Below are positions 1 to 64,000 of a stretch of DNA of 64,000 nt, piece after piece. The notes beneath the pieces were generated by a model. That model was not told where the DNA came from and made no database searches. It saw only the letters and a list, made by a program, of their open reading frames with translations. Each line of letters begins with the position of its first letter. Position 1 is the stretch's first letter. The stretch covers positions 18,786,001 through 18,850,000 of the forward strand of contig OX597833.1 of assembly GCA_951406725.2 (NCBI GenBank), in the 5' to 3' direction. Origin of the DNA: Octopus vulgaris. Taxonomy: Eukaryota. Made by a program: the position numbers and the translations under genes.

Positions 1-785
1 TTTACCAAACACTTCAGAGTTGTCAAGTGGTGATAGGAGACAAACAGACAGACACACACACACACAAGCAGCAGGCTTCTACAGGTTTTGTCTACCAAAC
101 TCACACACAAAACATTGTCAACCTGAGGTTTACCCAAGGTGACACACAGTGGGACTGAACCTGGAACCACGTGGTTACAAAGCAAGCTTCTTAGCCACAC
201 AGCCATTTATTACTATTTTTATTTCTTATCCACAAAACCCACAGCCTTGGGGACAGTTTGTCAGACTATACAAAAACAAAAAAATTAAACTTTCTAGAAC
301 GTGAATGTGGGGAAACGATCAGATATCGAGATTTGACGGCTAATGTATAAAAATGATAATAAAGACGGATTATCTCCCCTGGACCAGAGGATAAAACAAT
401 GCCTGAAATGGCTTAACCAGCAAATGGGGGAAATCCAATTTTCCAGTAGGTAGCGCTTAAAATGAACACATGAAAATAAATATGTAAAAAAAAATTTAAA
501 TAAAATTTACTATTTCTGAGATATTTTGGCTACACACAAACATCCCTATAGTTTTAGTATTATTGATATACATATGTTGCTTTTCTCCCAACAAAATGAG
601 GAGATACATTGCAAAACTGTCATGACAAGAAATTAACTCTTTGTTTTAATAATTACTGCACTGTTCTTCAGAGTTTACTTTTTTTCAGAGGGACACACTG
701 ACACACAAAAATACATATATGACAATGATGAAATATAAGTTCACAGAAAAGAAAGAAAAATGAGGAAGTGTAAAATAACAACTTA

Positions 786-1007
<222 letters not shown>

Positions 1008-2163
1008 TTATTTCTTCAGAGACATTGGGGAAAAAGAAAACTGCAAAGTAACATTGAAACTTGGTTAAAAGTGAGACTAAAACATTGAGATTACAAACTA
1101 TATTTAAGTAACAGAAACCATTGCTATTATTAGAATTAATACATGGGTTATATATATATTCGTTCCAAATTTTGGGCACAAGGCTGCAATTTTAGCAGGA
1201 GGACCACATGCCATGGTGATAATAACAATAAAACCTAACAAGGTAACAGTACTCTTTACACTTTTACTTGTTTCAGTCATTTGACTGCGGCCATGCTGGA
1301 GCACCGCCTTTAGTCGAGGAAATTAACTCCCAGGACTTATTCTTTGTAAGCCTAGTACTTATTCTATCGGTCTCTTTTGCCGAACCGCTAAGTTACGGGG
1401 ACGTAAACACACCAACATCGGTTGTCAAGCGATGGGGAACAAACACAAACACACATATATATATATATATACACATATATACGGGCTTCTTTCAGTTTCC
1501 ATCTACCAAATCCACCCACAAGGCTTTGGTAGGCCCGAGGCTATAGTAGAAGACACTTGCCCAAGTTGCCACGCAGTGGGACTGAACCCGGAACCATGAG
1601 GTTGGTAAGCAAGCTACTTACCACACAGCCACTCCTACGCCTTGTGTAACAGTGTGTAACTTTTTCTTTTTTTTTTAATCTTTGGTCAGTTAGTGTTATT
1701 TCCTACTTCCTTCTATTTAGAAATCAAAAGAAATGACGACTATTCTCTTTAAACTTGTGACCTGGACATCAATGTTTTGAAACTGACCTTATTTGCCATT
1801 ACATTTCAGACAGATTCAGTGCTGGGTTGCTGAAGCAGAAATATCATTATAGCAAATATTCTGCCCCAATACCAGATTTGTTTGTCAGTTGCTTCACCTT
1901 AATCACCTGAGCATGTCCCTCAGTGGCTGACAATATGTGCGTCTCTGATCATGAGCAGGAGTAGCGGGGGAGCATCATAACCATGTGTCGAGAGGGATTC
2001 TTTGGGATTTCAATAAATATTATAACAAAAGCAAAACCTGAAGGAAATATTAGCCATTTTTCATACTTTCTAGGAGTAAGCAAATACGAAATAACAGTTG
2101 CTACCCAAGGACAAAAATCATGTTACACAGTACAATCAAACTCGGCAGAGGTTTTGTTCTCAC

Positions 2164-2288
2164 CTTGCTAACATCAGCAGTTATAAATTCGGCATCAAAA
2201 ATTTGTTCTCTTCTTTTACTGTTCTGGTTCCGTTCAACTATATCTTTGAATCTTGCTTCACTCTGTTCGACTGATGTCGATGCTATAT
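2164..2288 (-). CDS. RNMT: RNMT coding exon 5
   Basis: (D)IASTSVEQSEARFKDIVERNQNSKRREQIFDAEFITADVSK. Acceptor ttatag|, donor AAG|GTGAGA, phases consistent. Confidence 0.96.
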
Positions 2289-3227
2289 CTATAAAATTAA
2301 ATTAGTAAAAGAATAACAATAAATAATAAAAGAAAAACACATAAGGAAAATGGAATGGAGTGAGCAAGTCCTTTTATTTCATTGTTAGCAACCCAGTTGA
2401 AATTAGTTTTATATCTACACACACACACACCAATGGGCTTCTACATAGTTTCCATCTATCCAATTCACTCACAAGACATTGGTCAGCCAGGGGCTATAGT
2501 AAAAAAAAAAAAACAATTGCCCGAAGTGCCACACAGCAGGACTGAACCCAAAACCACATGGTTGGGAAACAAGCTTCTTAACCACAAAAGCCATGCCTGC
2601 ACCTATTAAGGTAAACATCAGTTTTGAAATTGATATTAAAATTCAAGAAAATCAAACATCTTTAATCCTTTAGTGTTTGCATTATTCTACCAAAATTAAT
2701 GCTTTTTCATCCACTTTGTTTTGAACTAATCATACATTGTCTCGTAGCTATGAGATTTTGATGAGGTAGCGGTTAATTTTTAAAACGATATTGTAGGGTT
2801 GGTGTGAAGAGGTCAGACCTGGTCAATTTGAACATAAAACAGGCAGAATACTTTTGGCCGGATATGGCTGGTTTAAATGCTAAAGGGTTAAGGAGACACA
2901 TTAAATATGTGAACTTCAATTTTATGCACATATTTTTGATTACAAATCCATGACAATATAACAATGCAGTGTTAGGAGATAAAAAAAAATGTTTTGTAGC
3001 CAGGTTTAGAGGAGATAAACGGATGCTTCACCCTTTAGTGTTCAGAGTTTTTTGTCAAGTGAATTGTTTGTTTATTCACATTGCTTTGAATTAATTTTGT
3101 GGTTTCAAGATTTCAATGTTGAGGATGACATTGTAGGGTAGGTGTGAGAGGTTGCATCTGATCAGTTTTAACATGAAACAACTAGAATATTTGGGCCAGA
3201 TATGGCCAAATTAAATGCTAAAGGTTA

Positions 3228-3440
<213 letters not shown>

Positions 3441-4944
3441 TCATATTTAAATAAAAAATAAAACAAATCATCTGCATCTGAAAAAAGTAACAGTTAATTC
3501 ATGATATATATGTGTTTATGTATGGATGGAGTATTTATGTATTTGTGTAGATGTGTCTGCATGTGTGTATATGTGTATGTACATGTAAACGTATGTATAT
3601 GTACCAATATGCGTGCCTGTTCAAGTTGTGTATATGACTTATTCTGTCGAAGGTTGTATCACCATCGTTTAACGTCCGTTTTCCGCGCTAGCACGGGTTG
3701 GACGATTTTGATAGTTTAAAATTTATTTTTAAAAAATACATGGAATATGAACTATTTTTTCGAACAACGAAAGACACAAATGGAAAACAAGACAAACAAC
3801 ATAAAGAACGACCCTTCATCAGTTGTTGGCTGTTTTTTCTACTCTCATATTTCAAGCAACAGAGTAACAGTCACACATATCAGTTCATAAACATATGTTT
3901 ACATGTCCAAACAAGTCACTTCTTAAATTTTGCACCTCTCTTCTTCAATAAATGAATCAAACTTGCAAAGCTGTTTATTTACTCCTTTCGGTTTTTAATG
4001 TCTATTTCAGTGTGTTACCAAACAATCAGGTCTCCCAGCTAAAACAGTAATATCAAATTTTTAAGTTTGTCTGACATTTTATAAATGTGAAAGGGATTAA
4101 AATTTCAATATTCCATATCAAAGGTTCCAACAAAAATGGGCGGAAAATCAGAGTTTGAAACAAGAAGACACTTTCAACCAATCAGAATTCTGTTTACATA
4201 ATAAGTTTGATTGGTCACTTTCCTCTGTCAGGTGAGTCAAGTGTGACCCAAGCTGATGTTTATTGGTATTAAATTTAATTTATAACACCTGTGCTTATTT
4301 ATCAGCTTTGTTTTTGTTGATAAGAATTATCAACGATTTGAGAAGACATAGAGCAGTATGCTAAAGTTTGGACATAATCTCTTGTGGGAAAGAAATGTAA
4401 ATTAAGTTTATTATAAACAACACAAATGCTTTGTAATTTAATAGCTTTTAGTGTAATACCTGTTAAACAGAAATTATTTTTATTTAATGAAAATTTAATA
4501 AAATCTAATCATAAGTAAGTGAAATTATGCTAAATACAACTAGATCGAAAACCTTTTCCCCATGCCATATCAACAATTCTGAAAATTTTGAGGTGCAAAT
4601 TTTACAGGAGTAGAAGCTTTTTTTTAAAAAAAACTTTTTATCCTGATAATCACCTGTGTAAATTACACAGGTGCACAAATTACATGAGTTTTTGTGGTAT
4701 GTCCCCTCCTCCATGTCCAAGAAATTGAAGAAAACTTCCAATGAGTATAAAAATTCATTTGGCATGACAATGAATTTAATATGCATTAGCTCATGACAAA
4801 TGATATTTGAATGAATAAAAAGCACACCCCAACTTCAATAGCGTATATTCAATTGTTTTATGCTGTGCTATCTTCCAATGCAAATAACCTTTCGATCAGT
4901 GGCACTCAACCACTTTTTGCCTATGGACCTCATGATTCATGGAT

Positions 4945-5484
4945 TTAAAGGCCTTATTTTATTGCAAGTGTTGAGGGAAAGAAAGCTAGGAAGCAAAGTG
5001 TTTGCATTATTCTACCCAAATTAATGCTTTTTCATCCACATTGTTTTGAACTAATCATGCATTATCTTGTAGCTATGAGATTTTGATGAAGTAGCTGTTA
5101 ATTTTTAAAACGATATTGTAGGGTTGGTGTGAGAGACCAGATCTGGCCAGTTTGAACATAAAACAGGCAGAATACTTTTGGCCGGATATGGCCGGTTTAA
5201 ATGCTAAAGGGTTAAAGGCCTTGTTTTATTGCAAGTGTTGAGGGAAAGAAAGCTAGGAAGCAAACTGTTTGCATTATTCTACCCAAATTAATGCTTTTTT
5301 TATCCACAATGTTTTGAACTAATCATGCATTATCTTGTAGCTATGAGATTTTGATGAAGTAGCTGTTAATTTTTAAAACGATATTGTAGGGTTGGTGTGA
5401 GAGATCAGATCTCACCAGTTTGAACATAAAACAAGCAGAATACTTTTGGCCGGATATGGCCGGTTTAAATGCTAAAGGGTTAAA
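4945..5484. repeat. Direct tandem duplication (about 269 bp x2) containing a second TTAA-type MITE family
   Basis: ttaaaggcctt..ttgcaagtgttgagggaaagaaagctagg...gctaaagggttaaa occurs twice. The same MITE is at 2662-2891 and 3030-3228. Confidence 0.9.
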
Positions 5485-7467
5485 GAAATTTCAGATCAAC
5501 ATGGATTACAGAGTAAAAGCACATGGTTCAGTGGTTAAGGCATTGCACTCGTGATTATAAGATCATGGTTTTCATTTTGAGACCAAGTGGTGCACTGTGT
5601 TCGTGGTCAAAACACTTCAGTTAACCCCTTCTGAGACACATGTTGTTTTGGTATGTGTAACCAAAAAGACCTTTTTTTTTTTTTTTTAAATATTGAAAAA
5701 CATCTACTGGAAGACGATCTCTGATTAACTATTACACTTCAAAACCAACCATTCACAACATTTGTTCCATTGGGTCGATGGATCAGCCTTGAAGTCCTTT
5801 CCGCTCGTATCAGCCAGAGTGTCCCAAGGGGGTTAATGTTGCTCTAGTCCACTCAGCTGTGAATGCATGACCTTGGAACTGATTGGTGTCCCATTCAGGG
5901 CAAATGTTGTAATTTCAGTCACTTATACACCATGGAAACCAACGACTTGAGACAGTAATGTCCAAGGCATGATGATGATGGATTAACAGAGAAATGCAAG
6001 GGTTATGGGTAGCAGATGAGATAAAAATTTGGGGAGTGATAGCTAAGAGGGAGTAGTCACATCATCATTTAGCATCTGCTTTACATGCAGGCATGAGTTA
6101 GACGGTTGGTCTGAAACTGGTTAGTCAGAAAGCTGCACCAGGTTCCAATCTGTTTCTGCATGGTTTCTAAGGCTGGATGCCCTTCCTAACACCAACCACT
6201 TCTAAAGTGTAATGGGCGCATTTTATGTACCACCGGCACAGGTCTGTTTACATGAAACCAGCATCAGCCACAACTACGATTTCACCTGATGAGTCTTCTC
6301 AAACACAGCATATCGCCAAAGGTGTCAGTCACTTATCACCTCCATGAGGCCCAACATTCGATGGGTGCTTTTATACATGCTACCGGCACAAGTGCCTGTT
6401 ACATGGCACCAACATCGGCCACAACTACGGTTTCACTTGGCTTGACAGGTCTTCTCAAACACAGCACAAATATTAATAAATAAAGGACTTTATTCATTTT
6501 ATGAGCATGAACGCAATTTATGTACGAGTAAGTCCAGGCTGTCCACAAAAACCATTGACATTGAAAATGGTATATTATGCCAAATAGAAAGAAGTGATAT
6601 TCTACAGTTCAAGGTTAAAATTTACTTTAAAACATTCAAATTGCATTTCTTCTGATTATATTTTTAAAACATGTATTCTTTTTATTCAATAGATTGTATT
6701 CAAACTGCTACAGACAGTTAATCATCCCTATCATCATCGGTTTTCCGTGGTGGTATGAATCAAACAGGTTCTTGAAGTCCAAATCACTTCTTATTCAGAA
6801 TAAGAACTGACCTGGGAATACTGTCCTCTAAAACAGGATGGAGACCGCATCTCATTTATCTTTTTTATTTTTAGCCTGGTTTCTACAGAGATGCATTTTA
6901 ACGTGGCACTAGTGGAAGTACTGTGTACATGACAAGACAAAATGGTCCCCACTACTCATTCATTCAAGACAAAATGTAAAATCTATCATATCTCAGTTTT
7001 GCTTTCCACCCAAAAGATTCTGCTTTTTATATTTTTGCTCCAGCCTATCAACCACAAGCAACTACATGGCCTATATAAACCAATGAGGATGCTTTTACAA
7101 GGTCACTTTAACAGGTAGAAATAACTGCAAAATCTCCCTAAAATCACTCGTTATCCTCTTAGTAAAGGACATTGGATAATGTGATTCTGAACACTCTGGA
7201 TATTTGAAAACGACAGGATGGGCATAGCTAGAATGCTTTCGATTATATATCTGCTACATCAGGGCTAAAAGAACAACAAAGCATGTATGTGTTCACTCAT
7301 AGCAGCCAAAGAATCCAATACACACAAATGATATACATATAGTCATTTTAAATTGGGTGGTGGGACATTACAGGATAGCTTTTAGAAAGTTTTCAACAAG
7401 ATGTGAGAAGTTGTTAACAGGGAAAATAAACAACAAACAGGCTTTAATTCTACTTCACAATCTAAAG

Positions 7468-8063
7468 CAGTAGTTCTCAACCAGAGTCTATATGGCCCTT
7501 GGGGGGGAGGGCATATAAGATGGTTAAAATTTATGTACAATAAATTGGTTATAAAAGGGTAAAGACCCCCTTCGGCCATGAATGACTATAGGATTGCACC
7601 TAGTAAGTTCCCCTCCAAGGCACAAGTCCAGGCAAGGTTGTTTATGGAAGACCACCAATCGCCCACAAAATACCAGCCTCCACTCTCCATCGATGTTAGC
7701 TAAGGGAAAGGCAAAGGCCAATACAGATTGGCACCAGTGACGCCACAACTCATTTTCACAGCAACGTGAAATAGTATTTTGATTGAGAATACAAAACACA
7801 GCTTGGTCCAGGAATCAAACTCACAACCTCACAATTGTGAGCCCAATCCTCTCTAACCACTGAGCCATGTGCCTTCACTTCTAACCACTGAGTCATGCTC
7901 TTCACTCTTGGTTATACTTCTTCAATGAACCAAATTATTTTTAGACAATTCCTAATGATATCTGATTATAAAAATAGGATGTTTTTAAAAACTGAATGGC
8001 TTTGAGGGTCTACCCAAGTAAACAAGGAAGGGTCTATAGACAAAAAATGGTTGAGTACCACTG
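7468..8063. mobile_element. hAT-like MITE interrupted by a SINE
   Basis: TIRs CAGTAGTTCTCAACC / GGTTGAGTACCACTG with an exact 8-bp TSD ATCTAAAG on both sides. Relatives at about 25037-25307 and 59952-60533. Confidence 0.85.
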
Positions 8064-8288
8064 ATCTAAAGATTAGTTGTGTTGGAAGATAACCAAGTAT
8101 AAAACAATTGTTACAATAAATATTCCATCAAATAATGCAAGCAGGGAAAGAGAGAGAAAAACAAAAAGAACATGAGTTAAAACAGTGAAATGTACTGGTG
8201 TTAGGTGGTTTGAAAGTAAATTACGATTTTTCTTTTTTTTTTTTTTTTTTTTTCCAATTAAAAATGGAGAGAGAAATATAAGGAATTA

Positions 8289-8609
<321 letters not shown>

Positions 8610-9567
8610 TCAGGCCAACCAAAGCCTTGCAAGTGGACTTGGTAGACAGAAATTGAGAGAAACCCATCATGTATATAGATAATATACTAGCAGCTAAGCC
8701 CGATTTCACCTGGTCTGTTTGGATGATGTGGCTGTGATCATTTTCGGTTAGGCATAATCTATATCAGCATTTTTCAACCTTATCATTTCGGGTCCCCTGT
8801 TTCAATTGGAGCCTCCAGCTGTATGAAAACAGCCTTGTCAGAAAACAGCTTCAGGAGTTGTGAAGAAAGAATTTGTACATAGTCTGTTTCTGGACCTCTG
8901 TCTAATTACGTCTTTTAAGGTACACACACATACATAAAAAATGTGAGGTCATGGTAGAAAATTTTTACGATAGCTGATTTATGGAAAAGATTGTTAAATT
9001 TTTGAAATGCAAATATGTGAGTGAAAATTAAGTTCAGACCTCTACATGGTAGCTAGACCTGGTAGAAATAGCAGCCAAATCTCCCTCAAAATATCCTACT
9101 GTCTTAATCCGACAATTCTGCCTATTATGTAGTTTGAATGAGAAACTAATCAAAGATGAAGATTATTAACCCCACCAAAGAGGTGAAAGAAGAGAGGCAG
9201 CCTAGATAAAGTTTTGGCTGGCTGTCATCCTGTACTTGTTGGGGGAGGGGAAAGGTTCTTTGTAGAAGAGCTACATCAGTGGTTCTCAAATGCAATTTGT
9301 TGGGAGGGATGAATCCCTATTTTTCTGATAGATCTCAAGTTGGAAGAAGGACTATATAGCCTTGGTCAACCCAAGGCTATGGTAGGACACACTTGCCCAG
9401 GGTGTTACACAGTGGAACTGAACCAAGAACAATGTTGGGAAGCAAGCTTCTTACCATACAGCCACGCCTGTGCTTAAAATATATATAAGATCAATGGCTG
9501 TGTGTCGCTTATTTACTTATACATTGCAAAATGAAATGAACGACTGCCATCTCTAGCACACAGGTGT

Positions 9568-9615
9568 ACCAGTACTGAGGAAGGGCGAGACCCTGAAACC
9601 AACTGGTCTATTGGT
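9568..9615 (+). ncRNA. Type I hammerhead ribozyme motif with intact core
   Basis: ACCAGTA-CTGAGGA-AGGG(CGAGA)CCCT-GAA-ACCA(AC)TGGT-C-TATTGGT. It has the CUGANGA and GAAA cores, a GUC cleavage triplet (after 9608) and three pairing stems. Confidence 0.85.
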
Positions 9616-10089
9616 CTTGTCACCACTAGATGGGAGCTATTCGCTCCCTTATTTGCAATATACTGGACACAGATATTGTGTTGTTAAACAGCTGGTGAAG
9701 GTGTCCTCCTGGGGTTAAAACGAGTAGTAACACTGTTCTATGCAGAACAACCACATGACATGATAACAACCATTACTTTTCAGTAGAGTTACTACTTACA
9801 TCTCTTAGAACTAGCAACTTTGCTTGTTATATATATATATATGTGCTGGTGGCACACTGTGCTGCTGCCACATAAAAAGCACCATTTGGGCGTGGCCGTT
9901 GCCAGTACCACCAAACTGGCCCTCGTGCCGGTGGCATGTAAAAGCACCCACTACACTCTCGGGGTGGTTGGCATTAGGAAGGGCATCCAGCTGTAGAAAC
10001 TCTGCCAGATTAGATTGGAGTCTGGTTCACCACACCGCAGTCAAATCGTCCAACCCATGCTAACATGGAAAGTGGACGTTAAATGACGA

Positions 10090-10125
<36 letters not shown>

Positions 10126-12213
10126 CGGACGTTAAACGATGATGATGATGATATATATTTTTTCAGTGGACTTCTTTCAGTTCCTGCCAAACAAATCAAC
10201 CCACATGGCTTTGGTCAACCTAGGGCTATAGTAGAAGACACTCACACAAGGTACCACACACTGGGACTGAACCCAGAACCATGTAGTTGGAAAGAAAATT
10301 TCTTACCAGAGCCACACCTATACCGATCCTACATCAGTATACCCACCACTGTCGTTCTACCCATCAGTATGTGCCCCCCTTACCTTGCCCTGTCCCCAAG
10401 ATCTATCAGTAAAATATTGATTCATCCCTGCCAGCCATCATCATGCACTTTGGATTTTCTAGCAGACCAAACAGCCTGAACTTCATTGTCTTCGTTTGCA
10501 ACACACATATAGCAAGTTCGACTGCCTTGGTTTATCTAATTAATATGTGTACACTCAGCAGACTATTTGTATGAACCGTTGGAATTTATCTAATCTCCTA
10601 CTAAGCCCAGCCGAACAGCACAATCAGAGCACTTGTTACTATTATTGTTGTTGTTATTCTCCTTATCATATATGCTGACTGTGCACAGATGTAGCTTTAT
10701 GGTAAAAAGTTTCTTCCCAACCACATGGTTCCAGGTTCAAGCCTACTGTGTGGCACCTTGGGCAAAGTCTTCAGCCGTAGCCCTAAGATTGAGCAAAGTC
10801 TTGTGAGAGGATATGGTAGATAGAAACTGAAAGAAGCCTGTTGTATGTGTGTGTCACTGTTACCTTGCTTTGACAATGTGTGATAGTTATAAATGAACGT
10901 CACCTTCATGCAAGTGGTACCCCAATTTTCCAAGAAAACGTGCGGTCATGAGGAAATATTGCCTTACATGGAAGCATATAGGTGTCAGTGGCAGGAAGGG
11001 CATCCAGCCATTGCAAATCCACTGCAACAATTTCATCATGATTCATGCAAGCATGAAAAAGTGTTCATAAAAATGATGATGTGATGCCTTGGTGGCTTGT
11101 CACAGGTTTTGCATATGTCCAATGTTTACCAGAGGCTGTGCATGAAAGTATGTGTTTGTGCACATGCACACATCTACTGTGTAAACTTCTGGATATGCTG
11201 CGCTTTTTTTTTTTACCAAAAATTTCAATAAAAACCAGGGGTGCAACCTATCCACTCAACATCACAGGGATCTGAAGTAGACGGTGGCATATCAGTAGTT
11301 GAGTTGATTTATCAATTAGACTGCTTTCACAAAATTACTTCCACAAAAATATTCTAATATTTGTAAGTAAAGTTTTGAAATAAAGGTGAATATTTGATAA
11401 TATTAAACAAATATTTATATTTACACTAAAAAGGGACATTTAATTCCCCAGATTGTAGTGTAACCTATCTGCAAGTCAACTGCAAATACCTACTTTGACA
11501 ACCCCAAACTAAAGGTACAACCTATCACCAAGTATATATGGTGTAAAGATTTACATATATGGTGTAGCAATACCATACTGTCCTACTTTCTTTTATCTTT
11601 AACCCCTCTTGGTCATTGGACTGTGGATGTACTGGGGCACTGCTTTGAAGTTTATAGTCTAACACTAAATCCAGGTGCTCGTATTTTTAAGCCTAGTACT
11701 TAGTTTATCAGCCTCTTTCACTGAACCACTAAGTTACAGAGATGTAAACAAACCAACCTCAATTGAGTGATGATGTGAGTAAAAAACAGGGATAAACACA
11801 CGCGCGCGACAGGCTCCCACAAAGTTTGCATCTACCAAATTCACCATTTGTTCGATGATATAAATTTCCTGTTTTAAATTGAGCTAAACTAAATCCTTCC
11901 ATCAATATTTGATGTTAACTTGTTCTTAAGATCTGCTTAATGACAAAATTATTTTAATAAAATTATTATTTTCAAAATTAATTGACACAAAAGCAGGGAA
12001 TTTCAGTGGAAATATAGTGACACAAAAGGGTTAATAAAATAACTGACAAAGTAATTGTGATTAATACATTCCACTAAAGCCCTCGAATGCAGTGCTGGGG
12101 GGCACTGCCTCAGTTAAAAGGAACAAAACTAGTAAAATGCATGTCAGTGAATACAGAACGCTTAAGAAATGTGAAAAGAGAACCACCATGCTTAGTCCAA
12201 GAAACAGACTTAC

Positions 12214-12452
12214 CTTTTCTTTACTGAGGTCATTGTCTGCAGATTTCTCTTTGCTGTCTACAGAATCAGCATCAGCTTCGGCGTTTTCTGCAGAACCTGC
12301 TTCCCCTGCCTCTTGAAGTGCCTGCTCAGCACCAGAACTCTCTTGCTCGGTAGCGGAAACCTCTTGTCCCACCTCTGTACTTGCTTCCTCGGCCAAACCG
12401 CCCGTTCCATCGTTTTCAGGATCGTCTTGGAAAGATTGTTCGCAGGTGTTTT
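12214..12452 (-). CDS. RNMT: RNMT coding exon 2, acidic low-complexity N-terminal region
   Basis: Acceptor ttgcag| at 12453 and donor AAG|GTAAGT at 12213. The 239 nt translate (E)NTCEQSFQDDPENDGTGGLAEEAS...DLSKEK. Phase 0 matches the next exon. Confidence 0.85.
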
Positions 12453-13077
12453 CTGCAATATAAAATTATATATATACTATTTTAACAAACTATTTTAACA
12501 ATATCTTTCTCCATTGCTGAATTTATCTGTAACACATCTGTTTATGTATCAACATTTCTCAAACCGAATTTAAATAGTTCTTCCTAAATTCTTACGCCTC
12601 AACTTAATACTCAGGCTATGTAATGCACATCACATATAGAGAAATGAGGGAAATTTCTCTGCATAAAATTGATTATACTTCTGCAACACACTAAATATTT
12701 TAAGAATTTTTTTTTTATACAGTTCTTAATATTTAATCAGAAAATATAATATAATTTTTTAACAGTGAATGGCTTGGAGTAAAACAGTAAAATGAAAGAG
12801 GTCCAGAGGTAACAAAATGGTCAAGAAACTTTGATGTAGAATGAATGAGATAGAAATATCATTATTTCTAATTCTCTCTAAAGGAAACTACAGCAGCAGT
12901 ACTGAATATTAATAGTAATTGCCAAACTAACATGGCAGTCCAGAAAAATAGGACGAATGCTGTTGTTGATCAGCTCCAAGAGGCCATTGCCTCTAACTAG
13001 CTATGTGACACACAAACCTGTGTCCATTATAACCTTCGAACAGGGGAGGTCAGCAGCTTCCCTTTGCTGGTCTGGCA

Positions 13078-13120
13078 TCCACAGATTAGTTTCGGGGTGG
13101 TTGCCTCTTATCAATGTGGA
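13078..13120 (-). ncRNA. Degenerate type I hammerhead ribozyme motif
   Basis: Minus strand TCCACA-TTGATAA-GAGG(CAACCA)CCCC-GAAAC-TA-ATC-TGTGGA. It is four transitions away from CTGATGA-GGGG..CCCC-GAAACTAGTC, and stem I pairs perfectly. Confidence 0.7.
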
Positions 13121-13330
13121 GTAGCCGAACCCAGCAGGCATCACTGCTAACCAACTGTTCGAAGGATTATTTACCTAAATTCAGTAGAATACATCCACTG
13201 GTTTTCAAAAATAGAAATATCATTATTTCTAATTCTCTCTAAAGGAGACTACGGTCAGCGGTACTGGAGGAAGAGTTATTACACAGTTGGTAGGCTGGGT
13301 AATAAGCGGAGGCAATACCTAGTTTGTATA

Positions 13331-13619
13331 ATATCACGTGACCAACCAGACCATCAGATGTTGTTACACATCGCTGGTCACAATGCGTTCGCATTGTTTT
13401 AGCCTTCGAATGACGCCATCCCGCTGGCTAAGTGAGCAGGCCAACAGAAGAAAGAGTGGTGAAAGAGTACAGCAGGGATCACCACCCCCTGCCGGAGCCT
13501 CGTGCAACTTTTAAGTGTTTTCGCTCAATAAACACTCACAACGCCCGGTCTGGGAATCGAAACCGCGATCCTGCGACCGCGAGTCCGCTGCCCTAACCAC
13601 TAGGCCATTGCGCCTCCAC
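13331..13619 (-). mobile_element. Young tRNA-derived SINE (family D) with target-site duplication
   Basis: Head GGAGGCGCAATGGCCTAGTGGTTAGGGCAGCGGACTCGCGGTCGCAGGATCGCGGTTTCGATTCC (A and B boxes, CpGs intact). Flanked by agtttgtata (13321) and agtttgttata (13620). Confidence 0.85.
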
Positions 13620-14297
13620 AGTTTGTTATATAGTAAATATAAACAATGTGAAAGCATTTTTACCATATACTACATCAAGATGGACTCAAAAATGATGTAA
13701 TGGCTAAGAGTTCCGAGCAGATGTAGCTGTGCAATTGAGAACAGGTTATTCTTTATTAAAAAGTACAAAAAAAATATGCATGGCTGTGTTGGGAAGAAGT
13801 CTGCTTCCCAACCACATGGTTCCAGGTTCACTCCCACAGTATGGTACCTTGGGCAAGTGTCTACTGCTATAGCTGTGGCCCAAGCAAAACCTTATGAGTG
13901 GATTTGGCAGAGAGAAACTGAAAGAAACCAGTCATATATACATATATATATATATATACATATACACACACATATCGGTGTATGTATCTGTGCTTATCCC
14001 CCCACCGCCTCTTGACAACCAGTGCTGGTGTGTTTACATCCACATAACTTAGTAGTTTGACAAAAGAGAACAACAGAATAAGTATGAGGCCTTTAAAAAA
14101 GAAAGAAAACAAAGAAGTACTGGTGTTCATACATTCAATTAAAAATTCAAGACAGTGCTCCAGTATGGCCACGGACTAAGCAGAAACAAGTAAAATAAGA
14201 CTGTTGGGAGCAAAGCAAAAGTCTACCAGGTGAGCTAAGCCTCTTAATTCAACTTATCTCCATAAAACAGAAAAACATTGATAGTCAATGTGGCTAT

Positions 14298-14690
14298 AGG
14301 CGCAGGAGTGGCTGTGTGGTAAGTAGCTTGTTTACCAACCACATGGTTCCGGATTCAGTCCCACTGCATGGCACCTTGGGCAAGTGTCTTCTACTATAGC
14401 CTCGGGCAGACCAAAGCCTTGTGAGTGGATTTTGTAGACAGAAACTGAAAGAAGCCCGTTGTATATATGTATATATATATATATATATGCGTGCGTGTGT
14501 TTGTCCCTCTAGCATTGCTTGACAACAGATGCTGGTGTGTTTACGTCCCCGTTACTTAGCAGTTCGGCAAAAGAGGCCGATAGAATAAGTACTGGGCTTA
14601 CAAAAGAATAAGTCCCGGGGTCGAGTTGCTCGATTAAAGGCGGTGCTCCAGCATGGCCGCAGTCAAATGACTGAAACAAGTAAAAGAGAG
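14298..14690 (+). mobile_element. tRNA-derived CORE-type SINE (family A), representative full copy
   Basis: A box TGGCTGTGTGG, B box GGATTCAGTCC, CORE-like GGCACCTTGGGCAAGTGTCTT, internal (TA/TG)n and tail CCAGCATGGCCGCAGTCAAATGACTGAAACAAGTAAAAG. Other copies at about 1262-1642(-), 13780-14200(+), 16515-16882(-), 18253-18625(+), 24100-24425(+), 30045-30441(-), 35228-35623(-), 46965-47323(-), 49030-49340(+), 51445-51830(+), 59175-59830(-) and 60650-61036(-), plus many fragments. Confidence 0.92.
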
Positions 14691-17600
14691 AGAGAGTCAC
14701 ATAAAATTGTGCCATACATGCCAACAGCAGAAACAGGAAGCTTCTGGTGAGAGTCAATGACTTTCCAGTGTATTTCTGCAAGGTTGCATTATGTAGAGTG
14801 GAACACTTTATAAGTTTGCCTTAGAATATTCTTTATTTTTTACTTGTTTCAGGCATTGGACTGTGCCCATGCTGGGGCACCAGCTTCAAAGAATTAATCA
14901 GACAAATTGCCCCCCCCCCCCAGTGTTTATTCCAGCAATCTCAATTGTCAAAATACTAATTATGGAAACAAAAAAAACCAACACTGGTTATCGAGCAGTG
15001 AAGCAGGGGCAAACACAAAGACACACCCACACACAGGTATATATATGATAGGCATCTTTCAGTTCCTGTCTATTAAATCCACACACTGGTGCCACGTAAA
15101 AAGTACTCCTGTCAGTACCACATTCAAGCACTCATGCAGTGCCATAATAAAAACACCCGGCACACAGTGAAGTCTTCTTGTCTTGTCTTGAGACAGCATT
15201 CACCCAGGGTGGGTTGAGCTGGCTTCATTCATCCTCAATGCTGCATCTCTCACAAATGCCGATCAGACCTGGCGATTTGAGGCTAACGACCGTGTGATCT
15301 CCAACCACTCCTTATTCCAGCGGCAAACGCCGTAGATATGGGGGCCTAGGTTGGGTTCCAGATCAACCTTGACTGTCATCAGCCAGGTTTTTCGTTGTCC
15401 ACCACATCGCTTTCGCCAACCCTGAAGTGAAGTGGTTGGTGTTAGGAAGGGCATCCAGCCATAGAAACAAAGCCAAATCAGACTGGAACCTGATACAACT
15501 CTCTGGCTTGCCAACTCTGGTCCAACTGCGCAACCCATGCCAGCATGGAAAGCAAACATTAGAGGATGACAATGATGATGAAGGTTTTGGTCAGTCCAGG
15601 GCTACAGTAAAAGATACTTGTCAAAGGCACCATGCAGTGGTTGAGAAGCAAAGTTCAGTAAATATTCCATAAAGGACCCTTTTGTGCCTCGGTGTGAAAT
15701 AATGTTTTTCTACAGGGTTTTTCAAGCGTATTCAACATATCTGACCTCCAATCTTGCTGCAGGCCACTCTTTTCCAGAAAAGAAAGAAGGGAGGGGTAGT
15801 GGGGACCTGGGAGTTTCCCAGCGATGGACTTTTGTTTTGCAGGGTTTTTTTTTCTTTTCCAGGTTATTTCGCATGCTTTCAACGAATGTGACATCAAAAT
15901 TACGTGTAAATTACCTAGAAAAGGAAAAATTTGGCTGCTATTTTTAGCACGCCCTGCTACCATGTAACAGTTATTTGCAATAAAGGACCCATTGATATTT
16001 CGCTCTGCAAACATCAAGACGAGGAAAATGTGAGATTCGTTGAAAGCATGGAAAATAATCTGGAAAAGGGGAAAAAAAATAATAAACCCGCGAATTGGTT
16101 CTTAATTAAATATTTACCAAAACTTTACAACTTCTTACCACAAAGCCATACTCGCACCTATTGTATAATTTGACTTTTATAAAAACTAGTTTTACAAATT
16201 TCCCTCATTCCAATTCATTTCTTTACTTGTAATTTCAATTTACCTCTAAGGAGAATGACAAATTCAGACGTTGTGCACTATTAAAAGTGACTGTGTGTGT
16301 TTTTCTGTGTGAATTAATTTCACTTTTATGTATGTAGTTTACTTTACACAATGCTTTGCACTATTTTACCTTCATGGTTCACCTGCTTTATATGCATCTT
16401 AATTCAACACTGAAAATTTAATAAATGTGCACAATTCTAAAGAAAACTATAAAATGAAATAGATTCATACACACGTGCATAACAATTCATATACATACAT
16501 ACAATTCTTTTACTTTCTTTTACTTGCTTCAGTCATTTGACTGCGGCCATGCTGGAGCACCGCCTTCAGTCAAGCAAATCGACCCCAGGACTTATTCTTT
16601 GTAAGCCTAGTACTTATTCTATCGGTCTCTTTTGCTGAACAGCTAAGTTACAGGGACGTAAACACACCAGCATCGGTTATCAAGCGATGTTGGGGAAAAA
16701 AAACACAGACACACAAACATATATACGACGGGCTTCTTTCAGTTTCCATCAACCAAATCCACTCACAAGGCTTTGGTCAGCCCGAGGCTATAGTAGAAGA
16801 CACTTGCCCAAGGTTCCACGCAGTGGGACTAAACCCAGAACCATGTGGTTGGTAAGCAAGCTACTTACCACATAGCCACTCCTTTTGTTGTATACCCAGT
16901 TTGTATATTAACTCCAGATAAGAACAAAGCACTTGTAATGTTGGTTTGCATAAGAGAATGGGCACAAATGGACAGCTATGCTTTATGAGAAACGACTGAA
17001 GCTTGCAAAAAGAGATGATTTGAAAAAGTATAGTAGAATGAACTGATGAGATCAAATCTCAGGATACTGTGCCTCACACTTCGTATCTATTCAACCCTAC
17101 CAGCATGGAAATATGGACATTAAAACTAAGAGGGTTATTACTAGACAATGTAATGGAGTGCATATATCTTATCAGTCATTCAAGTGTTTTTTTTTTGTTT
17201 TGTTATTTTAACTAGAATAGATAAAAGCTGAAAGTTAAATTGGCTTCATTTCTCAAAACAAATTAGATATCTTTTTTTACTTAAGTCATTAGACTTTGGC
17301 CATGGTGGGGTACTGACTTGAAGGGTTTAGTCAAACAAATTGACTCCAGTACTTAAATGTTGGCTTTGCTTCTATTTTCAAGCCTGATACTTAATCTATC
17401 AGTCTCTTTTGCTGAACTGCTAAGTTACAGGTATGTAAGCAAGACAACACTGGTAGTCAAGCAGTGAAGCACAAACAAAAGCCATGCACACACAATAGGC
17501 TTCTTTCTCTTTCCATCTGCCAAATCCACTGACACTTGCCCAAGGTGCCATGCAGTGAGACTGAACCCAGGAACATGTGGTTGAGAAGCAAACATTTAAC

Positions 17601-20600
17601 CACACAGCCATCTTAGTCATTATTAAGCTGGAAATTGGAACATAAATTCATCATCATCATCATCGTTTAGCATCCGCTTTCCATGCTAGCATGGGTTGGA
17701 CGGTACAACTGGGGTCTGGGAAGCCAGAAGGCTGCACCAGGCCCAGTCTGATCTGGCAATGTTTCTACGGCTGGATGCCCTTCCTAACGCCAACCACTCC
17801 GTGAGTGTAGTGGGTGCTTTTATTAACATAAAATTTTAATTTAGATCACTTTGTACAGAAGTACATAGAAGCTGAGGCAGCATTGGGGAGGTTGGTATTC
17901 AAAGGGTTTTAACCTAATATCCTTGAAGTTACTACCTCTTCCTAATTCTGTATATTAGACCTTGTATTTAATTAATGATTTCAAAGATATTTCTAAATCC
18001 ACATTAACACTGTTCAATGATCCTAACAGTTCAACAAGGTCGACAGTTTTATCTAGTGGAGCAACATAGCCAAGTCAGTAGATAAAAAGTCCCACAAGTC
18101 TGTCAGGCTAATAAACATGACAGCCGGTGATGTATTTTGTAGGGCCACATTTGTCTTAAGGACCCAATAGAGATGATTAACCATTCAGCATTCAGATCAC
18201 TTGTTAAATTTAATGCTTGTTTATCCACATTGTTTTGAATTAACCATGCATTAGGCACAGGAGTGGCTATGTGGTAAGAAGCTTGCTTCCCAATTACATG
18301 GTTCTGGATTCAGTCCCACTGTGTGTCACCTTGGGCAAGTGTCTTCTATAGCCTCAGGCCAACCAAAGCCTTGAGTGGATTTGGTAGACAGAAACTGAAA
18401 GAAGCCTGTCATATATATATATACATATGTGTGTATATGTCAGTATTTGTCTCTCCATCACCACTTGACAACTGGTGTTGGTGTGTTTACATCCCCATAA
18501 CTTAGCAGTACAGCAAAAGGAACCAATAGAATAAGTACTAAGTCCTGAGGTCGATTTGTTCAACTAAAACCTTCATGACAGTGCTCCAGCATGGCCAGTC
18601 AAATGACAAACAAGTAAAAGAATAAAAGAATTATCTCACAGCTTCAAGGTTTCGGTAATGTGATTTTATATTTAGAACAACATTGTAGAGTAGGTGCAAA
18701 GGCAGGATCTGGCTGGTTTAAACAGAAAACAGCTAGAATTTTGGGACGAGATATGGCTAAAGGATCAAAGTGCAACAAACCCTATCTGAGAATGTCTTTA
18801 CCTAGTTTGGTACATATTTGCAGTTAACTGAAGCCAACAAGAAAATGCATTTTATCTAGAAACAAAATTCCTACTGAGATTCATATGACCTTTTGCCTGT
18901 TCAATACATTTTCATAAGTTTGTCCTAAATGTCCAAACTTGTTTTCAGGTTTTTAGTTTGTATATGAAGAATGTTGTCAGGCAAACCAAAGCTAGTAGAT
19001 TCCTGTATCTTCCATTGATTCACTGCAAACATAGTAACAATCCAATTCAGTTTGAGTTAGTTTATCTGACAGGCAACAGGCATGGCTGTAGGCTAAGATG
19101 TTTGCCTCCCAATCACAATTTTGGGTCTAATCCCACTGTGGCACCTTGGGCACATCTTTTGCTATAGCCCCACAGCAGACCAAAGCCTTGTGAGCAGAAA
19201 CTGAAGCAACTAGCCACCCTACCTGAGAATGTCTTTACCTAGTTTGTCCTATATGTCCACACTTCCCTCTCTCTCTTTCGGAGAGGCACTGAGCAGCTAT
19301 ACGCACACATTCACACACGGTAGTAACTTCCACCTACCGAATTCAATCACAAAGCTTCGGTCGACTCGGGGCTATAGCGGAAGACACCTACCCAAAGTGC
19401 CACGCAGTGGGACTGAACCTGAAACCATGTAGTTGGGAAGCAAGCTCCCTAACCACACAGCCATGCCCGCTTGTTTTCAGGATTTTAGTTAGACCTTATT
19501 TCATATATTCTGAGCAATATAAAGCTTTCATTTTCATAAGTCCCAAGTTACTCTGGTGGTTGAGAAAAACTGGGAATGTATATCACATATGATGCATGGG
19601 TGAAGGGAAATATGCCGTGTGTGCCGCATAAGATACTTAGGACTGGAAAGCAGTTATTGAAATACAAACGCAATGTTTTATAAACACAACAACATTACTA
19701 ACTGCTAAATGAAGAATGTTGTCAGCTAGGTAAGCTGAAGCTAGTCGATTCCCATACTTATTCACTACAAACAATGACAACATAATTCAGTCTGAGTCAG
19801 TTTATCTGACAAGCAACAGCCATAGCTGTAGGCAAAGACGCTTGCTCTCGATCACATGATTTTGGGTTCAATTCCATTGTGGTACCTTGGGCAAGTGTCT
19901 TCTGCTAAAGCCTCCGACCAAAGCCTTATGAGCAGAAAATGAAAGAAACCTCACTGTAACCGTCTGTGTGTTATTGTTACCTTGTCTTCACATGATGTGT
20001 AATAGTTGTATGCAAGTGTCACCGTCATGCAACTAGCATCCTTTGTTTCCAGTCTTCCAAGACACACCTGGTCACGGGGAAATATAAACTTCACTTTGAA
20101 CCAGGTGTGTGTTGACAACAGGATGGGCATTCAGCCACAGGAAATCTGTCGACAAATTCTGTCTGACCCATACAAGCATGAAAAAGTGGATGTTAACAAT
20201 GACAACAGTCACTATTCTGAATAACATCCAGCTTTAAAATCAATTAGTCAGACACCATACAAATATTTAAATTTGTGGAAGCTATTTTACCAATATCCAT
20301 TTTGAAGATGGACATATAAACAGGAGGAGTAAAAGATTGATTTCAAATTTTGGCACAAGGCCAGCAAGCTCAAGAGAGGGAGTAAGTTGATTGCATCAGC
20401 TCCAGTCTTCAACTGATACTTATTTCATCAACCCCAAAAGGATGAAAGGCAAAGTTAACCTCAATGGAATGATGGATGAAATGCTGCTTTGTATTTTGCC
20501 CAGCTCAGAAACGATTCTGCCAGCTTGCCACCTTGCAGGAGGAATAAACTATTGAAATTTTAACTAACATATTCAAAACAATAACACGCCTCAAAAGGAT

Positions 20601-20887
20601 TTTGGAAAACATGATATTCATAAATAAGATCCAACTTTATAACCTTTTCTACTGTTAAGCTTCTTAACACAAAATTACTTTAAAAAAAAAACCATTTCCA
20701 GATGTTGCACATAAAGATCAATAAGCCAGTGGTACAGAGAACAGACCGAAAGATAATACTTCTGCCTTTGAGATGTGTAGCAAGCTTTGCTTCTGTGGGA
20801 AAGATCAAATTATGAAGTGAAGGGATTCACATCTATTAAAAAAATTAAAATCTCAAAACTATTTGAAAAGAAATAGCATAGGCAAAA

Positions 20888-21118
20888 TCGGTGGCACGTT
20901 AAAAGCACCATCCGATCGTGGCCGTTTGCCAGCCTCGTCTGGCACGTGAAAAGCACCCACTACACTCATGGAGTGGTTGGCGTTAGGAAGGGCATCCAGC
21001 CATAGAAACATTGCCAGATCAGACTGGGCCTGGTGCAACCTTCTGGTTTCCCAGACCCCAGTTGAACCGTCCAACCCATGCCAGCATGGAAGCCGGGCGC
21101 TAAACGACGATGATGATG
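20888..21118 (+). mobile_element. Abundant retroposon family B with (GAT)n tail, representative copy
   Basis: GGTGGCACGT..AAGCACC...GGTTGGCGTTAGGAAGGGCATCCAGC...CCAACCCATGCYAGCATGGAAA..CGTTAAACGATGATGAT. It recurs more than 20 times, e.g. 9845-10095, 17650-17820, 23580-23860, 29113-29290, 36000-36460, 37085-37340, 54420-54830, 57380-57690, 59410-59680, 60080-60395 and 62545-62780. Confidence 0.85.
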
Positions 21119-22446
21119 TGTACATGCATGCATGTGTATATATCTATGCGTGTGCGCACATGCGTGTATGCCTGTATATATGTATATATACAGGTGCAGG
21201 CATGGATGCGAGGTTAAGAGGTTTGCTTCCCAACCACATGATTTTGGGTTCAGTACCATTGCATGGCAACTTGGGTTGACCAATGCCCTGTGAATAAATT
21301 TGGTAGATTGGAAACTGAAAGAAGCCCATCTTGTGTATACATGTGCGTGTATCATCATGTCATTATTTACTGTCTGCTTTCCATGCTGGCAAGGATTAGA
21401 TGGTTTGACTGGAACTGGTAAGCTGGAGAGCTGCACCAGGTTCCAGTCTGATTTGGGATGGTTTCTACAGCTGAATGCCCTTCCTAACACCAACCACTCC
21501 AAGAGTGTAATGGGTGCTTTTTACATGCCACCGGCACAGGTACCTAACCCTAACCGACGTCAGCCACAACTATGATTTCACTTGGCTTGACGAGTCTTCT
21601 CAACACGGCATATGGCCAAAGGTCTCGATTACCTATCAACTCCGTGAGGCCTGACATTCGATGGTTGCATTTTATGCACCACCAGCACGAGTACCTGTTA
21701 CATGACACTGGTATCAGCCACAACTATGGTTTCACTTGGCTTGACAGGTCCTTTCAAGCACAGCATATCACTAAAGATCTCAATCACTTACAACTGCCTC
21801 TGTAAGGCCCAACATTCAAAGATCATGCTTCACCACCTCATCCCAGAGTTATGTATATGTATGTATTGTGTTTGTCCCCCACCACCAGTAGTCAAGCAAT
21901 GTCAGTTTGTTCATAGTCTCCAAAATTTAGCACTTCAACAAAAGAGTAAGAGACTTCAAAAATACATTCTGTAGTCTATTTGACAAAGACCTATCAATGG
22001 GGTGGTACTCCAGCATGGTCAATGACTGAAACAAGTAAAAACTAAAGATATGTTAAACATTATTACTTGGCAAAACGCACACTGAATTTTATTTACTGTT
22101 GAGACTTTCTAATCTAATCACTTTAGCAAAAGAAGGGAGCAATTGACTTACTAAAAAGAACAGCCAAATCTCCCTTAAAAAAAAAAAGAAAAGACACGGT
22201 AGATGTTACCAGTCTTGATAAATCTGAAGACATGACAGTTACAGTTGGAATACACAGACAGGGCTGACTGAAGTTTTTAGATATATTCCTTTATTCTTGT
22301 ATTCTTTTACTTGTTTCATTCTTTGCTCTGTGGCCAAACGAATCGAATCCAGTCCTTTTATTTTTGAAGCCCAATAGTTATTTTATTGGACTCTTTTGTC
22401 AAACTGCTAAGTTATGGTGATATAAACACAAAGACTTGCACACATA

Positions 22447-23575
22447 CAAGGTGCGTAAGGTATTTGAGGACATACTTTTTTGGGTCACTGCTGCATTTTT
22501 TGCTAACTCTGTATATCTGTTTCAGAAAATAATAGCAGTTAAGCAATTTACTCAAGAAATGAAGAGGCATGCTATTATTGTGGTTGAGCATAGCAAGTTA
22601 AAAATATCTCGATTTTTAAAAGTTGCCAGATCTTTCGTTTACAAAGTTTGTAAGGAGTTAGAGACTGAAGATGGAAATGTACCACCAGTATCAAAGCATA
22701 AAAAACATTCTAAATGCTCTGAAATCATCAGAACACCTGAAATTATCCAGTAAGTTCAACAGACCATTGATTACAATTCCAGAAAGTCTATGAGATCAAT
22801 TGCAAAAGATCTCCAAATGTCAGAAGGAACAGTCAGAAATGTCGTCCACGAAGACATCAGATATAAGTCTTATATGATGAGGAAAGGTCAATTTGTCAGA
22901 AAAAGCAAAAGAAAATCACTACATCAGATCTAAAAGGCTCTTAAACAAACTGAAAAATCCAGCAGAAGATTCAATTCGGTTTTTCTCAAAACGAGAAAAC
23001 TTTGACCAAGGTCAAAAAGTTAACAGAAGAAATGACAGATGGTTATGTGCAGACCCTTCTGAAATTCTAAGTGTTATGCATACAAAATTTCCAACTGTCA
23101 TGGTTTTAGGAGTTGTCAGCAATGTGATGTTTCTTTACTTCTTTCCACAATGCTGCCTACATTGAGGTCCTGGAAATAACTATTAAGCTCCGGATAGACA
23201 ATGGAAAGCCATGTGTTTCAGTAAGACTCTGCACTATCACACATGGCTCTACTAACAGAAATGGATGGCTAAAAATTTTCATGATCACATAACCCCTAAT
23301 ATTTGGCCTCCTAATTCCCCAGATCTCAATCCATTGGACTAATACATGCAGAGCGTTGTTGAGCGTGAGGGCAATGAACATGCCCATAACACCAAAGATT
23401 CTTCAAAAGCTGCCATAGGCAATGTCCAGAATGAACCAGGACCACTTGATTCAAGCATGTAGATGATTTAGATCTCATATAGAAGCAATTGTTGAAGCTG
23501 AAGGTGGCTTTATTGAATAGCACTAAAGAAAAGAAGGTTTATTTTTATCCTCTTAGCATGTTTTGATAAACAAAA
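22447..23575 (+). mobile_element. Decayed Tc1/mariner-superfamily (maT/DD37D-like) transposon
   Basis: Broken transposase: MKRHAIIV...ISRFLKVARSFVYKV...SMRSIAKDLQMSEGTVRNVVHEDIRYKSY...NRRNDRWL...WPPNSPDLNPLD. Stops and frameshifts present. Confidence 0.88.
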
Positions 23576-26500
23576 TTCATCATCATCATTGTTTAACGTC
23601 CGCTTTCCATGCTAGCATGGGTGGACAATTTGACTGAGGACCGGCAAACTATATGGCTGCACCAGACTCCAATCTGATCTGGCAGAGTTTGTTTCTACAG
23701 CTGGATGCCCTTCCTAACACCAACCACTCCAAGAGTGTAGTGGGTGCTTTTACGTGTCACAAGCACAAAGACCAGTCAGGTGGTACTGGCAACGGCCACG
23801 CTCAAATGGTGTTTTTTACATGCCACCTGCAGCACTGGCAACAACCTCGCTCAAATGTTTTTTATCATTATTATCTATTATTATAGATGTTTTTTATGAA
23901 CATAAATCTGTCCTCAAATATCTTATGCACCCTGCATATCATGGGCTTCTTTCAGTTTCTGCCTACCAAATCCACTCACAAGGCTGTACTTAGCCCAAGG
24001 TATCACACAGTGGGACTGAACCCACAACTGTGATGGGAGAGCAAACTTCTTATCACATGGTCATACCTACACCTATATATATGTGTGTAAGTATAGTTGT
24101 GTGGTTCAATCCCACTCCATGGCACCTTGAGCAAGTATCTACTACAGACCCAGGCTGACCAGTGCCTTATGAGAAAATTTGGTAGACAGAAAATGTGTAG
24201 AAGTCCATTGTGTGTGTGTGTGCGCGCGTTCATGTTTGTCCCTCGTCCATTGCTTGACAACCAGTGTTGATTTAATATTTCCATAACTTAGCAGTTCAAC
24301 AGCAGAGACTGATATAATTAAATGCCAGACTTAAAAATATGTACTAGGGTTGATTTGTTTGATAAAACCCTCAAAGGCGGTGCCCCAGCATGGCCACAGT
24401 CCAATGAATGAAACAAGTAAAAGATAAAAATATATCTGTATATACACATATGCACACACAATTTTCAACATCCTTTTCCATTTCCATTGAGAGTAGTCCA
24501 CAGTATAAGAGATATGCACTCAATACTGAGAAATCTGAATTCTAGAGTGATAAAAGGCAAGTCATCTCATCCCAAGGAGGTCTTACAACTGCTTACCCTT
24601 TAGCATTCAGATTCCTGTCAAGTGTAAATGTCTGTTTTCCATGCTGGCATAGGTTAGACAGTTTGACAGGAGCTGACCAGCTGAAGGGCTGTTCAAGATC
24701 CATGTCTGTTTTGGCATGGTTTTTACAGCTGGATGCTCTTCCTAAGACCAACCACTCCAAGAGTGTAATGGGTGTACCAATCCAAGACAGTGGATTGAGG
24801 GAATCTTAATAAAGTTAGACTGGATTCTTTCAATATTTGTTCTGGCCCTTTGAAGATCCAGCTTTGGCCTACTTGGGTTGTAAAGACTTAACCTGTCGTC
24901 TGAGTCAACACCACCACCCGACAACTTGAGTACCTCTCAGCAGAGTCCACTCTGTTGCAAGCATCCAGCAGCCAGGCTTCCCAGTTTGATGATCATTTCC
25001 CACCTCCCTTCCAACAGTCTTAGGTCCCTGTAAAGCAGTGGTACCCAACCATTTTTTTTTTTTGCCTATGGACCCCTTTGATTCCTATTTACTCTACTGG
25101 ACCTTCATAGATAGCTATTCAATGTATATAAAAAGCAAAATCCTGCTCTATTTTCCTAATTAAATATTATTAGGAATTGTATAAGAAAAAAATTTTTTAT
25201 ATTTTGTGTATTGTTGAAGCATAAGCAATTTATTTACACATGCATTTTAACAATAAAATCTTATAAGGACATCCAAGGGCCTATGGACCCCAGTTGGGAA
25301 CCAATGGTATAAAGGCAGTCTCCTTCCCTCCTGACTAAAAAAAAAAAAACTTGATGCAAGATCAAGCTTTTCAATGAAATGAATGTGGTCGATTGAATCG
25401 ATCACATGCTTATTACTGATGTTTGTTTATTGATTCTGAAGGGAAGCGAAAGGCAAAATTAACCAGGAAGGATCACTTTCGACGGGAAAATTTATGAAAG
25501 CAAAGATAATTATAAAACTTTTAGTAGGGATAACAAGGTCCTCTGACCTATCGTATCCTGTTGAACAAGCCAACCATACCAACATGGGTAAAGGACTTGA
25601 CGGTGATGATGGATCCTTCTGTAAAAGTGCAAGCTCGAATGCTTACATCTTAAATGCATACAGATTTGTCACATAACTAACATGCAGGAGGTTCGTTAAG
25701 TATCAATGTTGTGAACAAGTTGCCACATGAATGAATGCACACGAAGGGTTTAAGCTGTCAGCACCTCTATTCTTTTGAAAAATATCGTAAATAATACGAT
25801 ATTATTTTTTTTTAAACCACTTAAGTAATCAAATAACCATCTGGAAGGAAGTAGTCTAATATGTATTTATATTTCACTAACTATAGTAATAAGAGTCACA
25901 CAACTTATACTTCATGCATACACTTGCAATTAAATAATACGGGTGAGAAATTATAATAACTTGAACAGTTATGCAAATATAAACGTTTGTAAATGCATAT
26001 ATGTATGTGTGCGTGTAGGTAGATAGAGAGATAGATAGATGGATGGATGAGGTACACAACGCTTCACGATGCGAATGATTTAAATACGAAACAAATACTT
26101 ATTACTGCACGTGTAGCTGTGTCAAAAAGTTTTTTTTTTCACACGTGTATAATATATACATATATACATGAAGTTTATTTACTTACCCACCGAATTAAAT
26201 TTATACTAAGGTTAACGGCCTTCTTAAGTGCACGATTTCAACAACAACAAAAACAGATGTTCAAAGAGAGAAATACTCAACATTATTTTAATTTTAAATA
26301 GATTTATTTATGCATGCTCTTTCGAGATTATTTTTGCGTAGCTTTTATTTCATTTCTCGAGTGTAAAGAAATATAGGACACAAAATTAACACATAGAGAT
26401 TTTCAGAGATTTTTTATAAAAGCAATTTATTAGCTATTTTTAAACTAGCGATTTTCAAATATGAAACGACCGACCAAGCCTTCGCATGTATATGTATGCT

Positions 26501-27840
26501 AGAACACACAGTTGTGCTTGCTTGAATGCAATGAAGTTGAATTTATTAAGTCTGATATGGGCCAACAGCAAGCGATACTAGGACAAGCAAGAGATACTAA
26601 CAAGTCTCCAATAAACGCGCGCGCGAATACTACACGCTCGCTCTCACACACACACATCTATCCCTCTCTCTCTATACATATATAGAGAGGAGATAAGACG
26701 AGGAGTGGGGGCTAAGCGGTTGGAATAATAAAGAAACCAAAGAAAATGGGGAAAGATAAATATTATCTAGATTATTGATTATAATGTGAATATTCACAAG
26801 ACTGTGTAATACGCTTTTTCCTCTGTTATGTATAGAATGTGTGTGTGTGCGTGAGTGTGAGTGTATGTATAGGCGCGTTTTAAATACACGTGTTGTCTAT
26901 TCAATAGGGGAATTAAATTGACATTATAACAGTTGTTGCATATTACGTACATACACACGCAAGTATTTATATATATATATATATATATATATAGTGACAT
27001 TGTATAACAGTTGTCAGAGTAACATAGCATGTATATTTACACAACGGTCAGAACCAACGGCAGCCTGTTCCCGTCAAGATGTAATTTTTTTTATCGATCT
27101 TAAAATGTATGTGTATGTGATAGTTCTTTTTGTTTTTTCTAATAATTTGCACTTCTACTGGTTAAAGATAAAGAAACGGTGTCATGACACACAAAAAAAG
27201 AAACCGGTTTTTAAAAAAAAAACTAGCTATATTCATGTGTGTGTGTTTGTACATGTGTACGCAAGTATACCAGCATCATAACTGATTACTTTATTAGTTT
27301 CCAGAGAGAAAACGTGTGGCTGGTTTGAAAGTAGGACGACTGGTGATGTTATCGATTTAAATTAATTAAATAAAAAACAGTTCATTAAGCTCATATTCAA
27401 ATTATAATCTGAGAGAAAATAAAAATAAGTTTAATTTTTAGCATCTTTAAGATGGCTGTTGGGGAAACGGAAAGTAATAATTTGAAAGCCGAATATCCTA
27501 AACATGAAATTTTCATCATGAAGAAATAAGATATTGATCTTCAAACTGTTAATTATTGTTAGTGATATCATCATCGGTATGGAATATAAAAGATTTTCAA
27601 ACATTCAACGTCTGAAAAATATTTCATTTCCAAGAAAAAGAAATGTGATTAGCTCGAAATAATAACTCGTAGTATTAAACTATTTAACCGCCACAACTAC
27701 ATTAAGCGAATTAGCGCAATTTCAGATATCCTGTGAATGAACTGAATAAGTTTAGAATACATGCGAAGGAAAATCGCTGTGGTTACCACCTGAAAATAAG
27801 GAAATAATTAAATAAGTTTGTCGCCAAAGTTAAAACTTAC

Positions 27841-27850
27841 CTGACTCCAT
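27841..27850 (-). CDS. RNMT: RNMT coding exon 1 (M-E-S plus 1 nt)
   Basis: Minus strand ATG GAG TCA G|GTAAGT. Phase 1 joins the exon starting at 12452 (G+AA = Glu) with no stop. Confidence 0.7.
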
Positions 27851-28112
27851 GCTTTGTATTGAGCGCTAGGATAATGAGCCGTAAATGGGTTCCAAACTGT
27901 CGTAATAGCCCCGCGCTACCGGTTGTAATTCTTAACTTACCAAACGCTACCGTAAACATTCACATGTCGTTCCTATTAAAGGCAATCTTTCTGGCCTTTT
28001 GTCTTTTTCTCAGAAGCAACCTCTTCTATGATCATTCAATGCTACAAAAGACATACTTATTACAATGAATATTTATCTTAATTAGACGTTGGAATTTTTT
28101 TTATTTTATATA

Positions 28113-28156
<44 letters not shown>

Positions 28157-28450
28157 TATAATTTTGGGGTTTTACGTTTTAAAATTTATTTTAGTAAACC
28201 TTTTTTTTTTTACATATAAAATTTATTTCTCTTGACATTTCGTTGGAAATAGTAAAACAAAATTTAACGTCTTGCTTTAAAATAGTTGGATTAATGCGCA
28301 TTTTCATTCATAGCTTTCGACGTTGAAATCCTAGAGCAGCCAAGCGTGTCGTTGAAGATGTGCCCTGATTGACACGGGTTGTTGACTGCTCTGAACATGT
28401 ACTGCAGCTAATTTAGTTAACCGTACCCGTTCCCTTAGCATCTATGGCGT
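27850..28450. promoter_or_regulatory. CpG-rich RNMT promoter region, possibly bidirectional
   Basis: Visible CpG enrichment relative to the introns, unique sequence, and position immediately upstream of RNMT exon 1. Confidence 0.55.
27941..27990 (-). other. RNMT: Probable non-coding first exon of RNMT (5' boundary approximate)
   Basis: Minus strand reads CGTTTG|GTAAGT with the donor at 27940. A 75-nt intron ends at ...ctcattatcctag| (27866). It lies in a CpG-rich region. Confidence 0.5.
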
Positions 28451-28885
28451 TGAATCAATACTTGTATCATAAATAAAGGAGAGATGATGTAACAAGTAAT
28501 GTTCATTAGATGTTAAAATACACATTAAAAGACATTGCTTCCAAACAATTTTTAAAATTATTTTAGTCCTGACTAAATAGGTTCTTTTTCTTCACAAGAA
28601 AACTAGGCCTAACTTTTATAGACATAATTTTTTTAATGTTAGCATCAACATAGAGGCATAACCCCATATTATGGCTACCTTAGGTTCAGAATTTTATCTT
28701 TGCAGACATTGTTAAGTATGACCACTAATTAGAGGATGTAATCTGTGATTTCACCCCCATGGACACTCAGATTTTAAGGATTTAAAAATTACTCATGTTT
28801 CTTACCAAAAAAGGTCACTTTTCAGCATTTGAGCTGAGATCAAAGGAGTTGACAAATTGAAAATTTGCAATCATTTTATATATAT

Positions 28886-29095
28886 TGTGACCTCGTGTGT
28901 ACTGTTGTCGACTTTTTTTTCCTCCGTCTTCCCTTCTCTGGATCTTTCCTTCTCCTATGTTTCCGACGAAGAGCTCCGCTCGAAACGTGAAACCCTCCTT
29001 CTTTCCTCCTTTCCTGAGCGTCCAATAATACTATATTTGTTCCACGTCCTTGCATTGTTGTGTTTTTTTTGTGCTTTCTTGTTTGGATTAACTAT
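28886..29095 (+). mobile_element. Penelope-like pseudo-LTR fragment with degenerate hammerhead (28959-28993)
   Basis: GTTT-CCGACGA-A-GAGC(TCC)GCTC-GAAACGTG-AAAC embedded in pyrimidine-rich sequence. Confidence 0.55.
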
Positions 29096-31029
29096 ATATA
29101 TATATATATATATGGCACGTAAAAAGCACCCACTACACTCGCGGAGTGGTTGACATTAGGAAGGGCATCCAGCTGTAGAAACTCTGCCAGATCAGACTGG
29201 AGCCTGGTGCAGCCCCTGGCTTCCCAGACCCCGGTCGAACCGTCCAACCCGTGCTAGCGCGGAAAACGGACGTTAAACGATGATGATGATATATATATAT
29301 CATCATCATCAACATTTGACGACCATTGTCCATGCTGGCATGGGTGGACAGTTTGACCAGGGCTGGCAAACAGGAAGGCTGCACCAGACTCCAGTCTGAT
29401 TTGGCATAGTTTCTATAGCCAGATGCCCTTCTTAATGCCAACCACTCCGAGAGTGTAATGGGTGCTTTTGTACGCCACCACCACAGGTCTCATTTGCGTG
29501 ACACCAGTATCTACCATAACTGTGATTTTACTTGGCTTGATGGATCTTTCTTCTCAGTCATTCGTCAATACTTCCATGGGGCCCAACACTCAAAAGGTGC
29601 TTTTCATGTGCCACCCAGCCTCCATAAGGTCCAATGCTCTAAAGGTACTTTTTACATGTAACTGGCACAGGTGCCAGTCATGAGACCAGCATCAGCCATG
29701 ACTATGATTTCACTTGGCTTGATGAGTCTTCTCAAGCACAGTATATTACCAAAGGTCTTGGTCTCTAGTCATTGGAGACCCTTCAGCAGTAATGGATCCT
29801 TCAACACAGCCTGACCCGAACACTAGAAATAGCAGCTGCTTCTCCCAACCTTAACAATGTGCTGACCCCCATCTTCCTCACTCAGCAACCCGCCTCGAAA
29901 AGGCAGAATCCTGCCCTACCTGTGTGTGCGTCACTGCTGCCCCTTATGGTCAGCCCCAAGTTCCAGTCAGCTCCCCAGCTGCTGACGTCATCCCATATTT
30001 ACCTCTACCACAGGCTCCCTCCACACAGACATATATATATGCTCTTTACTCTCTTTACTTGTTTCAGTCATTTGACTGTGACCATGCTGGAGCACCACCT
30101 TTAGTCAAGCAAATCGACCCCAGGACTTATTCTTTGTAAGCCAAGTACTTATTCTATCGGTCTCTTTTGCCGAACCGCTAAGTTACGGGGACATAAACAC
30201 ACCAACATCAGTTGTCAAGCGATGTCGGGGGGAGAAACACAGACACACAAACACATACACACACACATACATATATATATATACACACATATATACGATG
30301 GGCTTCTTTCAGTTTCCATCTACCAAATCCACTCACAAGGTTTTGGTCGGCCCATGGCTATAGTAGAAGACATTTGCCGAAGGTGCCACACAGTGGGACT
30401 GAACCCAGAACCATGTAGTTGGTAAGCAAGCTACTTACCACAAAATCCAGGGATCAAAGTGTAGGAAGAAAGTTAACTTTGAGCAATCCATAGTGAATAT
30501 AAAAAAATAGCTTTCAAGAACAATAGTGGTTTATTGAGACGTAAGGTTGCGGATTTTGAAGAGTAGCTGGTAGTAGACACTTCACTTGGATTTTACCACT
30601 TCTGAGGTTCTACTCGCTATGAAACATATGGAATAAGCTGTGGAATAAGCTGCCAGACGAGATGGTGAAGATGCCGACGACCGCTCGGTTCAAGGTCTCC
30701 CTTGACCTCAAGTGGCTTGAACTCTTTACATGAACACCACCCTGTACATAACCCCATGTCCTTCTACATGGCCTTGCTTTTTGCTTTTTGAGCCAAAAAA
30801 TTAACTAACTAACTAACTAACTAACTAACATATGTAGCTCGGATTTTCCCAGTGTTTAGGCATAAGCAAACTTTAGATTAGTTAGAGTATGTTTATGACA
30901 TATTTCAACATCTAATGGCAAATTCACTACAGTTACCATGGAGAGAAAATTGTCTTGTATGGTAAAAGTTGTAAAAACACCACTCGGGGATAATTTGAAG
31001 TAGTAGATAGATTCTGTTACCTGAGAGAC

Positions 31030-31370
31030 TAAGTAGGCAGTGGTGGAAGTTCTGAAAGTGTAGTTGCCAGGATAAGAGTGAGCTGGGTGAAGTTCAGAGA
31101 GCTTCTACCTTTGTTGGTAACTAAGGGCCTCTCTCAGATAAAATGCAGATTGTATGATGCCTGTGCGCATACAGCTATGTTACATGGCAGTGAAATACAG
31201 GCTTTGATTATACAGGACCTGTGAAGGCTTGAAAGTAATGAAGCTAGCATGATCCACCGGATGGATAATGTCAGAGGGCATACACAGCAGAATGTAAATG
31301 ATTTTTGAGGATAACTGGGTATAAGAGGCATCAGATGTTGGGTGCAAAAGAGAAGACTGTGCTGGTCTGG
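31030..31370 (+). mobile_element. Decayed RTE-like LINE fragment
   Basis: IRVSWVKFRELLPLLVTKGLS..IKCRLYDAC..TAMLHGSE matches an RTE C-terminal pattern. Other RTE-like pieces lie at about 15180-15420 and 39470-39780. Confidence 0.6.
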
Positions 31371-31769
31371 TTTTTACCTTTTACATTTATATATAACTAG
31401 CAGTATTGCCCGTTTTTATATCTTGATTTTTTTATTTTTCATGCAATTTACGCGTGGTGAACACAGTTCACGTCAAACAGCTGACTAAGTAAAGTCAATC
31501 TCTTTTGCTGACCTGCTAAGTTACAGGGACATGAACACACCAACACATGGAGGGGAAGCATAGACACACATAGATATATATAGTTGAACAAATCGACACT
31601 AGGACTTGTTCTTTGTAAGCCTAGCACTTATTCTATCGGCCTCTCCTGCCAAACTGCTATGTTATGGGGGTATAAACACATCAACACCAGTTATCAAGCA
31701 ATGGAAGACCAGCACAGACACACACATAAATATATACACATATATATACAACGGGCTTATTTCAGTATC

Positions 31770-32172
31770 TTATTTCTTTATTGCTCACAAGGGGGACAAA
31801 CAAGGACAGACAAACGGGTTAAGTCGATTACATTGACCCCAGTGCATAACTGGTACTTAATTTATCGACCCTGAAAGGATGAAAAGCAAAGTTGACCTTG
31901 GCAGGATTCGAACTCAGAACATAAAGACAGACGAAATACCTGTTTCTTTACTACCCACAAGGGGCTAAACACAGAGGAGAAAACAAAGACAGACAGATGG
32001 ATTAAGTCGATTATATTGACCCCAGTGCGTAACTGGTACTTATTTAATCAATCTTGAAAGGATGAAAGGCAAAGTCAACCTCGGCAGAATTTGAACTCAG
32101 AACATAGCGGCAGACGAGATACCGCTTAGCATTTCGCCCGGCATGCTAACGATTCTGCCAGCTTGCCGCCTT
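31770..32172 (-). mobile_element. tRNA-derived SINE family C (two tandem copies)
   Basis: Minus strand GGCGGCAAGCTGGCAGAATCGTTAGCATGCCGGGCG...GAGTTCAAATTCTGCCGAGGTTGACTTTGCCTTTCATCC. Other copies at about 20340-20535, 40185-40415 and 56915-57032. Confidence 0.8.
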
Positions 32173-32509
32173 ATTTCAGTTTCTGTCTACCAAATCCACT
32201 CACAAGGTTTGGGCTGGGTCGATGTTATAGTAGAAAACATTTGCCCAAGGTGAGACTGAATCCAGAACCATGTGGTTGGAAAGCAAGCTTCATACCACAC
32301 AGCCATGCCTTCTTTTAAACTTAGGTGTAAAACTGCTGTCTTTCATTAATTTCTCTCCTTTCAAATTTTTCTCCTGAAGAAGGACTATGAGTGAAATTTT
32401 AGATTTTTCACTCCTCACTCAAATTCCCTGCTCTCTACTGGTTTCACTATTCAATAAAAGAAAGTCTTGCTGATGCAGAATAACATCAGCCTCGTTGTTG
32501 TCTATTTGA

Positions 32510-33210
32510 TCATAATAATAATAATAATAAAATTATTGTATACAGTGCTCAGGTGCACCACAACTTGTCAAAAGTGCGTATAAAGCATATGCAGTAATGT
32601 ACAAATGTCTGGGAAATGAACAGTGTATGAGTCAGATACATGCTTGCATGTGTATGGAGGGGAGAAAATCAGGTGCAGTGTTGGCGAATTTCAAGAAGTA
32701 TGGAAGATTTGAAGGATGTAGTGCTCCGACAATTGTCAACTGATACAGGCAGTTTGTTCCATGCTTCAGCGACTCTTAGAGTGAAAAAATGTTTCCGAAA
32801 GTCATGGGAGCTGTGCTGTTTTATGACTTTGTAAATATGTCCACGGGTATTAGACAGGTGGAGTTTGAAATGGTGCTCAGAATCATTGTTAGTAATATCC
32901 TTAAATCCTTAAAAATGTTTTAGCCCGAAGGTTGCGGCCATGCTGGGGCACCACCGCTGAATGAGCTACACTAATATGTGAATCCACCTCTGATACGTGG
33001 CACTTGGTCAACAAGGGAGTTCAATGCCGCTGCCCGCATCTGCGTCTCCTGTCGTGAGGTAGGTTCATCAATAATTTTATGGGTGTCTGCCAAGTCAGCT
33101 GCCAGACATCGGAGTTTCAATGTATCCATGCCCAGGGAAGTAAGGCGTTCAGAATATGGCAAATGCCTGTTGGAGGGTAGAAGCGTCCTTTTTGTCTGAG
33201 GTATACCGTA
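32510..33210 (-). mobile_element. Second CR1-like LINE 3' fragment, interrupted by another retroposon end (about 32897-33070)
   Basis: PYSERLTSLGMDTLKLRCLAADLADTHKII with an (ATT)n tail. Related copies at 54835-55290 and 57160-57315. Confidence 0.75.
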
Positions 33211-35994
33211 TACATTCTTTGAATGGCAGTGTCAGAATATATGTCAGGCTGATCTTCTGCCAGAGTATCTTCCTTTCTTTATCTCCATATCATATTGTTT
33301 CATGTACAGTAAGACAGAACCTGATAGTACAGCAAGGTTTCTGCAAAGATATCATACTGGCACAGCTTGAAAAATAATGTTTCAAGTGTTGTATCTTTTG
33401 GACTTCATTCTCGTTGCACAGCTGTTGCTTGAATGATTTTCCAAAAGGAAAATGCTGTGGTGTATTTTATGAAGGAAAAAGGTAAAATAAAAAAAGTGTC
33501 AGAAACCTCATTGCTATGGGTATGCTGACCCCCACTGGAATTGAAGTGTCTTTCATCTTTTATAATTAACTTGTTTTAGTCATTAGACTACAGCTATGCT
33601 GGGGCACTGCCCTTACGAATTTTGGTCAGATGAATCAACCCCCACCCTCTTCAATACTTTTTTTTTTTAAAACCTGGTACTTATTATATCCTGCGATGGA
33701 CTGGCGTCCCGTCCAGCTGGGGGGTAGACATATGCCACAGAAACCAGGAAGCCCATGAGCCTGGCTAGGCTTGAAAAGGGTGACGTTTTTTTTTTATTAT
33801 TATATCTGCCTTTTTTGCTAAACCACTAAGTTACAGGGACATAAACACATTGGTGCCAGTTGTTGTGTGGTGGTAGGGGGACAAATACAGACATAAAGAA
33901 CCACACGTGCACATATTTATATATGTGTAGTGGAAACCACGACAGGTTGGTATATCTAATTAGAAAATGGAAAAGCATGCAACGTAAAAAAGTTAATTTT
34001 GGCCAGTATGTGTGTACACATTCTCATAGTAGTAATCCACAGATAGAGATAGAATGATGTTGTAAGAGAAAATAAATTGAGCTAGTGAAAGTTATAGAAT
34101 CGAAGGAAGTTGTGTCCCATTGATGGCTGATTATAATTTTCTTTCTCCCTCTGACCATTTGTCTTTAGTAACTGCCTATGTGCAACCATGATTCTAGTTG
34201 TCCGTTCACTAACTGATGGTTGCTCTCACTAACTCGGATTGCAGTGACTGAGTCCAGAACTTTGTAGCTGAAGAGAAAAAACAGTCACAATCTTAGCTAG
34301 GAAAAATAGTCACTGGAAAAAAGCTATACTTTATTTAAATACTATAAACAAAGTAATAAAGCAAAATATATTTCAAATCAGTTGTTAACTGACAGTACAT
34401 AGCTTGTAAAAAAATTTATGTATGATGGCATTGCACATATGTGAAAAATAAAATTTATTTAGTTTCTTAAGCAAAGTAACACAATGGAAACTAAAAGTTT
34501 AAGTCAGTCATTTATTGACAATACATAATGTGTACAGGTTGATTGGACACCTTGACATAATATAAGGGTATTACGTGTATATTCAGTATTTTTAATGTTG
34601 ATGACTAAGACGAATATTCCAGCAAATGCCACAAAGAAATTCAGCCACAGTCTTGTGGGTCTCCCATTGAACAATACACAAGTTAACCCTTTTGTTACTG
34701 TAATTATTTTGAGATGCTCTGTGTTTCTTTCAATTACTTTAAATATGATAAAGAATTTAGTAAAATTACTTAGTTATCATTAAGCTAATGTTAGGAACAT
34801 GAATTGTGACTAAGGTTTGGTGGAAGATTTTATTTCAAAACTTATGGAAACAAGACATTTGTACTCAGAGCCAGAGCCGGTTTCAGCCGGGTTGGTATTG
34901 AAAGGGTTAAGGAGGCATTCGTGTAGCTGTGACCCTGTTTTTCTGTGACTTTTTCACAAATTTGGAATCGGATAACTTATCATGGATGTTTTGTTTCATC
35001 GGATTAAACACTGCAGCATCAGATCTTTTATTGACATATTTGCAGGCATATTTAATGGACTTTATCTAATTGTTGTGTTGTGTTGTGACCCCCTTCGGTC
35101 ATGAATGACCATAGGATTGCACCAGAGTAGAGTGAAGAAGCTACACCTTTTCACAAGTTGCAAGCCATTTGACAGTACCTAATGGGAATGGAAATTATGT
35201 TTGCATAATTTTTTTTCTATAGTCATACTCTTTTACTTGTTTCAGTCATTTGGCTGCAGCCATGCTGGAGCACTACCTTTAGTCAAAGAAATCGCCCCCA
35301 GGACTTATTCTTTGTAAGCCTAGTACTTATTCTATCGGACTCTTTTGCCCAACCGCTAAGTGACAGGGACATAAACACACCAGCATCGGTTGTCAAGCGA
35401 TGCTGGAGGACAAACACACAAACATATACTCACACATACATACACACACACACATATATGCGACAGGCTTCTTTCAGTTTCCGTCTACCAAGTCCATTCA
35501 CAAGGCTTTGATCAGCCCGACGCTATAGCAGAAGACACTTGCCCAAGGTGCCACACAGTGGGACTGAACCCAGAACCATGTGGTTGGTAAGCAAGCTACT
35601 CACCACACAGCCACTCCTGCGCCTAATGCATCTGAAATGAAAGCATGTCATGCTTTATAAACATAGGAAAGGTTGCTTTCTTAGTTTTGTCTAAAATAAA
35701 TTAATTCTATTTTCAATGATTTTTAACATCTTCTCAATGTATCTAGGAATAAACTACATTCTTGAGGGCATGTAGTGCATGCTTGCATACCTGGAATGCA
35801 TGCCAATGGAAACATGTATAGTGATTAAAAAATAACTGTCCAACCATACTCCTTATCTTATTCAATTTTATTTTCACACATGATGAATGCCCAAACCTAG
35901 ACTTGGAAGTATATCGTAATACTACTGGCTGTTTGGTAATTCTAAGGGTGAACGAGTTCTATTTTGTACTCTGCTACGTTCCTAACAGAATATG

Positions 35995-36320
35995 TGGTCG
36001 ATGCCAGATCCATTTGACTAGCTCTTGTGCCGGTGGCACATAAAAAGCACTATCTGAATGTGGCCGATGCCAGTACCCCCTGACTGGCTCCTTTGCCGGT
36101 GGCACGTAGAAAGTACTATCTGAACATGATCGATGCCAGGACCACCTGACTGGCCCCTGTGCTGGTGGTACACAAAAAGCACTATCCGAATGCGATTGAT
36201 GCTAGGACTGCCTGAGTGGCCCCTGTGCTGGTGGCACGTAAAAAGAACTATCTGAACATGATCGATGCCAGGCCCACCTGACTGGCTCTTGTGCTGGTGG
36301 CATGTAAAATGTGCCCACTA
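35995..36320 (+). repeat. Five tandem 66-bp subunits at the 5' side of a family B element
   Basis: The unit gtggccgatgccagtacc.cctgactggc.cctgtgccggtggcacgtaaaaagcactatctgaa is repeated five times with divergence. Confidence 0.85.
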
Positions 36321-36489
36321 CACTTTTGGAATGGTTGATGTTAGGAAGGGCATCCAGCTGTAGAAACATTGCCTGATCAGATTGGAGCCTTGTGCAGCCA
36401 CTGGCTCTCCAGACCTCAACCCACGCCAGCATGGAAAACAGATGTTAAACAATGATGATGAGGAGGAGGAGGAAGAGGAGGTATGTCTC

Positions 36490-37020
36490 TTCTGTTTTTT
36501 AATTATTATAAATCTTCCACTAAGGAGGAAGCCAGTTTCCAACAAAGATTCAAGGCTCCATCTTTGGAATATAGTTAACACAGACAAATCCACATTTGGA
36601 ACTTGAGAATAGTCTTGCATGTTTTTACTGTTCCACTCGCAGATTGCACTTTTAATGTACAAATCTGCCAGTTGATTTCTCTTTCTGAAATTTCCAATTT
36701 ATCCAGATTCTCCTTTAAGCATTTACTAACAAAACCTAGTGCTCCAATTATTATTGGTATGAATATGAATACATAGTCTGGACATAGAAGCTGGAGGTTT
36801 CAAAACAGTTGTCCATAGATGTCCTCTTTTTCTTTGATTATCAAAGAGATATTTATATCTGCAGGACAGCTGACCTCTATGATGGTACATACCTTTGCCC
36901 CTCTGTCCCAAACAACAATATCTGGCCTGTTATGCTTACATTTGACAGAATTTTTAATGGGAATATTCCACCAGTATTCCTTGAGTTAGTGTTTATGAAT
37001 GTATTCCATAACAGAGAGAT
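36490..37020 (-). mobile_element. R4/Dong-like non-LTR retrotransposon 3' fragment (RLE endonuclease)
   Basis: Minus strand EYWWNIPIKNSVKCKHNRPDIVVWDRGAKVCTIIEVSCPADINI...KEKEDIYG...PIIIGALG is a PD-(D/E)xK restriction-like endonuclease with in-frame stops. Confidence 0.8.
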
Positions 37021-37740
37021 TTTCTAAGTTTGCATGTATGTATAAAATTTTTTTAAATCAATGGAAATTGTAGTTGTGATACCCGTGCCAGTGACACGTA
37101 AAAAGCACCAACCGATTGTGGCCGTTTGCCAGCCTCCTCTGGCCCCTATGTCGGTGGCACATAAAAGGCACCCACTACACTCATGGAGTGGCTGGAATTA
37201 GGAAGGGCATCCAGCTGTAGAAACTCTGCCAGATCAGACTGGAGCCTGGTGTAGCCTCCTGGCTTTCCAGACCCCGGTCAAACCATCCAACCCATGCTAG
37301 CATGGAAAACAGACGTTAAACAATGATGATGATGATGATGATGTATGTGAGGGAGAGAGGGAAACCTGCAGTTTCACATGACCACTGGTCATCTTGCTTT
37401 GAACTTTCCCTGGATACTAATCACAGAGACTGGGGAGTAGTACTTGTGTTACACAAACATCTATCACTATAATCCAGTGATATGCAGATGTCTCTTTGTA
37501 GTAGTGACCTCATTTATCTTTCTCTATCAACAGAAAGTGCTACAGTGATTGAAGAATGGCAATGTGTGCAGGCCTAACCAGCTGGAAGCCATGCAGATCT
37601 GCAACAGGACTGAACGGTCACTGGAAGGGCCATTGATGGAAAGTCAGAAATGTTAGTGACAATAAGGAAGAACAAGGTGACAGAAATTCTGTATGAAGAT
37701 GGAGCAGTTACCATGAATATGTGTGTGTGTGTGTGTGTGT

Positions 37741-37791
<51 letters not shown>

Positions 37792-37964
37792 TCAAATGAT
37801 TTATTACAAAATGAAAGTGATTATGAATCATGTTGGTAAAGTCTAAATGATTTATTTCTGACATAAAAATATGAAAACAAAATTATTTAACTTTCAGGGA
37901 AATACAAAGATTCTTCTTCATTTACAAAGATCTGGGCATGTATCTCACTTTAACTTGGTGAATA

Positions 37965-38912
37965 TTAAACCCTTTCATTACCAACCCGGCTGAAACCGGC
38001 TCTGGCTCTGTAGTACAAATGTCTTGTTTTCATAAGTTATGAATTAAAATCTTCCACCAAACTATAGTTACAATTTATGTTCCTAACACTAGCTTAATAA
38101 TAACTAAGTTATTTTACTAAATTCTTTGTTATATTTAAAATAATTGAAAGAAACACAGAGCATCTCAACAGAAATATGGTAACAAAAGGGTTAACAAATT
38201 ATTAATTTAACCCTTTCAATACCATCCCAGCTGAAACCACCTCTGGCTCTGTAGTACAAATGTCTTGTTTTCATAAGTTTTGAATTAATCTTCCACCAAA
38301 CCTTAGTTACAATTTATGTTCCTAACACTAGCTTAATAATAACTAAGTTATTTTACTAAATTCTTTGTTATATTTAAAATTAATTGAAAGAAACACAGAG
38401 CATCTCAACAGAAATATGGTAACAAAAGGGTTAACAAATTATTAATTTAACCCTTTCAATACCATCCCAGCTGAAACCACCTCTGGCTCTGTAGTACAAA
38501 TGTCTTGTTTTCATAAGTTTTGAATTAATCTTCCACCAAACCTTAGTTACAATTTATGTTCCTAACACTAGCTTAATAATAACTAAGTTATTTTACTAAA
38601 TTCTTTGTTATATTTAAAATTAATTGAAAGAAACACAGAGCATCTCAACAGAAATATGGTAACAAAAGGGTTAACAAATTATTAATTTAACCCTTTCAAT
38701 ACCATCCCAGCTGAAACCACCTCTGGCTCTGTAGTACAAATGTCTTGTTTTCATAAGTTTTGAATTAATCTTCCACCAAACCTTAGTTACAATTTATGTT
38801 CCTAACACTAGCTTAATAATAACTAAGTTATTTTACTAAATTCTTTGTTATATTTAAAATTAATTGAAAGAAACACAACATCTCAAAATAAATATGGTAA
38901 TGGAAGGGTTAA
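37965..38912. repeat. Tandem array of four TTAA (piggyBac-like) MITE copies, 240-bp period
   Basis: TTAACCCTTT...AAAGGGTTAA ends. 38221-38460 is identical to 38461-38700. Dispersed copies at 34683-34910, 52561-52788 and 55618-55844. Confidence 0.93.
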
Positions 38913-40830
38913 AGTAAAAGGTTGCCACCATTTTACCACCCCATTTACATTCACCTTCATGTACGCTGAGGGTATTCCAAGCACATCTACACCATCTTCT
39001 AAATCTCTGTCTGATGTCTGTCTGTCTCTCTATCTCTGTCAGTCTCTCTGTCTCTGTCTCTCTCTCTCTCACTCACTGATGTATGTATATTTATATATAT
39101 ACCTATCTACATACAATACCTATCTACATACATATACCTATCTACATACATATACCTATCTACATACAATGTTTCTTTCGGGGATGGGAGTGGGGTGTCT
39201 CACAGAATGTTTATACTTCTAATTGTGTTCAAACAGAACGAAAAGTAAATGAAGGCATATAAGTCAGAGACAGTAAAATACTTAATTAGCAGTTTGATTA
39301 ATTGTTGCTAATTAACAGTAGTAAAGCAAATGAGAAAGTCGTTGTTTAAAATCAAGCCCTCCCTTATCGAACAGTACAGTATTTATGTATTGATTTGAGC
39401 ACATGTACATATGTCTGTATGTACGTATGTATGTATGAGAGAGAGAGAGAGAGAGGTCTACTCTGATGACATGGATGGACAAGATGATGAATGAGAAGGT
39501 GTGAAGGCGAGCAGGAATGAGAGAAAAACTAACAACCAAAATGGATAGACAAATGTGAGGTGGTCTGACCACACGGAGATGATAGATGAGAAGTGTATGG
39601 TAAGGAGGGTGATGAAGGCAGAAGTGGTGGGCAGCAGAACCAGAGGTAGATCTCGGTTTGTGTGAATGGATGGGTGGAGTGAGGAAAGCTTTGGTGGTGA
39701 GAGGTGTTGGAGTAACACAGGGAAGAAAGTTTATAAATGATAGGAAAAGCTTAGAGAGTGTTTGTGGACGGATGAGTGAATTTGATGTTGCTCAAAGGGG
39801 TACAGAACCAGCATGATGCGATGGGGGTAAACCAGCATATGCTGCTGCCGGGCCCCACTGCTGATATTGGGGGTTCAGTTCTATGCCTTGACCCGAGCAT
39901 AGAATGAGGTTCGCCTCTTTGAGCTGGGAAATGAATGGAATACCTAGTGTGTGTCTGGCTGTGGTTACCCCCTTCTAGGTATATATAATAAATAAAAAAA
40001 TTAAGCACATGGCCAGAAATTTGGAGCAAAGGGATTAAGTTAATACTATTAACCCCAGTACTTTATTTATATTGATCTTGGAGGGACGCAAAGCAAAGTT
40101 GACTGTGGTGGAATTTGAACTCTGATTATAAAGAATTGGAAGAAATACTGCTATCTGTTCTGGTTGATGTTTTAACAATTCTTATTTCTTTATTGCCCAC
40201 AAGGGGCTAAACATAGAGGAGACAAACAAGGACAGACAAACGGATTAAGTCGATTACATCGACCTCAGTGCATAACTGGTTCTTAATTTATCGACCCCGA
40301 AAGAATGAAAGGCAATGTCAACCTCGGCGCAATTTGAACTCAGATTGTAGCAGCAGACGAAATACCACTAAGCATTTCGCCCAGTGTGCTAATGTTTCTG
40401 CCAGCTCGCTGCCTTCTTTAACAATTCTGCCTGCTTGCTGCCTTGGAGTAAATTAATAATGCTTTCTTTATAAAGGATTCCAGCTATGACCCTGCTTTTT
40501 TTGTTTCAAATATAGTGTACATAGGGTAACATTACTCAACGTAGCTTTTTTTTAAAGAAGGTAGCATGTAATTTGAGGGAGATTTGGCTACTACATCTGT
40601 TTGAGCAAATATTCTCTTTTACTCTTACTTGTTTCAGTCATTTGACTGCGGCCAAGCTGGAGCAGTGCCTTTAGTCGAGCAAATTGACCCCAGGACTTAT
40701 ACTTTGTCGGCCTAGTACTTATTCTATGGGTATCTTTTGCCGAACAGCTAAGTTACACGGACATAAACACACCACCATTGGTTGTCAAGCGATGTTGGTG
40801 GGACAAACACAGACACCATGGGCAAGTGTT

Positions 40831-41640
40831 GGATCTTTTCCTTTTGAACGGCAGTTTTCAACACAATTTCTAGTTAACTAAACACTTTTAAACTTCGTAT
40901 ACTGGTAGAATGTGTTTATAAAACATCATTTTTTCTTGGCTTTATTGAGAAAATTCTATATGTTGTAACATATTTCCACTTTAAAATCGAGCATTTCGGC
41001 AATTTTAACCAATCAAATACGTCCATTTCGAGTGAAAACATACCGTGCTGTATGAATATGCCCCTCATTTAAGAAACAGATTGGGTTTATTTACATTTGC
41101 GATGAAAAAAAGATACCCTTCCCCCACCCCTAAACCTAACCCTAAAATAGATTGAAATGCAATATATCGATACTAGGGTTATAATTATGGGTGACAATTT
41201 CATACGACACCGCTACGGAAAATGGGATTTTTTTCTAGCGGTGTCAAATGAAAATGTCACTCATAATTATAACCCTAGTATCGATCTATTGCATTTCAAT
41301 CTATTTTAGGGTTAGGTTTAGAGTTATGGTTAGGGTTAGGGGTGGAGGAAGGGTATCTTTTTTTCTTCGCAAATGTAAATAAACCCAATCTGTTTCTTAA
41401 ACGAGGGACATATTCATACAGTACGGTATGTTTTCACTCCAAATGAACGTATTTGATTGGTTAAAATTGCCGAAATGCTCGATTTTAAAGTGGAAATATC
41501 TTACAAACCATAGAATTTTCTCAATAAAGCCAAGAAAAAATGATGCTTAATAAACACATTCTACCAGTATACGAAGTTTAAAAGTGTTTAAATTTAACTA
41601 GAAATTGTGTTGAAAACTGCCGTTCAAAAGGAAAAGATCC
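40831..41640. mobile_element. 810-bp foldback (long-TIR, Mutator-like) non-autonomous transposon
   Basis: Arms of about 380 bp run GGATCTTTTCCTTTTGAACGGCAG... and ...CTGCCGTTCAAAAGGAAAAGATCC around a short spacer near 41215-41235. Flanked by caagtgtt / caagtgtc(t). Inserted in a family A SINE. Confidence 0.9.
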
Positions 41641-41721
41641 CAAGTGTCTTCTACTGTAGCCTCTCGGCTGACCAAAGCCTTGTAAGTGGATTTGGTAGAC
41701 GGAAACTGAAAGAAGCCTGTT

Positions 41722-41752
<31 letters not shown>

Positions 41753-41969
41753 CTGTCTGCCCCCCCCACCGTCGCTTAACAACCGATGTTGGTGTGTTTA
41801 CGTCCCCGTAACTCGGAGGTTCGGTGACAGAGACTGATAGAATAAGTATCAGGTTTACAAAGAATAAGTCCCGGGGTCGATTTCTTCGACTAAAAGGTAC
41901 TCCAGCATGGCCGCAGTGAAACGACTGAAGCAATTCAGAGAACACACACACTCACACACACACACACAC

Positions 41970-42030
<61 letters not shown>

Positions 42031-42169
42031 GATATAAAGCATTCCAACTATGGCTCTGTCATCTTTGTTTCAGGCATAGTTTATCTAAGAGTACATTCTC
42101 TGAAGTATCCATTCTTTAAAAAGAAGGTAGCATGTAATTTAAGGGAAATTTGGCTACTGCATCTAACAG

Positions 42170-42520
42170 TGCGAGCGACCGCTTCTAAATATGACTATTT
42201 CTCTCTTTCTATCTTCCCGCGTGTTGTAAGTGGGCGAAAAAAAAAATATGTAACTTCCGATTTGCCTGGAAAACATTTTTAAAGTCTCGCGCACACATAG
42301 ATACACTTTAATTGGTACATCAACTCCTCATTCACTTCAGTTCTGCAGTCGGGATGGACAGCAGTAGTCACATCAATGCCAAGTGTTTTATAAATTACTG
42401 AATGAGATTGTATCGATGTCTTGAATCGGAAGTTATAGCGAAGCAGCAAAAGACTAAAGAACCGGTGGAAAAATAATAGAAGCAGCTAATTTAAAATAAA
42501 TAAGAGAGCAATCTAAGAAG
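42170..42520 (+). promoter_or_regulatory. CpG-rich promoter/5' UTR region upstream of the FAM210A ATG
   Basis: CpG-rich unique sequence with ETS-like ACTTCCG (about 42253) and CGGAAGT (about 42427) and TCTCGCG. There is also a possible acceptor ttctgcag| at 42348. Confidence 0.45.
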
Positions 42521-42521
42521 C

Positions 42522-42699
42522 ATGATTTACCCTAGGTTAGCACTTGGCTTGAATTTCGTTCATCGAATGAACCAGACATGCGTTAATAAGAATGTTGTTC
42601 AGTTGTGTGCACGCTGTAATTTCTTAAGTAATCATCATCATAAAGAGGAAAGGCATTTTATTTCATCATGGTCCAGACTAAAGGTCAATGCTACTGAAG
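42522..42699 (+). CDS. FAM210A: Probable FAM210A coding exon 1 (mitochondrial presequence-like N-terminus)
   Basis: MIYPRLALGLNFVHRMNQ...SRLKVNATE followed by G|GTAAGC. Phase 1 joins the 55915 exon in frame (G+CC = Ala). The resulting 279-aa total is close to vertebrate FAM210A length. Confidence 0.7.
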
Positions 42700-42774
42700 G
42701 TAAGCATATTTGTTGGTTGTTATACGACCAGTAAAACTGGTTGCCCCTCATGCACTTTTGAAGGTATGCCATAC

Positions 42775-42859
42775 ACATACATACATACATATACATACAT
42801 ACATGGTATACCTACACAATTATAGGTGTAGACTTGTGTACGTAATCATATATATATCC

Positions 42860-42894
<35 letters not shown>

Positions 42895-43201
42895 GTGTAT
42901 GTATGTATGTATGTATGTATGTATGTATATATATGTATGTGTATGTATGTATATATATGTATGTGTATGTATGTATATATATATATGTATGTGTATGTAT
43001 GTATATATATATGTATGTATATATGTATGTATATATATATGTATGTATATATGTATGTATGTATATATGTATGTATGTATATATGTATGTATGTATATAT
43101 GTATGTATGTATATATGTATGTATGTATATATATGTATGTATGTATATATATATGTATGTATATATATATATATGTATGTATATATGTATGTATGTATAT
43201 G

Positions 43202-43233
<32 letters not shown>

Positions 43234-43355
43234 TGTATGTATATGTATGTATGTATATATATATGTATGTATGTATATATATGTATGTATGTATATATAT
43301 GTATGTATGTATATATATGTATGTATGTATATATATGTATGTATGTATATGTATG

Positions 43356-43398
<43 letters not shown>

Positions 43399-43401
43399 AT
43401 G

Positions 43402-43434
<33 letters not shown>

Positions 43435-43441
43435 ATATATT
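42775..43441. repeat. Long compound (TA)n/(TATG)n microsatellite
   Basis: About 650 bp composed almost only of TA and TG dinucleotides. It explains the MYVC/YIHT ORFs. Confidence 0.98.
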
Positions 43442-44154
43442 ATACATTTGAAAGAATCGGGGTGATAGTGACTTCGAAGTCTCGGCCTGCTAGCCTCCCA
43501 CAACAGTCCGGGTGGAAGAATTGCCGCAGGCCGAAACTTCGAAGTCACTGTTACCATTATTCTTGGAAATATATTCATACATAAATATGTAATCTGCAAC
43601 AACAACAACAACAACAGTAAAAAAGTATTGAATCATCCTTCAGTTTAATTATTAATGTATAAAGCTGAGTCGAAGTGAAGGTGAACCCAATTACTATAAT
43701 TTTTTAGTCCAATTTCGGGGTAGTTTAAAGATACAAGTACCAGCAGCCAAGTCACTCAGATCGATTTAATTGAATGTTATCCTCATGTGTTAAACCATTA
43801 TATAACTAATATTTATCCACCCCCAGCAAGAATTATCATTTTAGCCAGAATCGTCATAGTAATAAGATAAATAAATATAAGAACGAACTCGTCTATATTT
43901 GTGTCTGTTACCATTTAGATATTTATAGTAAGAAAAACCTGAAGTTGCAAGTAATTTCGTTGATGAGTATTACCTCTATCAGCACTGTCTTCGCAGACTT
44001 ATGATCAATCAAAGGCGTTTTAACCGTGACCATCACGCCTTGAATGTGTGTTTATATATATGACACTATTGCCAAATGTATCCTCTTTTTAAAACAATTA
44101 TGTAATATGAGATTTAGCTGGCCAAAAGTGTTCTACCCGTGCCCATCACGCCTA

Positions 44155-44194
<40 letters not shown>

Positions 44195-45060
44195 TGACAG
44201 TGTTTTATATATATATATATATATAAAGTGTTCTACCCGTGCCCATCACGCCTATATATATATATATATATATATACATATATGACAGTGTTTTATATAT
44301 AGATATATATATGTTAGTTAATTTATATATATATATATACAGTGTTATATATATATATATATATACAGTATATATATACACATATGACAGTGTTGTAAAA
44401 TGTGTCCTCCTTTTTTTATTACGATGAGTTGTATGGAATTTGAGGTTTGGTTGTTATTTCTAGTAAATCGGGTCCAGTGCCTATGTATAATCAACAGAGC
44501 AGTTCCCAAGCCCACACGGGTCGCGAGCTTAAAATAGTTTACTTTCTAAATATGTCACATTTTTATCGATTTGTTATACAATTTACCCCCAACATTTACT
44601 ACAAACAATAAATGTTTGTTTTACAAAAAAGTCATGAAGTTGTGGAATACATAAAACGCGATGAACCACATGGAAACGACCATGCTGGATTCCCCGAATA
44701 TCTACAAAAATTGCTGAGCTATGGTATTTCATTGTTTATAAAATGTACCAAAATATAAACGGCAATTATGTTAGTTTAATTAGGCTTAGCTATCACAGAT
44801 ATGAACCCACATTGGCACAAAGTATTATTTATACTTAACTCTGTACCTGTGTGGAATCTTCGAATGTCGACATAAAGGTGTGCTGTTTATATCTATGTTC
44901 TATGATATAAATATATAATTACCTTCGCCCATATAATACAATAAATGAATTAATTGCATCGCAATTCTTAACATTTATGTATTAACTTTGTTGGGTGCTT
45001 TACTGGCAGTATATTGGATGGTGGGTTGCACTCACAACCCCTATCTCAATTTGTGATATG

Positions 45061-45092
<32 letters not shown>

Positions 45093-46059
45093 ATAATAAT
45101 AATAATAAAACCGTTATTAACTCTGATTAGTTTAATTAATCTTGGTAATCACTTAAGTTCTGTTTTCTCTACCTGAAGTTGTTTATGTACATATTTAAGA
45201 GCAGTTACCCCAAAACTGAGGATTATTTCGCCAAAAAAACGTATGAAATATTGCAATTATTAAATTAAAAAAAAGTTATTCTTTTATTTAAATATTAGAA
45301 AAAAGTGTCACGAAGAATTATTGATTTGAAGCAATAGATCGTGATAAAAGTTTGGGAACCTTTGACGGGGAACCTTTAACGAACTGGCTCGCTCTCTCTC
45401 TTGGGCTCGTTGCAGTAACCTATATTCTTACTGTTACCACATATTATTTTGCTTCATATTGTACATTTGGTAAGTTTCATTCAGGTGTACAGTTATATTC
45501 GGTCGGCAGAACTATGTGCAGACAGATTTGTGAAATTAATGTCGTGTCGAGTTTATTAATCAATACCCGCCCCGTTCGAGTGTCTGCTAAGCAGCAAGGC
45601 AAGAGATTCAATATTAAGGAAAATCGGCTAATTAATATTATTGTTTATAAATCGATAGTGTGTTAATCGATTTATGGTTTAAATTATGCCTTTGAATTAG
45701 TAAGTCAAAGCAAGTGAAGCAGAATGTACACTGCCTTTTATAAACCATTGAAGACTGTTGAATTTGCTCATGAGTCCACGCTGGTGTGTATAGCCATGTC
45801 ACACCCGCTGTAGGATAAAATATTCCAGGGTCTCACTAAACTCCTTGAACGTGGAAGGTTGTTTTTATTAGTATGCATATTAGACATATCCCTATTATAC
45901 ATAACTATATCTACCATTTATATTATAAAAACTGTGTTTTTTTGTTATTTTTGGTGTTTTTTTTAACAGTGACGTGCCCCCTTTGTATATCTCAATGGCT
46001 GACATCTCTAATCGACGCTATGTGAAGGTCGATGACTGCCTAACATATCTGACTGGGTT

Positions 46060-46393
46060 TATTGTGAATTCCAGTGGATGATAGCTCTGTGAAAGGATTA
46101 TGGGAGATTTTGGGGTAACATCTGTGCGATGTGACATAGTAAGAATGACAAAAAGAGACACAGGTAGATGCATTAGTTAGTTGAGAGGCGCAGGGATGGG
46201 AGCTTTATTATGACAATAAAAAGGTATATTGTGAATTCCAGTGGATGGTAGCTTTGTGAAAGGATTATGGGAGATTTTGGGGTAACATCTGTGCGATGAG
46301 ACATAGTAAGGATGACAAAAAGCGACACAGGTAGATGCATTAATTAGTTCAGAGGCGCAGAGACGGGAGCTTTATTATGACAATAAAAAGGTA
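46060..46393. repeat. Tandem duplication, 2 x 167 bp
   Basis: attgtgaattccagtggatg...tgacaataaaaaggta starts at 46061 and again at 46228 with few substitutions. Confidence 0.9.
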
Positions 46394-48112
46394 AGGGTAG
46401 ATCTGTGGTGGTGATGGTTGAAGCATATTAACAGGGTCTTTCTCACAAATGAGCTTCCAAATGCTATCTACAGTGTTTTGTGTGTAACACTGGTCCATTT
46501 GTGATTAGTACTTCAGTATAGGTCTTATTTGATCTGAGCTGAAATATTATTTCTGGTCTTGCAAAGAAATCATCATCATCTTCACTTAACGACTATGTTC
46601 CATGCTGGCATGGGTTGACCTGGTTTGACAGGAACCGACAACCTACAGGACTGCATCAAACTCCAGTATCTGCTTTGACATGATTTCTAGGACTAGATGC
46701 TCTTCCTAATGCCAATCACTTTTATGTGGAACCAGCACTATTAGTGAGACAAGACTCACTCAGCTGAGTGAGGAACAGTACAAAAGGAGGTGAATTTATG
46801 TTAGGCCAAAGTATGATAGAAGGACTGGACAAGGTGTCTTGCTGTAGGGAATGTGGTTACTCTAATCAGATAAGGAACAGGGTAGTGAAGATGTGTCAAG
46901 ACAGGAAGGTGAGTATAAGAGAAGATACCTGGGGGGTTAATCTAAGTTTTTGTATTGCAATTTTACTCTCTTTTACTTGTTTCAGTCATTTGACTGTGGC
47001 CATGCTGGAGTACTGCCTTTAGTCGAGCATATCGACCCCAGGACTTATTCTATCAGTCTCTTTTGCCGAACCACTAAGTTACAGGGACGTAAACACACCA
47101 GCATCGGTTGTCAAGCAATGTTGGGGGGACAAACACAGACACAGAAACATACACATACACACGATGGGCTTCTTTCAGTTTCCGTCTACCAAATCCACTC
47201 ACAAGGCTTTGGTCAGCCTGAGACTATAGTAGAAGACACTTGCCTAAGGTGCCACGCAGTGGAACTGAACCCAGAACCATGTGGTTGGTAAGCAAGCTAC
47301 TTACCACACAGCCACTCCTACGCCAATGTTTTATAATGTTGGTGTAAGAGACTTTGAGTATTTTAGTAGCGTGTGTTAGTCATGAGTCAGGAGATGAGAG
47401 ACAAATCTATATCCATGGTAGGTGTTGTGAGTTTATCTTTGTGCCATTGATAATGGATCCTCCATTGGTTTTAATGATGTGTATTCAGTCGTTTTAATCC
47501 AGGGAACTACCTTCTCATTAAATTAACAAGTGAGTGACTGAGTATTCCACAGATATGTGTATCCTTAATGTATTTCTCAGGCCAAACCAACAAGACACAA
47601 TATGCACTCAATCCATTTAATGAGCTTCCACACAGTTTCCATCTATCCAATTTCCCTTACAAGGTTTGGGTCAGCTCAGGGTCTGTCAAGAAACTATGTA
47701 GCAGGAATGAACCCCCAAGACATCATAGCTGTGAAATGAATTCCTTTACCACCCAATCATGCAGTCAATGAAGAATGGATCAGGTTGTCTCTGAGTGGTT
47801 GTCCATTGCATGGTTGAAGGAGGCTGAGGTGTGATGGTTGCAGGTGCTAAATCTGGCGAATAGGGCAGGTGCAGAAGTGATACCTTGTTGCTTTTAGTGA
47901 GAAACTTATAAGTGACAGGGTGCATTGTCATCATGTAGAATCCAATTCTTCGTACTCCACAGATCTGGTCGCTTTCACCAAATGTCCTCCCTCAAACACT
48001 TCAAACATCATTGATTGTCCTCCAATGATCCTCACGCATAAGCTGATGAGGTTTCCAGGGTTCCTTCATAGAAGTAGTGCAGTTTTAGTAGGAGTGGCTT
48101 AGTTTACTTGTA

Positions 48113-48670
48113 TTGGGTTGTCCGGAAAGTTCGTGCTGATTTTTAAAGGAAAGAAAAAGGTCAATTGCTATAATATTTTTAATCAACCAAATATGAACCA
48201 TTGTTGCACAACGCATCTCCATCTTTCCTTTAACTTGAAAATACCCTCTTCCCAGAATTCAGGTGGTTTCATAGCAAAGAATTCATCAAGGTAGCTTTTT
48301 AAGTTATCCAAGGAATTGAAATTTTTACCATTAAGACTATTCTGCAGAAACCTGAATAAGTGGAAATCCGAAGGAGCAATATCTGGGGAATAGGGAGGGT
48401 GGGGGTAACACATCCCAGCCGAGCTGCAGCAATTTTTGTCTGGTTCCGAAAGCATCAAGTGCCGAAAATGAACTTTCTTATCTTCCATTTTAAAGGGTTA
48501 CAGAATTAACACAGGTTATAGGAACATGAACCTTCTTCCACGAAAAGATAGTTTAAACTGTGCTCTAAATGGAGGTGTAGTCAAATACTATTTTACGGAC
48601 TCAACCATGTTCTAAAATAAGTTGAAAGGTAAGCTGCTATAAATCGGCATGAACTTTCCGGACAACCCAA
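48113..48670 (-). mobile_element. Internally deleted mariner element
   Basis: TA-flanked TIRs TTGGGTTGTCCGGAAAGTTC. Residual ORF MEDKKVHFRHLML fused to HPPYSPDIAPSDFHLF...LKERW. Confidence 0.92.
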
Positions 48671-49641
48671 TAGATTACACATATCTACAGATTAGTGAAA
48701 TGGGACACTATCACAATATTTTAGCCGTCTTTTATTTTGGACCATACCTGAAATGAGCAGATTCCCAATACCATCCAGCATCTCATTGGACCCATGAAGC
48801 CCTTCTTACTATGGTGAATAAAATAAACAGCTGAGATGATATTGCCCTGTAACAAGGTCCAGTGGTCTTGCAAAGATAGTTCTTCAAGGAATTATGGAAC
48901 AGGGAAGAGAGAAAAAAGGGACAGGCAACATCAAGTTATGACCAAGCTATTCATTAGAGGAGACCTGAATACTAACACTGCTTGACCTTGCATTGAATAT
49001 TGCTGACATCTTTGGACAAGCACCTCCTCTGCGTGGCATCTTGGGCAAGTGTCTTCTACTATAGCCTCGGGCCAATCAAAGCCTTGTGAGTGGATTTGGT
49101 AGACGGAAACTGAAAGAAGCCCGTTGTATATATGTATGTGTGTGTATACATTTGTATGTCCGTGTTTGTCCCTCCAACATCATTTGACAACCGATGCTGG
49201 TGTGTTTACGTCCCCGTAACTTAGCGGTTTGGCATAAGTACTAGGCTTACAAAGAATATGTCCTGGGGTTGATTTGCTTGACTAAAGGCGGTGTTCTAGC
49301 ATGGCCGCAGTCAAATGACTGAAACAAGTAAAAGAGTAAAAAGATTATGGCCATTGTTTCAATGAACTTTCAGGCTTTGTACTCTCCATCAAGACCTTTA
49401 GATATGTCACCCACTTCCCAGGCGCATCTTCCCAGAGCTTCCTATCAGTTGTAAGTCTCTTTAGTCTAATAGATTCTTTCCTCAACCTGCTGTTCTTTGG
49501 AACTCACCTCCATTGTTTTGCTATCCTCTACTTTGTGATATTCAGTCCTTTAAGCTTTCTGTCAATCGATACCTTTTGAATTTGCCCCGGGGTTTGTTTG
49601 GGGTGTCCATGAGTGACCTTCTTCCAGAGTCAATTCTGTGA

Positions 49642-50530
49642 TATGAGGTGGTATCAAAAAATTCCCGGAATAGTTTTGTAGCGCACCAACAGATGGCAGC
49701 ACACGATTATGTTTGCAGTGAGAGCTAGCAGTGACCTTCAAGGGACAGTGTCCCAAGTGACATCGCTGTGTTTACTTCGCAAGTTGTGAAATTTGTGTTT
49801 TTGTGATCACATGTATGCTGCAGTCTGTGATTTTTGTCATGGACAAAAAGTTGGAACAAAGAGCCAACATGAAATTTTGCGTTAAACTTAGGAAGTCTGT
49901 TATAGAGACATTGAGTGTGCTTCAACAAGCTTATCATGATTTGGCAATGGGTCATATGCATTGTTTTGAATGGCATGGACACTTCAAATGCAGAAGAATA
50001 TCCCTAGAAGACATGCCCTGAGCATCACCCCTGGAAATGTGAAAACATCATCAGCTTGTGCATGAAGATTATAGGAGGACAATCAATGATGTTTTGAAGC
50101 GCTTGAGGGAGGATTTTTGGTGAAAGCGACCAGATCTGTGGAGCACAAAGAATTGGATTTTATACGACGACAATGCACCCTGTCACTGAGCTCTCCTCAC
50201 TCGTGAGTTTCTCACTAAAAACATGGCATCACTTCTGCACCTGCCCTATTCACTAGATTTAGCACCTGCAATCTTCCATCTCTTCCCCAACATGAAAATG
50301 CCGCTTAAAGATCACCATTTTAACACTGCTGTCAAGATCAAAAGCAAATTGCAGAAGGTCCTCGACTCACTTACGGAAAACAACTTCCAGGTTGGATTCC
50401 AAAAGTGGCAGGAATTCTGGGACTGATGTATTGCTGTGCAAGGTGACTATTTCGAAGGAGATGAAATTAAAAGTTAGGTAAATAAGTTATTTTTTTATTA
50501 AACATAACTAGCCTGAGAACTTTTTGATAT
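49642..50530 (+). mobile_element. Decayed mariner element
   Basis: LEQRANMKFCVKLRKS...LQQAY N-terminus, DDNAPCH and HLPYSLDLAP motifs, and partial TIRs TATCAAAAAATTCCCGG / GAGAACTTTTTGATA. Related fragments at about 47820-48040(-) and 61920-62300(-). Confidence 0.85.
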
Positions 50531-50752
50531 GCTGGTTACCCCATAGCTGGGATCCTGGCCGAGTAGACCTGGGGAAAATAGTGCCTAAAATGCAGTTCCA
50601 CATTCTTCAAAGCCCTGAGACTCCTAATCCAAGTCCCTACTATAAAATACAGTTTACAACTATATTCAGAACACAGATCTATATTTAAGAGATGAGGAAT
50701 TATGTACATTATTTACATTCGACGGATGTTTGTTCTCATCTTGTTTGTTGTT

Positions 50753-50798
50753 AACACAACGTTTCGGCTGATATACCCTCCAGCCTTCTTCAGGTGTC
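50753..50798 (-). ncRNA. Penelope-type minimal hammerhead motif
   Basis: Minus strand GACAC-CTGAAGA-A-GGCTG(GAGGGTATAT)CAGCC-GAAACGTT-GTGTT, with a palindromic loopless stem III (AACGTT). Confidence 0.75.
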
Positions 50799-51834
50799 TT
50801 GAGGAAATTTCGAACCTGTGTTCTCATTCTTAAGGTATTTTTCAATGTTATTATTATTATTATTGTTCAGATCACTGCTTGGAATCGAACTCGGAATCTT
50901 GGGGTTAGTAGCCCATGCTCTTAACCACTACGCCATAACAACAAAGATGAGGACAAATATCCGTCGAATGTAAATAATGTATATATTCAGGACAGTATAG
51001 TTCGAAGGCAAATAACTCTGGTCAGCTACTTTAGTGAATAGGTACTGTTGTGAATGTTGAATGGGTTGGCATGCTATTAAGGGGGAGAATTACCCACCAT
51101 CCAATTAACATGAGGTGGCCAAGTGGTTAGGGTATTCAACTCAGTCATAAGGTTATGAGTTCAATACCTGGCAGCATGTTGTGTCCTTGAGCAAGACACT
51201 TTATTTTACTTTGTTCCAGTCAGTTTAGCTAGTAAAAGAGAGTTGTACGTGTATTTCAAAGGGCCAGCCATGCCACATTCTGTGTCATGCTGAATCTCTC
51301 TGAGAACTAAGTCAATTTCTTTATTAACCATGAAGTTGAGAAAAAGTGGGGACGATACAGGGATAGACAAAACAAACATTGGGGTCAGGGGATCGAATGA
51401 CACGAAATATATGAATAAACAAACAATTAAAACATATACAATTAGGCGCAGGAGTGGCTGTGTGGTAAGTAGCTTGCTAACCAACCACATTGTTCCAGGT
51501 TCAGTCCCACTGCGTGGCATCTTGGGCAAGTGTCTTCTGCCATAGTCCTGGGCTGACCAAAGCCTTGTGAGTGGATTTGGTAGACGGAAACTGAAAGAAG
51601 CCTGTCGTATGTATGTGTATATATATATACATATGTATATGTATGTGTGTGTTTGTGTGTCTGTGTTTGTCCCCCTAGCATTGCTTGACAACCGATGCTG
51701 GTGTGTTTACGTCCCCGTCACTTAGCGGTTCGGCAAAAGAGACCGATAGAATAAGTCCGGGGGTCGATTTGCTCGACTAAAGGCGGTGCTCCAGCATGGC
51801 TGCAGTCAAATGACAAACAAGTAAAAGAGTAATT

Positions 51835-52365
51835 AAATGAGAATGAGTGGTTTACAAAAAATGAAGTGGATGACGCAGTCGACCCCCACATACAACATAC
51901 TCACACCGAAACCTTTGCTTTGTCCTTTCTTTGTTCTTGCTTAGACAGATTCTTTCACTTGCAACATACTTGCTACACACTTCCATCTTTTACGAAACAG
52001 ATTTTGCGACTGGCATTTCTTCTCCAGCCTTATTTTCCGTTTCATGTGGAAAACGAAAAAGTCAATTGGCTCGAGACTGGAGATGAACATGCCTGTTGCA
52101 ATTCCTTTCACTCTCGTCTTCCATACTACCCCTTTCGCAACAGTAACCACTAAGAGAAAATGGTCTCGCTCCTCCCTATTCAGGGAGTGAGGCAAAACGA
52201 TCTTAATTACAGATTCACTCAACAGTTGTACTCTTCTCAAATGCGACAGCAGGTGTTCGACATAAGCCCAGAGTTCAGTCACCTTGGGGCATTGCACAAT
52301 CATGTGCAGGACTGTTTCACTGTCCTGCTTGCATCTTGCACAAACCGGCGAAGGCACACACCCAT
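51835..52365 (-). mobile_element. L1/Tx1-like LINE 3' fragment
   Basis: CARCKQDSETVLHMIVQC is a CCHC zinc knuckle, followed by AKGVVWKTR, typical of the L1/Tx1 ORF2 C-terminus. Confidence 0.7.
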
Positions 52366-53009
52366 GTCTAAAGAGCTTATCTTGAACTCTCTGAGAACTA
52401 AGTCAAAGGTACATGTTTGTGACTTGCTCAGCGACTTGCGCGCTAATCTCCTCAGTAGACTTTTCCTTTGATCAGATCAACTAGAACCCTTGTTGTAACC
52501 AATGAAGAGCCAGTTTTTTTTTAAAATTTTTTTTTTTAACAAAATCTAATTAATGGGACCTTAACCCTTTTGTTACCAACCCAGCTGAAACTAGCTCTGG
52601 CTCTGAGTAGAAATGTCTTGTTTTCATGAATTTTGAATTAAAATCTTCCACCAAACCTTAGTCACAATTTATATTCCTAACACTAGCTTAATGATAACTA
52701 AGTTATTTTAGTAAATTGTTTGTTATATTTAAAGTAATTGGAAGAAACACAGAGCATCTCAAAATAAATACATTAACGAAAGGATTAATAGCCACTTGAT
52801 GATTTGGAGACATTTAACTTTCTTCTTCACTTTCTCCTTATGAATGACAAATGTCTTCTCCTACCCTAATCATGTCTCCACTTCATTACCAAATAGATCT
52901 GGAGACTGTTCTTCATCTGAAGTACATAGAATTAAGTTTTGTATTCAAAGACACAGTGAGACATACTGCAGATATGATTCTGTGATAATTCAGAAGTTGA
53001 TTCTTACAA

Positions 53010-53470
53010 AGACATACAGCATCTCGAAAGAGTCCAGAAGCTGGCTACCCGCATGGTTCATGGTCTCAAAAATTTGTCTTATGAAGAAAGGCTGAGGACG
53101 CTCGACCTTTATTCTCTAGAAAAACGCCACCACCGTGGTGATCTCATTCTCACTCACAACATCATAAGCGGAAAGTGTAACCTCTCGAAAGAGCTGTTCT
53201 TCACTCCTGCTCCAGAGCGTCGGCTGCGGGGTCATTCCGAAAAGCTCTATCTGCGACGATTTCATCTCAATCGAAGGAGAGGAGCTTTCTCCTGTCCGGG
53301 TTGCGGATCCGTGGAACAAGCTGCCGGACGAGATGGTGAAGATGCCGACGACCGCTTTGTTCAAAGTCTCCCTTGACCTCAAGTGGCCTGAACTCTTTAC
53401 ATGAACACCACCCTGTACTTAACTCCATGTCCTTGCTATTTGCTTTTGAGCCAAAAATTAACTAACTAAC
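53010..53470 (+). mobile_element. CR1-like LINE 3' end
   Basis: HLERVQKLATRMVHGLKNLSYEERLRTLDLYSLEKR..RGDLI...RGHSEKL...WNKLP with a (CTAA)n tail. A shorter copy is at 30638-30830. Confidence 0.9.
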
Positions 53471-53795
53471 ATATGCTGCATTTTCTGGCTTACAAATTGA
53501 TGTAGAATATAGTGTAAAAATTCACATCATTGCTATCTTTCCAAATCCTGTTGCATTTTGCATGGAATTTTTGGCCCCCTAAAGTTGTTTTGATATATAA
53601 GTTTTAGTATATATTGTCCAACCCATGCCAGCATGGAAAGCAGACATTAAATGATGATGATGATGAAGTTGACCTGTCTTTTTCAGCTGTAAATTTTGTT
53701 CTGAAAAATATGATTTGTATGCCAGAAAATAAAATATTCACTATCTTATCATTTAACTTCATTCTTGATCACTTTCTCGTATGCATGCGCGCACG

Positions 53796-53830
<35 letters not shown>

Positions 53831-55914
53831 CCTCTCTCTCTGCACCTATATATTAGGCACAAAAGTGTCTGTAGCAGACTGTGGCTCTTTTACAGTATAT
53901 CCATGTTAAGTATCACATACTGATTGCTATTTGGAACTAAAATTGCTTCTCTTGTTAATAATAGATTTTTGCTCAACCTGCCAGATATTTGTGGAACCAG
54001 TGATTTGTTAATCACTGTTTTTCTATATCAGTAAACACAAAATTTGTCCAGTAATGCAGTTGGTAGTGGATAATTGCCATTAATGAGGCACAAATGTGCA
54101 GAAATCCTGGGATCTAGCAATTCCACTGCCACTGCTGACCACTTTCCATCTGCTACTGACACTTCTGTATCATTGCTTTTTATTACTACTTATTTACATG
54201 AGATCTTTTCACAAAATGAATGATGCAATATTCTGGCTTTCTTACAACATATCCATGTTAAATAAGCTGTATACATTGATGTCCAAAAGTAATATTGCTT
54301 CTGTTGCATATAACGAATTTATATATATGTATCATGGTTTGCTTGAAGCATTGCAGTACAGAAGTTGAATAATAAATGGAAAGTGAATGAGAAAAGCTTT
54401 TAACAATGTTGACACATATATCATCATCAACATCATCATCGTTTAGCGTCTGCTTTCCATGCTAGCATGGGTTGGATGATTTGACTGAGGACTGGAAAAC
54501 CAGATGGCTGCACCGGGCTCCAATCTGATCTGGCAGAGTTTCTACAGCTGGATGCCCTTCCTAACGTCAACCGCTCCAAGAGTGTAGTGGATGCTTTTAC
54601 GTGCCACCGGCATGAGTTAGGCAGTACTGGCAACGGCGACACTCAAATGGTGTTTTTTATGTGCCACCTGCACAGGAGTCAGTCCAGTGGCACTGGCAAC
54701 GACCTCACTCGAATGTTTTGTTCACGTGCCAGTAAGGCGACGCTGGTAACAATCACGCTCAAATGGTGCTTTTTACATGCCACCTGCACGGAAGCCGGAC
54801 AGCTGCTCTGGCAGTGTTCCTGCTCAGATATATTTATAATAACAATAATGAAATTATTGTATACAGTGCTCAGGTACAACTCACCGGAAAAAGTAGCCAG
54901 AGGGGCAAGAACAGTACATAGAATAATTGACAGGAAATAAATTGTGAATGAGCTGCTAAAGGCTGGGGATATCTGGTGTACTGTTGGTAAATTTCAGGAA
55001 GCACGGAAGTTTTGAAGAATGCAATGTCCCGACAGCCAACTGCTGACGTGGGTAGTTTACTCCATGCTTCAGCAATTCTGAGCATAAAAATATTTCCAAA
55101 GGTCATGGGTGTTGTGTTGTTTTTTTTTTAAATTTTATTTTGTAAGCATGTCTACAAGTGTTAGACATATGAAATTCAAACATATGCCCAAGGTTGTCGT
55201 CAAAAAGATGGTGGATAATCTTGTGGGTGTCTGGCAAGTCAGTTGGCAGACATCAGAGTTTTAATGTGTCCATGCCCAGGCAAGTAAGATGAAAATTCAT
55301 GAATCAAAGTTCAAGACAACCAGAAATCCAAAGAGGACTCTATACCAGTTTAACCCTTTTGTTACTGTATTTATTTTGAGATGCTCTGTGTTTCTTTCAA
55401 TTACTTTCATAAACAAACCAACACTGGTTGTCAAGTGGTGGGGGACAAACACAGACACAAGATTACACACACACACACATGTATATGTCATGCAGGTTTC
55501 TTTCAGTTTCCATCTTTGGTCGACCTGAAGCTAATGTAGAAAGCATTTGCCCAAGGTGCCATGTGGTGGGGAACCGAACTTCTTACCACACAGCCATGTT
55601 TGTATCTATCCCTACGTTTAACCCTTTCGTTATTGTATTTATTTTGAGATGTTCTGTGTTTCTTTCAATTACTTTAAATATAAGAAAGAATTTGGTAAAA
55701 TAACTAAGTTATCATTCAGTTAATGTTAGGAACATAAATTGTGATTAAGGTTTGGTGGAAGATTTTAATTCAAAACTTATGAAAACAAAACACTTGTACT
55801 CAGAGCCAGACCGGTTTCAGCCGGGTTGGTAATCAAAGGGTTAAAGATAAGTGTAGAATAAAGAAACTCTGTGCTAATTCAATCGCTCATCTCTTCTATT
55901 TTCTTTCTTTTCAG

Positions 55915-56230
55915 CCAACAGGCCGTTATTTTTCTCTTCCTACAATCATCTCCAATTAATACCAGGGCCCAAATATGGAAGACAAAATAATATTAACTTA
56001 ACAAATCAGTTGGTATCATCTGCATATTGTCGAAATTTCCGAACAAATTCCTTTCACAAGACCAGCAGGGTTCAGCGTAATGGAGACGATATCGACAAGG
56101 AAACTCCAAAGGGTTTATCCATTTTTCAACGATTCAAACAAGCCTATAAGCAGCATGGCAAGGTTCTCATTGGGGTTCATCTAGCCACGTCTGCTGTCTG
56201 GCTTGGTTCCTTCTATTATCTCACTATAAC
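55915..56230 (+). CDS. FAM210A: FAM210A coding exon 2
   Basis: Strong acceptor ttttctttcttttcag|. Open frame NRPLFFSS...GLSIFQRFKQAYKQHGKVLIGVHLATSAVWLGSFYYLTI matches FAM210A SLYQRFKKTFRQYGKVLIPVHLITSGVWFGTFYY. Donor AC|GTAAGT. Confidence 0.95.
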
Positions 56231-56486
56231 GTAAGTTGTTCATCTTTTTATTTTTTAAAATTTTACTCTTTTAATTATTTTGCCTATCTCAATCATTTTT
56301 TAGAAATGGCAGCTAAATCTTCCTCAAATCACACCCTTATTGTTTGAAAAGAAGGAAGACCACTGTGGGCAATACAATCCCTGATATGAAAAAAGGACTT
56401 TCTCAGCATTACTAGAATACCTTTGATTATAGGTATACTAGATAAGACCTAACTTCTGCTACACAACAATTACCGAGTTCACTTAA

Positions 56487-56898
56487 TCTCTATCTCTATC
56501 TCTATATATATAAACGGCATTTTGTCTGTCTGTGTGGCTGTCAGGTTGTACCCTCACCCTGACCACGGCTTTCAACCGATTCTGATGAAACTTGACACAC
56601 ACATAGCCCAATGTCATAATTCAAAACTAACGCAGCGAAAATTTTGAAAAGTTCCCCCAGTTCTGAAAAACATCAATAAATTTGACATGGGGTCGAGAAT
56701 CTAAGCTTTTTATATGCAACACATTTTCTGTCGGGAGACAGCTAGGAACATCGTATACATAGAAGTATTCGAGTGAAGAGAAGACATTGCAACCTACACA
56801 TGCGCCTTTGTTCCCTAGAGGGAAAGAACTAGATTGGGATTAGTCATTGCCTACTAGGGGCTCTTACATACCCGGGCAACGCCGGGCTATGCTGCTAG
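56487..56898 (+). mobile_element. Non-autonomous Helitron
   Basis: A|TC 5' end, subterminal hairpin CCCGGGCAACGCCGGG and 3' CTAG|T. A similar 3' end occurs on the minus strand at 8687. Confidence 0.8.
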
Positions 56899-57875
56899 TA
56901 TTTTATAAATAGCGACCTTGAAAGGATGAAAGGCAAAGTCGACCTCGGCGGAATTTGAACTCAAAACGTAACGGCAGACGAAATACGGCTACGCATTTCG
57001 CCCAGCGTGCTGACGTTTCTGCCAGCTCGCCACTTTATCTGTTTTGGCTTTCTACAGTTGGATGCCCTTCCTAACGCCAACCACTTTACAGAGTGTACTG
57101 AGTGCTTTTTATTTGGTGCCAGCCTGTTTAAGCATGGAAAGATGAATGTTAAAACAATATAATAATGAAATTATTGTATACAGTGCTCAGGTGCACCACA
57201 ACTTGTCAAAAGTGCCTATAAAGCATATACAGTAATGTACAAATGTCTGGAAAGTGAACAGTGTATGAGTCAGATACCTGCTTGTGTGTGTATGGAGGGG
57301 AGAAAATCAGGTGTGCAATGGTAATGATATCTACTTCAGAATATTGGAATTATATGTATGTGTTTTAGTGTACACTGATATCATCATCATCATCGTTTAA
57401 CGTCCGTTTTCCATGCTAGCACGGGTTGGACGGTTCGACCGGGGTCTGGGAAGCCAGGAGGCTGCACCAGGCTCCAGTCTGATCTTGCAGTGTTTCTACA
57501 GCTGGATGCCCTTCCTAACGCCAACCACGCCGCGAGTGTAGTGGGTGCTTTTTATGTGCCAGGGGAGTCTGGCAGCGGCCACGATCGGTTGGTGCCTTTA
57601 ATGTGCCACTGGCACGGAAGCCAGTCAAGGCGACGCTGGCATCGGCCACGTTCGGATGGTGCTCTTTATGTGCCACCGGCACAGGTATCACAACTACTAT
57701 TTCCATTGATATTTATTTCGATGTTCATGTACTTGACTCAATAGGTCTGTTTTATGAATATAATATTTTCTGTTCTCTAGCATTTTGTTTGCAAAACAAC
57801 TGATAGATAAATACCTTCCTCTCAAAACATGGAAAGAGTTTGTTTAATTTTATTCATTTTGTTTGTTTGTTCCAG

Positions 57876-58221
57876 TGGTTTTGACATAATTCCTGTCCTT
57901 GAAAGACTAAATGTAAGTGAGACGATCATAAACCAGTTTAAAAAATCCGGCATTGGAAATATAGCTGTTGCATATTTAATGTACAAACTTGCCACTCCTG
58001 CCCGATACGCAGTGACTTTAGCAGGAACAAACCTGGCCATCCGATATTTCAAGAAAACTGGACGCATGAAACCAGTGCCGGATGAGGCAAAATTCAAAGC
58101 ACTTTATTCTGACAGTAAGATATATTTAAATGCTCGCAGAAAACAACTAAAGAAGAGTAGGTTGCTAAAAATGAAGAAAAGATTTCTGAAGCTCAAAAAG
58201 TTGAGAAAAAAACGATTTTAG
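57876..58221 (+). CDS. FAM210A: FAM210A coding exon 3 (terminal)
   Basis: Acceptor tgttccag|. GFDIIPVLERLNVSETIINQFKKSGIGNIAVAYLMYKLATPARYAVTLAGT carries the DUF1279 AYxxxKxATPARYxVTLxGT motif. Stop TAG at 58219-58221. Confidence 0.96.
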
Positions 58222-58526
58222 CAATTTCATAAAAAGAAGAAAAAAAAATTTTTTTCTTTTTTTTTTTTCCAAGTTATTTCATTAGTTGACTAAAATTAAT
58301 TAACTGTGGTAAATTTGAGATTACCATAGTTTTTTGTTTTATTTGCTGTGATCTATAAGAACAAATTTTTAAAAAACAATAGCAAAACAAGACAAACAAT
58401 AATTCCGTTATAGGATTTTTTGGTCTGTGATTCCATGAGGAACAATGCTATGCATTTGTAGAATACTGACAGAAAGAACTTGCAATACATAGTTTTTTTT
58501 TTGTTTTTTTGTTTTTTTTAGTTACA

Positions 58527-58552
58527 AATAAATACTATTTTCCATTAATAAA
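58527..58552 (+). terminator. Candidate polyadenylation signals of FAM210A
   Basis: AATAAA at 58527 and 58547, followed by U/GU-rich sequence, about 310-330 nt after the stop. Confidence 0.5.
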
Positions 58553-61403
58553 ACGCTTTTGTTCAGTTTTTTTTATTGGTCTGCTCTGTAGGATAAAATA
58601 TTAGTTATTAGCCAGATAACGTTATGAAGAGTTTTCATGGTTACAGTTTTTAATGATAACATTGGTTTGAAATTGTTTGGCGCTAATGAAATGATGGCTG
58701 ATTGCTGCATTCCTATAAAAAGTGTTTACAAGGTCATCATATTTCTTTGAAAATTGTTTACTATTAATTGGCATCATACAAATGGAGGCTTCAAACTAAC
58801 ATAATGGAATTCGTGATTGTTCAGAAAATTAGTGTACTTAACAGTAAACAAGACAGTTCTACTGGGGTCTGTGAACGGATGGTGCTTTTTACGTGCCACC
58901 GGCACGAGGCCAGTCGGGGCGGCGCTGGTAACGGTCGCGAAACGGAAGGTTCTCTTACATGCCACCGGCACTGGTAACACATCTGCAATTTCCATTGATC
59001 GATGTATAAAAAGAAAATTGCTCTGCTTCTAATGCAGCCATATTACAGGTGGGGGATTAAGTGTTTTAGGGAGTGGATAAGCAAAGGTCTGCTGGGAACA
59101 GTGATTATTACTAATAGCAAAATATTGAAAACAAGCCGAAATATCACTGTCTGTAAACACTAACTTACACTATTCTTTTATTTGTTTCAGTCGTTAGACT
59201 GTGGCCATGCTGAAACACCACCTTCAGAGGTTTTATTCAAACAAATCAACTCCAGGACTTATTTTTTAAGCCTAGTACTTATCCTATGGGTCTCTTTTGC
59301 TGAACTGCTAAGTTATGGGGGTGTAAACACACCAACTCCAGTTGTCAAGTAGTGATGCAGGATACAAACACAGACACATACATACATATATATATATATA
59401 TTTATGCTGGCATCCGTGTCGGTGACACATAAAGAGCACCAACCGATAGTGGCCGTTTTCCAGCCTCCTCTGGCCCCTGTGCCGGTGGCACATAAAAAGC
59501 ACCCACTACACTCATGGAGTGGTTGGCGTTAGGAAGGGCATCCAGCTGTAGAAACACTGCCAGATCAGACAGCCTGGCGCAGCCTGGCGCAGCCTCCTGG
59601 CTTCCCAGACTCCAGTTGAACCGTCCAACCCATGCTAGCATGGAAAACAGATGTTAAACGAAGATGATGATGATGATGATGATATATATATACGTAACAG
59701 GCTTCTTTCAGTTTCCATCTACCAAATCCAATCATAAGGTTTTGATCTGCCTGAGGCTACAGCAGGAGACGCTTGCTCAAGGTGCTATGCAGTGGAACTG
59801 AACACAGAACCATGTGGTTGGGAAGCAAGCCTGCACCTATTATGTCAGTAATTGTATGGAGAGATCACAGCATACATAACCCACATCTGATATGTCTTTC
59901 ATTATTTAATAACTGTGTCACCTTTAAGGGACATTTTTCAATCGTCTAAATTGGTGATTCTCAACCAAGGTACATATGGCCCTTGAGGAACCATGTAAGA
60001 TTTTGTTGTTAAAGTTTATCTGCTATAAATTCGTTACCCTCCTACAATACACAGCATAATCGTTACCATCATCGCCTTACTGGCACATGAAAAAACATTC
60101 AAGTGAGGTCATTGCCAGTGCCGCTGGACTGGCTCCTGTGCAGGTGGCACATAAAAAACACCATTTGAATGTGGCCGTAGTCAATACCGCCTGACTGGCC
60201 CTTGTGCCAGTGGCATGTAAAAGCACCCACTACACTCTCAGTGTAGTTGGCGTTAGGAAGGGCATCTAGTTGTAGAAACTGTGCCAGATCAGATTAGAGC
60301 CTGGTGCAGCCATCTGGTTCCCCAGTCCTCAGTCAAATCGTCCAACCCATGCTAGCATGGAAAGCGGACGTTAAACGATGATGATTATGATGATGAATTT
60401 CTAATACAATTCTTCATATTTAATTATAAAAATATAACAGGAATTTTTTAAAAAATTAATTGGCTATGAGGGCCCACCTAAGGAAAACAGAAATCAAGGG
60501 GATCCATAGGTAAAAAATGGTTGGAAACCACTGATCTAAATGGAAATTCTAGAAATATAAAAGAAATATTAAACTTTCACCTGCCTATCTGTTGTTTGCA
60601 ATGAGTGGATGACAACAAAAAAATAGCAGTTGTGCATCACCCTGGTGGCTCTCTTTTACTTGTTTCAGTCATTGACTGTGGCCATGCTGGAGCACCACCT
60701 TTAGTCAAGCAAATCGACCCCAGGACTTATTCTTTTTAAGCCTAGTACTTATTCTATCGGTCTCTTTTGCCAAACTGCTAAGTTACGAGGACGTAAACAC
60801 ACCAGCATCAGTTGTCAAGCGATGTTCAGAGGACAAACATAGACACACATACACATATATATATACATATATGCAACAGTCTTCTTTCAGTATCTGTCTA
60901 CCAAATCCACTCACAAGGCTTTGGTCAGCCCATGGCTATAGTAGAAGACACTTGCCCAAGGTGCCACGCAATGGTACTGAACCCAGAACCATGTGGTTCA
61001 TAAGCAAGCTACTTACCACACAGCCACTCCTACGCCTATCATAGTAAAGCAAAACATCATAGCCAAAAATGCAAGTCCTCCATCCTGTGTGGTAGTTCTT
61101 GGCTAAAATATAAACAACTATAAAGCTGATCTGAAAGAAGATAAAATTGAAATATGAGACTCAGAAAACATGATTTATTTATGATAGATTTATGGTTTCA
61201 TACTTTATTTGAGTATATTGTCACAGCCTTGTATTTATTGTGTTGAGTCAAAAGTTTTGCAATATTTTGGTAACTTCTTTGCTTTATTCAGCCAGTTACA
61301 ACAAAAGCAGCTTAGCATATATTGTAGAGGCCATTGTGTTGCATTGTCTGTAGTCACCGTTCTGCCAGTTCTACAATCCCATACTGAAATCAGTTCTTGT
61401 CCT

Positions 61404-61919
61404 TTAACTCCTTGACACCAGTATTACCCAAAGCATGTGAGGCACTGCTCTGGGTTTTTTTATCTAATGAGGACACACAAACACACAAGTGTCTATTTAT
61501 GTTCACCATTACAACAACATAGTGTCGTACATTTACACCTGCCGGTTTATGAAAACAAACTATGTGAAGCTATTTATCATAATATGATATGCATGAGTTA
61601 TTCTGCTCAAGTTCAGAAAATAGCTTGCATGTGGTACAACTCAAAACACGGTATTATGCATGTAAAGTATCCGCATATCATTGGTGTACTGCTAGTCTCA
61701 TGACTTGAACGTAACCTAAAATAGCTAAGATAATGCATGAGACATTGAGCGCGTGCACCTCAAGAGATAAAGTACATGATAGTGAATGTAAACATACGTC
61801 AGCCACTAAAAAGTCCATGATAGATGTGGGGCAGCTCTACATTGTATATTTACGTTAAGCGCAGGTAGGCAAGCAAAAGTGTGATCGCATATTTGCATCA
61901 ACCATTGTCAAGGGGTTAA
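61404..61919. mobile_element. piggyBac-like non-autonomous element
   Basis: TTAA-CTCCTTGACA ... TGTCAAGGGG-TTAA. Similar TTAA-CCCC ends bound 5621-5836. Confidence 0.6.
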
Positions 61920-62844
61920 GGTGAAGTTCTCCTTCAGTGAACCATTCACCTCCTGGTTGATGAAGCATCACAAGTGTAGGAAATGAGCCAAGGGTTGGAA
62001 GAAGTAATAATCCAAGGAGGCTAGGCCCAGACTATATGTTGGGTGTGGTATCAGTTCGATTCCCTCAACTCCCTGAAGTTTATTCCAGGTTGTTTGAACA
62101 ATGAGATCTTGCCGCAGAAAAGCTTGATGTCTGTTAATCAATGCTGGGTATTTTTGATGCACAATGGCATACATCTGCTCCAGCTATTCAGTATACAAGT
62201 TGGCATTGATGCTTTGACTGTCCAGAAAGCATTTGTAGTGAATTATCCCCTCATAATTCCCCCAGGCACAGCATCGCCTTCTATTTAAAATGCTTGTGTT
62301 TGGCAACAGGCCCTGGAAGTTGACTCTTGCTTAATCACTGGTTTTGCATGTTAGAATTGTGGAAAAATATCTCACTTGGATAATAACTTGTTCTGATCTA
62401 TGGCTCTCATTCTGCACTTATGACACTTCATCAACCGAGAAATAGAAACGTTAGTGAAGGATTCTTCATCTTGAAGGACAAAAGCTAGTATCAGCATGAT
62501 ACTAGAAGTGTTGTGAGTGTAAGAAGTGAGCTATGGATCAGTCATCATCATTATTTAATGTCCGCTTTCCATGCTAGCATGGGTTGGACGATTTTGACTG
62601 AGGGCTGATGAACCAGATGGAGGCACCAGGCTCCAATCTGATCTGGCAGAGTTTCTACAGCTGGATGACCTTCCTAACGCCAACCGCTCTAAGAGTGTAG
62701 TGGATGCTTTTATGTGCCACCGGTACAAAGGCCAGTCAGGCGGTACTGGCAACGGCCATGCTCAAATGGTGTTTTTTATGTGCAGTACAAGTAGTAAGTG
62801 GTTCAGCAACTGCTTTAATCCCCAGTGTTGTAGGAGATGTATCA

Positions 62845-63400
62845 GAAAACTTCATCCTGATTGAAAACCATGCTGGATGTTACTCAGCAAGTCACTTTCT
62901 TTAAGGAACACGATTAGTTTCCTTCTGACAATTTGTTCCATGACATAACTAATCTGTGAGGTCAGAGGGATAAGCCTATAATTTTTAGCGTCTGCACTGC
63001 TTCCGCCTTTATGAAGGGGGCATATTATATTTTCCTTTAACTTGCCACTTGCAAGATAGCTTCGGAAAGAGACTACAATAGTTTTACTGGGTTTTCAGAA
63101 GGATTGCTGGGAAGCCATTAGGACCAGTAACTGAGCTGAGGCTTATTTCATCTTTGGCCAGTATTACATCATTATCTTTTATGCTGATATAATTAATAAA
63201 CGACTGCCTCGCTATGTGCAGATGTAGTGGCAAAGTATTCACCTGGTTTGTCCATTTTCATGTGCAAATGGACAAGCATTTCAAAGAACATCTGCAACTA
63301 AGGCCATTTCTGTAGCAAATTTGAAGAATGCTTTAGGGTTTGTTTTTAAATTTTCAATGATCAGATTTTTGGTTTCAAACTAAATTTTCCTGAAGCAGGA
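62845..63400 (-). mobile_element. LINE reverse transcriptase fragment (CR1/Jockey-like)
   Basis: Minus strand ICPLHKGGSSADAKNYRLIPLTSQISYVMEQIVRRKL...LLSNIQHGF matches the PxxK/NYRPISL/QxGF RT motifs. Confidence 0.8.
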
Positions 63401-63676
63401 TATAACAGGCATTTCATGGACTGGCAGGAGGTCAAAAGCCTTTTGAGATCATATAAGATAAACAAGAATTACTGGGAGAAGTGTGCAGATGACTGAACAT
63501 GACATCACTTCAAGATAGGTTTATGACATTTTGAAGAACATCATCAAAGAAATGAAAAGGATACAACAAAAAACCCATCAATTCCAAACAAGGCCTTCAC
63601 TGACCATCGATGGCACTGACATAAATCAGGAACAATGAAAGAAACAACGGAAACTAAGAAGAAGGAGACGAGTATA

Positions 63677-64000
63677 CAGGGTGCATAAGATATTTGTGGA
63701 CATTTTTTGGGGTCATTGCTGCATTTTTTGCTCACTCTGTATAATCTTTGTTTCAGAAAATAATAATGGCAGACCCTCAGCTTACTCAAGAAATGAAGAG
63801 GCATGCTGTAACTGTGGTTATAGAGGCTGAGCATAGCGATTTAGAACTATTTAAAAAAAAATTTGCCAGATCTTTCGTCTACAAAGTTTGTAAGGAGCTA
63901 CAGACCGAAAATGGAAATGTACCACCAGTATCAAAGCATAAAAAGCATTCTAAACGCTCTGAAATCATCAGAACACCTGAATTTATCCAGCAAGTTCAAC
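63677..64000 (+). mobile_element. 5' part of a second copy of the same maT-like transposon (runs off the window)
   Basis: TA|CAGGGTGCATAAGATATTTG start. Near-identical to 22447-22760 (CTCAAGAAATGAAGAGGCATGCT...GAAATCATCAGAACACCTGAA). Confidence 0.88.

Follow-up and report, generated by a model that had tools for sequence, protein, structure and literature searches.

Non-LTR retrozymes of Metazoa have been described from coral, Mytilus (350-390 bp) and axolotl (330/350 bp) (PMC7229834). They are non-coding units of a few hundred nucleotides with a type I hammerhead, a GC content under 50% and tandem copies, and they combine a weak palindromic helix III with a highly paired fold. They seem to be without a promoter and without a conserved motif pointing to the mobiliser (2020 review, PMC7761336), and the mode of transcription and the mobilising enzyme are open points for animal retrozymes (PMC7761336, PMC7229834). 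Endonuclease-bearing Penelope-like elements (PLEs), namely Neptune and Poseidon, form insertions with two 3' ends, a tail on one of them only, an inverted 5'-truncated arm, partial tandems and AT-rich or microsatellite targets. Tail and inversion are described in 10.1101/2021.04.23.441226 and the mechanism in PMC11167929, according to which two RT start sites produce the tail signature, called unique to PLEs; a U3-A8 variant of the hammerhead core is also known in PLEs (PMC4209133). Internal promoters are on record for two further hammerhead repeats, as far as they are cited in PMC2220036: newt satellite 2, a vertebrate repeat of ~330 bp with an snRNA-type Pol II promoter, and schistosome Sm-alpha, with a Pol III promoter. 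For the non-LTR retrozymes of Xenopus a dependence on PLEs has been argued (10.64898/2026.07.22.740005); the evidence in the available part of that text is co-occurrence and homology to PLE pseudo-LTRs (pLTRs), and this part holds no mollusc and no insertion-end analysis.

Here we describe related units of Octopus vulgaris, represented by two copies, A and B, in a window of 64,000 nt (the whole stretch analysed; contig OX597833.1, positions 18,786,001 to 18,850,000). The octopus units share the retrozyme features listed above and lie within the retrozyme limits (150-450 bp, GC under 50%, no coding capacity, no apparent LTR layout), and their target duplications of 8-14 nt agree with the >4 bp expected of retrozymes. 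We class A and B as non-LTR retrozymes, a variant of the described group. Unlike retrozymes as reviewed, the octopus units have a PSE-like element and a PLE tail. They share the insertion pattern of the endonuclease-bearing PLEs but have no ORF, a full hammerhead on a 140-nt rod, a tail of 45-60 nt instead of 30-40 nt and no sequence match to the pLTRs fetched. Like newt satellite 2 and Sm-alpha they are hammerhead repeats with a putative internal promoter, which, in contrast to that of Sm-alpha, matches U1/U2 and not the genome's U6 promoters. We consider it probable that A and B are homologous 360-nt hammerhead retroelements, likely copied from RNA circles by a PLE RT and likely transcribed from an internal U1/U2-type promoter. 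A literature search, with Repbase, Dfam and subscription journals outside its range, returned no account of retrozymes from cephalopods and none of a retrozyme with a PSE.

The window copies and their families

The features of the window are as follows.

9486..9504, +, PSE-like element of copy A (motif 1 of the initial annotation), found with a U1-promoter matrix; putative function
9487..9828, +, copy A, a single near-complete unit of the old retrozyme family A (about 354 nt)
9523..9659, +, rod of copy A, from sequence and folding
9569..9614, +, type I hammerhead of A, from sequence and family alignment
9666..9717, +, two-hairpin domain of A: GACACA hairpin, then stem, AGCU/UGG internal loop, stem and GNUG loop
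9780..9828, +, tail of A, between the short (~9779) and long (9828) 3' ends
12214..12455, -, host-gene exon outside the elements, between copies A and B, from contig matches and splice dinucleotides
12850..13281, -, copy B, 1.2 units of family B with a period of 361 nt
12850..12905, -, tail of B, between the short (~12906) and long (12850) 3' ends
12971..13024, -, two-hairpin domain of B, shared with A
13028..13170, -, rod of copy B, from folding (z -6.7)
13078..13120, -, type I hammerhead of B, from sequence and family B covariation
13188..13206, -, PSE-like element of copy B, letters CCAGTGGATGTA; putative function

Copy A is flanked on both sides by TA repeats, has an 11-nt deletion in its tail and terminates at the long 3' end. 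Copy B consists of a 5'-truncated tail piece (13281-13211) followed by a complete unit (13210-12850), the 361-nt period being shown by a 58-nt direct repeat. Each copy has one hammerhead only. The exon between them is matched by contigs of runs X2 and X6, which end at the exon edges.

The initial annotation had described five modules (motif 1, a rod, a hammerhead at its tip, a downstream domain and a further motif 5), and all are present where it placed them. The proposed homology of the two copies is borne out: aligned locally, A (9480-9840, +) and B (12840-13280, -) score 68 against 25.5 +- 3.6 in shuffles (0/500 as high); the downstream domain, also taken to be conserved, is likewise homologous (40 against 14.8, 0/500 as high). 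Motifs 1 and 5 are real at the family level, but their pairwise matches between A and B were not significant (equalled or exceeded in 315 and 51 of 500 shuffles, respectively). The two had further been read as copies of one element forming a single family; instead, at E 1e-4 neither query finds any of the 30 loci of the other family, and at least six related families (A-F), with units of 354-362 nt, were found. A and B have decayed, and each belongs to a different one of two homologous families.

Families A-F have a common layout of a rod with a type I hammerhead at its tip, two conserved hairpins and a tail. Their GC content is 0.42-0.49, and the longest Met-ORF is 21-58 aa (four units). The units are retrozyme-like and numerous, retain structure as sequence drifts and have no autonomous element attached, as anticipated in the initial annotation. 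The three conditions that this annotation had set for its own rejection (no further copies or no covariation, a non-significant domain alignment, ordinary LTR pieces of an autonomous Penelope) were all decided in its favour. Genomic candidates number 577 and 2131 for the two window families. Hammerhead-plus-hairpin patterns gave 1664 and 495 matches against 1 and 4 in reversed controls, and two hammerheads one unit apart gave 28 against 0; these scans of the genome were made with DNA patterns, and the locus samples are biased toward the best matches of each query. Most copies are dispersed insertions of 0.3-1.6 units, which a tandem-based search would miss. Tandem multimers, for which the initial annotation had proposed to look, do exist as head-to-tail arrays of up to 5.6 units in young families. 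Tandems with at least two hammerheads occur in B, C and D and in neither window copy, and none was found among 46 insertions of family A.

In hammerhead A, stem I pairs 9569-74 with 9609-14, the core is CUGAGGA (C3-G8), stem II is AGGG/CCCU followed by GAAA, the stem III loop is CCAACUGG (usual family A form CCAGCUGG), and the cut is predicted after 9608. Hammerhead B has stem I UCCACA/UGUGGA, core UUGAUAA (U3-A8), a stem III of one pair, loop III CUAA against CUAG in family B, and a predicted cut after 13084; it is probably inactive. A GGG/CCC stem II had been reported for both copies and holds in A, but B has GAGG/CCCC with one A-C mismatch. Rfam returned no hammerhead at E<=1 in the whole window and none at E<=5 in 9450-9850; two related copies matched Hammerhead_HH9 (36.5 bits, E 4.4e-6 in L215; 25.8 bits in L214). 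Because these matches are below the gathering score, the hammerhead call stands on core letters and covariation.

The helices covary between families, and stems I and II covary among the subfamilies of B. The core swaps from C3-G8 to U3-A8 between families and also inside C. Loop III is palindromic in 44/53 B copies and 36/40 C-type copies (CTAG, CATG, CCGG or CGCG) and non-palindromic in one family A subfamily (5/26 rows); this mostly palindromic form is suggestive of dimer-cleaving hammerheads. The rod of window copy A folds at a z of only -2.2; four other family A copies reach -3.3 to -5.7, and one further copy (L005) reaches -0.9. The two-hairpin downstream domain is a real RNA structure: 94.1% of it is paired, and four pairs are changed on both sides between A and B, with further such changes in C-F. 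The tail of A contains a TCTC/GAGA hairpin, in part deleted in the window copy. Two additional interactions were rejected: pairing of loop III with the domain AGCU fits A only and does not covary in B, and a mixed retrozyme-PLE hammerhead through the common loops CATG and CCGG has mismatched stem I arms.

The PSE-like element

Motif 1 matches the -57 element common to the U1 and U2 genes of the same genome, where T[CT]AGT lies at -55 to -60 in 27/30 U1 and 23/25 U2 loci. Both this match and the two-end Penelope signature described below had been missed in the initial annotation. The PSE-like site lies 114-119 nt ahead of the ribozyme cut, and a TATA-like run follows 25-30 nt past the core in all seven family representatives, the spacing of snRNA genes. 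With a matrix from five U1 promoter types, 70 of 88 untruncated copies have their best site 110-125 nt ahead of the cut (chance ~2%). The best copies reach up to 23.7 bits, compared with 15-24 bits for the matrix training set, and 0-1% of random 360-nt windows attain the scores of B1, D and G. The site of copy A ranks 1/674 with the matrix built on U1 promoters; it reads TCAATGG, against TCAGCGG in better family A copies, and with its TATA-like run (9518-9521) predicts a transcription start at ~9548. That of copy B ranks 1/726 with all three matrices, and with TAAATA at 13173-13168 predicts a start at ~13144. Less favourably, a U2-only matrix ranks family A sites 4, 15 and 39 of 684, the family F site ranks 4 with the U1 matrix, and 9/28 C copies, largely of the youngest subfamily, have a different top site. 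The promoter idea arose on inspecting U2 promoters, and the homologous families represent few independent events. We regard motif 1 as likely to be an internal U1/U2-type snRNA promoter.

It is unlikely, though a serious alternative, that these retrozymes lack an internal promoter and that motif 1 is only a hairpin arm (perhaps bound by the enzyme a little beyond the long RT start) with a chance likeness to a PSE. Motif 1 does form one side of an RNA hairpin in A, B, C, D and F, a possible reason for its conservation; the RNA must reach ~55 nt past the RT starts (PMC11167929), which is where the hairpin is located; AT-rich linkers readily yield TATA-like runs; and PSE-like scores are weaker in C3, D2 and F. 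Against this, the best copies score like real promoters, the strand, the distance to the cut and the TATA spacing are all consistent with a promoter, and newt satellite 2 offers a precedent, as far as it is cited in PMC2220036. The promoter and hairpin roles of motif 1 need not exclude each other.

Two other assignments were discarded. A U6-type Pol III promoter does not fit, the genome's U6 genes with octamer and TATA lacking the TCAGT core, and the downstream domain as a promoter element gave only chance-length words in the 300 nt upstream of U2 genes, among the matches listed. The newt satellite 2 promoter has the layout octamer plus PSE.

Insertion ends, template and candidate mobiliser

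An insertion can end 3' at either of two positions ~57 nt apart, and an inverted one has both, each at its own terminus. The 28 inverted B insertions comprise 21 long+short, 1 short+short, 0 long+long and 6 with an unclassed end, which is 21/22 of those classifiable; long+short insertions make up 8/9 in C and 5/8 in A. Profile-based end calls, used for A and C, missed some inversions (the rod matches itself), and B was recounted by blastn. Loci L106 and L107 resemble one duplicated insertion, in which case B would be 20/21. A (TA)4 lies within 22 nt of the 3' end in 11/46 insertions of A, 20/56 of B and 18/22 of C, against 4.5-7% in controls. After removal of 32/56 B insertions with microsatellite flanks, 7/10 inverted B insertions showed target duplications of 8-14 nt (control 14/552), against none of the 14 non-inverted ones.

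Each insertion holds 0.3-5.6 head-to-tail units with ragged 5' ends and often an inverted arm. The difference between units is 1.45 letters inside one locus and 11.3 from locus to locus, and forward and inverted units of the same insertion have locus-private variants in common. The 5' ends showed no accumulation at the ribozyme cut, evidence against templates in the form of cut linear monomers. A variant of array L224 recurs in every second unit (2 and 4); this array was therefore not copied from a single monomer circle, unless later duplication of a dimer produced the alternation.

This alternation also favours a second alternative, in our view rather improbable, which keeps the elements and the Penelope-type enzyme but takes an uncut linear multimer (from read-through or the internal promoter) as template, with the hammerhead inherited from a pLTR and circles irrelevant to mobility. 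In the one PLE examined in vitro the hammerhead is dispensable, mutants inserting normally, and it is mainly uncut RNA that is used (PMC11167929), so that linear multimers could serve. The locus-private variants common to forward and inverted units tell against it, as do the compensatory changes that keep canonical stems and palindromic loops in six families and the demonstration of circles for the retrozymes of coral, mussel and axolotl (PMC7229834).

The genome contains a young Neptune-like RT-GIY-YIG element with a U3-A8 minimal hammerhead, two ends and (TA)n targets, and this intact-looking PLE is a candidate mobiliser. The protein of PLE locus L091 has 781 aa. A CTC/GAG hairpin is found in the tail of both retrozymes and PLEs. 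The pLTRs fetched have no blastn similarity to 140 retrozyme loci and lack the retrozyme domain; neither blastn nor covariance model found shared sequence in 30-34 PLE loci, which sample few PLE families. The domain had been suggested as a recognition signal for the mobilising enzyme; as stated this is not supported, the domain not being found in 32 autonomous-element loci (a weak result, the model having found A and B but missed family C too) and the RT start sites deduced from copy ends lying 60-120 nt beyond it. No ORF with RT and GIY-YIG was contiguous with a unit in the 140 loci, 3 of which match PLE proteins, each a separate neighbouring insertion. Very improbably, the units derive from autonomous PLEs outside the present sample (150/6136 GIY-YIG candidates scored, 30 fetched), either as solo pLTRs or as 3' remnants: tail, inversions and TA targets are the same in units and PLEs, and Xenopus retrozymes are reported to be homologous to pLTRs (2026 preprint, 10.64898/2026.07.22.740005), but a unit is preceded by its own tail, in runs of up to 5.6 units, and never by an ORF, the PLE protein matches are all separate insertions, and the pLTRs seen have minimal hammerheads without rod, domain or PSE match.

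Proposed life cycle

Under the preferred reading, copying from RNA circles by a PLE RT, Pol II, directed by the PSE-like element, would transcribe a two-hammerhead copy from a point ~60 nt ahead of the first cut. The hammerheads would cut as a dimer, as the palindromic loop III and the literature suggest, and free one unit that would include the promoter of the next; a host ligase may circularise it, as in other animals. An endonuclease-bearing PLE protein would then nick AT-rich or (TA)n DNA, and cDNA would begin at either of the two fixed sites that the observed ends mark, often at both, from two nicked strands, and run round the circle. What is observed are insertions of near-identical units with the lengths, ragged 5' ends and inverted arms given above. 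Only insertions spanning two hammerheads could become new sources, and both window copies would be dead ends.

A more far-reaching version is possible rather than probable: the 360-nt unit would hold a full life cycle, with a captured U1/U2 promoter, a dimer-cleaving hammerhead and a circle rolled by a Neptune-type enzyme from two sites; the domain, retained by six families that have diverged elsewhere, would bind a protein (enzyme, ligase or a factor silencing the ribozyme in the circle), the youngest family would still be active, and snRNA promoters and PLE tails would be general, if overlooked, in animal retrozymes. For the octopus group the predictions are at nucleotide level, a start ~60 nt before the cut, set by the element shared with U1/U2, and two cDNA start sites. 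Elements in such numbers, thousands in all, would supply introns with as many potential promoters and self-cleaving sites.

Contig joints that 'go back' were rejected as evidence of circles; they only cross the cut point of the analysis and are spanned by genomic copies too. Pieces of family B are present in assembled contigs of presumed-RNA runs and of one DNA-like run.

The window copies and their families

By all testable features the A and B families are non-LTR retrozymes, built as non-coding units with a rod that carries a type I hammerhead at its tip, a two-hairpin domain and a tail. The five modules described in the initial annotation were all found in the two window copies, A (about 9487-9828, +) and B (about 12850-13281, -), whose local alignment scores 68 against 25.5 ± 3.6 for shuffles (0/500 reach 68). 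Their downstream, two-hairpin domains align significantly, as proposed (40 vs 14.8 for shuffles, 0/500 equal). The likeness proposed for the short upstream motif 1 and for the tail motif is not significant pairwise, 315/500 and 51/500 shuffles respectively being equal or better. A 58-nt direct repeat in B gives a period of 361 nt. Rfam returned no hammerhead within the window, although both copies have the core letters and three stems, the core being C3-G8 in A and, in B, the U3-A8 variant also reported for hammerheads of Penelope-like elements (PLEs; PMC4209133). Each copy has one hammerhead with a broken loop III palindrome, and both are fossils, lying one on either side of an exon. The palindrome CCAGCTGG occurs twice in family A, in hammerhead loop III (window 9599-9606) and in the second domain hairpin (9688-9696), a double occurrence without counterpart in B. 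Four tandem repeats of the window matched neither retrozyme query.

Exon and tandem repeats of the window
12214-12455, -: acidic low-complexity exon of the minus-strand gene, from spliced contigs of sequencing runs X2 and X6
4945-5485: tandem repeat, 268-nt units
35992-36309: tandem repeat, 66-nt units
37964-38912: tandem repeat, 240-nt units
46056-46393: tandem repeat, 167-nt units

Further genomic copies exist, with 577 candidates for A and 2131 for B; with 40 scored for each, the best-matching further copies show identities of 72-86% (A) and 86-93% (B). Neither query matches the other family's 30 loci at E 1e-4, and A and B, initially taken as one family, are therefore separate. A pattern of two B-type cores spaced one unit apart gave 28 matches vs 0 and brought to light a third family, C, together with trimers belonging to a younger subfamily of B. 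Patterns linking the end of the hammerhead with the first hairpin matched 495 and 1664 times, against 4 and 1 for reversed controls; the exact family A form matched once, as expected of an old family. From 38 stretches fetched among the pattern matches listed, families D, E and F and a D/E intermediate were read. Units are 354-362 nt long with a GC content of 0.42-0.49, and the longest Met-ORF is 21-58 aa in four units checked. Family B sequence also occurs in runs under several organism labels, two of which contain more than half its words, so the family likely predates the split of the organisms carrying it.

A search of the openly accessible literature turned up no publication dealing with retrozymes of cephalopods, with a proximal sequence element (PSE) in any retrozyme or with PLE tails on non-LTR retrozymes. 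Two features of these retrozymes were absent from the papers covered; repeat catalogues such as Repbase or Dfam may already list the families.

RNA structure and covariation

Rods with unrelated arms gave z of -3.3 to -8.5 in 11 natural copies from seven subfamilies; folding was weak in one further A copy and in the window's A. The two-hairpin domain pairs in 94.1% of cells (51 sequences), and its second hairpin has four pairs altered on both sides between A and B, which constitute the evidence, the domain shuffle test being inflated by related sequences. Families C to F add paired changes, with the AGCU/UGG loop mostly kept, and stems I and II of the B hammerheads (n=30) change two-sidedly among subfamilies; the covariation sought among copies is thus present in both places.

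Loop III is palindromic in 44/53 B, 36/40 C-type and 6/8 other copies, all four possible C-NN-G forms occurring. In family A it is palindromic in one of the only five copies caught by the script, and 5/26 rows of the A alignment have a two-letter insertion there. A palindromic loop on a weak helix III, shared by most B and C-type copies, is described as a hallmark of dimer-cutting hammerheads (PMC4209133, PMC7229834). We infer that units would be cleaved as dimers and form a circle, in which the two-hairpin domain would most likely bind a protein.

A probable snRNA-type promoter element

U2 genes have a conserved element near -58 that resembles motif 1. U1 genes were examined once this likeness had been noticed, and the element lies at -55 to -60 in 27/30 U1 and 23/25 U2 loci. 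With a scoring matrix built from five U1 promoter types, the site came first of ~680 in both window copies and in the representatives of A, B, C, D and G, and fourth in F; a U2-only matrix performed poorly on family A. The top site falls 110-125 nt before the predicted hammerhead cut in 70/143 hammerhead-centred stretches, or 70 of the 88 untruncated there; the 18 misses include five that are shifted, inverted or interrupted and nine from family C. Ten snRNA promoter types and seven retrozyme representatives alike have a TATA-like run 25-30 nt beyond the element, and the PSE-like site stands 114-119 nt before the cut. The units thus match the snRNA element in sequence and spacing; the site is absent from the three PLE repeats scored. 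Judged from sequence, motif 1 is probably a U1/U2-type promoter element, from which transcription would start. According to a review (PMC7761336), retrozymes seem promoterless; an snRNA promoter is reported for newt satellite 2, as cited in PMC2220036.

A U6-type promoter was rejected, as U6 promoters differ from the motif 1 element. They have an octamer at about -75 and TATA at -30 without the TCAGT core (L252, L254, L259-L263), whereas U1/U2 promoters (L225-L249, L299-L328) combine this core with a TATA-like run near -30; such a division among snRNA promoter types is unusual. Many U6 copies (L251, L256, L265-L267, L270, L276, L278, L279) are directly followed by one GC-rich repeat head, several being preceded by (TA)n; these are possibly a U6-SINE chimera family.

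Insertion ends and the candidate mobilising enzyme

The 3' ends cluster at two places ~57 nt apart, termed long and short: 23 long, 15 short and 8 other in A (n=46), 35, 18 and 3 in B (n=56), and 10 long and 12 short in C (n=22). The 5' ends are ragged and continue beyond the cut into the tail of the unit itself, for as many as 5.6 units. The 28 inverted B insertions comprise 21 that combine a long with a short end, one with two short ends, none with two long ones and six with an unclassed end; the long-short combination recurs in 8/9 inverted insertions of C and 5/8 of A. The same pattern characterises PLEs, whose tail is present at one end only (Craig et al., 10.1101/2021.04.23.441226) and, according to Frangieh et al. 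(PMC11167929), arises from two RT start sites, is unique to PLEs and accompanies cutting and extension of both DNA strands. (TA)4 follows the 3' end in 11/46 A, 20/56 B and 18/22 C insertions (flanks 4.5-7%).

In the 24 B insertions whose flanks are free of microsatellites, target duplications of 8-14 nt are confined to inverted ones (7/10, vs 0/14 plain; control 14/552), as though inverted insertions were primed from both nicked strands and plain ones resolved in another way. Over 170 nt, and with inverted arms counted, family C units from a single locus differ by 1.45 letters and those from separate loci by 11.3, which points to repeated copying of one template. In array L224 one variant alternates (forward units 2 and 4), through either a dimer circle as template or later dimer duplication.

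A GIY-YIG search gave 6136 candidates, with many 781-aa frames among 150 scored. This protein has RT and GIY-YIG domains and a cysteine-rich linker; its element is classed as Neptune-like from the account given by Craig et al. A minimal hammerhead of the U3-A8 type, with CATG as its loop, lies in the element's repeat, which ends at two 3' positions, inserts at TA targets and shows no blastn similarity to 140 retrozyme loci. PLE proteins match three of these loci, each as a separate neighbour. The downstream domain had been proposed as a signal for the mobiliser; in 32 PLE loci its model matched only one inserted B copy, but it failed on family C as well. For the enzyme signal, the hairpins at the two RT starts are equal or better candidates, because the autonomous element's tail also has a CTC/GAG hairpin (a post hoc comparison). 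Movement by a PLE-class enzyme is thus well supported, the Neptune-like element being a candidate partner.

Canonical EN+ PLEs are described as having a single ORF. In the Neptune-like element (L091:406-4087, L092-L094) the 781-aa RT-EN frame is preceded by another open frame of 333-479 aa, stop to stop, without a clear Pfam match and overlapping the RT-EN frame in another phase in L092-L094. Minimal PLE hammerheads (L091, L077, L076, L081, L082, L164) have loop III CATG or CCGG, palindromes common to retrozyme subfamilies B2 and C; this sharing may be chance, because only four such palindromes exist. The 3' repeat region of the young Neptune-like element carries tandem CCAAT and TGACGTC motifs and a TATA box.
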